Source of the DNA: a virus
Lineage: Duplodnaviria > Heunggongvirae > Uroviricota > Caudoviricetes
Length of the DNA: 34,509 nt
Reading direction: 5' to 3' (one strand)
Virus record (IMG/VR): IMGVR_UViG_2541047783_000002
Shown: piece after piece, positions 1-34,509 of the stretch
How positions within the stretch are numbered: position 1 is the first letter of the stretch
How the letters are laid out: every line of letters starts with the position of its first letter
Made by a program: the position numbers and the translations under genes
Notes under the pieces: generated by a model
Databases searched by the model: none
What the model saw: only the letters and a program-made list of their open reading frames with translations
What the model was told of the DNA's origin: nothing

Positions 1-405
1 GCTCAGTTGTACGGTGCCTTTTGCCGTCAGCGAGGCAGCAGGCACTCCCGTTATCTGACTCCACGGGTGAGTGTGGCTGACGGGTGCCTTGCCGGCTGCA
101 AGGTCGTATGCAGCCTTGACGGCTTTTGGTGTGGCGGCCAGCGTTTCAGAGGTGCTGTTGGTGGCACTGCTCAGTTGGGTGAACCCCTTAGCTGTCAGTG
201 TCGCGTCCGGGTGGTTACGGGAACGTACGTGTTCAGCCAGTGACTGTGCGGCTTCCTCCGTTTTTTTCTTCAGCCATTTCGTCCTGTTTGCCAGTTGCCG
301 GGGGGCTCGATTTGATATCCCGTCAGCACCACCCAGAACCGGATCTGATGTCTCCAGTTGATAGATATTTTCTTCCCACTTTTCTGTTTCATTCAGGTTT
401 CCCAT
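1..405 (-). CDS. tail fibre protein, N-terminal part (partial, continues beyond window start)
   Basis: Manual translation from ATG at 405..403: MGNLNETEKWEENIYQLETSDPVLGG...RNHPDATLTAKGFTQLSSATNSTSETLAATPKAVKAAYDLAAGKAPVSHTHPW...; contains the conserved QLSSATNSTSETLAATPKAVK-type motif of enterobacterial phage tail fibres; no stop before position 1. Confidence 0.8.
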   Translation of the reverse strand, partial: MGNLNETEKWEENIYQLETSDPVLGGADGISNRAPRQLANRTKWLKKKTEEAAQSLAEHVRSRNHPDATLTAKGFTQLSSATNSTSETLAATPKAVKAAYDLAAGKAPVSHTHPWSQITGVPAASLTAKGTVQLS

Positions 406-407
406 AA

Positions 408-986
408 TCAACTGCTCCCGTGGTTATAACTGCCATCATGGATGGCGGTATTGTTATAGCGAATGGCCACAGACTGATACTCCAGGCTGGCCAGATGGCA
501 GCGGGCCGGTGCAAATGCAGCGAGCGTCTGACGCAGCATCGCGGCCTGATCGTTAGTAATGGGCTGTTTCAGAATAACGCGATAAACCGCCCAGGCGGCT
601 GCATCTCCATGAACAAACAGTCCGTTATAGCTGCGATTGCCGTCGTAACTGAGACGACCTGTGCCTTCAATCAGATCCACTTCACCAAAGCCAAAACGGC
701 GGATAACTTCCCGGATTGACCACGGCGTCCCTTTATACCGGTGTAGTTCGATGGCTGCTTTTATAAGCATGCGGCGAACATCGTCCGATTCCGCCAGCTC
801 CCAGCCATCGCCAGACAGTGAGAACTGCTCGCCCAGCCATGGCAGCGCAGAACTGTCGACGATATCGACGAGAAAGACCATCAGTACGCTCAGGTCGATG
901 TTATCCAGCCGTCCTGTCAGTCTTCCCAGCGTCCTGAGACTGATATCACCCTCAAGCGGTGGCGGGAGTTGTAATGGCTCAGTCAT
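408..986 (-). CDS. baseplate/tail protein, P2 gpI / Mu gp48-like
   Basis: 192 aa ORF directly upstream of tail fibre gene and downstream of J-like gene; size and position as gpI. Confidence 0.7.
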   Translation of the reverse strand: MTEPLQLPPPLEGDISLRTLGRLTGRLDNIDLSVLMVFLVDIVDSSALPWLGEQFSLSGDGWELAESDDVRRMLIKAAIELHRYKGTPWSIREVIRRFGFGEVDLIEGTGRLSYDGNRSYNGLFVHGDAAAWAVYRVILKQPITNDQAAMLRQTLAAFAPARCHLASLEYQSVAIRYNNTAIHDGSYNHGSS

Positions 987-2082
987 CAGACACTCCAGTC
1001 ATGTTAAGTGTGATCGCCGTACAGTTTGCCCATTCGTTTTCTGCCACCACCCTCAGTGCCGGTGTCACCAGTTCAACCTGGTACACCCCGGAAACGGACA
1101 ATGCACTGATAATCTGGCTGGGGACAATATCGCGCCCCAGCGTGGCGGCACGTGATGCCACCCAGTTCTGGATGGCACTGTTGGCGGCATCTTTTACAGA
1201 CCCGGCATCCTGATCACGATAGATCGTAATCCTGGCTTCAATGGTGTAATCCACCTTCACTGGTGTTTTAGCCCGCACTGTATCAGTGAGTGGCCTGACT
1301 TTCTCATCAGAGCAGAAACTCTCTACCAGCGTGAGAACACCGCCGTCCGGCAGACCGGTACTGAGCAGCGGATACAGATCTACGGTCCCGGGAACCGGGG
1401 AAAGCACAGCAACATCGACAATGTTGGGATGGGCCTGCATGGCATGAAAGCGGTATGCGCCACGGCTTCCGGCATTGGTGAATGACTCCGGGGCCAGCCT
1501 GATACGCTCCCGGAGCCTGTCATCGTCTTCCTGTTCTGAACCGCCGGAACTGGCCGTCAGATTGCTCACCAGCAGGTCGACGTTATCAATCTCATCGAGT
1601 AACTGACTGACCTGCGCAGGTTGCCAGCCGTTACCAGCGGTACCGGGTTCGGTACAGGTGGCCGTGACATTGACCAGCAGCAATCCGGCCTTCAGTACCA
1701 CATCTGTATCGGTGGCAAAAATAACGCTGTCGGAAGCGCTGACGCGGGTGCCTGCCGGGATCAGCACATCAATGGCCAGTGCCTCATCTACGGAGAACTG
1801 GAGCGTGGTGGTGGCAGGCTGCGCGGCAAGACGGTATACACCGACCAGTTCACCGAGGTAATCAATCATCGGCTCACGGGCAAAGGCGACAAGATTCTGC
1901 TTTGCTGCCTCCTGTACCGCAACCCTGACCAGCATTTCGCGATAGGCCCACAGATCAATCAGCAGACGTTCTGCCTGTGCCGGGTACAGCGTTTTGCCGG
2001 TATCCGCTTCATACTTCGCAATCATTTCTGCCGTGATTTTGTCGGCATCGCGTTCAATAAAATCGGGTTCTGTCAGCGCCAT
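979..2082 (-). CDS. baseplate J-like protein (P2 gpJ / Mu gp47 family)
   Basis: 367 aa ORF, position between W-like and I-like genes, overlaps neighbours by a few codons as typical of baseplate operons. Confidence 0.75.
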   Translation of the reverse strand: MALTEPDFIERDADKITAEMIAKYEADTGKTLYPAQAERLLIDLWAYREMLVRVAVQEAAKQNLVAFAREPMIDYLGELVGVYRLAAQPATTTLQFSVDEALAIDVLIPAGTRVSASDSVIFATDTDVVLKAGLLLVNVTATCTEPGTAGNGWQPAQVSQLLDEIDNVDLLVSNLTASSGGSEQEDDDRLRERIRLAPESFTNAGSRGAYRFHAMQAHPNIVDVAVLSPVPGTVDLYPLLSTGLPDGGVLTLVESFCSDEKVRPLTDTVRAKTPVKVDYTIEARITIYRDQDAGSVKDAANSAIQNWVASRAATLGRDIVPSQIISALSVSGVYQVELVTPALRVVAENEWANCTAITLNMTGVSDD

Positions 2083-2420
2083 AGCAGCTCCTGAGTCCGG
2101 GTCTGTCCGTCTGAGCCTTTCCAGCTCACCCGGAGCGTAAGATGTTCGCCGTCGACGGCGGGTTTAACTGACATAAGCTGGCAGCGGGGCTCCCAGCGCC
2201 GGATGGCATCGACGGATTCGCGCACCACATGCGGAATGGCCCGGTCTACAGGCCAGTCGATATAAAGATGCAGATTGCTGCCGAACTCCGGGCGATGCGG
2301 GTCGCTGCCGCGGGGAGTCCGCAGGATAATTTGAATCGCCTGCCGGATATCATCCAGCCCCCGGACAATTTCGCCGGGAGCCTGCAGGGCTGGTTGCCAG
2401 AATACTGAGGTCGTTTTCAT
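2073..2420 (-). CDS. baseplate wedge protein, gpW/gp25-like
   Basis: 115 aa, size and position of P2 gpW / T4 gp25 family between V and J. Confidence 0.75.
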   Translation of the reverse strand: MKTTSVFWQPALQAPGEIVRGLDDIRQAIQIILRTPRGSDPHRPEFGSNLHLYIDWPVDRAIPHVVRESVDAIRRWEPRCQLMSVKPAVDGEHLTLRVSWKGSDGQTRTQELLWR

Positions 2421-2474
2421 GGGGGCAGTATTGCCCCCGTGCGGGAACGCTGATATTAAAGGCGTTTAAAAAGC

Positions 2475-3071
2475 TCAGTGGGAGTGGTGGCTGGAGTTTT
2501 CGCCATCAGACAACATACTGCCCGTGGCATGGGCATTCCCTTTAATCTCGATATTGCCATGGATGGTCGCGGTAACACCTTCACCACCAGAACCCGCCAT
2601 GCCTCCTTCGTAAATCAGCTTACCCCTGACACGCAGATCTCCGGTAAGTTCGGTTTCCGGTGCGTCAATCGTGGCTTTCTGTGTTTTCAATACCACATCA
2701 GCACCACACTCAATGACAATATGCTCAATGCCGCCCCGGATGATCAGAGTGTGCGTCTTCCGGTTATAGCTGTATTCTGCACCATCAGCAAACCGGGTTC
2801 CCCGGATATTTTTGTCACTGAACGGTGGTTTATCGACGTCTGAATACACCGCGCCCAGAATAACACCATCCTCGCCGTTGGCATCGAGCAGTACCTCAAC
2901 CTGCTCCCCCACGTCAGGGAGCCAGTAATCTTTGTTATCCTGGGTATTGCGCTGCAGCACGTTAAGCCAGTTTGTGCGCAGGTTATCGCATTCAGGCAGA
3001 CGAACGCGGGCCTGAACCCTGTCGGCATCAACGGCACTGACCGTACCGACCTGACGAGTGACACCAGTCAT
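2475..3071 (-). CDS. baseplate assembly protein V (central spike)
   Basis: 198 aa; pattern WLPDVGEQVEVL...GAVYSD resembles P2 gpV N-terminal OB-fold region; position after D-like gene. Confidence 0.7.
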   Translation of the reverse strand: MTGVTRQVGTVSAVDADRVQARVRLPECDNLRTNWLNVLQRNTQDNKDYWLPDVGEQVEVLLDANGEDGVILGAVYSDVDKPPFSDKNIRGTRFADGAEYSYNRKTHTLIIRGGIEHIVIECGADVVLKTQKATIDAPETELTGDLRVRGKLIYEGGMAGSGGEGVTATIHGNIEIKGNAHATGSMLSDGENSSHHSH

Positions 3072-4222
3072 TTTTTCTTCTCCTTAATCACCGTCGATGT
3101 ACTGCCATCCGGGTGATAAACCGTGAGTTTCTGAGTTTTTTGTTTTTTACCTCTTGTGACTGGCCCCCGTGCCACTTCCAGCTCTGTGGTGTAGCCGCTG
3201 TTACGGTCAAACGCATGACGGGCAGTGGTTATGAGCCATGCCCCGGATAACTGCCCAAAACCCACCAGTTCAATTTTGTTGCCTGCTGTCAGTTGAGGTG
3301 TTCCCGTCAGCGTCAGGGAGCCGTTCTGCTGGTATTCGTTATGTCTGGCCAGTGCTGAATCCGCTTTAATCCGGGCACTGTCCGGGTCGCTGACGCGGCT
3401 GTTAACTTTAAGTGAGTCAGCACTGGTAACCTTACCACCTTTGAGCTTTTTGTCGCTTTCACGGGTACCACCATCAGCTTCGTAGACGATCAGTTTTTTA
3501 CTGCTGCTTTTCTGGTGTTTTACCTTTGCAGATTTATAGACCCGGTTGATGGTGTCACGCAGGGAAAAGCGGGCCACATCCTGCGGTTTTAACTGCCTGA
3601 CCGGCTCCTGACTGCGCAATGTGGCCAGATGAGAAAAAATCAGCTGGTCACTGACCACTTTCACTGCATAACCATACTCGCTGGCCAGCCGGCGCAGAAA
3701 ACCCACGTCGGTTTCAGCATACTGGGTCACCCGGTCGATTCTGATGGACTCAATGCTGCCCACCAGTTTCAGCCGGTGCTTTCGGGCAATCCTTCCCGCG
3801 ATGGCCGCCAGCGTGGTGTTCTCGAAACCACGACTGGTTTTAGTCCGCAGGGCACTGTTAACCGAGGTGGCCACGCCACGGATAGAAACAACGGAAGCGG
3901 GCGAACTCACCTCGATCTCGTCTATAGAAAACGTACCGCAGGACAGCAGTTTCTCGCCCTGATAGCCCATTTTCAGCGTCAGCGTGTCACCTTTGCCCGG
4001 ATACCACTTATCCAGCCAGCGGCCATCGGTGTCGTCCAGCTCCACCTCAACAGTATCGGACTCATTTTTGATGTTATCGCTCCAGGTCACACGGGTGACA
4101 TAAGGCGCGATATCAGAGGTGATGTTTTTCTGCAGATACCACAGAGTGAACACCGGTGTCAGCACATCGCTGACGCCGGTTAACGCTGATGTGACTTGCG
4201 CAGTGCTGTTTATCTCAGCCAT
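3068..4222 (-). CDS. tail protein D-like (P2 gpD late control D / Mu gp44 baseplate hub family)
   Basis: 384 aa, size close to P2 gpD; sits between X-like and V-like genes. Confidence 0.7.
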   Translation of the reverse strand: MAEINSTAQVTSALTGVSDVLTPVFTLWYLQKNITSDIAPYVTRVTWSDNIKNESDTVEVELDDTDGRWLDKWYPGKGDTLTLKMGYQGEKLLSCGTFSIDEIEVSSPASVVSIRGVATSVNSALRTKTSRGFENTTLAAIAGRIARKHRLKLVGSIESIRIDRVTQYAETDVGFLRRLASEYGYAVKVVSDQLIFSHLATLRSQEPVRQLKPQDVARFSLRDTINRVYKSAKVKHQKSSSKKLIVYEADGGTRESDKKLKGGKVTSADSLKVNSRVSDPDSARIKADSALARHNEYQQNGSLTLTGTPQLTAGNKIELVGFGQLSGAWLITTARHAFDRNSGYTTELEVARGPVTRGKKQKTQKLTVYHPDGSTSTVIKEKKK

Positions 4223-4425
4223 GGGGCAATATCCTCTTCTGTACGGGCTTCTTCAGCCTCAATCACCGGGATCAGTAACAACAGCCCGGAGGGCAGCACC
4301 GGCGTGATGGCCACGTGCGGATTGGCGGCAATAATCCGGGGATAGCCCAGCGGGTCACCGTAGTACTGCCATGCCAGCGAATCCCAGCGCTCTCCGTCAC
4401 GGGTAACATGTTCAAGAAACATCAC
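4210..4425 (-). CDS. tail protein X-like (LysM-like small tail protein)
   Basis: 71 aa; position between U-like and D-like genes; W...YYGDP...AANPHV motif reminiscent of P2 gpX. Confidence 0.6.
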   Translation of the reverse strand: MMFLEHVTRDGERWDSLAWQYYGDPLGYPRIIAANPHVAITPVLPSGLLLLIPVIEAEEARTEEDIAPWLR

Positions 4426-5306
4426 ACACTCCTCGTCAGTATTCTGGCGGCCATTGCACTTAATCCCGGAGACATGCGGTTGAATGCTGTGCCGGCGGCG
4501 TTAAGCTGCCCGGAAACGGTATCCAGAGCACCTGCAATATTTCTTTTGTCCACACCACTCAGCGCAGACTGTGCCTGCTGTACATACGTGGCTGCTTCGC
4601 TGGCTGTTCTGGCCAGACTGATGGCATCGGGCATGGATTCAGAGAGTGCGTTAAACGCCGGAACACTTTTCCCCAGAGCCCCGGAGATATTACCCAGTCC
4701 GCTCATCAGCCCCGGCACACGGGTCAGTGCGACAACGGGGTTATCCTTCATTTTCTGTGTCACCCGAACGGCGCTGATAGTGGTCTGGAGTACAGACTGC
4801 GCCTGTTTCGCATAGTTGACGCCGTTGCGGATGAACTGCGCCACCCCTGAAGGTGAAGGAATGGCACCGGAGACCGCCCCGACACCCGGGAGCTTCGTGC
4901 GTATTGCCGGTGGTTGCAGAGGATTTTTCGGGTCACCGGTGTATTCCCGGAGAGACACGGTGGCACTGACAGCCAGCACGTTGCCGGTACTGTCAGTCTG
5001 CTCGCTGGTTGCAGTCACATCGGTAATCACGAACCAGCCGCGATAGTCACCGTTGCCGAAGACCAGCGCCAGTGCCTGATGGGCTTTCATGGCTGTTCGC
5101 AGTCTCGCCAGCTCCACATCGGGTACACAATAATGCTGATGGAAAACCAGAGTTATCTGGATTTCGTCCAGCCTGTCGCCGACGAACTGCAGGCCAGGCT
5201 TACCCCCGATGCGGGCATGCTCCGCATAATCGACGCCGAACGTGGCCTCGAAGCCGTCCCAGTAGGTAATCAGCTCAAACTCAATATCACCCAGTACGGC
5301 AAACAT
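4422..5306 (-). CDS. tail protein, gpU-like N-terminal domain with C-terminal extension (Mu DNA-circulation-protein position)
   Basis: 294 aa ORF immediately downstream of tape measure gene (stop/start overlap at 5306). Confidence 0.5.
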   Translation of the reverse strand: MFAVLGDIEFELITYWDGFEATFGVDYAEHARIGGKPGLQFVGDRLDEIQITLVFHQHYCVPDVELARLRTAMKAHQALALVFGNGDYRGWFVITDVTATSEQTDSTGNVLAVSATVSLREYTGDPKNPLQPPAIRTKLPGVGAVSGAIPSPSGVAQFIRNGVNYAKQAQSVLQTTISAVRVTQKMKDNPVVALTRVPGLMSGLGNISGALGKSVPAFNALSESMPDAISLARTASEAATYVQQAQSALSGVDKRNIAGALDTVSGQLNAAGTAFNRMSPGLSAMAARILTRSV

Positions 5307-8257
5307 CAGCGGTACTCCTTACGTTGTTTCTGAGCCAGCAGACGCTCCAGCATTTTTTCCAGCTCATGCAGGCTCATATTCAGGGCGCCAGTCAGTCCGG
5401 CAGGCGCTGTGGTTTCCCTGCCATTGAGGAAAAACTGAGGATTAAAGCTGACCTGGATACCACCAGACGTTCCACCGCCGGTTGCAGCTGCACCACGGCC
5501 TGAATATCCGGCAGCCATGATTTCAGGCGAGGGGATACGGGGAACATCCGGTGTCATCTCATTTGCCAGACGTTGCCCTGGTAAAATCGATGCCCGGGTG
5601 GAGAGCGGGATAGCGGGCATGGAAGACAAACTATTGATTACGGCTCCGATCGCATTTTTAGCAGACGACATAAACCCGTTGATATCGGGCAACGGCATAC
5701 TGAAGCGAACACCTGAAGTGTTATCCCGTATTTCTGGCCCCTGAATGCTCACGGGCATTCTGGGGAGCAGTTCACTGGCCATTCGCTGCCCGGCCAGAGC
5801 TGCAAGCGGAGTGGTCCGCTGCAGGCCAATGGCGGCCCCCTGCGCGATATTGTCACCAAAGCCCATAAACACGCGGCTCGGCGAATGAATGCCCAGCTTT
5901 TCGCTGAACCAGCCACTGATGCTGTCACCCATTCCGGTTACACTGGATTTGAGCGACTCCCATTTGTTTTTGATACCGTTAATCAGACCATCGACAAGAT
6001 GGCCACCGAAGTCGGTAAACTTTGCCGGCAGATCAACACCAAGATATTTCAGCGCAGCTGCAAAGGCTTTACAGAGCAGACCTGCCGGCGACCAGTTAAT
6101 CAGCAGCTTACCAGTTCCCGCGATACCGCCGTTAAAGGCTTCCTGAATGTCAGCCCAGCGTTGTTCAAACCAGCTACTGATGCTGTCACCCATTCCGGTT
6201 ACACTGGATTTGAGCGACCCCCATTTGTTTTTGATACCGTTAATCAGACCGTCGACAAGATGGCCACCGAAGCCGGTGAACTTTGCCGGCAGAGCAACGC
6301 CGAAATATTTCAGCGCAGCCGCAAAGGCTTTATAGAGCAGGCCTGCCGGCGACCAGTTAATCAGCAACTTACCAATTCCCACAATGCCGCCGTTAAAGGC
6401 TTCCTGAATGTCAGCCCAGCGCTGTTTAAACCAGCCACTGACTGCCCCCCAGTTGCGGTAGATAAGGTAAGCTGCTGCCGCGACAGCGGTGATAACGAGA
6501 CCGATGGGATTCATCATCAGCGCACGTCCAATCCAGAGAACAGCACGTCCGGCGAGCATAATTCCGCGAACCAGTCCCCCGGAGAGCACGCCACTCAGTG
6601 TTCTGGCTCCTCTGGCGACGGCGCTAAATCCGGTCACCAGCCAGCGGAGCTTACCGCCTTGCCCCAGTGCGAGCGACAGACGAAGCCAGTTGGCCCGAAG
6701 TAAAACAGCATTTTTCCAGACACTTACAAAGGGGGAAATAAGGAGATTCAGCCCCAGTTTGAGACCAACAGTCGCTATCTTAATCGCAAGGAGCGCACTG
6801 ATGAGCTTAAAAGCCCCACTGACAAATTGCGGGTGAGTCGCTACCCAGTGTTTTGTCCCCTGAATGAGTGGGAGCAGTTCCTGAGTCAGAGAAATAAAAG
6901 ATGGAGCTAATTGATCGCCCAGCGTAATTGCCAGATCGCGACTGCTGACCATAAGTGCTTTAGTGGCTTCAAGGGGAGATTTCAGCCGCTGATCATAAGC
7001 ACTGGCAAGCAAATCGTTATCCGCAGCCCTGAGAGCACCGGCGCGGATCTCGCGATATCTGTCCATGTTGGCCAGCATCGGGCGGATAAATGCCATGACC
7101 TGCATATCCGCGAACATATCACCCAGACCAAAGTTTTTCGCCAGAGCCTGAAGTGCCTCATCTCTTGCCGTATCATTCTTTATTTTCATGGCGGATTTGA
7201 AGCCGGCCAGCGCTTCGGGGCTTTTGGCATTGAGGTAACGTTCTATAACACTCAACATCCCTTCAATCGGAGAGATCCCCGCAGCCTTATAACTCGCAAT
7301 AGATCCCTGCAAATCAATACCCAGATCAGCAAACTGTTTCTGAGTATCGCGGGCAAAAATTTTGGTAAGAAAGTTTTTAAAATTATTGGCTGCCTCGTCG
7401 GTGGAACCTGCACCGATTTTTGCTATCTGGAGACTGGCCCCGATTTCAGCAACAGCCTCTTTTCCACTGGCAATACCCGCCATCATTGGGGCCAGGGACT
7501 GCATCCACTTGACCTGATCCGGGATTTCAAATGACCCCTGGTCACCGGCATAAGCCATAATATTCTGAACGGCACCAAAATCTCTGGCCGCACCTTTCAG
7601 GGAGTTTTGCCAGACTGCGGCCACTTTTGCCCAGTCCTGAGATGACGTGCGTGTTGCCGTTGCCGCGCGGGCAATATCCGGCATCAGAAAACCGATATCT
7701 GACAAGTTATCAATATTGTCGCTGATGAGCGAACCCACCGCCTCCTGCAGCTCATCCTGATACTGATTGTATTTAAGCGCCCAGCCTTTTATCTGTCCGG
7801 CAAGTGCATCCCGCGTTTTATTGTCATATTTTGCGGTGATCGACATATCAATCATTTTGTCCTGAAAAGACATGGACTGCTGAACGGCAGGGGAAACGGT
7901 ATGATAAACAGTCTGTGCCATGCCATACGCTTCAATCCCCTGACCATACAGCGCCATGCGGTTAGCTTTCAGCGCATCACTGGTAGCGGATGCCGCTGAC
8001 AGACGGCGCTGCTGGCGCTCAATTTGCTCCATGGTGCGGCTTACCCGCAGCAGCTCGCTGTTGAGATGCTGCATCCGGGAAGAACCCAGTTGACCATAAC
8101 GTTCTGTTGCACGGGTTAAAGCGTTCTGACGTTCCTGCAGGCGGCGTGAGGTATCGCTCAGGGAATCAAGCGCACGGCGGGTACCGCTCATTGCAGAACG
8201 GAATGTGCTGCCAATCATCCCGCCGATAACAACGCCGACTGAAAACTGTCCCGACAT
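5306..8257 (-). CDS. tail tape measure protein
   Basis: 983 aa, Ala/Gly-rich with predicted hydrophobic segments, internal tandem duplication, located between chaperone pair and baseplate genes. Confidence 0.85.
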   Translation of the reverse strand: MSGQFSVGVVIGGMIGSTFRSAMSGTRRALDSLSDTSRRLQERQNALTRATERYGQLGSSRMQHLNSELLRVSRTMEQIERQQRRLSAASATSDALKANRMALYGQGIEAYGMAQTVYHTVSPAVQQSMSFQDKMIDMSITAKYDNKTRDALAGQIKGWALKYNQYQDELQEAVGSLISDNIDNLSDIGFLMPDIARAATATRTSSQDWAKVAAVWQNSLKGAARDFGAVQNIMAYAGDQGSFEIPDQVKWMQSLAPMMAGIASGKEAVAEIGASLQIAKIGAGSTDEAANNFKNFLTKIFARDTQKQFADLGIDLQGSIASYKAAGISPIEGMLSVIERYLNAKSPEALAGFKSAMKIKNDTARDEALQALAKNFGLGDMFADMQVMAFIRPMLANMDRYREIRAGALRAADNDLLASAYDQRLKSPLEATKALMVSSRDLAITLGDQLAPSFISLTQELLPLIQGTKHWVATHPQFVSGAFKLISALLAIKIATVGLKLGLNLLISPFVSVWKNAVLLRANWLRLSLALGQGGKLRWLVTGFSAVARGARTLSGVLSGGLVRGIMLAGRAVLWIGRALMMNPIGLVITAVAAAAYLIYRNWGAVSGWFKQRWADIQEAFNGGIVGIGKLLINWSPAGLLYKAFAAALKYFGVALPAKFTGFGGHLVDGLINGIKNKWGSLKSSVTGMGDSISSWFEQRWADIQEAFNGGIAGTGKLLINWSPAGLLCKAFAAALKYLGVDLPAKFTDFGGHLVDGLINGIKNKWESLKSSVTGMGDSISGWFSEKLGIHSPSRVFMGFGDNIAQGAAIGLQRTTPLAALAGQRMASELLPRMPVSIQGPEIRDNTSGVRFSMPLPDINGFMSSAKNAIGAVINSLSSMPAIPLSTRASILPGQRLANEMTPDVPRIPSPEIMAAGYSGRGAAATGGGTSGGIQVSFNPQFFLNGRETTAPAGLTGALNMSLHELEKMLERLLAQKQRKEYR
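5907..6428. repeat. 261-bp direct tandem duplication (2 copies, a few mismatches) inside tape measure gene
   Basis: Motif aaccagc[ct]actga recurs at 5907, 6168 and 6429; encoded peptide repeat SWFEQRWADIQEAFNGGI...KWxSLKSSVTGMGDSIS occurs twice in the 983-aa product. Confidence 0.85.
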
Positions 8258-8332
8258 AGTGGTTAACCTCCGGGGAAGGTGAAAAGACGTGAGGGGATAA
8301 CGCAGAACAGCCGCTACTGGCGGCTGTCTGTA

Positions 8333-8590
8333 CTATGATTTGTCGCCGTACTCGCTTTTGATTTGCTCTTCAGCCTGCTCCAGCCACATCTCCAGATCGT
8401 CAGTATCGAGGGCATCAATCTCCCCCGGCTGAAACCGGAACCATCTCGCCAGCAGCCCCTGCGCCTGCGTCAGCGCCCTGGTTGCTCTCACCCATCCCCG
8501 TGATGAGCTGAAATCGTTTCTGTAACTGCAGGTAATCAGCCAGATCCATATTGTCGAGATCTTCCGGGAGAAGACCAGTACTGCGGGCAA
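8333..8590 (-). CDS. putative frameshift extension of tail assembly chaperone (E'/T-like), +1 frame relative to 8415..8750
   Basis: Overlapping ORF in +1 frame, open from about 8590 to stop at 8333; -1 frame is closed by several stops; C5 run on plus strand at 8422-8426 (G5 on mRNA) allows tRNA-Gly re-pairing GGG to GGG in +1 frame. Confidence 0.4.
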   Translation of the reverse strand: MPAVLVFSRKISTIWIWLITCSYRNDFSSSRGWVRATRALTQAQGLLARWFRFQPGEIDALDTDDLEMWLEQAEEQIKSEYGDKS

Positions 8591-8750
8591 TCAGCGGTTC
8601 GTCCCAGTCTGCCGGGTTTTTGCTGATTTTGCGCACCTGCTTCAGGTCTTTTACCGTCAGGCGTTTCAATTCAACCTGCTCAATTCTGGTGCCGGCAGCA
8701 GTGGTGAAGGGATAAGACAATTTAAAAGTATCGGACTGGGTCTGTGACAT
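8415..8750 (-). CDS. tail assembly chaperone (P2 gpE / Mu gp41-like)
   Basis: 111 aa between tube and tape measure genes; motif IEQVELKRLTVKDLKQV typical of this chaperone family; overlapped by alternative-frame ORF. Confidence 0.7.
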   Translation of the reverse strand: MSQTQSDTFKLSYPFTTAAGTRIEQVELKRLTVKDLKQVRKISKNPADWDEPLIARSTGLLPEDLDNMDLADYLQLQKRFQLITGMGESNQGADAGAGAAGEMVPVSAGGD

Positions 8751-8810
8751 GATCGTGCTCCTGTGTAAGTTCAGGGCAGTATGTCGGGAGTAGCGCGTGA
8801 CGGATATTAA

Positions 8811-8841
8811 AGGAGATTAAGAAGAAAGGGGCCGGAGCCCC
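8811..8841 (-). terminator. putative intrinsic terminator (minus strand) between tube-proximal ORF and chaperone gene
   Basis: Minus-strand GGGGC-UCCG-GCCCC hairpin (plus 8828-8841) followed by UUUCUUCUU. Confidence 0.4.
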
Positions 8842-8848
8842 TGTGATG

Positions 8849-9130
8849 TCAGCGAGTGCGAAAACCCTTGCAGTTACGCAGAAAGGCAATGAGAAGCGCT
8901 TTTCCCTCAGATTTGCCGATGCCGGAGAACCAGTGGTCGGGAGGCTCCCATGCCTCAATCAAATCCGCCAGTTTGCGGACCTTTGAACGTGTGCAGTCAA
9001 TCGGGTCATTGGTTTTACGGGTATTAAAAAGGTTTTCCACCCCCGGAATATCAAGGAGGGTAAACCACGTACCATTTGACATGCCCAGTGCTGCACATCG
9101 ACCTCCTTTATCAGTCAGTTCAACACTCAC
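8849..9130 (-). CDS. hypothetical protein (Cys-containing, 93 aa) downstream of tube gene
   Basis: ORF starts with GTG 3 nt after tube stop; no recognisable family; internal strong SD (AAGGAGG) not matched to an in-frame start, so the gene model is uncertain. Confidence 0.25.
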   Translation of the reverse strand: MSVELTDKGGRCAALGMSNGTWFTLLDIPGVENLFNTRKTNDPIDCTRSKVRKLADLIEAWEPPDHWFSGIGKSEGKALLIAFLRNCKGFRTR

Positions 9131-9132
9131 TG

Positions 9133-9654
9133 TCAGCCCCCGATATTGATGCGGTAGTCGGTCAGTTGATCAACGCCACCAACGCGGAAGATGTTGGCCA
9201 GATAGTCCAGCTCCAGCAACTCTTCACCATCCAGTACCTGCTTGATGTACGTGCAGGTGAAGCTACTGGAGAATTCGGCGTTCTCATGCTGTTTGAACGT
9301 CCCCAGCGGGTTCTTCTTGAACATGATCGTCAGGAAGGTGACCAGCGGGATTTCGTCAATCAGCCCCTGCGAGCTGTAGCGCTGGACGCTTGAGCGACAC
9401 TGCAGCGCCAGCGACTTGTACGGGTTCGCGGCAGACAGCATCGCGTCGCGGTAAAAGCTGTTCCACTTGATCTCGCCCTCAAGCTTGTCGAAGCCTGCCG
9501 GGAGTTCCACCTTGCCCACCATCCCCAGCGCCTTATGCTCCTGCATGGTCATGGAGACGTCCGGGAGTTTGACCTCCTCGGCACGCCCCAGCAGGTTAGC
9601 ACCATCCAGGTAGATGTTGGCATTCGTGATGCGGTTGATCTCAATCTTTGCCAT
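9133..9654 (-). CDS. tail tube protein (P2 FII / Mu gpM-like)
   Basis: 173 aa directly after sheath gene (start/stop overlap at 9654). Confidence 0.8.
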   Translation of the reverse strand: MAKIEINRITNANIYLDGANLLGRAEEVKLPDVSMTMQEHKALGMVGKVELPAGFDKLEGEIKWNSFYRDAMLSAANPYKSLALQCRSSVQRYSSQGLIDEIPLVTFLTIMFKKNPLGTFKQHENAEFSSSFTCTYIKQVLDGEELLELDYLANIFRVGGVDQLTDYRINIGG

Positions 9655-11081
9655 CAGCTATTCCCCTTCAGGGTTAACAGATATTCCGAGGTGATCTCGG
9701 TCTCAAACGTCAGCCGCTCCAGCGACGGTGGCGGCGTGTATTTGTAGCTCAGCAACAGGTGACCTGCGGCAAGCTCCGTCTCTTCATTACGGGCCGGATC
9801 AAACCAGCAGCTGAAGCCCAGCAGCGCACCGTCGCCAATCAGTTTGCGACCATAGGCGTTGACCGACTCCGTCAGTGCATCAATCAGCGCCTGAGTAATC
9901 GGCATGTCGATGTACTGCTGGCTGAAGTAACGAATGGACTCATTGATCACATCACCGGTGCGACGAACGTTCTCAAAGTTACGCATATGGGTGACCGTTG
10001 GCCATGCTGCCGTCCGGTTACCCCACAGACGAAGGCCGCTGCCGTAACTGCTGAATACCGTGGTGATCCCCTGTTCGTTGAGCAGGTTCACCTCGCTCTG
10101 CGGGTCGTCAATCATTGCTGACAGTTGGCGCTCCACACCAGTGATACCCAGAATCTCCTGGTTGGAGGACGACCACCAGTAACCCTTGTCCATGTCGACC
10201 CTGGCACGCAGACCTGCAGCACGCTGGCTCAGCGGCTCCAGCCGTTCGCTGTTGGTGACCGCGTCGTACACCTTGACGTGCGGGTAGCACAGACGGACGC
10301 GGTCGGAGCTGGTGTTGAAGTTAATGGTGCCTTCCGGGCCACGCCCCGCCAGAGCCTGAGCAAAAGTGGTACCAATCGGCGCGTCGATGTAAGTCACCGC
10401 GCCCAGCTTCTCAGCCATGGCGATAAGCTCAACCGAGACGCTGTTCTGGGTGCAGAATACCGGGGCAATCAGGATTTTTGCGAAGTAACCAAACAGGTTG
10501 AAGCTGTCGTTAAGCAGCTTCATACCGGTACGGTTGCCCGCCGCGTTAACGGCACCGATGATATCAGCCGGGGTGACTTTAGTTGGATCAGCATAGTTAT
10601 AGCTGGCCTTCACCGTTGCATCTGCCGCGATGCTCTTACCGAGGTTGGTAATCGCCCCGGTCTGTGCATCAAGCGAGTAGTCCTGACCTTCCACATAAGG
10701 CTGGCCATCGTTGTCCGGTTTCAGTACCAGCTGCGCGACCACCGGATTAGCCAGCTGTGCCTTGCCCGTCGCCTTGTCGAACGCTACATCTTCATCGGCC
10801 ACAGCGGTTTTATGCACAGCCGGATCAAGCACGTTAATGACCAGAACGGTGCCTGCACCATGGTCATAAATCGCATCCAGCGCCTGCGGAATGGTAAAGC
10901 CGGTGAGCTGGTTGCCAAACGCAGCAGCATCTTTCTCAGACAGGCACTGCACCAGCGTATTGACGTCCCCCATCGGGGCGGTACCAATCAGGCCAATAAC
11001 GGCAGATTTCACCGTTTTAACCGGGCGGGCTCCGTTTTCCACCTCAATGGTTTCGACGCCATGCAGATAGTTAGCTGCCAT
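9654..11081 (-). CDS. contractile tail sheath protein (P2 FI / Mu gpL-like)
   Basis: 475 aa; N-terminus MAANYLHGVETIEVENG... resembles sheath N-termini (P2 FI starts MSDYHHGVQVLEI...). Confidence 0.85.
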   Translation of the reverse strand: MAANYLHGVETIEVENGARPVKTVKSAVIGLIGTAPMGDVNTLVQCLSEKDAAAFGNQLTGFTIPQALDAIYDHGAGTVLVINVLDPAVHKTAVADEDVAFDKATGKAQLANPVVAQLVLKPDNDGQPYVEGQDYSLDAQTGAITNLGKSIAADATVKASYNYADPTKVTPADIIGAVNAAGNRTGMKLLNDSFNLFGYFAKILIAPVFCTQNSVSVELIAMAEKLGAVTYIDAPIGTTFAQALAGRGPEGTINFNTSSDRVRLCYPHVKVYDAVTNSERLEPLSQRAAGLRARVDMDKGYWWSSSNQEILGITGVERQLSAMIDDPQSEVNLLNEQGITTVFSSYGSGLRLWGNRTAAWPTVTHMRNFENVRRTGDVINESIRYFSQQYIDMPITQALIDALTESVNAYGRKLIGDGALLGFSCWFDPARNEETELAAGHLLLSYKYTPPPSLERLTFETEITSEYLLTLKGNS

Positions 11082-11325
11082 GGGAGTCCTCCGTTTTCAC
11101 TTCGCTGTCACTGCTGCTTCTGCGCTTTGGTGACTGCACAGCCGGTGTGACGGCGGGTTTAGTCTCTTCAGGTACCGGCGTCAGGTGCTTCAGCGCCACC
11201 AGTACCTTCACGTAGTCATGCTCCTCCGGCAGGGAAACCGTCTTCCCCGGCCAGAGCAGGATTTCGGTTCCGTCCGACAGCGTGACACCGCTGGCGGGGC
11301 CGGAATAGCGGTATTCTTTCATCAC
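11071..11325 (-). CDS. hypothetical small structural-module protein
   Basis: 84 aa ORF tightly packed between gp37-like gene and sheath gene. Confidence 0.4.
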   Translation of the reverse strand: MMKEYRYSGPASGVTLSDGTEILLWPGKTVSLPEEHDYVKVLVALKHLTPVPEETKPAVTPAVQSPKRRSSSDSEVKTEDSHGS

Positions 11326-11786
11326 TCGCTTTCCTCATAGTTCACTTCGGTTAACAGTGGGCCGGACGGTAAGTCGCTGTCTTCGATAAAGACGCTTTCT
11401 GTGGCAAAGTCGAGGGCGTACTGCCACAGCCCTCTGACTTCGCCGATAAACACCTCACGGGTCAGCCAGATGCGACGGCGGCACCCGGGCGGGGTGTAGC
11501 CACCGAGAATGCGGCGGACAGCATCCAGGATATTAATCGCGCCTCTTTTACCGTTGAGCTGGCGAAAGACCACCGTGACGCAGAGCTGGATAGTCTGAGA
11601 CTGGAGTACCGCACCGGTATCATCCGGCTTATCGAAGCGCGACCCGGCATAGCTCACCAGCAGCGCCCCGGCCGGATGATTCAGTCGGTATTCAGCTGGT
11701 TTCTCCGGGAAGTACTCCACCTGCAGTTGCGGCAGCTTCTCGCGTAACCGGGCCAGTACCGCATCAAGGACGGGCAGAACGTTCAT
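11322..11786 (-). CDS. Mu gp37-like protein (DUF1834-type, tail completion/neck)
   Basis: 154 aa; position after gp36-like gene; family assignment recalled, not searched. Confidence 0.5.
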   Translation of the reverse strand: MNVLPVLDAVLARLREKLPQLQVEYFPEKPAEYRLNHPAGALLVSYAGSRFDKPDDTGAVLQSQTIQLCVTVVFRQLNGKRGAINILDAVRRILGGYTPPGCRRRIWLTREVFIGEVRGLWQYALDFATESVFIEDSDLPSGPLLTEVNYEESE

Positions 11787-12231
11787 CAGTATTTCTCCAG
11801 TAAACCGTCACGACCGCCGAAAGTGGCCGGGCGGCTGCGTACACGAAACTCGCCAGGTTCAGGCACATCTTTCTGAGTGGACGGCAGCCCCAGCGTGAGC
11901 CTGTTATCACGTAACTCCTTCAGTTGCCGCAGCGCTTCTTTGTGGTCATCCTTCACCGTATCCGGGAGGTCTCCTTCCGGGCGGCGGGCGTAGAGCCGGT
12001 AACGGACCAGCGTGATGGCAATGTCCCGCAGAACGGTCGGTATCTCCGCCAGCGGCAGGATATAGCGTCCGCGCAGATGGGCATCAATCAGCTCGTCGGC
12101 ATAGCGGATACAGCTCTCCACCACACGGGTATTCACTGTCGCAGGCGAGTCGAAGTCCATCTCTTCGCTGGTGAGCTCGATAAGCGTCCGCTCCGGCACC
12201 TGCTCAAGCAAATCCTCCAGGGTGCAGTACA
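11786..12231 (-). CDS. Mu gp36-like head-tail connector protein (DUF1320-type)
   Basis: Long ORF 11786..12394 but start taken at the internal Met (MYCTLEDLLEQV..., position 12231), which abuts the upstream gene stop at 12234. Confidence 0.5.
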
Positions 12232-12233
12232 TG

Positions 12234-12572
12234 TCACACCCCGCGCAGGATACGAATGACGTCGCCTTCTGCTGTGGCTTCATCCAGGGCAATACCACAG
12301 GGTTTACCGTCGCCGGACTGCGGCACGGCTCTGGCCTGAGCATCAGACTGTACAGCCACACCACGGCTGACAGCGGCCCCGGCCTCGACAGCAATAATGC
12401 CCAGAACGTTCACCGGCGTGCTGTCACCGGTAACAGCATCCACTTCGGCAACCCCGAGCGCTGCAGCACCGGCTTTACAGGGGGTATTATCTGCCCCGAC
12501 AAAACGCTGCTGTGCCAGTTCTGCACCTGCCGTTACGGTTGTGATCAGAATGACCTGCTGAGTGGTTCCCAT
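12234..12572 (-). CDS. hypothetical head protein (Gly/Ala/Val-rich, possible decoration/cement protein)
   Basis: 112 aa directly downstream of major capsid gene. Confidence 0.45.
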   Translation of the reverse strand: MGTTQQVILITTVTAGAELAQQRFVGADNTPCKAGAAALGVAEVDAVTGDSTPVNVLGIIAVEAGAAVSRGVAVQSDAQARAVPQSGDGKPCGIALDEATAEGDVIRILRGV

Positions 12573-12581
12573 AACGCCTCC

Positions 12582-13535
12582 TTATTTACTGATACCGGTG
12601 ATGAGATACCCGGCATCGCCACCAACCACGGCGACTTTGTAGATATCGGTATAACGGCAGTACTTCACCTTGCCACCGGCTCCGTCGTATTTGTCGGCAA
12701 CAGGCATCCCCTTACGACGCAGGGTGTAGCCGAAGGACGGCTCGTTCTCGTCCGCGCTGTCCGCCCCCGGCTGCGGTTTGCCGACATAGTGCAGCATCAG
12801 ATTGTCTCCCCAGATATCCGCCGGCACGCTGTTCTTATCCATTGCCGCTTTCATGGACGGCAGGGAGACCGGGGCACCGATGACGACCTCTTCGATCTGA
12901 AAGAGGTCCTGCAGGATCTCTGTGGTGATGCGCTTGCGTTCGTTGGCTCCGATGGCGGCCTGAATCGCCGGGTGGAACTTCAGCAGCGCCATCACGCCGG
13001 CCCCCATGGTCATCAGGTTAGGACGCAGCCCCGTGGCCGTACGGACCGCTTCCATACCGGCTTCAATCACCCCGATGGGGTCCCCTTTACCACCGGCCCA
13101 GCGATCACTGGCTGTCAGTTTTTTGACGTGCCCGGTACGGTAGACCTTTTCATCCTGAGCCAGACGGGCAGCGATAAGTTCACGGCGCAGGTTCACGCCG
13201 TTCGTGGCGCGACGGATGGCCTTGCTCTCTTCGTTAAACATGGACTCCGCCTGTTCGCGATAGTCCACCGGCGCAGCCAGATCGTGCTCACCCAGCACCA
13301 GATCAAGCGTGCCGGTTTTCTCACGGACCAGAACATTGCTGTCCGCCCCGACGGCACGCTCGGTGTCATATTCCACAAAGGCGGTTTTCCCGAAGGTCGG
13401 CACACGCACGCCTTCCTTGTCCGTCAGCACGACGGGGAAAATACGTTCGCCGATGAATGCGGCATTTTTATAGCCTCGGGCGATACTGGTCAGTACCGGA
13501 TCAACGACACGTTTACCTTTTAAGTAATCAGACAT
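12582..13535 (-). CDS. major capsid protein (Mu gpT-like)
   Basis: 317 aa following protease/scaffold gene, as in Mu head operon (I then T). Confidence 0.7.
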   Translation of the reverse strand: MSDYLKGKRVVDPVLTSIARGYKNAAFIGERIFPVVLTDKEGVRVPTFGKTAFVEYDTERAVGADSNVLVREKTGTLDLVLGEHDLAAPVDYREQAESMFNEESKAIRRATNGVNLRRELIAARLAQDEKVYRTGHVKKLTASDRWAGGKGDPIGVIEAGMEAVRTATGLRPNLMTMGAGVMALLKFHPAIQAAIGANERKRITTEILQDLFQIEEVVIGAPVSLPSMKAAMDKNSVPADIWGDNLMLHYVGKPQPGADSADENEPSFGYTLRRKGMPVADKYDGAGGKVKYCRYTDIYKVAVVGGDAGYLITGISK

Positions 13536-13548
13536 GCTCTCTCCTTAA

Positions 13549-14664
13549 TTACAGGCAGCGTGCGACAGCAGCCTCATAGCTGATGCCTTCTTTTTTCGAC
13601 AGGGCCACTGCTTTCTGATGCAGGGCCAGACGCTCAGGATCGGCTTCCGCAAACTCCGTCACATCCACCTTCACCGTGTCGCCGACACGCTCCTTTGTGG
13701 CCTGTTCGGCGAAATTCATCACCGGCTCCCCGTCGGAGAGCAATGAACGAAAGGCGGTCGCCAGCGGTGTGCGGCTTTCCCCCTCAGCAAACTCCACCGG
13801 CTTGTCGCCACCGGCGACGGCATCCAGCAGGGCAACCACCACGGAGGAGGCGCGGGGAGCCAGACGGCCCTCTGCGACCAGTTTTTCTGCAAAGGCCACA
13901 TTGTCCTTATGCAGTTGCTCCTGTCTGACCTGTGCATCACGCGCATCGCGATCAGCAGCCTGCTGCTTCAGGCGGCGGTTCTCCTCCTGAAGGGCTTCAA
14001 TCTCTTCTTTTGTCATCGATGATTCCTCGTTACTTGCGGAAGACGGCCCCGGGCCTGTCTCACTGAATTGTGCACCTGCTGCATCCTGCGACGGTGTGTC
14101 GCGGTACGCCTCTTCGCGCAGATTGTTGAGCTGCCATTCCGGCAGGACTTTTTCTGCTTCGTCCAGACTGAAGCGGGCGATCAGAAAATCGCGCAGCTTT
14201 CCCCACAGGGAGGCATTCGTGATGGCCTGCCAGTCGGCGAACTCCACCACACCTTCTTCCTGCTCACTGAAGGACACCTGTTTCAGCCCCTTGACGGAAG
14301 GTGGCTGTGCCCCGAGAAAGCCCACATGGCGCAGGTAGAGCACGCCGGGCTTCGGATTGGACGGTGAATCCGGGAGGTAGAAAGAGGCGGACACTTTTTT
14401 GAATCGTCCGTCGGTGACCATCTCAGCAAACTGCGGGTCCAGCTGGGCAGGCTCTGCCATCAGATCGACGCCGCTGAGCGACAGGGCTTTCACCCAGCCC
14501 CACGCCGGGTCTTCCGTTCTGGGATGACCAATCACGAGTGGTGCTTCATGGACGGACGGGTCATAGGCTTTCACGCAGGCGGCAAGATCGTCTGGCGTGA
14601 ACGGCAGTTTTTTGCCGTGCATATCGGTATGAGTACCGGCTTTAAAAATGTGAATGGCTGACAT
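13549..14664 (-). CDS. head maturation protease / scaffold protein (Mu gpI-like)
   Basis: 371 aa; N-terminal protease-like region, C-terminal coiled-coil/charged scaffold-like region (LQEENRRLKQQAADRDARD). Confidence 0.7.
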   Translation of the reverse strand: MSAIHIFKAGTHTDMHGKKLPFTPDDLAACVKAYDPSVHEAPLVIGHPRTEDPAWGWVKALSLSGVDLMAEPAQLDPQFAEMVTDGRFKKVSASFYLPDSPSNPKPGVLYLRHVGFLGAQPPSVKGLKQVSFSEQEEGVVEFADWQAITNASLWGKLRDFLIARFSLDEAEKVLPEWQLNNLREEAYRDTPSQDAAGAQFSETGPGPSSASNEESSMTKEEIEALQEENRRLKQQAADRDARDAQVRQEQLHKDNVAFAEKLVAEGRLAPRASSVVVALLDAVAGGDKPVEFAEGESRTPLATAFRSLLSDGEPVMNFAEQATKERVGDTVKVDVTEFAEADPERLALHQKAVALSKKEGISYEAAVARCL

Positions 14665-14788
14665 TTTGCTGTCCCGCGTTATGTTGTCGGAGACAGTTTG
14701 TGAGAAATGCAGGCCCGGCGATTTTAATCTGCTTTAGAAAACATCAGGAGAGAAGGACAGGGAAAGCAATGCGGTGAACCGGAGGCGG

Positions 14789-14820
14789 TTATAAAACAGA
14801 GGCTGTAAAGCCTTTATAAA
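14789..14820 (-). promoter_or_regulatory. imperfect 32-bp palindrome in G-I intergenic gap (candidate terminator or activator site for a late promoter)
   Basis: TTATAAA-ACAG-AGGCT-GTAA-AGCCT-T-TTATAA; minus-strand hairpin followed by CUGUUUUAU. Confidence 0.3.
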
Positions 14821-14878
14821 GGTAATACAGCCCCTCATCCGCTGGCAATGATAAATCACCCGCCTGAAGGGAGAAACC

Positions 14879-15337
14879 TCAGCGACGGGCCGCTGATTCA
14901 AGATGGCGGACAATGGTATCGAGGATGGGGATTACCACTTCAGGCTGTAGTTCTCCATCCCCTGTCACCGGCAGGAACGGGCGGGCCGGAAGTTCAACAG
15001 ACTCATTACGCCCCGTTTTACCCCCGAACTGGTGAATGGCACCGTAAACAACGTTGGTCCCCACAACAGCCTGCCGGTCGTCATGGTCGGTTGATACTGA
15101 CCCCATCAGACGCCCGGTATCCTGCAGTGTCTGCCCGTCACGTTCTTCCGCTGCCAGCGAGGGGATCCACCCCGGACGCCCCTCATCAAGAAAGTTAAAC
15201 TGTGTTTCCGCCAGCAGGGTTCCGGCGATTTTGCGCATCGCGGGTTCCAGGTCTGTGGCAGCCAGGTCCAGCGCACGGAGGCTCCGGCGCAGGGATTTAT
15301 CGTTAATGGTGATACTGACCAGGTTATCGGAAGCCAT
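14879..15337 (-). CDS. virion morphogenesis protein (Mu gpG-like)
   Basis: 152 aa between F-like and I-like genes. Confidence 0.7.
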   Translation of the reverse strand: MASDNLVSITINDKSLRRSLRALDLAATDLEPAMRKIAGTLLAETQFNFLDEGRPGWIPSLAAEERDGQTLQDTGRLMGSVSTDHDDRQAVVGTNVVYGAIHQFGGKTGRNESVELPARPFLPVTGDGELQPEVVIPILDTIVRHLESAARR

Positions 15338-15339
15338 TG

Positions 15340-16161
15340 TTATCCTCTCAGTTCCTGTTGTGCCAGTGGCTGAAGCGTACCCTGATAGCGGGAAAGGTCG
15401 GGACGGTATGCTGCCCCCGGTGCATAAGACCAGCCGACGTCGGTGGCCACCTTCGTGGTGCCGGTATTAAAGGTAGCCACGTTCCGCATTTCGCCGGTTT
15501 TCTCTGAGACCAGTTTCAGTTCCTGGCCCATGGCAGAGCCGGAGCTGATAACCTTCAGGCCACGGGCACGTACATCCGCCGCACTCAGGGCAATCACACT
15601 ACAGCGGCAGCGCCAGCCGTTCGGCGGGTAAAATGCCTGCCAGAACGGGTCATCCCAGCGCAGCACCAGACCATGCAGCGCCAGATGGCTCCTGCGGGTA
15701 TGGCTGTCGTTGATGCCGGTATACATCCAGTACGGCCTGTCGTCGACGTTTTCCATCTGCTCCGCCCAACGACCGGCGCTGTAGAGTACGGACATATTGG
15801 TGCGAAAGATGGTATCGAGCCGCCACGGACTGCCCTGCTGAATGGTGACCGGTTCACCCGTTACCGGGTCAGTCGTGTCACGCGGTCCCCACCATCCCTT
15901 GCGCTTCAGCGCCGGCTCCAGCTCCTGCCGGAACCAGCGATCGGTTTTTCCTTCATCGACAGCCTGCTGCAGTGCCCCGCGAATATCTTCCAGGATATCC
16001 AGGCGGGTCACTTTAGCAACGGTAAAGGCGCGGGCATGGGCCTCCTGCCACATTTCTTCCCAGTCCCAGGTAATCTGATACCCTTTGGACTTCAGGTAAC
16101 TGACTGCCCGCTTCGGGGGAAGCGTCATGCAGTACGCCAGTTCAGCCGTTGTCACGCTCAT
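15340..16161 (-). CDS. head morphogenesis protein (Mu gpF family)
   Basis: Motifs WRLDTIFRTNMSVLYSAGRW and TRRSHLALHGLV...NGWRCRCS typical of Mu F / SPP1 gp7 family; start placed at ATG 16161 (ORF-track start 16188 is TTG). Confidence 0.8.
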   Translation of the reverse strand: MSVTTAELAYCMTLPPKRAVSYLKSKGYQITWDWEEMWQEAHARAFTVAKVTRLDILEDIRGALQQAVDEGKTDRWFRQELEPALKRKGWWGPRDTTDPVTGEPVTIQQGSPWRLDTIFRTNMSVLYSAGRWAEQMENVDDRPYWMYTGINDSHTRRSHLALHGLVLRWDDPFWQAFYPPNGWRCRCSVIALSAADVRARGLKVISSGSAMGQELKLVSEKTGEMRNVATFNTGTTKVATDVGWSYAPGAAYRPDLSRYQGTLQPLAQQELRG

Positions 16162-17635
16162 GCAGACGTCCCCAGATATTTGCCACAAAGAGAATGCGGG
16201 CCAGCCGTTCCTGCAGATCGTCCGTGTTCATCTGAGGGTAGAGCTCCGCCAGTTCGCCCAGCAGCTCAGTCGGGTTAACCCCGTTTTCGACCCGCTTAAA
16301 CAGAGGTGCCAGGACGGGTTCCAGCGTGCCATTTAACACACCTCCGTTCATCAGAATGTCCAGCGCGTCGTCAAGCTGCTGTTGTGCATCATGATCGGCG
16401 CTTATCGCCTCGGCAAACTCCGCAGGCACTGCCCCGTCCGCAACCGGTGCATCAGAGAGGTCAATATCCCCCTCCTGCAGCTGGTACTCCCGCATGAAGT
16501 ACTGCGGGGTCAGACGCAGACCCGCCCGGGTGAGTTTTTCGTCGCGGGTGGCACGGGTGTCATCAATGGCCTCCTGTTCCCACATGGCCCAGACCGGACA
16601 CGGCACATCGCCGAAGTTCAGGGTGACCACCGTTCTGATGACCTGATTCACTGCCGCCTGAATGATGTCCGCATCCGCATCGCGGATATCAGCCGTTACC
16701 TCCAGCCCGGCCTGTGCAGAGGCCTTGTTACTGTTCGCTTCCGTGGTCTGATTCTGACCGAGTAATGCAATGGAGATCTCACTGCGTGACAGTGTGATCA
16801 GCTCGCGGAATACCTCGCTGCTGTCCGCCTTGCCATCCGCTGCTTTGAGTTCGATACTGCTGTCATCGGGGATGGCGGCCACCGCGTCCTCCACCATCTG
16901 CTCCATGGAGTCCAGCAGTTTTTCAATCTCTGCATCATTTGCACCCCTCGGGTGCTTACCGATCACCCACGGGGAGCCAAACTTTTCGGCAAAGCGGAGC
17001 CAGAATTTCATCCCGCCTTTCTTGAAGGCGACCGGCCAGAAGCACATGGACAGGTCCGGGAAACCGTAAGGATTGTCATACGAGGCATCCTGTGCCGGCA
17101 CCACGAATTTTGACGGTGACAGCAGCTCACCCTCCACACCCGCATCACGCGCCCGGAAGCGCAGGCAGTTGTCCGTATCAAACTGAAACCACTCAGGCGG
17201 TTTGCCGACAATATCCGTCACCGCCCACGCCCTGACCGAACGGCCCCACATGATTTCACAGGGCTGATACCCGTAGAGCACGGCATCGCTCATCTCACCG
17301 ATGATGCGGGACAGATCCAGATCGTCGAGCATGTCGCGGATGAAACGGAAGACCCGGGCAGAAGCGTGACCGCGCTCCAGTCCACGCTCCAGCGATTTGA
17401 GCGCTGCTTTACGTCTGCGGATACAGCCCCCGACCAGCGGGTCGGTGCGCAGTTCGCGGTAGATACGGATATCCCGTCCCTGAGCCTTGAGAATGGGATC
17501 AGGATTGGGCAGATACATGCCCAGTCCGTAAAAGTCGATCGCGCGGCTGCGGGAGGCAATCTGCGCGGTCAGTGATTTCTGAGGCTCAGAAAAAGCAACA
17601 AATTCATCGGGTGAAACCCAGATACCCCTCGCCAT
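16142..17635 (-). CDS. portal protein (Mu gpH-like, DUF935 family)
   Basis: 497 aa immediately downstream of large terminase (ATGA overlap at 17635). Confidence 0.8.
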   Translation of the reverse strand: MARGIWVSPDEFVAFSEPQKSLTAQIASRSRAIDFYGLGMYLPNPDPILKAQGRDIRIYRELRTDPLVGGCIRRRKAALKSLERGLERGHASARVFRFIRDMLDDLDLSRIIGEMSDAVLYGYQPCEIMWGRSVRAWAVTDIVGKPPEWFQFDTDNCLRFRARDAGVEGELLSPSKFVVPAQDASYDNPYGFPDLSMCFWPVAFKKGGMKFWLRFAEKFGSPWVIGKHPRGANDAEIEKLLDSMEQMVEDAVAAIPDDSSIELKAADGKADSSEVFRELITLSRSEISIALLGQNQTTEANSNKASAQAGLEVTADIRDADADIIQAAVNQVIRTVVTLNFGDVPCPVWAMWEQEAIDDTRATRDEKLTRAGLRLTPQYFMREYQLQEGDIDLSDAPVADGAVPAEFAEAISADHDAQQQLDDALDILMNGGVLNGTLEPVLAPLFKRVENGVNPTELLGELAELYPQMNTDDLQERLARILFVANIWGRLHERDNG

Positions 17636-18951
17636 CAGAATCCCTCCAGTATATGACCAGCCTCACGGCGGTGACGCGAACGGGCCATCACCGGCCCTGA
17701 CGGTCCGTCAGTGGCGTTTATTGCCAGAAAACAGGCCCATGTGCGGTCGGCGTGACCTGCTGCATCACTTTCGGCCACAAAGCGGGGAGTTCCGGTAGGC
17801 CCGGTAACCTTGCGAAGTTTATGCAGATCACTGCGCAGGACCACATCTCCCGCCGGAATACGCAGGCGGCGGTCCTCAAACATCTCCCTGCCACGGGTCG
17901 CGAGGGTGAGCTTGTTCGGGCTGTTAAATATCACCCCCTCCACACGGCTTCTGCCATGGCGACCCTGTGCATCCTCCACCGGCTTTTCTCCCATCCCGGT
18001 CTGATCCATACAGCAGCGCAGCACGCGGTAACGGAAAAATACGTCATCCAGCAAAGCATCCTGCTCAGCAAAGGTGGCCCGTTTACGGGTGATGATTTCC
18101 CGGGTCCAGTAGACATCCCCCACCTGTTCAAGCACCCAGATGACAAACAGGTCATTACGAACAGCAATATCCACCCCCACAAAGCAGGGGCCACCCGTAT
18201 AGTGCACCGGCAGCCCGGCAGCATCGTGCTCCACGCCGTCAATCAGTTCAAACGTCAGCCAGGCCGATGCCTCATCCAGCCACTTCAGTTCAAACTCCTG
18301 TGCCCAGGCGTCATCATCGTTGAGCGCCTGTCGCATCTGTGCAATATCCCGCGGCAGACCATCACGCACGGCACGGTAAATATCCACGATGTGACGTGAC
18401 CAGACATTTTCAAGGGTGTTGCTGGTCATCAGTTCATAAAACTTGTTTCCCTTGCCGTTCGGTGTCGATGTCACACGCAGTCTGTAGCCGTTGGAAATGA
18501 CCGGAAACAGAGCGGTCCAGATTTTGCGACTGTCGGCATGGAAGGCGAACTCATCCAGAAAGACGTTAGCCGCAAACCCACGAGCCGTGTCGGGATTCGC
18601 CGGCAGGGCCGTGATACGGGAGCCGCCGGGTAACTCCACCTCAAGCATGGTGTAGCGTTCGCCGCTTTCAGCACGGTAATAACTTTCCACCTCACGGGCC
18701 GCCATCCGGTAGGCGCTGCAGTGTTTTTTCACCCCCTCCACCATGGCTTCTTTTGCCTGACGCTCCCCGCGCGAGAGGATCACCCAGCGTGTACGTCCCC
18801 CTGAGGCCTCCGTTTCAAAACAGTCATCAACCAGTTCCAGCGTGGTGGTGAACGTCTTGCCCGTCTGACGGGCAAACATACCAATCTTGAAACGGGCACG
18901 ATCCAGAAACCACGACTGCTGATAGGGATACAGCTGAATGGCCGCTGTCAT
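17635..18951 (-). CDS. terminase large subunit
   Basis: 438 aa; Walker A-like FARQTGKTF near N-terminus; nuclease-like C-terminal half. Confidence 0.8.
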   Translation of the reverse strand: MTAAIQLYPYQQSWFLDRARFKIGMFARQTGKTFTTTLELVDDCFETEASGGRTRWVILSRGERQAKEAMVEGVKKHCSAYRMAAREVESYYRAESGERYTMLEVELPGGSRITALPANPDTARGFAANVFLDEFAFHADSRKIWTALFPVISNGYRLRVTSTPNGKGNKFYELMTSNTLENVWSRHIVDIYRAVRDGLPRDIAQMRQALNDDDAWAQEFELKWLDEASAWLTFELIDGVEHDAAGLPVHYTGGPCFVGVDIAVRNDLFVIWVLEQVGDVYWTREIITRKRATFAEQDALLDDVFFRYRVLRCCMDQTGMGEKPVEDAQGRHGRSRVEGVIFNSPNKLTLATRGREMFEDRRLRIPAGDVVLRSDLHKLRKVTGPTGTPRFVAESDAAGHADRTWACFLAINATDGPSGPVMARSRHRREAGHILEGF

Positions 18952-19502
18952 GAGATCACCCCGTAAATCTGTTCCCGCACCATCTTCAGGGTTTCCAGAC
19001 TCAGGCGGGTGTCGCCGGACTTCGCCTGTTTTTCCAGAGCATTCATCCGCGCCTCAATTTTTGCCAGCACCTCGGCCCGGAATCGCTTGTGGGTCACCGA
19101 AGCCCGTACCAGTGTGGCTATACTTTCCGAAGCAGTGGCCAGCAGTTTTGCGCGTTTTGCAGGGTCATCATTTTCCCCGATTTCCTGCAGACGCATCAGA
19201 ACATCCAGCATCTCGGTCTGAATAAGTGCCATCATCCCGGCAGAACGATCGTCCGCCTCGTCACCGGCTTCCTGTGCCATCAGACGCGCGGCCTCGGTGG
19301 CGGCGCGGATGCGGGCCAGTTGTCGCTCCATTTTGTAGCCAAACCGCTGCAGGGAAGAGCGGGTGATGACGTATCCCTTCTCCTTCAGCAGGGCTTCCAG
19401 CCGGGCATATCCACTGAAGTTATTCTCCGTCAGTGCCCGCTCCAGCCAGCGGCGGACCTCCGTCGGCAGAGAATCAATGCTGCTGCGACGTCCCATAATC
19501 AC
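18948..19502 (-). CDS. Mu gp27-like protein (DUF3486), putative terminase small subunit
   Basis: 184 aa directly upstream of terminase large subunit with 4-bp overlap; helical/charged composition. Confidence 0.55.
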   Translation of the reverse strand: MIMGRRSSIDSLPTEVRRWLERALTENNFSGYARLEALLKEKGYVITRSSLQRFGYKMERQLARIRAATEAARLMAQEAGDEADDRSAGMMALIQTEMLDVLMRLQEIGENDDPAKRAKLLATASESIATLVRASVTHKRFRAEVLAKIEARMNALEKQAKSGDTRLSLETLKMVREQIYGVIS

Positions 19503-19810
19503 TCACTCCAGTATTTTTCCGGGCGGGCAATACCCGGGCCGCATTCCACGGTGTATTCCACAATATCCACACCAAGGCGACTCAGATCGGCAAACCAGTC
19601 ACCGGACGGTCTCTTCTCCAGCTCCACCATTTTGCGATCTGCCAGATAATCAAGCTCCCGGCGCAGCTCCAGTTGCGTGGTGTCCGGGTAGATGGCACGG
19701 GACACGTCCAGCAGCAACGTTTCGCTGGCGGTGTAAGGGCGGGTTTTGTTCAGGGCAACCAGCAGACTCCAGCGCAGGGATTCGCGGCGTACCCGGGTAA
19801 TATCGACCAT
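19499..19810 (-). CDS. hypothetical protein (Mu gp26 position)
   Basis: 103 aa, translationally coupled to neighbours. Confidence 0.4.
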   Translation of the reverse strand: MVDITRVRRESLRWSLLVALNKTRPYTASETLLLDVSRAIYPDTTQLELRRELDYLADRKMVELEKRPSGDWFADLSRLGVDIVEYTVECGPGIARPEKYWSE

Positions 19811-20136
19811 TATTGACCTCCGGTATTGCGGTACTGCTGTACCACTTCCAGTTTGTTGTAAAGTGCGTCCAGTTTGGCCTCGATGACTGTCTGGCCACGG
19901 ATATAATCCTCGCGACGGACATAATTCAGCGGTAAATCCGCTTTAAATCGCATAAATTCCTTTTCCAGCTCGCCCCAGTTGGAGGCGGACTGTTGCAGGG
20001 CCTGTTCAAGGGAGGCGAATCGTGCAGCCTGACGTTCCTCCGCTTTACTGAACAGCCATTTGGCCATACCGCCAACAAAGCTCATGAAGGTGATGAGAAA
20101 GCCCACCACCGTCCAGAATTCAACCTGCAGTGTCAT
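19810..20136 (-). CDS. membrane-anchored coiled-coil protein (lysis- or packaging-associated)
   Basis: 108 aa; predicted N-terminal TM (WTVVGFLITFMSFVGGMAKWLF) followed by helical region. Confidence 0.45.
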   Translation of the reverse strand: MTLQVEFWTVVGFLITFMSFVGGMAKWLFSKAEERQAARFASLEQALQQSASNWGELEKEFMRFKADLPLNYVRREDYIRGQTVIEAKLDALYNKLEVVQQYRNTGGQ

Positions 20137-20783
20137 TTCTGTAATCCTTCCCGTTCATCCAGCAGCGCGTTTATCTGGTTTCGCCAGCGACGACATTGCC
20201 CTGCGTTGTCGATGATGTTGGCGAGGACGTCACGCTGGGAGACACCCGAATTGCGTAACCGGGCGTCAGCGGTTTCAGGTTGCCCGGTCGCTGTGCCAGA
20301 GCGGGTGCCAGCGGCGGCAACTGAGTCTGAATGACCGCTGTCGACGGATGCGTTGTCATATCCGAGTGCGGCGTTGTACTGGCGCACGAAACCGCGAGTA
20401 AACACGCACTCAATGGGATGGCTCTTACCTTTTTCATCAATCCAGCGCTGTGTGACATCGTTAATTTGCCCCTGTAGTTGTTTATTCCGGCTCTCCAGTT
20501 GAGCAATCTGCTCAAGATAACCGGCTTCAGCCCGCTGCCCGGCAGCCACCTGCTCCTGATACCGTCTGGCCCAGGCCCGCAGCGCAGCATTCTCAAGCGT
20601 TGCCTGCTCCGTTTTGTACGCGTCAAATGCTGACTGCAACTGACTGAGCGCGGTATCACCGTCACGCTTTGCAGAGTCATGACCACTTCTGTATCCCATG
20701 GCATACAGGCCGACCAGAAAGGCATTGATAAGAATGACCAGCAGAATGCCGCGCCACGGCAGCTTTTTCACCAGATGCCACAC
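20133..20783 (-). CDS. i-spanin (Rz-like)
   Basis: Predicted N-terminal TM (WRGILLVILINAFLVGLYAMGY) then coiled-coil; start assigned to GTG 20783 with GGGAGG SD 8 nt upstream (ORF-track start 20885 would give an unusually long cytoplasmic N-terminus). Confidence 0.6.
   Translation of the reverse strand: MWHLVKKLPWRGILLVILINAFLVGLYAMGYRSGHDSAKRDGDTALSQLQSAFDAYKTEQATLENAALRAWARRYQEQVAAGQRAEAGYLEQIAQLESRNKQLQGQINDVTQRWIDEKGKSHPIECVFTRGFVRQYNAALGYDNASVDSGHSDSVAAAGTRSGTATGQPETADARLRNSGVSQRDVLANIIDNAGQCRRWRNQINALLDEREGLQK
20171..20437 (-). CDS. o-spanin (Rz1-like lipoprotein) embedded in +1 frame of Rz
   Basis: MKKVRAIPLSACLLAVSCAS...: signal peptide with lipobox-like AVSC followed by Pro-rich sequence; entirely within Rz gene. 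Confidence 0.5.
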   Translation of the reverse strand: MKKVRAIPLSACLLAVSCASTTPHSDMTTHPSTAVIQTQLPPLAPALAQRPGNLKPLTPGYAIRVSPSVTSSPTSSTTQGNVVAGETR

Positions 20784-21501
20784 AACTGCTGCCTCCCCAT
20801 GTGAGATATCGCGGTGCCAGTTCGCGCAGGATGCGCTGCGGATAATGGCGGTTCTCCCGCCAGCTGGCCGCATTGCGTCCGGCATTCACCGTGGCGACAT
20901 GTCCGAACCAGCGGGTGCTGTCCAGACCTTTCTGTGATGCAAGCCGCCTGTCCCGTTGTACCCAGCCCAGACCACCGTTATAGCCCGACAGTGTCATGGC
21001 CATACGCTCGCAGTCACTGGCGGCGCTGACGCGCTGCCACAGCCAGCGGTCATAGCTGACCAGCGCCCGGATGGCCCATGCCGGATTAAACGGCTCACGG
21101 CTGTTAAGCCCCGGCATCAGCTGACTTATCCAGTCAGCAGTGGCGGGCATGAACTGCGCCAGTCCCTGAGCGCCAGCCGGCGAGACCGCATCAGGTCGCC
21201 AGCCGCTTTCCTGATGCAGTTGCGCGGCGAAATCGGCCACCGGCGCAGACAGTCCCCATTCAAGCCGGGCATTACGGATCACATCATCGCGATACTGCAG
21301 CGCAGCCTGCGGAGGTTGTGCTGCGCATGCCTGGCTGAAAAAGCCGCCACACCAGAGCAGCCAGACAATCACCAGGTTGCCAGCAAGCTGCCACCAGAAG
21401 CTGTATTTATCGTTACGTGGTTCGCCGTGTCTGATGGCGGTTACGCCCAGACCAAAGGCGAACAGAATAATGAGGGTGATTTGAGGCCAGTTCATGGTCA
21501 C
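20677..21501 (-). CDS. endolysin, lytic transglycosylase (SLT domain) with predicted N-terminal membrane segments
   Basis: Motif LHQESGWRPDAVSPAGAQGLAQFMPATA matches SLT catalytic region (ES...GLMQ...T); N-terminal hydrophobic stretches ITLIILFAFGLGVTAI and LAGNLVIVWLLWCGGFF. Confidence 0.75.
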   Translation of the reverse strand: MTMNWPQITLIILFAFGLGVTAIRHGEPRNDKYSFWWQLAGNLVIVWLLWCGGFFSQACAAQPPQAALQYRDDVIRNARLEWGLSAPVADFAAQLHQESGWRPDAVSPAGAQGLAQFMPATADWISQLMPGLNSREPFNPAWAIRALVSYDRWLWQRVSAASDCERMAMTLSGYNGGLGWVQRDRRLASQKGLDSTRWFGHVATVNAGRNAASWRENRHYPQRILRELAPRYLTWGGSSCVASGEKAAVARHSAGHSYQCLSGRPVCHGIQKWS

Positions 21502-21848
21502 AGTCCTGTTGCCACAGCCAGACAGACCGCTGCAACAATCAGTGCACGGCGGATTAACGCAGCAGAAAATACAAGGTGAAGGCCGGTCTGCACAGGGAAA
21601 CGCCCTTCAGCCATCAGCCTGTCGTCATGTTTCAGGTACTGACCGGGACGGGCTTTGGGGAAGAGCGAACGGTCAAGCCAGTAACCCAGCACTGCTGCCA
21701 GTGTGATGAGTGCCAGCTTGTAGATCACAACAGGTAACTGCTGTGGTGAGACCAGAGCGATGGTGCCCAGCAACAGCACTGAGGTCAGCAGCCAGCCGCT
21801 GAGGCGAGGTTTTTTAACAGGGGGAATGAATTTTTTCAGGTTTTTCAT
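21498..21848 (-). CDS. putative holin / small membrane protein
   Basis: Three predicted hydrophobic helices; start at ATG 21848 preceded by AAGGAGA SD; first gene of lysis cassette. Confidence 0.5.
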   Translation of the reverse strand: MKNLKKFIPPVKKPRLSGWLLTSVLLLGTIALVSPQQLPVVIYKLALITLAAVLGYWLDRSLFPKARPGQYLKHDDRLMAEGRFPVQTGLHLVFSAALIRRALIVAAVCLAVATGL

Positions 21849-21978
21849 GTGTGTCTCCTTGTCTGGTGGAGACAGCATCACAAATACAGGGCGCGAAGGA
21901 TTTTAAAGCGCGTTAAGAGAGCCGGGGATACGGGATGTGCAGGATAAACGATGAATTATTCACAGAGGAGAATGCAAC

Positions 21979-22722
21979 ATGACACATACACTGAATCCGG
22001 TCATCACTGTCACCGTGTCCGGTCCTGTGGGCAGCGGTAAAAGTTACGTACTGGCGCGGATAGAGGAAGTGGTGAAACAGGAACTCGGAAACAGCGTCAT
22101 TGTCGATGCCGCAGACGTGGACGGTGAGCGCCGTATGAGTGGCGATGATCTGACGACCTGGCAGAAGCCACGGGCTGGCACAGTGATCAGGCTGGAGGAA
22201 TACACGGGACAGGGCCTGTTGTCATACGGCGAGGAGCGTATCTGTCGGACGAATGAGCTACTGGATGTTATATGCCCCACGGGCCGGCAACCCTGGATAC
22301 TGCCCGATGCACTGCATGCCACCATTGCGGCACTGATGACAGTTTACGATCAGGAGCTGCTCATGAAGGAGTTACGTAAACTCACCGGTCAGCCAACAGA
22401 ATGTTGTTCGTCCCCGAAGTACGGGAAACAGGAACACATCCCGGTAAACACAATCCCCGTTAACCAGCCTCCCCGGTTCTTCGACGAATACATTCTGACA
22501 CCGGAAAATAAAGCTGAGCATGAAGAGATCAAAGCGGCGTTGTTCCGGGAAATCAGGAAGATTGCTGAAATGCAGCTGGGGGGCGGGCTGGACAGAGTGA
22601 TGGCGAGAGGAGAATGGGCATCGCTGTTTGAAAGAGTTTCCCCGGAATTACTTCCCCTCGCACTGGCTATCGGGATTATGCAGACAGCAGATAAACCTCA
22701 CTTACGTTCATTAAACACGTAA
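21979..22722 (+). CDS. hypothetical protein with N-terminal Walker A P-loop (GPVGSGKS)
   Basis: 247 aa; GAGGAG SD upstream of ATG; P-loop motif near residue 15-22; remainder unrecognised. Confidence 0.5.
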   Translation: MTHTLNPVITVTVSGPVGSGKSYVLARIEEVVKQELGNSVIVDAADVDGERRMSGDDLTTWQKPRAGTVIRLEEYTGQGLLSYGEERICRTNELLDVICPTGRQPWILPDALHATIAALMTVYDQELLMKELRKLTGQPTECCSSPKYGKQEHIPVNTIPVNQPPRFFDEYILTPENKAEHEEIKAALFREIRKIAEMQLGGGLDRVMARGEWASLFERVSPELLPLALAIGIMQTADKPHLRSLNT

Positions 22723-23102
22723 CGCATAATCCGGGATACGCATTCAGCGATGACTGCATTTTCGCCGGTTTTTACTGCATCCAGAAGCAACTCTTTAAAT
22801 GGTACGGGCCGGGGCTGCAGAAAGGTCGGCATGGCATTGAGCAGACAGAGCGTTTTTTCCGTGAGGACGACATCAGCCGCTCCCACAGCCAGCAACTGAG
22901 AGTAACGAATATAGCTGTTATCCCGAAGCCATATCAGCGTATCAATAAAATACCGGCACTTTTTCTGGTCGTGATCAACCTGGTCCGGGATATCGAAAAA
23001 ACCAGAATAAATCAAAACCTGAGGTGCCGGATGCGTGTTCAGTAATCGGCAGAATATTTTGCCGGTGAGTACATAAAAATCATCATTTAAGGAGTGCATC
23101 AT
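22698..23102 (-). CDS. hypothetical protein (134 aa)
   Basis: ORF convergent with 21979..22722 (25-bp 3' overlap); start codon overlaps start of 23101..23316 on opposite strand; no recognisable family. Confidence 0.4.
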   Translation of the reverse strand: MMHSLNDDFYVLTGKIFCRLLNTHPAPQVLIYSGFFDIPDQVDHDQKKCRYFIDTLIWLRDNSYIRYSQLLAVGAADVVLTEKTLCLLNAMPTFLQPRPVPFKELLLDAVKTGENAVIAECVSRIMRYVFNERK

Positions 23103-23316
23103 GAATCCCCGATTAACGTTAACAGAACATCAGCGCCGTGCCGAAGCAGTGAACAATGTTCTGGAAGATATTATCCGGTTACATCGCGGAGAACTGAGTA
23201 TCTGTCGTGCCACTGTTCATTTTCAGGAAATACAAAAGCAGTTCGATACTTCTGTTTTTGCAGAAGGGATCACTTATGCCCTGGACCAGATAAAGGCAGA
23301 CAATCACCCCGGATAA
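23101..23316 (+). CDS. hypothetical protein (71 aa)
   Basis: ATG preceded by AAGGAG at correct spacing. Confidence 0.45.
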   Translation: MNPRLTLTEHQRRAEAVNNVLEDIIRLHRGELSICRATVHFQEIQKQFDTSVFAEGITYALDQIKADNHPG

Positions 23317-23448
23317 TCCCTAAACCACATTAACAGAAATCCCACTATCCCTGCCGCATCATGAAAGAACGACCAGCCCGGTGCTTCGGACCCACCGGAC
23401 TGGCCATCGTCCCACAGAAGTGGCTGTGAGCCGACCGAGGTTCAGTCA

Positions 23449-23460
23449 GTCTCGCGAGAC
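23449..23460. promoter_or_regulatory. perfect 12-bp palindrome GTCTCGCGAGAC upstream of methyltransferase gene
   Basis: Self-complementary dodecamer about 50 bp upstream of the 23508 start, in a 190-bp noncoding gap. Confidence 0.3.
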
Positions 23461-23507
23461 CAGACTAGCCTGCCATATTTTTAATAATTGTAAAAGGCTT
23501 ACAGATT

Positions 23508-24272
23508 ATGAAAATGCAGACATTACCCATCGTTCCATGGATTGGTGGCAAACGCCGCCTTGCAAAACACATTCTGCCGCTGTTTCCGGCGCATGAATGT
23601 TATGTGGAGCCGTTCTGTGGGGCAGCAGCGCTCTATTTTCTTAAGACACCCGGCAAGATCGAAGTCATTAATGATATCAACGGTGAACTGGTGAATCTGT
23701 ACCGGGTGGTAAAGCATCACCTGGAAGAATTTGTCCGCCAGTTCAAATGGGCGCTGGTCAGCCGTCAGATCTACAAATGGCTGCAGATCACCCCGGAAGA
23801 AACACTGACGGATATCCAGCGTGCGGCACGGTTCTACTACCTTCAGAAGCAGGCGTTTGGCGGCAAGGTGGCAGAGCACAGCTTCGGTACCTCCACCACA
23901 TCCCCGCCACGCTTCAACCTGCTGCGTATTGAAGAAGAACTGTCAGCAGCACACCTGCGGCTTTCCAGAACAGTCATAGAACACATGGACTGGCAACAGT
24001 GCATTGAGCGTTATGATCGTCCGCACACGCTGTTCTACTGCGACCCACCGTACCTGGGTACGGAAGGCTATGGTGTGGATTTTCCTGAAGAGAACTACAC
24101 ACTACTCGCAGAACTGGCCCGGTGCATCAGAGGAAAGATGATTATCTCGGTGAACGACATTCCGCAGATGCGTCGGGTGTTCACTGAACTGAACATACAG
24201 ACGGTGAATATCAACTACAGTCTGGCGGGTAAACCCACGCCGCGCCGTGAACTGGTAATCTGCAACTTCTGA
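23508..24272 (+). CDS. DNA N6-adenine methyltransferase (Dam/D12 class), orphan
   Basis: N-terminal SAM-binding motif VEPFCGAAAL and catalytic DPPY motif (FYCDPPYLG); no adjacent restriction endonuclease gene. Confidence 0.85.
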   Translation: MKMQTLPIVPWIGGKRRLAKHILPLFPAHECYVEPFCGAAALYFLKTPGKIEVINDINGELVNLYRVVKHHLEEFVRQFKWALVSRQIYKWLQITPEETLTDIQRAARFYYLQKQAFGGKVAEHSFGTSTTSPPRFNLLRIEEELSAAHLRLSRTVIEHMDWQQCIERYDRPHTLFYCDPPYLGTEGYGVDFPEENYTLLAELARCIRGKMIISVNDIPQMRRVFTELNIQTVNINYSLAGKPTPRRELVICNF

Positions 24273-24303
24273 AACAAAACCGGAAAGCACAATGCTTTCC
24301 GGT
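24271..24303 (-). terminator. intrinsic terminator downstream of repressor gene (possibly bidirectional)
   Basis: Perfect 11-bp stem ACCGGAAAGCA/TGCTTTCCGGT with 3-nt loop (24279-24303); on minus strand followed by UUUUGUUUC. Confidence 0.6.
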
Positions 24304-24388
24304 AAATCAGCCCATTCCTGCCATGCTACTGACGGCGCTTTCTGAAAGCGTCCAGATCAACCACCTGTCCTTTGTGTCCGGGTCAGAA

Positions 24389-24766
24389 TCAGCCTGTAAA
24401 TTTACTTGGTTTGGGTTGAGTATAGAATCGCCCAACCTCAAGAAATGAGCGTCGTTGTTCCGGAGTCATTTCATCAAATGCGTCCATTAATTTTTGTTTT
24501 TCTGGTGACATTTTTGGGACAACATTGGTCATTACATCCCCTCTCTGTCCTGTAACAACGTAAAGCACGTCAAGCCCTAAAGTAGCCCAAATTGCCAAAG
24601 CATCTGCTCCGGGAGCGGATTCATCCTTTTCCCACCGCAATTGGCTTTTATAGGATGCCCCCACCAATTCAGCAAACTCAGACTGACTAAATCCTAGGCG
24701 GTTTCTTTCTTCTTTTAATCGTGAGCCAAGTGACATTTTTGTCCAATACCTATTTACATATCCCAT
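24389..24766 (-). CDS. XRE-family HTH repressor (c repressor analogue)
   Basis: HTH_XRE-like segment LGFSQSEFAELVGASYKSQLRWEKDE; divergent from early operon; true start may be ATG 24736 (MSLGSRL...) rather than 24766. Confidence 0.7.
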   Translation of the reverse strand: MGYVNRYWTKMSLGSRLKEERNRLGFSQSEFAELVGASYKSQLRWEKDESAPGADALAIWATLGLDVLYVVTGQRGDVMTNVVPKMSPEKQKLMDAFDEMTPEQRRSFLEVGRFYTQPKPSKFTG

Positions 24767-24776
24767 TTTTGGGATA
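24759..24776. promoter_or_regulatory. candidate operator: inverted repeat TATCCCA-N4-TGGGATA in divergent repressor/early promoter region
   Basis: 7-bp arms, 4-bp T spacer, located between repressor start and early operon start. Confidence 0.35.
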
Positions 24777-24828
24777 ATAATCTAACATATATAGAGCAAA
24801 CATCATTGCGTTAATAAAGGAGGCAACA

Positions 24829-25017
24829 ATGACTGCAGAGCAGGTCAAAGCCCATTTCCGCCGCAACGGAATCACCTTTACCCAGTGGGCAAAACAGAAC
24901 AACTACACCCGAGCAGAGGTTTACCGCGTACTGAATGGACAGGTAAAAGCGAACTATGGCAAAGCCCATGAAATCGCCGTCAAGCTGGGATTAAAAACCA
25001 TCACTGACGCCGCTTAA
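24829..25017 (+). CDS. Ner/Cro-like small DNA-binding protein (first early gene)
   Basis: 62 aa, strong SD AAAGGAGG; HTH-like segment TQWAKQNNYTRAEVYRVLNG; position equivalent to Mu ner. Confidence 0.5.
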   Translation: MTAEQVKAHFRRNGITFTQWAKQNNYTRAEVYRVLNGQVKANYGKAHEIAVKLGLKTITDAA

Positions 25018-25069
25018 AAAGATACAGCATGCGAAAAAGATTATCACATATTGAAAAAGAGGTATGCAG

Positions 25070-25378
25070 ATGAGTAAGACGAATGTTTCAAGCTCCGGCA
25101 GTCGCATCCTCCGGGTACTCAAAGCGCTGCGCGGTCATGCCCTGAACGGTATTTCCAACGGTGAACTGGCAGCAGCACTGCACGAGTCACCGGCAAACAT
25201 CAACCGGGCACTCAACACCCTCATTGAAGAAGGGCTGGCCCTGAAACTGGAGAATGGACGTTTTGCTCCTGGCATCCAGTTACTGCAGATCGCCATGGCT
25301 CACAGTAACGAGATGGCACGAGCGCAGGATCGTATTAACGAAATCAACCAACGTGTCATTTCAGGTAGTCGTTTGTAA
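25070..25378 (+). CDS. putative winged-helix DNA-binding protein
   Basis: HTH-like segment ISNGELAAALHESPANINRALNTLIEEGLA; start set at second ATG (25070) which has AAGAGG SD at proper spacing. Confidence 0.45.
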   Translation: MSKTNVSSSGSRILRVLKALRGHALNGISNGELAAALHESPANINRALNTLIEEGLALKLENGRFAPGIQLLQIAMAHSNEMARAQDRINEINQRVISGSRL

Positions 25379-25388
25379 GGAGTAATCA

Positions 25389-26300
25389 ATGGGACGCACC
25401 AAATCACCGGTTAGCACTGAACTGAACGCCGAGATACCGCTGTCTGATGATCTCAACGTCAGCCTGAATGCCATGACACAGCATCGTATGGAGATCATGC
25501 AGCAGTTCGGCGACGGCCTGCCCTATGAACGTAATCGCATCGTTCACGAAACTCGGTTTTATATGGACCAGAGTGCGGAGGCTATGCTGGAGGCAGGTAA
25601 ACGTTTGGTTATCCTGAAGGAAAATGAACCTCATGGAGAATACGTACAAATCGTCAAAGAACAGTTGAACCTTGAGCCACGCATAGCCCAAAAAATGGCC
25701 CAAGCTGCTCTGAAGTTTTTATCTCCAGAGCTGACATCAAAAGCGAAAACGTTTTCGCATTTGGGAAGATCAAAACTGTACGAATTGATGTTAGAGGATG
25801 ATGAAGACCTTGCCGAACTGGCCGACGGTGGCACAGTTGCCGGACTGACGCTTGACGACGTTGATCGCATGTCAGTACGTGAATTGCGTCAGTCTCTTCG
25901 CGAAGCCCGCGAAACCAACGCAGCACAACAGCGCGTGCTGGCCGACAAAAATGAAAAAATAGACTCACTCTCCACCAGACTGGAGAAGAAATCCCGTATT
26001 CAGCCGCCTGAGCCTGACGAAGAGGTGAAGAAACTGCGGGCGGAAGTGACAGCGTTAGCGGTTGAGGCGGAATCAGCTATCGCCGTCCGACTGTCCAGCG
26101 CTTTTGAGACGCTGTGTGCATATTGTGCTGAAAACATGATTGATACCCCCAGAGACTTCATGGCAGGCCTGGTCTGTCAACTGGAAAGCACAGCGCGTAG
26201 CCTGCGCTCCACATTTGACCTGCCGGACGAGCCAACAGGCGATGTCGCGCCTTCATGGCTGACTGAGCCGACGCCACAGATTAACGGGCTGGAGGCATAA
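25389..26300 (+). CDS. hypothetical protein (303 aa, predicted coiled-coil) upstream of transposase
   Basis: AAGGAG SD; charged helical central region; conserved position in early operon. Confidence 0.5.
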   Translation: MGRTKSPVSTELNAEIPLSDDLNVSLNAMTQHRMEIMQQFGDGLPYERNRIVHETRFYMDQSAEAMLEAGKRLVILKENEPHGEYVQIVKEQLNLEPRIAQKMAQAALKFLSPELTSKAKTFSHLGRSKLYELMLEDDEDLAELADGGTVAGLTLDDVDRMSVRELRQSLREARETNAAQQRVLADKNEKIDSLSTRLEKKSRIQPPEPDEEVKKLRAEVTALAVEAESAIAVRLSSAFETLCAYCAENMIDTPRDFMAGLVCQLESTARSLRSTFDLPDEPTGDVAPSWLTEPTPQINGLEA

Positions 26301-26303
26301 CCA

Positions 26304-34509: not shown

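Follow-up and report, generated by a model that had tools for sequence, protein, structure and literature searches.

We consider it probable that the 261-bp tandem repeat in the tape measure gene of a BcepMu-like prophage common in Escherichia coli is a genuine, fairly old and copy-number-variable part of that gene, a reading that includes the origin proposed for the repeat below and an effect of unit number on tail length. The repeat was found in what is here called the window, the whole 34,509-nucleotide stretch of viral DNA that was analysed (IMG/VR record IMGVR_UViG_2541047783_000002).

Host gene and repeat units

The tape measure gene lies on the minus strand of the window at 5306–8257 and encodes 983 residues. 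The translated ORF matches Pfam family PF10145 (PhageMin_Tail/TP901 family), scoring 72.6 bits where the cut-off is 33.2 (E = 5e-20, residues 159–340). Among the PHROG families it matches phrog_5690 (E = 2e-297) and phrog_28, ‘tail length tape measure protein’ (E = 1e-134), and where the identical gene occurs in E. coli chromosomes, RefSeq labels it ‘phage tail tape measure protein’. From the PHROG matches and the annotation of Escherichia phage PhiKM and E. coli, the genes run in the order sheath, tube, tail assembly chaperone pair, tape measure and then gpU/X/D-like genes. The preliminary description, which had named the gene a tape measure from the letters of the DNA, was right in this.

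The host element is a BcepMu-like (Bcepmuvirus) transposable myophage, as indicated by its Mu-type transposase, its transposition protein and its contractile tail. The first two are encoded in the other half of the window, with matches to phrog_310 (transposase, Mu-type, 6e-148) and phrog_296 (DNA transposition protein, 2e-93), and the sheath gene matches phrog_23, the tail module being contractile and P2-like. The nearest phage record is that of PhiKM (PQ738613), which is classified as Bcepmuvirus, is 96.4% identical, shares the gene order and has Mu-numbered head genes. PhiKM and the E. coli prophages in RefSeq (e.g. WP_000016538.1, JJ1887) have the same gene in the same order at 96–100% nucleotide identity, and biologically it does not differ. 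A literature search for PhiKM returned no paper on this phage, its matches concerning only the unrelated phiKMV.

A single array was reported by Tandem Repeats Finder (TRF), at 5907–6441 (period 261, 2.0 copies, 92% matches, no indels, score 937), and a pairwise repeat search gave two units, 5907–6167 and 6168–6428, with 93% identity and a spacing of 261 nt. The units stand head to tail with no spacer, and their period (261 = 3 × 87) is in frame. Both are read from the minus strand: unit 1, the promoter-proximal one (6168–6428), covers nucleotides 1830–2090 of the gene (about residues 611–697), and unit 2, the distal one (5907–6167), covers nucleotides 2091–2351 (about residues 698–784). The TRF array ends at 6441 because the similarity of the units runs on for 13 nt on the high-coordinate side (6429–6441), which is upstream in gene orientation. 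These 13 nucleotides, TCAGTGGCTGGTT, lie just upstream of unit 1 on the minus strand and encode S-G-W-F. They form a direct repeat with the last 13 nt of unit 2 (5907–5919), to which they are identical, and they match the end of unit 1 at 12 of 13 positions.

Counted directly, units 1 and 2 mismatch at 19 of 261 nucleotides (7.3%) with zero gaps, and 78 of their 87 residues are identical. A chance origin of so good a match is ruled out. TRF, the direct count and the frame of the ORF agree on a 261-bp in-frame tandem duplication of 87 residues within the tape measure gene, as had been proposed. The preliminary description, which placed it at 5900–6428, had the end right and the start 7 nt too low (true start 5907), and its statement that the copies differ at ‘only a few positions’ understated a divergence that comes to 19 nucleotides and 9 of 87 residues. 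The differences comprise 10 synonymous and 9 non-synonymous changes (dS 0.19, dN 0.047), and the resulting dN/dS of 0.25 indicates that both units are kept under purifying selection.

An ORF of 272 codons runs antisense to the gene through both units (5885–6703, plus strand, in the ORF list). Comparing the units in the frame of this ORF gives a dN/dS of 0.86–1.09, as opposed to 0.25 in the tape measure frame, and the in-frame duplication lengthens it by 87 codons, taking it from about 185 codons to 272. We regard this plus-strand ORF as probably spurious and a by-product of the duplication, in line with the earlier suggestion.

Within the protein, the units occupy 62–80% of the length, just after the hydrophobic region and before the conserved C-terminal motifs. 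In the translation, Trp, Phe or Tyr stands at unit positions 4, 11, 25, 32, 35, 42, 43, 51, 54, 69, 86 and 87. The aromatic residues are irregularly spaced within the 87 residues, with no Trp/Phe periodicity of 11 or 18 residues, and TRF gives no shorter period. A BLASTP comparison of the 983-residue protein with itself returned the full-length diagonal alone, which is uninformative about older internal repeats.

Copy-number alleles and predicted tail length

Of 5426 complete E. coli genomes, 636 match the 2952-bp gene of the window, and in eight the identity is 100%. In hundreds of these the match is a single ungapped alignment across all 2952 bp, so both units must be present in the genome matched. 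A BLASTN search with one unit and its 100-nt flanks revealed exactly one, two or three units, spaced by 261 nt, with flanks 97–100% identical. The comparison of tape measure lengths among related prophages that the preliminary description had suggested accordingly yields proteins of 896, 983 and 1070 residues, by unit number: a gene of 2691 nt has one unit (L002), the 2952-nt gene of the window and of L006 has two, and a gene of 3213 nt has three (L003–L005). Genes of 2466 and 2478 nt, encoding 821 and 825 residues (L007–L009), also have one unit. These last lack, in addition, a 71-residue segment that is present in the window gene (residues 823–893; 5579–5791, minus strand) and emerged from the alignment as a second length-variable part of the gene. 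By tblastn, this segment is found in two of 20 relatives from other species (L017 and L021).

When 60 of the 636 genomes were sampled systematically, two units were present in 42 and three in 11; one had the single-unit 896-residue form, four had the 821- or 825-residue form and two gave fragments. The best 120 matches in the protein collection included full lengths of 896, 983 and 1070 residues in 27, 43 and 17 entries, respectively, and one cluster of 983-residue proteins has 1995 member sequences. No four-unit protein is among these 120 best matches listed, though such a protein would top the scores. Outside E. coli, in a set with one genome per species across bacteria, all 20 relatives from other Enterobacterales genera have a single unit. 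The sole two-unit match in that set is a low-coverage 8-kb contig labelled Arthrobacter; it shares 99% identity with the E. coli gene, and contamination is the simplest explanation for it.

In the contractile tail of phage T4, the length of gp29 sets the length of the tail. We know of no description of natural copy-number alleles for the gene of T4 gp29 or that of lambda gpH, and neither protein has a detectable close sequence relationship with the one studied here. For lambda gpH, too, protein length is reported to set tail length (Katsura 1987, as cited in PMC9022992). In the lactococcal phage TP901-1, in-frame deletions and duplications engineered into the tape measure gene alter tail length in proportion, such that removing or adding 29% of the residues shifts it by ∼30% (PMC5099701), and a rise of 0.15 nm per residue reproduces the measured tails of phiCbK-like phages (PMC3556154). 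It is this established ruler behaviour in other phages that leads us, like the preliminary description, to predict a longer tail with more units. As the ruler within the tail tube during its growth, the protein would add ∼13 nm, or roughly three rings of the tube, to the tail with each 87-residue unit, and the expected tails, at 0.15 nm per residue, are ∼134, 147 and 160 nm for 896, 983 and 1070 residues.

A single-sequence AlphaFold2 model of residues 590–800 is almost all helix by DSSP and of very low confidence (mean pLDDT 41.7, pTM 0.20), too weak a basis for calling the repeat region a helical ruler segment. The database homologues usable for a deeper alignment of the unit region are all more than 86% identical.

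The segments of a tape measure protein may not all contribute equally to length. As a rival reading, the repeat could be real and variable while neutral for the tail, lying outside the length-determining part, for example in a C-terminal portion that is processed or interacts with the membrane, with its copy number drifting freely. We think this rival improbable. A long hydrophobic region does precede the units, and the conserved C-terminal motifs come after them; the structure model for the repeat region, at its mean pLDDT of 41.7, is uninformative, and the persistence of one-, two- and three-unit alleles in nature fits weak selection on copy number. Against this stand the purifying selection on both units (dN/dS 0.25) and the deletions in TP901-1, where losses from the repeat region and from a hydrophobic region both shortened the tail in proportion to their size (PMC5099701). 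The two-unit alleles, moreover, dominate strongly (roughly 70% of sampled carriers), and with this predominance copy number does not have the appearance of drifting evenly.

Taking the preferred reading, in which each unit lengthens the tail, a bolder proposal can be built on it, namely that the 87-residue unit is a natural length cassette whose recurrent gain and loss sustains three discrete tail lengths ∼13 nm apart in one widespread E. coli prophage family, with strains differing in the length that selection favours. We put this forward tentatively and hold it to be rather doubtful. If true, the selector of length between strains might be, for example, the thickness of the host capsule or O-antigen, and the alleles would be a natural set on which control of length by a ruler could be tested in a contractile tail of the P2/Mu type.

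The closest parallels to the repeat lie in other tape measure genes. According to a survey of 2026, about half of 45,500 tape measure proteins contain tandem repeats (PMC13585406), and Belcaid et al. (2011) reconstructed histories of unit duplication and loss for 11-residue tape measure repeats (PMC3271669). The present repeat shares with the latter the in-frame duplication and loss of units and a history that can be read from the unit sequences, but its unit is eight times longer and has no 11-residue aromatic periodicity. With TP901-1 (PMC5099701) it shares the PF10145 family, the succession of hydrophobic regions and repeat region, and in-frame changes of length. The tail of TP901-1, however, is non-contractile, its 29 repeats are short (11 or 18 residues, with aromatic marks) and its variants are laboratory constructs, whereas here an 87-residue unit occurs in one to three copies, as natural alleles of a contractile-tailed phage. 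In the searchable literature, including that on BcepMu with E. coli and tape measures, no paper turned up that describes the present repeat. The variation is thus of a known kind, and is distinctive for its 87-residue unit, for the lack of an 11-residue periodicity and for its occurrence in a contractile-tailed Mu-like prophage.

Age, recombination and origin of the repeat

The units of different E. coli alleles resemble each other by position. In a distance matrix of units across these alleles, first units are 3–9 nt apart and last units 1–6 nt apart, while first and last units are 15–20 nt apart, within and between genomes alike. For the window, unit 1 stands 3–9 nt from other alleles' first units, and unit 2 stands 4–6 nt from their last units. 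The units are thus orthologous by position, from which it follows that the duplication is older than the split of the E. coli prophage lineages. Synonymous divergence points the same way. Between the whole-gene orthologues of the window and the JJ1887 allele, dS is 0.11 for the 5′ part of the gene and 0.03 for the 3′ part, and the dS of 0.19 between the two units is at least at this level, so that ‘recent’, the term the preliminary description had used of the duplication, is unsupported.

That reading, of a recent duplication private to this prophage, can call on the plain relatedness of the units (93% identity, no indels) and on the single unit of the relatives in other species, but we judge it very unlikely. 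The 19 differing sites give a dS above the 0.03–0.11 seen for orthologues between E. coli lineages, and the two-unit structure, with its position-specific unit types, recurs in hundreds of genomes from unrelated strains. At 7.3% divergence, the units group by position across genomes and not within a genome.

We also considered that the outer halves of the two units had been homogenised by recombination with single-unit phages, an idea suggested by a clustering, at the protein level, of derived changes near the internal junction. It was dropped when the 19 nucleotide differences were polarised with three outgroups, which placed derived states interspersed in both units.

The fairly old repeat of our preferred reading bears traces of exchange. 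The single unit of L002 has the states of unit 1 at all variable positions in 1–95 and those of unit 2 at all variable positions in 108–253, and when polarised by the outgroups it includes derived states of both. This marks it as a secondary contraction, produced by a crossover between misaligned units, rather than as the ancestral form. Among the three-unit alleles, the middle unit of L004 equals unit 1 over positions 101–261 and is two sites off the last unit over positions 1–100, whereas in L005 the middle unit differs from that allele's unit 1 at just two sites; middle units of such different make imply that expansion happened separately at least twice. In JJ1887, the first unit is unit-2-like in its 5′ part, which suggests further exchange between units. 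Since the units that were gained, or that survived a loss, are built as chimeras from neighbouring ones, repeated unequal recombination is indicated, and the view that the site is recombination-prone is upheld by relatives that carry chimeric units as well as one-, two- and three-unit alleles.

A plausible course of events would begin with an ancestor that had one 261-bp unit flanked by a direct repeat of ∼13 nt encoding SGWF. In the single-unit outgroups, the 13-nt direct repeat is already there, at 10–11 of 13 identity and with its copies 261 bp apart. The repeat TCAGTGGCTGGTT is the likely point of the misalignment that made the duplication, and slippage or short-homology recombination there would have given the lineage resident in E. 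coli a gene of two units. The later steps are shown by the sequences: the two units were retained under purifying selection and have come to differ by 7%, and on their 261-bp tandem homology unequal homologous recombination has acted repeatedly, with gain of a unit giving the 1070-residue protein and loss the 896-residue one, leaving chimeric units behind.

Complete genomes, draft genomes and use of the alleles

The junction between units was searched with an 80-nt probe, at an E-value limit set to leave out half-matches, and was found at 780 places in 572 complete E. coli genomes; an equivalent probe for the boundary between the upstream flank and the unit was found at 768 places in 624. Set against each other, 572 and 624 genomes imply that ∼92% of carriers have at least two units, a census that is approximate, as some genomes have several prophage copies (up to six places per genome). 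The two junction counts amount to two equations with three unknowns, so the exact split into one-, two- and three-unit genes is not derivable from them.

That one true unit was expanded to two during assembly, the artefact against which the preliminary description had cautioned, is in our judgement very unlikely: tandem repeats this large do cause assemblers trouble, and a sequencing gap does lie at the repeat within the PhiKM tape measure gene, but two-unit genes that are identical to this one or nearly so are present in several hundred complete genomes, the work of many laboratories, the junction in 572 complete E. coli genomes refutes the artefact, and an expansion would create no such differences as the 19 fixed sites that separate the units. 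The genuine repeat troubles assemblies by breaking them, not by adding copies. In PhiKM, the annotation of the tape measure gene reads ‘coding region disrupted by sequencing gap’ at precisely the position of the repeat, whose copy number is unrecorded there. The single-unit proteins in the protein collection comprise at least 10 distinct haplotypes with different apparent breakpoints, and some of these entries, from short-read or metagenome assemblies, may be collapsed repeats. Because the repeat breaks or collapses in short-read assemblies, as in PhiKM, copy number in draft genomes is not to be trusted without spanning reads.

The repeat leaves the current understanding of tape measure proteins unchanged, and its practical value is modest. 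The pattern of units could serve in typing this common prophage. Sequenced strains are at hand for each allele, with one unit in E30 (CM143888), two in JJ1887 (CP014316) or A24 (CP028751), and three in CU568-3 (CP082775). In prophages that are otherwise near-identical, these one-, two- and three-unit alleles offer a ready means of testing, in a Mu-like contractile tail, the rule that the protein acts as a ruler.

Further length variation in the tape measure gene

A second length polymorphism of the tape measure gene is a 71-aa segment on the minus strand (window 5579-5791, residues 823-893). Alleles of 896, 983 and 1070 aa contain it, as do two relatives belonging to other genera, but it is missing from those of 821 and 825 aa, that of Klebsiella phage KP12 among them. 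The segment opens with GQRMASELLPRMPVSIQGPEI, which is similar to GQRLANEMTPDVPRIPSPEI directly following the segment. It may represent an older, decayed partial duplication.

A further tandem duplication, distinct from the 87-aa units, was observed in P0018, a 1084-aa protein from an E. coli contig that was recovered by searching a protein collection with the window's tape measure protein. This duplication of ∼101 residues spans the hydrophobic region, at residues ∼531-631 of the window's protein, and occurs in addition to the two 87-aa units. It comes from a single record, so it may reflect an assembly error.

Disrupted genes, multiple copies and probable contamination

In the GenBank record of PhiKM (PQ738613), the nearest isolated phage, a sequencing gap interrupts the tape measure gene precisely where the repeat lies (13434-13760). 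The three-unit allele of E. coli A1.S1.65 (CP146591, 2501-5713) is annotated as two pseudogene fragments, a split that may reflect either a genuine frameshift or an assembly error at a homopolymer.

The tape measure boundary probes matched at up to six places in some complete E. coli genomes, and thus several copies of the transposable prophage, or close relatives of it, reside on one chromosome, blurring the census of unit copy number in these genomes.

Three loci labelled as Arthrobacter sp. GMC3 and Y81 (L011, L031 and L033) share 98-99% identity with the E. coli prophage tape measure gene. They lie on short, low-coverage contigs from two Arthrobacter assemblies, and most likely represent E. 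coli contamination of these assemblies.

The prophage of E. coli A24

E. coli A24 (CP028751) carries a tape measure gene 100% identical to that of the window. The prophage end in this strain (32216-32380 of locus L034) adjoins a truncated mdfA gene, as would be expected if the phage had inserted into a host gene in the manner of Mu. The same prophage has a recombinase gene beside inverted tail-fibre fragments, and this gene order suggests an invertible host-range segment.

Follow-up and report, generated by a model that had tools for sequence, protein, structure and literature searches.

A candidate +1 frameshift site, UUU_C, in the tail assembly chaperone genes of BcepMu-like phages and prophages

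Gene content and order of the chaperone locus

The window (the whole stretch of DNA analysed, 34,509 nucleotides) contained a BcepMu-like prophage whose tail module, of the P2 type, carries the chaperone locus described here. The segment was identical (100%) to several E. coli chromosomes, was found in 641 of 5,426 complete E. coli genomes and shared 97% identity with Escherichia phage PhiKM (genus Bcepmuvirus). All genes in the tail part of the window were encoded on the minus strand (Table 1), and an overlapping pair, ORF1 and a +1-frame ORF open to 8333, was located between the tail tube and tape measure genes, as in loci of the G/GT type. Residues 8-81 of ORF1 matched Pfam PF10109 Phage_TAC_7 ('E, or 41 or 14') at 3.5e-22 (78.7 bits, for a cut-off of 25), and RefSeq names its product 'phage tail assembly protein'. 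An earlier note on this DNA had read ORF1 as an E-like chaperone, as borne out by this domain match and by the place between the tube and tape measure genes; the second ORF that it described, in the +1 frame relative to ORF1, was likewise recovered by the ORF list and by translation. Together, the two ORFs form the tail assembly chaperone pair of an E. coli prophage that is BcepMu-like and has a P2-type tail.

Table 1. Features of the tail assembly chaperone locus and of the genes around it, in window coordinates
Feature	Coordinates	Strand	Evidence or remark
Tail sheath gene	11081..9654	(-)	Pfam PF04984
Tail tube gene, P2 FII type, upstream of ORF1	9654..9133	(-)	PF04985 Phage_tube, 1e-54
93-aa ORF between tube gene and ORF1	9130..8849	(-)	
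ORF1, gpE-like tail assembly chaperone, zero frame, short product	8750..8415	(-)	111 aa
Second ORF overlapping ORF1, +1 frame	8590..8333	(-)	ORF list
CGA_UUU_C, proposed +1 slip site	8516..8510	(-)	P-site UUU 8513..8511, C 8510, E-site CGA 8516..8514
+1-frame extension (E'), 58 codons, SSSRGWVRATRALTQAQGLLARWFRFQPGEIDALDTDDLEMWLEQAEEQIKSEYGDKS, TAG stop 8335..8333	8509..8333	(-)	+1 synonymous pattern
Zone with two weaker alternative +1 sites	8501..8454	(-)	ACG GGG AUG G 8501..8492; GCA GGG GCU 8462..8454
GpE-like (P2 E') domain, +1 frame, fusion residues 100-132	8452..8354	(-)	Pfam PF06528
G5 run	8426..8422	(-)	Inside E' domain; +1-frame coding Pro-Gly-Glu
Tail tape measure protein gene, directly downstream, 983 aa	8257..5306	(-)	PF10145, 5e-20
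P2 gpU-, X-, D-, V- and W-like genes			After tape measure gene in gene order

A tail assembly chaperone of the G/GT type with a programmed frameshift was reportedly described by Xu et al. in 2004. Programmed frameshifting is classical in tail chaperone genes, and its direction (-1, -2 or +1) depends on the phage (PMC5009743; PMC2628397). The earlier note had considered a +1 or -2 event unusual for such genes, a view to be toned down, as the -2 shift of Mu is verified and leads into the same frame, and +1 cases are listed in reviews (PMC5009743).

Coding frames and selection in the overlap

Relatives were collected as 80 viral contigs, 59 genome loci (from a search with a 3-sequence alignment) and annotated phages. 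Of 145 related loci, 138 encoded the extension (E') in the +1 frame and 3 (Pasteurellaceae) in the -1 frame; in the other 4 it shared the frame of ORF1 itself, and all four carried 1-nt deletions. The +1 loci represented 14 lineages at 70% identity, from Enterobacterales, Burkholderia, Ralstonia, Pseudomonas and others, and encompassed Burkholderia BcepMu and phiE255 as well as Ralstonia, Pseudomonas, Salmonella and Klebsiella phages. This prevalence of the +1 arrangement upholds the earlier identification of a G/GT- or E/E'-type pair with a +1-frame extension.

The -1 frame had been described as closed by several stops. Stops were present at 8540, 8492 and 8474, but the frame was open afterwards for 51 codons (8469..8317), of which the first 18 overlap the end of ORF1 and the other 33 lie past it. 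This open part near the end of ORF1 showed only non-synonymous change and no homology, and it is on these grounds, rather than on its stops, that the -1 frame was excluded. A -1 frameshift as the route to the extension was ruled out, the frame being devoid of conservation and no -1 heptamer being present.

Differences were counted codon by codon and summed over the non-reference unique sequences. The seven +1-frame codons AGA-UGG-UUC-CGG-UUU-CAG-CCG (8446..8426), upstream of the G5 run, accumulated 128 synonymous differences, including CGG -> AGA, and no non-synonymous one; in the zero frame, the same bases displayed 0 synonymous and 91 non-synonymous differences and 30 stops. In the window family, selection acted on frame 0 alone down to 8511, both frames were partly constrained between 8510 and ~8470, and the +1 frame alone was constrained from ~8468. 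Such a pattern is expected for a shift at 8513..8510 (the UUU_C of Table 1) followed by a loosely constrained linker, and no selection on the +1 frame was seen in the codon counts upstream of 8513. The four +1-frame codons directly after UUU_C were not conserved in these counts, so that a shift a few codons downstream, at ACG GGG AUG G, would fit the enterobacterial data equally well. Clear +1-frame conservation started at GGA-UGG (8497..8492), where the Gly codon showed 39 synonymous vs 1 non-synonymous differences and the Trp did not vary. Further downstream, the Leu at fusion residue 93 was invariant in 7 aligned lineages, including one -1-frame relative.

The +1-frame extension

The extension matched phrog_8286 (2e-34) and aligned with six other lineages. 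The predicted E-E' fusion is made of ORF1 codons 1-80 and of the 58 +1-frame residues, i.e., 138 aa with the junction ...LQKRF|SSSRGW.... Pfam PF06528 Phage_P2_GpE matched the window fusion (LARWFRFQPGEIDALD...) over profile positions 4-36 of 37 with E values of 0.0017-0.008 and 16-18 bits, below the 23-bit cut-off. Three of the 7 fusions in the alignment matched this profile at E <= 0.01, with the strongest match in the Pasteurella-phage relative (9.4e-14), and P2 E+E' matched it at 1.2e-21. BLASTP against P2 E' yielded E = 0.027. NCBIfam gave no match for the fusion or for the extension, and no relative of solved structure was found by sequence.

The extension could also be a peptide of its own, made from an internal start (e.g., the GUG at 8491 that gene callers choose, as in phrog_8286), or it could remain unexpressed. 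Databases do hold such a small protein (phrog_8286, 2e-34; P0079), BcepMu gp42 and phiE255 gp16 are annotated as genes of their own, and a GGGGA precedes the GUG at 8491. However, no start codon was conserved for E': the close group at ~86% identity displayed GCA in place of this GUG, and two lineages had no ATG, GTG or TTG anywhere in the open +1 stretch. The downstream frame, although lacking a conserved start, was nevertheless conserved as a protein over the seven codons counted above, and this strong purifying selection argues that E' is expressed. In the homologous P2 and lambda systems, moreover, the extension works only when fused (PMC5009743), and production of E' without any frameshift appears improbable. 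Proteins of 138 aa found in databases came from ORFs naturally fused at various homopolymers, often with further indels; because their junctions vary and extra indels accompany them, these natural fusions are uninformative on the position of the junction.

The G5 run

The slip had been placed by the earlier note at the G5 run, in the mRNA GCC GGG GGA GAU UGA, which was indeed present at 8429..8415. There, tRNA-Gly would move +1 on GGG_G, or -2 from GGA, at 8426..8422, producing a 29-residue acidic tail (...VSAG(G)EIDALD...). Taken alone, the run permits perfect re-pairing and resembles the verified -2 site of Mu (CGG_GGG_C), the ORF1 of the window is open as far as the run, and the +1 reading after it gives the acidic 29 residues EIDALDTDDLEMWLEQAEEQIKSEYGDKS. 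Assemblies with a 1-nt deletion at the run (L091, L075, P0003-P0005) even encode exactly that fusion in frame. These in-frame variants, however, arise from deletions at homopolymers, several of them with more indels, and look like assembly noise or decayed copies; the G4 form had 0 exact matches in IMG/VR vs 55 for G5.

The run was not special by itself, the window holding 8 runs of at least five G and 30 of at least five C, and it was not conserved, an outcome that the earlier note had itself held to speak against its site. Relatives displayed CCU-GGG, CCA-GGG or CCG-AGU in its place, with the +1 frame keeping Pro-Gly/Ser-Glu. Among 56 unique close relatives, GCC-GGGGG-A was replaced by GCC-UGGGG, GCC-AGGGG or ACC/GCC-GAGUG, which in the +1 frame amounts to CCG -> CCU/CCA (Pro) and GGG -> AGU (Gly -> Ser, as in BcepMu 'QPSEI').

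The stop of ORF1 was also found upstream of the run in many relatives. A TAG 5 codons upstream of it terminated ORF1 in about 30 of the 56 unique close relatives, including Klebsiella phage KP12, and a variant with a stop at codon 91 (8480) encoded a 90-aa protein (P0014) present on 914 contigs, vs 487 for the 111-aa form of the window; ORF1 likewise stopped earlier in BcepMu and Bise. The +1 frame was strictly conserved upstream of the run. A slip at the run would join the frames at fusion residue 109/110, while the GpE profile match begins at residue 100, and its product would be deprived of the first ~13 of 37 GpE-domain positions. The 29-residue extension, about half of the 58 residues delimited here, appears too short because +1-frame purifying selection and ORF1 stops lie upstream of the run and because the GpE-like domain spans it. 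Slippage at the G5 run is thus largely refuted by these comparisons; this interpretation of the slip site is most likely wrong, and we consider it very improbable.

Productive transcriptional slippage typically occurs on A/T runs of 7-9 or more. Slippage of the RNA polymerase on a homopolymer, changing the frame at the RNA level, is known to bring about the same result elsewhere (PMC5009743), but the runs available here were short (T3, G4, G5) and the G-runs were not conserved, which makes it the least probable of the alternatives considered.

The variation of the G-run, the early stops of ORF1, the +1-frame selection, the start of the E' domain and the invariant Leu93 together place the frame change upstream of ~8475. 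From these comparisons, it is very probable that the +1 frame is entered upstream of 8455.

UUU_C as candidate slip site

The Phe codon of the UUU_C tetranucleotide is that of ORF1 F80, the final conserved Phe of the chaperone domain (end of TAC_7). About 85 bases separate UUU_C from the G-run downstream, and about 32 codons separate it from the stop of ORF1. TTT followed by C was present in 137 of the 138 +1-class loci, i.e., in 103 of 104 unique sequences and 13 of 14 lineages at 70% identity; the sole exception, the 14th lineage, displayed CUU_C, which can still re-pair on UUC. In an alignment of 20 sequences from across the lineages, no block other than TTTC was invariant. As a control, three other conserved Phe positions mixed TTT and TTC (53/13, 72/30 and 83/9, respectively). 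In neighbouring ORFs of the high-GC lineages (BcepMu, Ralstonia, Pandoraea and two Pseudomonas phages), only about 9-20% of the Phe codons were TTT, and UUU was nonetheless kept at this position. The joint probability of UUU across these lineages was ~10^-6, a rough value that takes the lineages as independent though they are related and is derived from crude ORF sets. The residue after the Phe varied (Gln, Arg, Leu, His) and its codon was always C-first, the A-site codons encountered (CAG, CAA, CUG, CGC) being not consistently rare. As in UUU_Y +1 sites, a pyrimidine came after the UUU, whose synonymous position was kept as U; UUU_C is not a canonical X_XXY_YYZ heptamer.

The zone permitted for the shift was narrowed on both sides by individual lineages. 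On the 5' side, the limit came from the Ralstonia, Pandoraea and Pseudomonas Komp_PAO1 lineages, whose +1 frame opened no more than 3 codons ahead of the Phe, and on the 3' side the zero frame closed 5-11 codons after it in three loci (L145, L088 and L020). UUU_C was the only slippery tetranucleotide common to this zone across lineages. The presence of a Y after UUU might be explained in part by dual coding, if the Phe of the +1 frame (UUC) was itself read after a shift at a more upstream site; the zone argument rules out this alternative only for the lineages in which the +1 frame opens 3 codons upstream. Other slippery sites were seen within the zone in single lineages, CCC_C in L088 and a Mu-like CGG_GGG_C in L145.

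The shift into the +1 frame could alternatively occur at another site of the overlap, with tRNA-Gly slipping on ACG_GGG_AUG_G (GGG -> GGA, followed by UGG Trp) or on GCA_GGG_GCU (GGG -> GGG). The onset of clear +1 conservation at GGA-UGG, the perfect re-pairing possible in the window at 8459, and the G-run nature of the verified -2 site of Mu (CGG_GGG_CGA) are all compatible with such a shift. Neither G motif, however, was conserved beyond the enterobacterial subclade, the first being replaced by GGC_CUG, AGC_AUG, GUG_GGU or CUG_GUG, and the second by GGG_C, GGG_U or GGG_A, or being absent, in other lineages. The 8459 site is also downstream of the ORF1 stop of L020/L021 at 8480 and of the invariant Leu93 of E', and the invariant UGG can arise as a by-product of zero-frame NUG-G. 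Slippage at either G motif is therefore regarded as unlikely, while being less so than translation of E' as a separate product.

No conserved stimulatory element was found around UUU_C. CGA preceded the UUU in 10 of 14 lineages, with a third base that coding did not explain. E-site effects on +1 slippage are established from work on prfB, and the rare CGA in the E site may act as a stimulator here, through a weak I:A pair favouring +1 slippage. No SD-like tract was found upstream of UUU_C. RNAalifold detected no conserved downstream RNA structure or pseudoknot in two alignments, one of them with poorly anchored coordinates (-3.2 and 0 kcal/mol, no covariation), and single-sequence folds around UUU_C were unremarkable (z from -2.4 to +1.5). 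Local hairpins directly after UUU_CA were observed in the window and in one relative (L085), and were not conserved. In the absence of a conserved RNA structure or SD-like stimulator, a modest frameshift efficiency would be expected, which suits a G/GT-type ratio (2.2% in Mu, PMC3498833).

A +1 slip of tRNA-Phe at UUU_C is accordingly our preferred candidate for the specific site, with a probability of roughly 0.6 as judged from comparative data. That a whole clade of P2-tail-type phages and prophages would make its E-E' fusion by tRNA-Phe +1 slippage on a strictly conserved (CGA_)UUU_C is held with slightly less confidence, at somewhat better than even odds. This clade would comprise BcepMu-like elements of Enterobacterales, Burkholderia, Ralstonia, Pandoraea and Pseudomonas.

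Proposed mechanism

Most ribosomes would read ORF1 through to its stop and produce the short gpE-like chaperone, whose domain ends near residue 85, the remainder being a presumably dispensable Gly/Ala-rich tail. A minority of ribosomes would pause with tRNA-Phe on the UUU at 8513..8511, and the tRNA would re-pair one base forward on UUC, its Watson-Crick codon. UUU is read by tRNA-Phe through wobble pairing, and UUC through Watson-Crick pairing. The anticodon of tRNA-Phe (3'-AAG-5') prefers UUC (PMC3498833). A -2 event at UUU_C is unlikely, as tRNA-Phe would then need to re-pair on GAU.

The predicted product would be a 138-aa fusion composed of the E domain, a poorly conserved linker SSSRGWVRATRA and the GpE/E'-like domain LTQAQGLLARWFRFQPGEIDALDTDDLEMWLEQAEEQIK. 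On the model of lambda G/GT and P2 E/E+E', binding of the tape measure protein would fall to the N-terminal part that both forms share, and recruitment of the tube protein to the extension. The ratio of the short to the long form would be set by the efficiency of the frameshift.

Comparison with known frameshifting systems

Phage P2, with gpE and gpE+E', displayed the closest organization. In both systems, the tube gene FII is followed by E and then by the tape measure gene T, and the N-terminus belongs to Phage_TAC_7. The extension of P2 is of the GpE type, and that of the window resembles it, with a match to PF06528 below the cut-off. Sizes were also similar, 91/142 aa in P2 and 111/138 aa as predicted here. 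The verified -1 site of P2, G_GUU_UUU_UUG, is likewise at the C-terminal edge of TAC_7, at profile positions 76-78, the Phe of the present site being at position 74. The idea that the slip-site Phe of P2 occupies the same position as the Phe here was dropped, since Pfam coordinates put them 3 profile positions apart. The two systems differ in the shift itself: P2 undergoes a -1 shift on the heptamer U_UUU_UUG, whereas E' occupies the +1 frame here and a -1 heptamer was lacking. With its closest homologue slipping -1, the locus would thus be a chaperone pair of the P2 family whose extension is entered by a shift the other way.

In Mu, gp41/gp41-42 are produced by a verified and annotated -2 frameshift of about 2.2% (PMC3498833; PMC5009743). 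Mu resembles the present locus in being a tail chaperone whose extension is likewise in the +1 frame, with a non -1 shift used for this function, and Mu gp41 scored 24.7 bits against TAC_7, just under the 25-bit cut-off, pointing to a weak relationship. The -2 shift of Mu takes place on CGG_GGG_CGA, whereas the comparable G-run here was not conserved and was located inside E', downstream of the ORF1 stops of relatives. In addition, the Mu extension is not GpE-like, and Mu gp41 matched Pfam PF23746 Gp41_Mu at 9e-35 while ORF1 matched only PF10109 at E <= 0.01.

The lambda gpG/gpGT pair shares with this locus a common N-terminus for two products and genes located between tube and tape measure, the ratio of the two products being fixed and low in lambda (PMC5009743); it differs by a -1 shift and by the absence of sequence similarity. 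Tail chaperones following the lambda G/GT logic are absent from mature virions (PMC5009743). A relative of the -1 class, Pasteurella phage AFS-2018a (L089), carried the G_GGA_AAG of lambda right before its chaperone stop.

Precedents for the proposed tRNA movement came from outside of tail genes. In influenza A PA-X (UCC_UUU_CGU), P-site slippage from UUU_C to UUC is the accepted mechanism (PMC3498833), and bacterial UUU_Ynn sequences are 'especially prone to +1 frameshifting', with an apparent site in Yersinia YopN-TyeA (PMC5009743). The same P-site chemistry, tRNA-Phe moving from UUU to UUC, is proposed in both cases and here, and BcepMu reads UCC_UUU_CGC. PA-X and YopN-TyeA nevertheless belong to unrelated genes, and the present site differs from them in its A-site codon, which is mostly CAG instead of a rare Arg codon, and in being supported by comparative evidence only.

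Annotation and implications

Frameshifting in tail chaperones (-2 in Mu, +1 in others) and +1 slippage on UUU_Y are already documented, and the locus is an unannotated addition to them. The literature searched, a limited collection, held no description of UUU_C in a phage tail gene. If true, a clade-wide use of UUU_C would be the first UUU_C-type +1 site for phage tail assembly within the literature and records searched, and evolution would have switched the direction of a programmed frameshift about a Phe codon and left its protein outcome unaltered. The -1 (P2, Pasteurella phage), -2 (Mu) and +1 (UUU_C clade) solutions would then offer a natural comparison of answers to one stoichiometry problem, and the site a simple bacterial UUU_C cassette for study. 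A defined UUU_C at the last TAC_7 Phe would also allow annotation of the fusion as a slippage join and would provide frameshift predictors with a +1 positive that does not follow the 'near the stop codon' rule. None of this alters the general view of tail assembly.

None of the public records inspected (RefSeq, GenBank, BcepMu-like phages) annotated an E-E' frameshift join. The PhiKM record lists a 'tail protein E', and that of phiE255 lists gp15 and gp16. In BcepMu (AY539836), gp41 corresponds to E and gp42 to E', and these are true homologues of ORF1 and of the +1 ORF. In its record, gp42 stands as a 'G-like' gene of its own and gp43 as the slippage product of gp42, the +1 link from E to E' being left unannotated. 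The gp43 stretch in the frame of gp41 looks non-coding, and the slippage recorded for it is probably spurious.

Variants of the chaperone reading frames

In two related loci (L020 and L021) and the related protein P0014, a CAG to TAG change at the equivalent of window 8480-8478 shortened ORF1, the gpE-like tail assembly chaperone (E), to 90 aa, while being silent in the +1 frame that encodes the GpE-like extension (E'). The short chaperone can seemingly do without its Gly/Ala-rich C-terminal tail, because the 90-aa variant of ORF1 was found on more contigs than the 111-aa form (914 vs 487).

The related locus of Apirhabdus apintestini (L090; CP138906.1, about 1420-1440) lacked one nucleotide, 12 nt before the position of UUU_C, the proposed +1 slip site, resulting in a single ORF that encompassed the E domain and the entire +1 reading (RPDFKKSQGW...LLARWFRF...). 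Either E and E' are naturally and permanently fused here, or the assembly is in error; in the first case, the separate short form is not made by that phage. Recurrent 1-nt deletions (G5 to G4, or CC to C) were also found at or beside the G5 run, proposed as the slip site in the earlier note, in loci L091 (Erwinia tracheiphila), L075 and L081 and in proteins P0003-P0009, giving in-frame fusions with the very junction that had been predicted for slippage there. Several of these variants harbored further homopolymer indels, and exact matches in IMG/VR numbered 0 for the G4 form vs 55 for the G5 form. Sequencing noise or prophage decay probably accounts for the G5-run deletion variants.

UUU_C was absent from one lineage only, a Gallionellaceae MAG (L145, about 1417-1435), whose sequence, UGU CUU CGG GGG CUU ACC UGA, combined a prfB-like CUU_C and a Mu-like CGG_GGG_C five codons ahead of the stop. 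It is possible that this site is an intermediate between site types.

Other features of the tail module

Features of the tail module in the window and in BcepMu
Feature	Coordinates	Strand	Description
93-aa ORF	window 9130-8849	minus	annotated hypothetical; between tube and chaperone genes
Terminator-like hairpin	window 8842-8827	minus	AGGGGCTCCGGCCCCT then TTCTTCTT
Perfect 8-bp hairpin	window 8327-8307	minus	ACAGCCGC-CAGTA-GCGGCTGT
Tandem duplication in tape measure gene	window 5907-6441	minus	261 bp, 2.0 copies, 92% identical
gp43 of BcepMu (L084)	AY539836, 6978-7364		annotated 'alternative gene42 C-terminus produced by ribosomal slippage'

The 93-aa ORF was kept in relatives; its sole match, to DUF7739, was weak and fell short of the cut-off (E = 0.0015). 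In P2, no gene occupies the corresponding place. Between this ORF and the ORF1 start, the terminator-like hairpin occupied an unexpected position within the tail operon, and may serve as an attenuator or affect RNA stability. The 8-bp hairpin, with no T-run, was located directly past the E' stop and 50 nt ahead of the tape measure start.

Through the tandem duplication, the tape measure protein carried two copies of an 87-aa segment (WF.QRWADIQEAFNGGI...DSIS), and a longer ruler would be expected. The tape measure gene contained a sequencing gap in the record of Escherichia phage PhiKM.

The frame of BcepMu gp43 was that of gp41, and gp43 reads like non-coding GC-rich sequence. In another frame, this stretch of BcepMu encoded a peptide conserved with Ralstonia phage YO107_2 (L086, about 1900-2150), with ..GP[KR]KA.PK..T.PNT.GT..GNS.. 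common to both; these two lineages probably harbor a small unannotated gene located after E' and ahead of the tape measure gene.

Follow-up and report, generated by a model that had tools for sequence, protein, structure and literature searches.

An exchangeable three-gene cargo and a conserved structured RNA at the hinge between the lysis genes and the repressor of a BcepMu-like Escherichia coli prophage

In lambdoid phages, rexAB and sieB adjoin the repressor gene, and the Dam methylases found in phages usually have a role in the lytic cycle. Short terminated RNAs or leaders that precede late genes are likewise familiar in phages, such as the 6S RNA of lambda (PR'-tR'), the put RNA of HK022 and the c4 RNA of P1 and P7. 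The hotspots of P2 have been described (bioRxiv 10.1101/2022.05.12.491691), a defence system of Mu-like prophages is mentioned in the preprint by Vassallo et al., and in the Burkholderia phage KS10 two hypothetical genes lie between the holin and the repressor (PMC2628397). The locus analysed here, the hinge between the holin and the repressor, resembles the P2/P4 and lambdoid hotspots in being a fixed site between conserved phage genes that is occupied by many swapped, mostly hypothetical gene sets, and in its position beside the immunity region. It differs from them in that its host is a transposable BcepMu-like phage, that it consists of two adjacent slots with a structured RNA and the near-core Dam gene between them, and that almost none of its cargo matches known defence families.

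Gene arrangement and flanks of the hinge

The analysed DNA (the window, 34,509 nucleotides, IMG/VR record IMGVR_UViG_2541047783_000002) is from a transposable, BcepMu-like E. coli prophage, and the prophage locus was identical (100%) to that of E. coli MS1657, where the RefSeq annotation includes the genes for the 247-, 134- and 71-aa proteins. The 247-aa gene (21979..22722, plus strand, phrog_3787) converges on the 134-aa gene (22698..23102, minus strand, phrog_2266) with an overlap of 25 bp (22698-22722), the ATG of the 134-aa gene shares 2 nt with the ATG, on the opposite strand, of the 71-aa gene (23101..23316, plus strand, phrog_4490), and a DNA adenine methylase gene (Dam, 254 aa; 23508..24272, plus strand) lies downstream. 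The four ORFs, the GPVGSGKS motif of the 247-aa protein, the convergent overlap and the back-to-back starts were all located where the original prediction had placed them. Ribosome-binding sites (AGGAG/AAGGAG) precede the 247-aa and 71-aa genes, and each of the three proteins, of which the 71-aa one is predicted to be helical, matched a PHROG family (E values of 1e-43 to 1e-167); together with the RefSeq annotation and the Serratia homologs described below, this indicates that the three are more than chance ORFs. The GC content was 0.47-0.50 over 22.5-25.5 kb, versus 0.55-0.60 elsewhere.

On the left, the hinge is bounded by the holin gene (21498..21881, minus strand; Pfam Holin_2-3, PF13272, 1.2e-40), with which the long lysis/late arm on the minus strand begins. 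Its true start is probably the ATG at 21848 instead of 21881, since the CDS annotated in PhiKM and MS1657 is 351 nt long, and this start leaves a spacer of ~130 bp between the holin and the 247-aa gene. Through comparison of the slot variants, a conserved motif, TTAACGCGCTTTAAAATCC, was recognized ~45 nt ahead of the ATG of the holin gene (21898..21916, minus strand). All slot variants inspected have it beside the holin, it occurs once in the window, and it may be an activator-dependent late promoter, in which TAAAAT would be the −10 and a −35 element is missing. On the right, the hinge is bounded by a HTH repressor gene (24389..24766, minus strand; weak matches to Pfam HTH_3/HTH_31, and annotated in MS1657), and the divergent early operon begins at 24829. 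A strong intrinsic terminator of the repressor transcript, with an 11-bp stem followed by TTTTGTTT, was found on the minus strand only (24279..24303), which argues against the repressor transcript running on into the 134-aa gene. In the promoter and terminator scan, counts were not above those of shuffled sequence, and sigma-70 promoter prediction returned none for the 247-aa or 134-aa gene. The scan also found no terminator between the 134-aa gene and the holin, so that expression of the 134-aa gene in the lysogen would risk read-through into the lysis genes.

Variability of the hinge and mosaicism of its cargo

Among 69 related IMG/VR prophages, compared from the holin to an IclR-like early gene, 34 slot types were distinguished between conserved flanks, bearing out the earlier suggestion that the junction is a variable accessory slot; with conserved flanks and many alternative contents, the hinge has the make-up of a variable hotspot. 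It is a recombination hotspot of two slots, slot 1 reaching from the candidate late promoter and holin to the RNA-Dam unit and slot 2 from Dam to the repressor, and the 247-, 134- and 71-aa genes (the trio) are exchangeable cargo of slot 1. Since the trio was found alongside different repressor/Ner types, it moves independently of immunity. Other hinge cargo included a KwaA-like membrane protein (weak match, E 8e-5) with an NA37 partner, a protein resembling a 2TM effector (weak match, E 7.5e-5), and lipoproteins, secreted and TM proteins, a set that weakly resembles exclusion or defence proteins.

The three genes are real, accessory and mosaic, and the mosaicism is most evident in the 247-aa cytoplasmic protein, in which an N module (residues 1-75; 21979-22203), an M module (residues ~98-137; 22270-22389) and a C module (residues ~176-240; 22504-22698) were delimited. 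Distant relatives retrieved by an exhaustive HMMER search matched in the N module only; dozens of representatives of 50%-identity clusters have this module at 35-60% identity, and it has been shuffled between proteins whose C-termini are unrelated. The M module is also found in proteins that lack the N module, and the C module matches an 89-aa Serratia protein (E 2e-11). Shortened versions of 141, 158 and 182 aa are common, the last without residues ~49-124. By k-mer and profile searches of 5.8 billion proteins, the 247-aa family was found essentially in E. coli only and the 134-aa family in E. coli and Serratia only. A scan of a genome collection with the N module yielded 2 loci only, swamped by generic P-loop matches.

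The motif GPVGSGKS occupies residues 15-22 of the 247-aa protein and follows a beta-strand, conforming to the Walker A pattern GxxxxGK[ST]; G20 and K21 are invariant across 28 homologs, and S22 is replaced by N in several of them (GK-N for GK-S/T). The proposal of a P-loop protein thus stood as far as the Walker A is concerned, but the NTPase fold was left unsupported: the conserved region is limited to residues 1-75 and does not make up a complete core with a Walker B, the AF2 model reached a pLDDT of ~90 in the N module only, all P-loop families of Pfam scored below cutoff (best AAA_30, 16.5 bits versus 27), and fold searches with the protein returned no P-loop NTPase. It is like the P-loop NTPases in that its Walker A (GxxGxGK[ST]) after a beta-strand leads into a helix and then a hydrophobic strand with acidic residues at its end, and unlike them in its conserved unit of ~75 residues, the lack of an ABC signature, the sub-cutoff Pfam scores and the GK-N of some members. 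The label ABC transporter ATPase, given by RefSeq to the 141- and 158-aa variants, was rejected, as LSGGQ is absent from the 247-aa sequence and ABC_tran scored 14.9 bits on the 141-aa variant versus a cutoff of 25. Should the 75-residue module bind nucleotides, it would rank as a natural P-loop domain of unusually small size.

In Serratia prophages the C module, the 134-aa gene and the 71-aa gene occur together with the same overlaps, and the P-loop module is absent; the homologs are a 139-aa protein with 53% identity to the 134-aa protein and a 73-aa protein with 38% identity to the 71-aa protein (E 7e-12), both in the same arrangement. The recurring unit is therefore the C module with the 134-aa and 71-aa genes, the N and M modules being separately shuffled add-ons. 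The 134-aa gene is itself absent from most relatives in the 69-prophage set, and its family, always encoded on the minus strand, includes paralogs of 126-145 aa with 25% identity elsewhere in the hinge of other prophages. In two of the loci (L112/L113), a clean natural deletion of 318 bp (22731..23048) has removed most of the 134-aa gene and left its neighbours, including the 247-aa gene, intact, and the same junction was found in 17 complete E. coli genomes. The 134-aa gene is hence dispensable and is not an essential antitoxin, and the notion that the four genes form one system did not survive the circulating deletion variants or the form that the cluster takes in Serratia.

Scans of the three small proteins against Pfam, NCBIfam and PADLOC (PADLOC-DB v2.0 of 2023, 5027 models) gave nothing above cutoff; in PADLOC, the 134- and 71-aa proteins had no matches and the 247-aa protein had only noise at the P-loop level (E of at least 0.005). 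The PHROG families that they matched are all of unknown function, and the PDB provided neither a sequence or profile match nor a fold match. The lack of any known defence, toxin or core phage family for the three small genes in Pfam, NCBIfam, PADLOC and PHROGs accords with the original prediction, which had been unable to assign a known defence family. The pattern WL..(N/S)GY(I/L)...(V/A)LT(E/A)K(T/G)L..LN of the 134-aa family is one that we take to be reminiscent of winged-helix proteins, and one UniRef name among the homologs is DUF2513; however, no member of the family matched DUF2513 or HTH families in Pfam even at E values of 1-10, and the DUF2513/winged-helix identity was discarded, since neither profiles nor folds matched a wHTH family. 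Literature searches under the accession numbers, the PHROG ids and the sequence of the RNA described below found nothing.

The Dam methylase and the adjoining structured RNA

The fourth gene of the cluster encodes an orphan D12-class Dam, as it matched PF02086 over its full length (101.5 bits, 8.5e-29), has a DPPY motif and has no nuclease domain among its neighbours by Pfam and PADLOC. It scored 114.6 against TIGR00571 (cutoff 114.85) and 1.3e-111 against the generic PADLOC model MTase_II; membership in PD-lambda-5 was rejected, with an E value of 4.5e-16 versus that 1.3e-111 and no partner match. In the full-length PF02086 match, the DPPY motif and the absence of a neighbouring nuclease, this gene alone of the four is like the phage orphan Dams (D12, TIGR00571), from which it differs in being part of the phage backbone and coupled to an unannotated divergent structured RNA. 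Dam was present in 59 of the 69 related loci, often directly beside the holin, the sequence just upstream of its start is conserved and travels with it, and its polymorphism comprised 67 synonymous and 19 non-synonymous changes. Rather than being part of the cargo, as had been assumed, Dam is near-core and always accompanied by the conserved RNA.

This RNA, of about 115-130 nt, lies between the 71-aa gene and Dam (23356..23486, minus strand), was recognized by fold, covariation and a covariance model, and is newly found here and annotated nowhere before; searches of Rfam with the window and with the region gave no sequence or structure match. It consists of a hairpin at the 5′-end and then two hairpins enclosed by a closing helix, and at its 3′-end a GC-rich stem is followed by UUCUUUC, so that a conserved structure with covariation is combined with a GC stem and U-tract on the presumed transcribed strand. 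The minus strand is indicated by the G-U pairs and the fold z-scores (−3.5 on the minus strand versus −2.4 on the plus strand). In the alignment, 97.2% of cells were paired and 10 pairs had changes on both sides, and the covariation was 0.215 versus 0.142 in shuffles (reached by 0 of 500) and at most 0.114 in slid controls. With the covariance model (R1), the RNA was detected in all Dam-bearing relatives. The promoter candidate matches the consensus at only 9 of 12 positions, and its −10 candidate is poorly conserved. From its sequence features, the element is a candidate sRNA or leader/insulator terminator. It is comparable to the phage 6S, put and c4 RNAs as a multi-hairpin RNA that ends in a predicted intrinsic terminator and lies, in cargo-less relatives, just upstream of the late/lysis operon, and unlike them it has no Rfam match and is a predicted transcript. 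A conserved, unannotated phage RNA between a methylase gene and the lysis operon is a lead separate from the cargo.

Possible functions of the cargo

As the likeliest of the readings considered, we tentatively propose that the trio serves in phage-phage or phage-host conflict, as a superinfection exclusion or defence function benefiting the lysogen; the only positive argument for defence is guilt by location, and our confidence in it is low. We infer that the three soluble proteins would act as a small cytoplasmic complex, in which the Walker-A module may be a nucleotide- or phosphate-binding part for regulation or sensing and not an ATPase motor, and that the gene geometry would control expression by transcriptional interference: plus-strand transcription (247-aa gene, 71-aa gene and Dam) would be antisense to the 134-aa gene, and minus-strand transcription (RNA element and 134-aa gene, toward the holin) would be antisense to the 247-aa and 71-aa genes. 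Polymorphism comprised 28 synonymous and 23 non-synonymous changes in the 247-aa gene, 2 and 9 in the 134-aa gene, and 6 and 12 in the 71-aa gene, and such high non-synonymous change in small genes fits arms-race or relaxed evolution, as well as decay. The orientation that the 247-aa and 71-aa genes share with Dam would equally fit counter-defence. A lytic-cycle accessory role of this kind, which we regard as somewhat doubtful, would have both genes transcribed with Dam or just before it, early after induction or infection, and acting with methylation to neutralise host restriction or defence or to take over host functions. Both genes lie directly upstream of Dam on the same strand, the scan found no intervening plus-strand terminator, the unit could end near the hairpin at 24279-24303, and the products are small soluble mosaic proteins with shuffled modules of 40-70 residues and fast amino-acid change, as is typical of phage anti-defence proteins; however, most relatives have Dam without these genes and with its own conserved upstream sequence, the structured RNA intervenes between the 71-aa gene and Dam, and neither PHROGs nor Pfam gave a match to a known anti-defence family.

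An alternative that we consider unlikely is regulation within the phage, whereby the 134-aa protein and its paralogs would bind nucleic acid and, with the RNA as leader or terminator, tune the late (lysis) operon or Dam, modulated by the 247- and 71-aa proteins. In one locus (L053), two copies of the RNA each have a 134-aa-family gene downstream on the same strand, one of which begins 45 nt after the RNA terminator, and in cargo-less phages the conserved motif near the holin follows ~45 nt downstream of the RNA; the constant minus-strand location of the family, its winged-helix-like pattern and the single DUF2513 name point the same way. Yet the Pfam searches lent this identity no support, and since most relatives lack the 134-aa gene and 17 complete genomes carry its deletion, it cannot be a regulator that the phage requires. 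The trio could instead consist of functionless or decaying hitch-hikers, remnants of shuffled genes kept only because the hotspot in which they lie tolerates recombination and the prophage lineage is successful. The circulating deletion allele, the common shortened 247-aa versions and the very narrow range (essentially E. coli and Serratia) agree with this, as does the number of non-synonymous changes in the 71-aa and 134-aa genes, which equals or exceeds that of synonymous changes. We judge this distinctly unlikely: frames are intact, lengths are conserved and the overlaps are the same in E. coli and Serratia at 38-53% identity, the N module has been kept at 35-60% identity in dozens of cluster representatives, third positions carry an excess of the changes in the 247-aa gene (28 of 51), and the ribosome-binding sites are strong. 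A toxin-antitoxin or abortive infection pair, with the P-loop protein as a zeta-like kinase toxin and the 134-aa protein as its antitoxin, was suggested by the tight overlap of the two genes and by a sub-threshold Zeta_toxin match on the 141-aa variant (14.6 bits versus 22.3), which covers ~40 residues and spans the Walker A and the next strand, IVDAAD. It is most improbable and largely refuted by the deletion alleles (L112/L113 and the 17 complete genomes), in which the 247-aa gene stays intact without its supposed antitoxin; moreover, the genes are convergent and form no operon, the P-loop module has 75 residues only with GK-N in some members, the 139-aa Serratia homolog is kept without any P-loop module, and no kinase fold was matched.

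Beside the conflict function tentatively proposed for the trio, the hinge as a whole might be an unrecognised defence hotspot, which we hold to be very unlikely in the following form: convergent pairs in slot 1 would combine an effector or sensor expressed in the lysogen (here the mosaic protein with its minimal 75-residue Walker-A module) with an opposing off-switch gene, and a leader RNA would control cargo and lysis. The opposing gene would be transcribed only upon late read-through of the minus-strand leader RNA, the read-through would yield both protein and antisense RNA and switch the system off, providing self-immunity, and the conserved RNA would be a new cis-acting terminator/antiterminator leader for cargo and lysis genes. 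Should the hinge prove to be a conflict hotspot of the P2/P4 kind, its ~30 unannotated cargo families would form a compact list of candidates for exclusion, defence and counter-defence, and, given flanks as fixed as the holin motif on one side and the RNA-Dam unit on the other, the cargo is easy to mine and clone. The prophage lineage was found in 630 of 5426 complete E. coli genomes (~1 in 9), 482 of them with this trio as cargo, and many clinical isolates are among the carriers.

Gene content and two slots of the hinge

The window holds an entire transposable prophage of the BcepMu-like type (Bcepmuvirus) from E. coli. Its lysis and structural genes run leftwards from the holin on the minus strand, and its plus strand carries the early genes (Ner-like, IclR-like HTH, DUF3102 and transposase) rightwards from 24829; the cluster of interest is the hinge joining these late and early arms. 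Escherichia phage PhiKM matches region 21400-24800 at 94.9% identity, Klebsiella phage KP12 resembles it in part, and 21882-23500 is matched at 100% in the E. coli MS1657 chromosome. Over 22500-25500, a stretch taking in the 3′ half of the cargo, Dam, the repressor and the first early genes, the GC content is 0.47-0.50, versus 0.55-0.60 in the remaining prophage.

All four predicted hinge ORFs were found in the sequence, namely a 247-aa gene (21979-22722, plus strand; phrog_3787) with GPVGSGKS at residues 15-22, a 134-aa gene (22698-23102, minus strand; phrog_2266), a 71-aa gene (23101-23316, plus strand; phrog_4490) and a 254-aa Dam (23508-24272, plus strand), as were the 25-bp convergent overlap of the first two and the opposite-strand start-codon overlap of the 134- and 71-aa genes. 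The RefSeq annotation of MS1657 has every one of them, and the 247-, 134- and 71-aa proteins (the trio) strongly match PHROG families, all three listed as of unknown function; judged by the RefSeq calls, PHROG matches and Serratia homologs, the hinge ORFs are genuine genes. The PhiKM record (L001, a fetched relative locus, 3218-3597; PQ738613.1) has no annotated 134-aa CDS, and the ORF is there at 98.5% identity.

By fetching 80 IMG/VR loci by holin similarity, mapping the window proteins onto them and counting the 69 that had both conserved flanks (holin and IclR-like early gene), we found 34 distinct sequence types between the flanks, in line with the expected variable slot between conserved flanks. 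Dam was present in 59 of these loci, compared with ∼21 for the P-loop family, 15 for the 134-aa family and 10 for the 71-aa family; many relatives have no gene in the ∼215 bp that separate the holin from the Dam start. Because Dam is mostly retained, often directly beside the holin without cargo, the hinge resolves into two slots: slot 1, the holin-Dam interval, occupied by the trio in the window, and slot 2, the Dam-repressor interval, empty in the window. Thus, of the four-gene accessory cluster originally proposed, the trio stands as variable cargo, while Dam lies outside it. The two-slot hinge was confirmed by the annotated E. coli M9682-C1, which carries a 158-aa P-loop fragment followed by 193-aa and 328-aa genes and lacks Dam, and E. 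coli E30, where genes for a 401-aa protein and an NA37 nucleoid-associated protein come after Dam. The Burkholderia relative KS10 has two hypothetical genes in the holin-repressor interval (PMC2628397). Almost all remaining hinge cargo is without known function, the weak hints being KwaA-like (E 8e-5) and 2TM effector-like (E 7.5e-5) matches, NA37, DUF2441 and several membrane, lipoprotein or secreted proteins. Among 5426 complete E. coli genomes, the holin of this prophage was detected in 630, a structured RNA element of the hinge in 556 and at least 80% of the trio region in 482.

Dam itself is an ordinary D12 orphan methylase. It scored 114.6 against TIGR00571 (cutoff 114.85), and with the equivalog model for E. 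coli Dam it reached only 67 bits versus 441. Its phage group has E. coli, Klebsiella and Serratia as hosts, all of which already encode a Dam of their own.

A mosaic Walker-A protein and its neighbours

Relatives of the 247-aa protein from a k-mer search were confined to E. coli at ≥63% identity and included truncated 141-, 158- and 182-aa forms, and an exhaustive HMMER search added ∼40 cluster representatives sharing residues 1-75 only (35-60% identity), their C-termini (0-290 residues) being unrelated. Family members never vary at G20 and K21, the residue after GK being N in several, and the AF2 model gave a pLDDT of ∼90 for residues 1-75 and <60 elsewhere. In divergent BcepMu-like phages (holin identity 63-68%), a gene with this N module always sits at the same site, divergent from the holin. 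These sequence comparisons identify the N module as a real, conserved Walker-A-bearing mini-module, so that much of the predicted ‘P-loop protein’ survives; the ATPase assignment, however, has no support, no Pfam P-loop family scoring above threshold, and our analysis places the 75-residue module in no described family. The RefSeq name ‘ABC transporter ATPase’ for the 141/158-aa truncated forms (L004 5098-5574, WP_000149906.1; protein P0017) is an over-annotation: Walker A alone fits it, with neither an ABC signature nor a profile match above cutoff. The middle module (residues ∼98-137), PWxLPDAxHAxxAALxxxYDQxLxxxELRK, is found again at the C-terminal end of other members of the family and in one slot protein without the N module, and in Serratia the C module (residues ∼176-240) has a homolog that stands alone as an 89-aa protein (E 2e-11).

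The 134- and 71-aa families have an extremely narrow range. Serratia prophages carry homologs arranged as in the window (53% and 38% identity, respectively) in the order holin, 89-aa C-module protein, 139-aa, 73-aa, Dam and repressor, keeping a 37-bp convergent overlap and back-to-back start codons; since the P-loop module is missing there, the recurring unit is the C module plus the 134- and 71-aa genes. Paralogs of the 134-aa protein (∼25% identity, 126-145 aa) occupy other hinge positions, on the minus strand in every case: L053 has one beside Dam, and in L108/L110 they lie downstream of the repressor operon. A clean 318-bp deletion (22731-23048) in the IMG/VR loci L112 and L113 removes the 134-aa gene and spares the 247-aa, 71-aa and Dam genes, and 17 complete E. 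coli genomes, of cattle, buffalo, chicken and human origin, have its junction; as this natural deletion leaves the neighbours intact, the 134-aa protein is not their essential antitoxin or immunity factor. A 24-nt direct repeat (AATCCC...ATTAACAGAA, 75% identical; 23104-23127 and 23315-23338) brackets the 71-aa gene exactly, the minus strand of one copy carrying the 134-aa ribosome-binding site; none was seen in the Serratia loci.

A structured RNA and the proposed wiring of slot 1

A conserved multi-hairpin RNA lies on the minus strand at 23356-23486, directly upstream of and divergent from Dam. The 191-bp 71-aa/Dam spacer folds at -74.2 kcal/mol (z -3.5) on the minus strand versus -50.1 kcal/mol (z -2.4) on the plus strand, several pairs being G-U on the minus strand and C-A if read on the plus strand, and 23362-23500 is conserved upstream of Dam also in genomes without the trio. 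An alignment of 20 diverse versions displayed a 5′ hairpin, then a closing helix enclosing two hairpins, the last hairpin being GC-rich and followed by UUCUUUC, with compensatory changes at ten pairs. In the 62-sequence model alignment 97.2% of cells pair, and the covariation score of 0.215 was reached by 0 of 500 shuffles (0.142) and compares with ≤0.114 for slid partners. The covariance model found exactly one copy per Dam-bearing relative tested, except two in L053, and one in L034, a locus without Dam, directly after a minus-strand lipoprotein gene. Both L053 copies are followed by a same-strand 134-aa-family gene, one 45 nt away. The extra copy (L053 4763-5526) arrived together with a duplicated Dam 5′ fragment and a 134-aa-protein paralog of 148 aa, so it appears that the RNA travels jointly with a gene of the 134-aa family. 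The region has neither an Rfam match nor a RefSeq or GenBank annotation, and we place the RNA in no described family. It has three possible readings: a short terminated RNA from a putative promoter overlapping the Dam start, a leader/attenuator of the downstream minus-strand genes, or a terminator insulating the lysis operon. The candidate promoter is a single, poorly conserved 9/12 match in the window.

Next to the holin, the conserved motif TTAACGCGCTTTAAAATCC (21898-21916, minus strand) precedes the holin ATG by ∼45 nt in every slot variant; TTAACGCNCTTTAAAAT stands beside every holin on the minus strand, occurs once in the window, and in cargo-less phages follows the RNA element end by ∼45 nt. 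With TAAAAT as a -10 and no -35, the motif looks like an activator-dependent late promoter, probably the only one for the lysis and structural genes. The repressor transcript is predicted to end at a strong terminator on the minus strand (24279-24303) and would therefore stop short of the cluster; between the RNA element and the holin, a stretch that includes the 134-aa gene, no minus-strand terminator was predicted. A plus-strand transcript spanning the 247-aa, 71-aa and Dam genes would run antisense to the 134-aa gene, and a minus-strand transcript from the RNA element into the 134-aa gene would run antisense to the 71- and 247-aa genes. Other slot-1 variants with unrelated cargo likewise have a plus-strand gene beside the holin converging on a minus-strand gene. 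This recurring geometry, together with the antisense layout, suggests that expression of one strand excludes expression of the other, possibly in connection with late development.

Possible roles of the cargo

The comparison supports the trio being exchangeable accessory cargo in a recombination hotspot. In its behaviour the hinge resembles the hotspots of P2 and P4 prophages and the moron sites beside the repressor in lambdoid phages, so the trio is new content of a known locus type and not demonstrably a new system. For the trio, the comparison excluded a core phage role and a classical toxin-antitoxin pair, as well as any catalogued defence family, and its sequences pointed to no biochemical activity.

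Ranked first, and tentatively, is a conflict-related function for the lysogen (exclusion or defence), because the slot is hypervariable, its content is independent of immunity type, its alternative cargo includes membrane, lipoprotein and KwaA-like proteins, and amino-acid change is fast. A counter-defence or takeover role in the lytic cycle, linked to Dam, comes a close second and is itself doubtful, and a regulatory role of the 134-aa family with the RNA, ranked third, is unlikely. Decay is less likely again. Synonymous/non-synonymous polymorphisms among E. coli alleles numbered 67/19 in Dam and 28/23 in the 247-aa gene, where purifying selection is strong and moderate, respectively, and 6/12 and 2/9 in the 71- and 134-aa genes, where these small counts gave no detectable purifying selection.

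In slot 2 of L005 (E. coli E30, 5905-8120), L066, L067 and L069, the 401-aa gene with the weak KwaA match (E 8e-5) and the following 335-aa NA37 gene are co-directional with the repressor; this pair may represent a Kiwa-like system whose partner differs. The most frequent cargo family of slot 2, in 33 of the 69 loci, is a 312-349-aa or 177-aa gene without a family match (L044 1284-2728 in slot coordinates; L004 6284-7728; also L061, L101 and L118), and its 4-nt overlap with the repressor stop codon in many relatives suggests translational coupling.

Follow-up and report, generated by a model that had tools for sequence, protein, structure and literature searches.

Several short RNAs of phages and mobile elements resemble the arrangement described here, namely P22 sar, lambda OOP, and IS10 RNA-OUT, which are stable, terminator-ended RNAs whose promoters face out of or against the controlled gene. 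They consist of one or two hairpins and overlap the ribosome-binding site of their targets, and the RNA-OUT promoter overlaps the 5' end of the transposase gene. In phage Mu, Com opens the structure of mom mRNA around its start. At the same locus, a divergent overlapping promoter (momP2) competes with the C-dependent promoter Pmom (PMC3378877). Mu-like prophages encode the non-specific adenine methyltransferases Hia5, Hin1523, and Nma1821 (Drozdz et al. 2012, PMC3299994), and Dam proteins of the B3 ORF48 type fall outside the 1000 closest relatives of Hia5 (PMC3299994). Prophages commonly carry orphan methyltransferases, which as a rule are silent when methylomes are studied, and it is seldom understood how they are controlled.

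The window analyzed here (the whole stretch of 34,509 nucleotides) is a BcepMu-like transposable prophage of E. coli, which is present in 556 of 5,426 complete E. coli genomes (~10%), including the pandemic ST131 clone. The lysis cassette and the immunity region flank its methylase gene, which has a mid-genome position and is accompanied by the following features:

21979-22722 (+): neighboring ORF of the methylase gene
22698-23102 (-): neighboring ORF of the methylase gene
23101-23316 (+): neighboring ORF of the methylase gene
23508..24272 (+): D12-class N6-adenine DNA methyltransferase ORF with an ATG start, 254 aa, and no nuclease partner; motifs X (WIGGKRRL), I (EPFCGAAALYF), and IV (DPPY) were read from the translation
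24279-24303: terminator-like hairpin between the convergent methylase and HTH genes
24389..24766 (-): HTH repressor-like gene of the immunity region, convergent with the methylase gene
32479..32865 (+): Mor/C-family late transcription activator gene (PF08765, E=5e-41)

The initial annotation had described a D12-class N6-adenine methyltransferase with a DPPY motif and no endonuclease beside it, beginning at 23449. The enzyme class is confirmed by PF02086 (MethyltransfD12; E=8.5e-29, 101.5 bits against a cut-off of 22, residues 11-234) and by DPPY within FYCDPPYLGTEG (motif IV context YCDPPYLG), and the three neighboring ORFs indeed gave zero nuclease or defence matches in Pfam, NCBIfam, PHROGs, and PADLOC; the start was misplaced, 23449 being the first base of an upstream palindrome and the gene beginning at 23508. 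Motifs X, I, and IV follow the alpha-class order and can be aligned to DpnM and EcoDam, with Ala replacing the last Gly of motif I. Other profiles matching the protein are PHROG 56 (E=2.5e-99) and PADLOC MTase_II (E=1e-111), its RefSeq name is 'DNA adenine methylase' (WP_000783853.1), and the nearest solved structures are 2dpm (DpnM, E=5e-17) and 2g1p (EcoDam, E=5e-14). The ORF is intact and encodes an orphan D12-class N6-adenine DNA methyltransferase carried by the prophage. The earlier label 'Dam-class' is appropriate for the D12 fold family and motif order, which are shared with the GATC-specific alpha-class enzymes EcoDam, DpnM, and T4 Dam, but not for GATC specificity. The TIGR00571 score is borderline, just under the cut-off (114.6 vs 114.85), the EcoDam equivalog NF008152 is not reached (67.3 bits, cut-off 441), and in a gap-free HMMER alignment to 2g1p the EcoDam residues K9, N120, L122, R124, and P134, which we take to be the GATC base contacts in the EcoDam-DNA structure, are replaced by P, G, K, A, and S. 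Because the TIGR00571 cut-off is missed and these residues are not kept, we suggest that 'Dam-class' should not mean GATC-specific. Hia5, Hin1523, and Nma1821 are also Dam-related DPPY enzymes with a divergent target-recognition region; their genes take the mom position behind com, and an anti-restriction role is presumed for them, but they probably belong to a subfamily other than that of the methylase studied here, from which they are set apart by the statement on B3-type Dam (PMC3299994).

In related prophages retaining the methylase, other genes replace the three neighboring ORFs, and across loci its constant partners are an RNA element and, in some loci, com, with nothing else being constant. 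The com gene is absent from the window and has been lost from this E. coli lineage; in relatives, it is found upstream of the modification gene (e.g., L070, L034, and L068; PF10122, E down to 2e-20). Considering that the methylase of these relatives occupies the slot behind a Com homologue, like mom of Mu, and that other modification enzymes share this slot, a role in anti-restriction or self-protection would be the natural reading by analogy. Thus, the orphan adenine methyltransferase on a prophage and its anti-restriction interpretation stand, but the palindrome as a sequence-specific operator is not supported in the form proposed.

The same prophage and methylase gene are carried by E. coli EC958, and M.EcoMIV of its prophage Phi2 is almost certainly the orthologue of the methylase. 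In the EC958 lysogen, M.EcoMIV is transcribed far below dam and no motif is assignable to it (PMC4659465). Low expression in the lysogen is what one expects of a late phage function under tight control, and for this reason a missing new motif in the lysogen does not discriminate between an inactive and a silenced enzyme.

Upstream of the methylase gene, comparison with related loci reveals a predicted structured non-coding RNA on the opposite strand, with the following features in order of distance from the gene:

23494..23497 (+): Shine-Dalgarno-like AAGG of the methylase gene, within AAAAGGCTTACAG; the same sequence is the com ribosome-binding region in relatives that keep com
23489..23494 (-): TTTACA, the -35-like hexamer of the predicted RNA promoter; the spacer is 16 nt, and the hexamer overlaps the ribosome-binding region of the methylase gene
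23467..23475 (-): predicted extended -10 of the RNA promoter, TGG CAGGCT, with the family signature G-14, T-12, A-11, and T-7
23460->23362 (-): predicted structured non-coding RNA of ~98 nt (~100), in which a hairpin at the 5' end is followed by a three-way junction and a U-rich 3' end
23449..23460 (-): palindrome GTCTCGCGAGAC, helix P3, the predicted 5'-terminal hairpin (stem GUCU/AGAC, loop CGCG)
23440..23443 (-): 5' strand of P0, GAAC, which pairs with GUUC at 23367-23370 and closes the three-way junction
23406..23435 (-): P2a, 23433-23435 with 23406-23408, enclosing P2 (helices 4 and 5 of the covariation analysis)
23424-23430 with 23411-23417 (-): P2, CUCACAG with CUGUGGG
23371..23405 (-): P1, a long G+C-rich hairpin of 12-13 bp, 23393-23405 with 23371-23383 (helices 6 and 7)
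23362..23369 (-): U-rich tail UUCUUUCA, 3' of P1/P0

The match to distant prophages begins abruptly at 23362 and continues to the ATG of the methylase gene. A covariance model of the element (R1) scores 80.9 bits (E=4e-18) on the window at 23357-23474 (-), the element (by its model match) ending 33 nt before the ATG. Directly upstream of this methylase family and on the opposite strand, the element occurs in ~150 loci; nhmmer and R1 place it there in 79 genome loci, and 71 of 80 viral contigs carry it. The phages bearing it have hosts among Beta-, Gamma-, and a few Alphaproteobacteria, and it is conserved with compensatory changes in Enterobacterales, Burkholderiales, Neisseriales, Nitrosomonadales, Methylococcales, Pseudomonas, and others, with further R1 matches in cultured phages outside the seed alignment (vB_PR1, 82.9 bits; Bise, 69.9 bits; phiSHP3, 62.4 bits). 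No second copy was detected anywhere in the ~2.5 Mb searched. The structured RNA was previously unannotated and no Rfam family matches it: Rfam 15 gave no match at E<=1 across 21800-25200 and none reaching the gathering score, only noise was obtained from other element loci, and a literature search on antisense or small RNAs at prophage dam genes retrieved nothing relevant. The best sub-threshold match was Rhizobiales-2 (RF01723), a weak full-length match at 23371-23462 (-) with 20.1 bits against a gathering score of 40 and E=1.6. It shares the strand, nearly identical borders, and a similar layout of three hairpins (5', middle, and 3', the last G+C-rich), but it was not reproduced in eight other element loci; a 15-mer search based on Rhizobiales-2 gave 62 chance matches, none of them beside Dam or convincing by R1, and its literature holds no functional data. 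We therefore treat this resemblance as a lead and not as membership.

Folding of a plain MAFFT alignment of the minus strand with RNAalifold gives -37.0 kcal/mol and compensatory changes in 24 of 28 pairs. In the model-fitted alignment, which is biased towards the structure of its own model, 92.1% of cells pair compared with 71.1 +/- 0.5 in shuffles (0/500) and 36-52% in slid controls, with double changes in 33 of 34 pairs and a covariation score of 0.628 vs 0.234. Helix P0 (helix 3) alone has 96.7% of its cells paired and double changes in 6/6 pairs. The core helices contain 262 G-U cells on the minus strand vs 33 A-C cells, and at several pairs most sequences have G-U; in P2, for example, the pair 23429/23412 is U-G on the minus strand and would be C-A on the plus strand. 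The excess of G-U over A-C indicates an RNA on the strand opposite the methylase gene. P1 and the following U-run form a terminator-like 3' end (a scan flags 23392-23375 (-) plus the tail), U-rich tails recur across the element family, and a U-run follows the hairpin on the minus strand only. Taken together, the aligned loci show a putative minus-strand RNA with a covarying hairpin, three-way junction, and U-run. The small open reading frames within the element, of 22 plus-strand and 20 minus-strand codons, were rejected, as they are not conserved and substitutions follow RNA pairing. An alternative helix (UAGGCUU:GAGCCUU), which would form an attenuator-like chain, was likewise unsupported, with no compensation where the Burkholderia hexamer is TAGAAT.

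The predicted RNA promoter is defined by its signature in distinct loci (G-14 in 55/67, T-12 in 57/67, A-11 in 66/67, and T-7 in 67/67) and by the region around -35, which in the family is T-rich at -35..-33 with C at -30 and A at -29. The start was placed at the first base of the palindrome (~23460), so that the palindrome spans +1..+12; in the family, the hairpin begins at +1..+5. The E. coli hexamer CAGGCT agrees with TATAAT at only 2 of 6 positions, and its G/C-rich middle is unusually conserved for a -10 element; two invariant positions fit A2/T6 of the plus-strand hexamer AAGCCT equally, only T-12 and G-14 favoring the minus strand. In some loci, complementarity under the palindrome core reaches upstream of the predicted +1, and a longer transcript would fit better there. 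On this model, we infer that the RNA is produced, that its ends lie near those listed above, and that its role may be repressive. For the methylase gene itself, no conserved -10/-35 of a plus-strand sigma-70 promoter was found, and two candidates, TATTTT at 23476-23481 and the mirror hexamer TAGCCT at 23466-23471, were discarded as weakly conserved. As the methylase promoter was not located, a competition or antisense model has no mapped partner. No signal emerged when the RNA was paired with the translation-initiation region in RNAduplex (cognate -43.1 vs shuffled -42.4), a method too permissive to decide.

The genes accompanying the element were examined in two further ways. A motif-pattern retrieval of the RNA that was blind to dam yielded 118 loci, with dam divergent within 600 nt in 97 of the 98 that had a Dam match, and true elements were also found in front of com plus PF01555 methylases. 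In loci anchored on com, the element precedes PF00145 C5-methylases, a Mom homologue (PF25680), and an ATPase-GNAT fusion. The idea that com is an alternative to the element proved wrong, as R1 finds the element upstream of com in the loci concerned. However, the element is missing from 51 of 80 com loci and is thus not obligatory. The RNA gene, its promoter, and the ribosome-binding region, usually with com, can be read as a portable control cassette. In Mu-like, BcepMu-like, and P2-like phages from many Proteobacteria, this cassette stands before no fewer than four DNA-modification enzymes that are unrelated to one another.

With moderate confidence, we favor a joint reading in which the methylase is a silent, late anti-restriction enzyme and the palindrome is the 5' hairpin of a divergent RNA of ~100 nt, part of a portable cassette gating expression. 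The methylase would modify phage DNA late in lytic growth, acting in anti-restriction like mom of Mu, and would be nearly silent in the lysogen. The RNA would start at ~23460 from the extended -10 sigma-70 promoter, head-to-head with the methylase gene, fold into the hairpin and three-way junction, and end at the hairpin and U-run near 23362. Its outward promoter may act on the inward promoter of the modification operon by competition or occlusion, in the way that momP2 acts on Pmom in Mu, and the stable RNA may pair with transcripts reading into the operon from upstream. A potentially toxic enzyme would thereby be held off until a Mor/C-type late activator redirects RNA polymerase, and the Mor/C-family gene at 32479..32865 is a candidate switch for late genes, perhaps including the methylase gene. 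More tentatively, it is possible that the RNA is a third component of a portable RNA/Com/enzyme anti-restriction cassette, in which the junction, by binding a protein or small molecule or by working in trans, would set the timing of a toxic enzyme (Dam-like, N6/N4, C5-cytosine, or Mom-like).

The closest parallel to the favored joint reading is the com-mom system of Mu. In both, a toxic late modification gene lies behind a Com zinc-ribbon gene (PF10122; in relatives of the window), and the phage encodes a Mor/C-family activator. The predicted outward promoter would overlap the 5' end of the operon as momP2 does in Mu, and one related locus has a Mom homologue behind an RNA-com cassette. Unlike Mu, the window lacks com, the methylase gene is not at the right end, and the enzyme is a methyltransferase and not Mom, with no GATC/OxyR cluster. 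A scan of phage Mu detected no copy of the RNA, and no structure is known for the leftward transcript of Mu. As a separate observation, GATC clusters lie 5' of some relatives without the RNA (L006, L042, L055, and L064), which is no more than a hint of GATC methylation. The predicted element promoter overlaps the 5' end of the methylase gene region as that of RNA-OUT does for transposase, but compared with sar, OOP, and RNA-OUT, the element is a predicted three-way junction with no predicted overlap of the ribosome-binding site, and the targets are non-homologous.

The palindrome had been noticed as a perfect 12-bp sequence about 50 bp upstream of the methylase gene, which is accurate (47 bp from its last base to the ATG), and GTCTCGCGAGAC occurs only once in the window. 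It had been proposed as a regulator binding site, and we regard it as rather unlikely that it is a DNA operator through which a dimeric regulator (Mor/C-type, the prophage repressor, or another) controls the methylase gene. Perfect palindromes of this length are not enriched in the window (6 vs 9.5 +/- 3.2 expected from dinucleotide-preserving shuffles), so chance suffices to produce them, and only the preservation of a palindrome at the corresponding place in related loci, despite changes of sequence, lends significance to this one. In most loci, a perfect or near-perfect palindrome of 8-16 bp is found in the same place, and palindromy is kept while the sequence varies by lineage (GTCTCGCGAGAC, CCTACCGGTAGG, GCGTCGACGC, and CCGTAGCTACGG among others). 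Such a pattern would be expected from a co-evolving regulator, and the window does encode Mor and HTH regulators, but variation of the sequence and its embedding in a larger covarying structure of the opposite strand speak against a sequence-specific site. The palindrome always adjoins P0, P1, and P2, which cannot be protein-binding palindromes and covary as RNA, and positions of imperfect symmetry are still G-U biased on the minus strand. In addition, the late-promoter motif TTAACGCGCTTTAAAATCC is absent near the methylase gene, its sole occurrence (21898-21916) being upstream of the holin gene. Within P3 alone, the bias of G-U over A-C is weak (45 vs 22), and the palindrome could therefore act as DNA. 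Because it overlaps the predicted +1 (and would fall in the spacer or -35 of a nearby plus-strand promoter), protein binding at the DNA level may still occur, and the roles of operator and RNA hairpin are not mutually exclusive.

The strand evidence also bears on the clearly improbable explanation that the element is a structured 5' leader of the plus-strand methylase or com-methylase mRNA, i.e., a riboswitch or protein-controlled switch sequestering the ribosome-binding site. In every locus the element lies right against the start codon, the Shine-Dalgarno sequence could be masked through AAGCC/GGCTT complementarity, and the action of Com on the mom mRNA offers a parallel. Both strands of the element fold better than shuffles (z=-3.5 for the plus strand), but only 83.7% of core-helix cells are paired on the plus strand vs 95.3% on the minus strand, since many helix positions would be C-A on the plus strand in most sequences, as the G-U and A-C counts given above imply. 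Furthermore, the U-run and the T-12/G-14 signature belong to the minus strand, and no Rfam riboswitch model matches.

A minus-strand RNA might instead be the leader or terminator of a late (lysis or morphogenesis) operon, similar to lambda pR'-6S-tR', with its adjacency to the methylase gene being incidental. In BcepMu-like prophages of Photorhabdus, Xenorhabdus, and Brenneria, the element does lie directly upstream of, and co-oriented with, the late-promoter motif and holin. However, three unrelated ORFs separate element and holin in the window, P2-like and Mu-like phages have convergent lysis or tail genes downstream on the strand of the element, and scanning of BcepMu, which has no modification gene, detected no element. 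Considering that the gene context changes and the link to com and modification genes, with which the element travels, stays, we reject this explanation as hardly tenable. Finally, virtually no credence can be given to a functionless chance palindrome in the spacer upstream of an ordinary gene, which would fit the unremarkable number of palindromes in the window but is already contradicted by a block conserved over many orders with compensatory changes.

A conserved predicted RNA gene with its promoter, head-to-head with the methylase gene, provides a concrete and testable reason for the silence of the methylase. If the RNA is confirmed, it would be a new RNA family for the catalogues, and the mom paradigm of Mu, in which several layers silence a toxic anti-restriction function, would apply to a broad range of phages. 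Because any gene behind the cassette is a candidate, the cassette would also serve as a marker for new phage DNA-modification genes. Confirmation would likewise caution against equating the absence of a new motif in a lysogen with a dead enzyme. If the RNA is truly a third component of the anti-restriction cassette, it would represent a new class of phage regulatory RNA and not the by-product of a decoy promoter.

A perfect 12-bp palindrome, GTCTCGCGAGAC, is found at 23449-23460, its single occurrence in the window, and ends 47 bp short of the ATG of the methylase gene (ORF 23508-24272, plus strand), as the initial annotation had described. By itself it is unremarkable: six perfect 12-bp palindromes were observed in the window vs 9.5 +/- 3.2 in shuffles. 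The same position in related loci holds other palindromes (CCTACCGGTAGG, GCGTCGACGC, CCGTAGCTACGG, CCTGCGCGCAGG, and more); as judged from these sequences, palindromy is kept across loci and the sequence is not. The proposal that it may be a regulator binding site was mostly wrong, since the palindrome belongs to a conserved RNA element and its sequence changes between loci. The original finding is ordinary as written, but it pointed to a widely distributed RNA element that is conserved and unannotated.

Homology with PhiKM, KP12, and Phi06_2974B starts abruptly at 23362 and extends to the ATG, and their alignment already contains compensatory changes in the first hairpin. We fetched 80 loci encoding methylase relatives at 62-87% identity (from Enterobacterales, Burkholderiales, Neisseriales, Nitrosomonadales, Methylococcales, Pseudomonas, Methylophaga, and others), most of which have a recognisable block of ~150 bp directly upstream of the methylase. 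RNAalifold found three helices on the plus strand, but with C-A in many cells, whereas the minus strand of a plain MAFFT alignment folded at -37.0 kcal/mol, with double changes in 24 of its 28 pairs and with several pairs that are G-U in most sequences (for example GU27/GC23, UG30/CG14/UA11, UG38, and GU26/AU13/GC10). A covariance model of the element (R1) was built from this minus-strand alignment, and its 72 matches were re-aligned to it. In the resulting alignment, which is fitted to the model and with which the MAFFT result is concordant, 92.1% of cells were paired vs 71.1 +/- 0.5 in shuffles (0/500 as high) and 36-52% in slid controls, double changes were present in 33 of 34 pairs, and the covariation score was 0.628 vs 0.234 in the control. 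Across 28 core pairs, the minus strand had the higher proportion paired (95.3% vs 83.7%), and its 262 G-U cells vs 33 A-C cells indicate that the functional strand is opposite to dam. Confidence in the conservation, structure, and strand of the element is high. The element comprises the following parts, from its predicted promoter to its 3' end:

TTTACA at 23494-23489, 16 nt, then TGG CAGGCT at 23475-23467, minus strand, predicted RNA promoter
23460-23449, minus strand, helix P3 (the palindrome)
23443-23440 with 23370-23367, minus strand, helix P0
23435-23433 with 23408-23406, minus strand, helix P2a
23430-23424 with 23417-23411, minus strand, helix P2
23405-23393 with 23383-23371, minus strand, helix P1
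23369-23362, minus strand, U-run

A terminator-like minus-strand site was flagged at the same place, independently, by a consensus scan. No Rfam 15 family matched the element at threshold; the best sub-threshold match, Rhizobiales-2 (20.1 vs 40 bits, E=1.6), has a similar hairpin layout, and kinship with it could not be substantiated.

The minus-strand hexamer directly 5' of P3 has T at position 1 in 57, A at position 2 in 66, and T at position 6 in all of 67 loci, with G at -14 in 55 of 67 and a T-rich/CA -35 region 16 nt upstream. The RNA is predicted to start at ~23460, the first base of the palindrome, and in most loci the start of the perfect palindrome follows the last -10 base by 7-12 nt, as expected for a 5'-terminal hairpin. 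The E. coli hexamer, CAGGCT, fits TATAAT poorly; a plus-strand hexamer would also accommodate the two invariant positions, the symmetry being broken by T-12 and G-14 only, and complementarity in some loci reaches upstream of the predicted +1. Confidence that the element is an independent transcript is moderate. Positions 23461-23474 (-10 to palindrome) resemble the RNA 3' end (23362-23372), both being complementary to the P0 5' strand, and a like resemblance occurs in loci L008 (CTTTTCC at both ends), L059, and L084; this could reflect a flanking repeat or an alternative transcript of greater length.

The element was found in 71 of 80 Dam-retrieved viral contigs, in each case just ahead of dam and on the other strand, and the 773 kb of these contigs contained no second copy. 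Cultured phages that carry it are Burkholderia vB_PR1, Pseudomonas Bise, and Stenotrophomonas phiSHP3. Motif-pattern retrieval without use of dam yielded 118 viral loci, and among those with a Dam match dam was divergent within 600 nt in 97 of 98; confirmed elements in the remainder adjoin a dam pseudogene, com (the homologue of the translational activator of the Mu mom operon) with PF01555 methylases (L341, L323), or, in one case, a tail-fibre-like gene. R1 also matches non-seed loci first thought to be element-less, in which the order is element, a small Com-homologue ORF (PF10122, E down to 2e-20), and dam. Anchoring on com, we found the element in 29 of 80 loci, ~22 nt upstream of com, and behind element-com lie Dam-like genes (23), a Mom homologue (PF25680, E=2e-19), C5-cytosine methylases (PF00145, E=2e-52), and an ATPase-GNAT fusion. 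The element belongs to a cassette, not to Dam. No copy was found in the phage Mu and BcepMu genomes. AAAAGGYTTRCAG forms the ribosome-binding region of com in com-bearing relatives and of dam in the window, implying that com was lost in the E. coli lineage. The fusion (L427, 2795-3928; 377 aa, ABC/AAA-type ATPase plus GNAT with a Mom-like HHYL motif) is a candidate novel DNA-modification enzyme. In Bise (L089), near the genome end, a reverse-transcriptase family gene (1561-2592) sits just upstream of the RNA element (2638-2756, minus strand) and dam module.

The methylase itself is a known kind of enzyme, its class being assigned with high confidence. The initial annotation of an orphan D12-class methyltransferase held: the 254-aa product matches PF02086 (E=8.5e-29) and carries WIGGKRRL, EPFCGAAALYF, and DPPY motifs, and domain and defence profile searches found no nuclease or defence signature in neighbouring ORFs; related prophages keeping the methylase have other genes in place of these neighbours. 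Its closest solved structures are DpnM (E=5e-17) and EcoDam (E=5e-14), and it scores 114.6 bits against TIGR00571 (cut-off 114.85) and 67 bits against the EcoDam equivalog (cut-off 441). Opposite K9, N120, L122, R124, and P134, which we take to be the GATC base contacts of EcoDam, a gap-free HMMER alignment places P, G, K, A, and S; GATC specificity should not be assumed. Dam-related Hia5, Hin1523, and Nma1821, found behind com in Mu-like prophages, are sequence non-specific (PMC3299994); the same paper places B3-type Dam, which the window methylase resembles (62% to the Bise protein), in another subfamily. GATC is rarer than expected in the window (97 sites vs 136 +/- 10 in dinucleotide-preserving shuffles), in agreement with the depletion reported for EC958 prophages (PMC4659465). 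Four relatives without the RNA body have 3-4 GATC sites clustered just upstream of the methylase gene (L006, 3900-4000; L042, L055, and L064, 3850-4000), and in L006 the 42 bp nearest the promoter are all that is left of the element. The pattern points to another kind of control in that branch, sensitive to methylation, and perhaps to specificity for GATC.

The window is an E. coli transposable prophage of BcepMu-like type. Its late and early arms, listed below, flank three ORFs without an assigned function, the methylase gene, and an HTH gene resembling a repressor:

21498-21881, minus strand, holin, from which late genes run leftwards
from 24829, plus strand, early genes (Ner-like, IclR-type HTH, DUF3102, transposase, AAA+ B-like, Gam, GemA, Mor)
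26304-28073, plus strand, DDE transposase, early arm
32479-32865, plus strand, Mor, early arm

The three cargo ORFs between holin and RNA element (21979-23316) encode 247 aa (P-loop GPVGSGKS, PHROG 3787), 134 aa (PHROG 2266), and 71 aa (PHROG 4490), with function unassigned; being missing in KP12-type and Photorhabdus-type relatives, they are moron-like insertions. An 11-bp-stem hairpin, ACCGGAAAGCA...TGCTTTCCGGT (24279-24303), between the convergent dam and repressor genes has a U-run on the minus strand only and probably terminates the repressor gene. The longest perfect palindrome in the window, GCGAAAACGTTTTCGC (16 bp, 25743-25758), lies within the DUF3102 gene. Upstream of holin, TTAACGCGCTTTAAAATCC (21898-21916, minus strand; single occurrence), with ATCCTG ~34 nt upstream (about 21950), is probably a Mor-dependent late promoter with -10 TAAAAT; nine BcepMu-like prophages keep this motif and an upstream CCATYCTG motif. 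The prophage seems to end shortly past mor (32865), and ~32900-34509, including ORF 33214-33858 (no Pfam match), probably derives from the host or another source.

The methylase gene is common and apparently silent. Of 5,426 complete E. coli genomes, 556 contain its 1.1-kb region, as does Escherichia phage PhiKM (Bcepmuvirus); prophage records from Klebsiella and Escherichia match it at 82% identity, and protein relatives at ~86% identity are spread through Enterobacterales. In PhiKM (L002, 3913-4767), the GenBank methylase start lies 90 nt upstream of the conserved ATG, so that the annotated gene crosses the RNA element, and is probably mis-called. The same prophage is found in EC958 (ST131). 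Its methylase gene there, at 1,031,787-1,032,551, is almost certainly the one for M.EcoMIV of prophage Phi2, described by Forde et al. 2015 as a D12 enzyme whose mid-log transcription is significantly below dam and which has no assignable motif and no characterised homologue >65% identity (PMC4659465). A Salmonella lysogen of a BcepMu-like prophage likewise has no extra motif (PMC3868858).

The element is a structure that is conserved, covaries, and is specific to one strand; its ends resemble a promoter and a terminator, and it keeps one position and orientation ahead of DNA-modification operons. The predicted outward promoter, with a -35 that overlaps the ribosome-binding site of the operon, would yield an RNA of ~100 nt; polymerase there and polymerase entering the operon would exclude each other, and the RNA would be fully complementary to a transcript entering the operon from upstream. 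In Mu without C protein, polymerase goes to the divergent overlapping momP2, which competes with the weak Pmom (PMC3378877), a parallel to the proposed competition between outward promoter and modification operon, and a Mor/C-family activator is likewise encoded in the window. The low M.EcoMIV transcript in the lysogen fits this mutual exclusion, for which, as a repressive mechanism, our confidence is low to moderate. That the fold is conserved implies a role for the RNA as such, which could be that of an antisense RNA, a stability element, or a platform for binding. In Photorhabdus and Xenorhabdus, BcepMu-like prophages have the RNA 3' end abutting the conserved late-promoter motif upstream of holin, an arrangement that is lineage-specific. 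Literature searches turned up no such RNA at this position; together with its cassette it appears to be a variant of Mu-type control of anti-restriction genes that has not been described.
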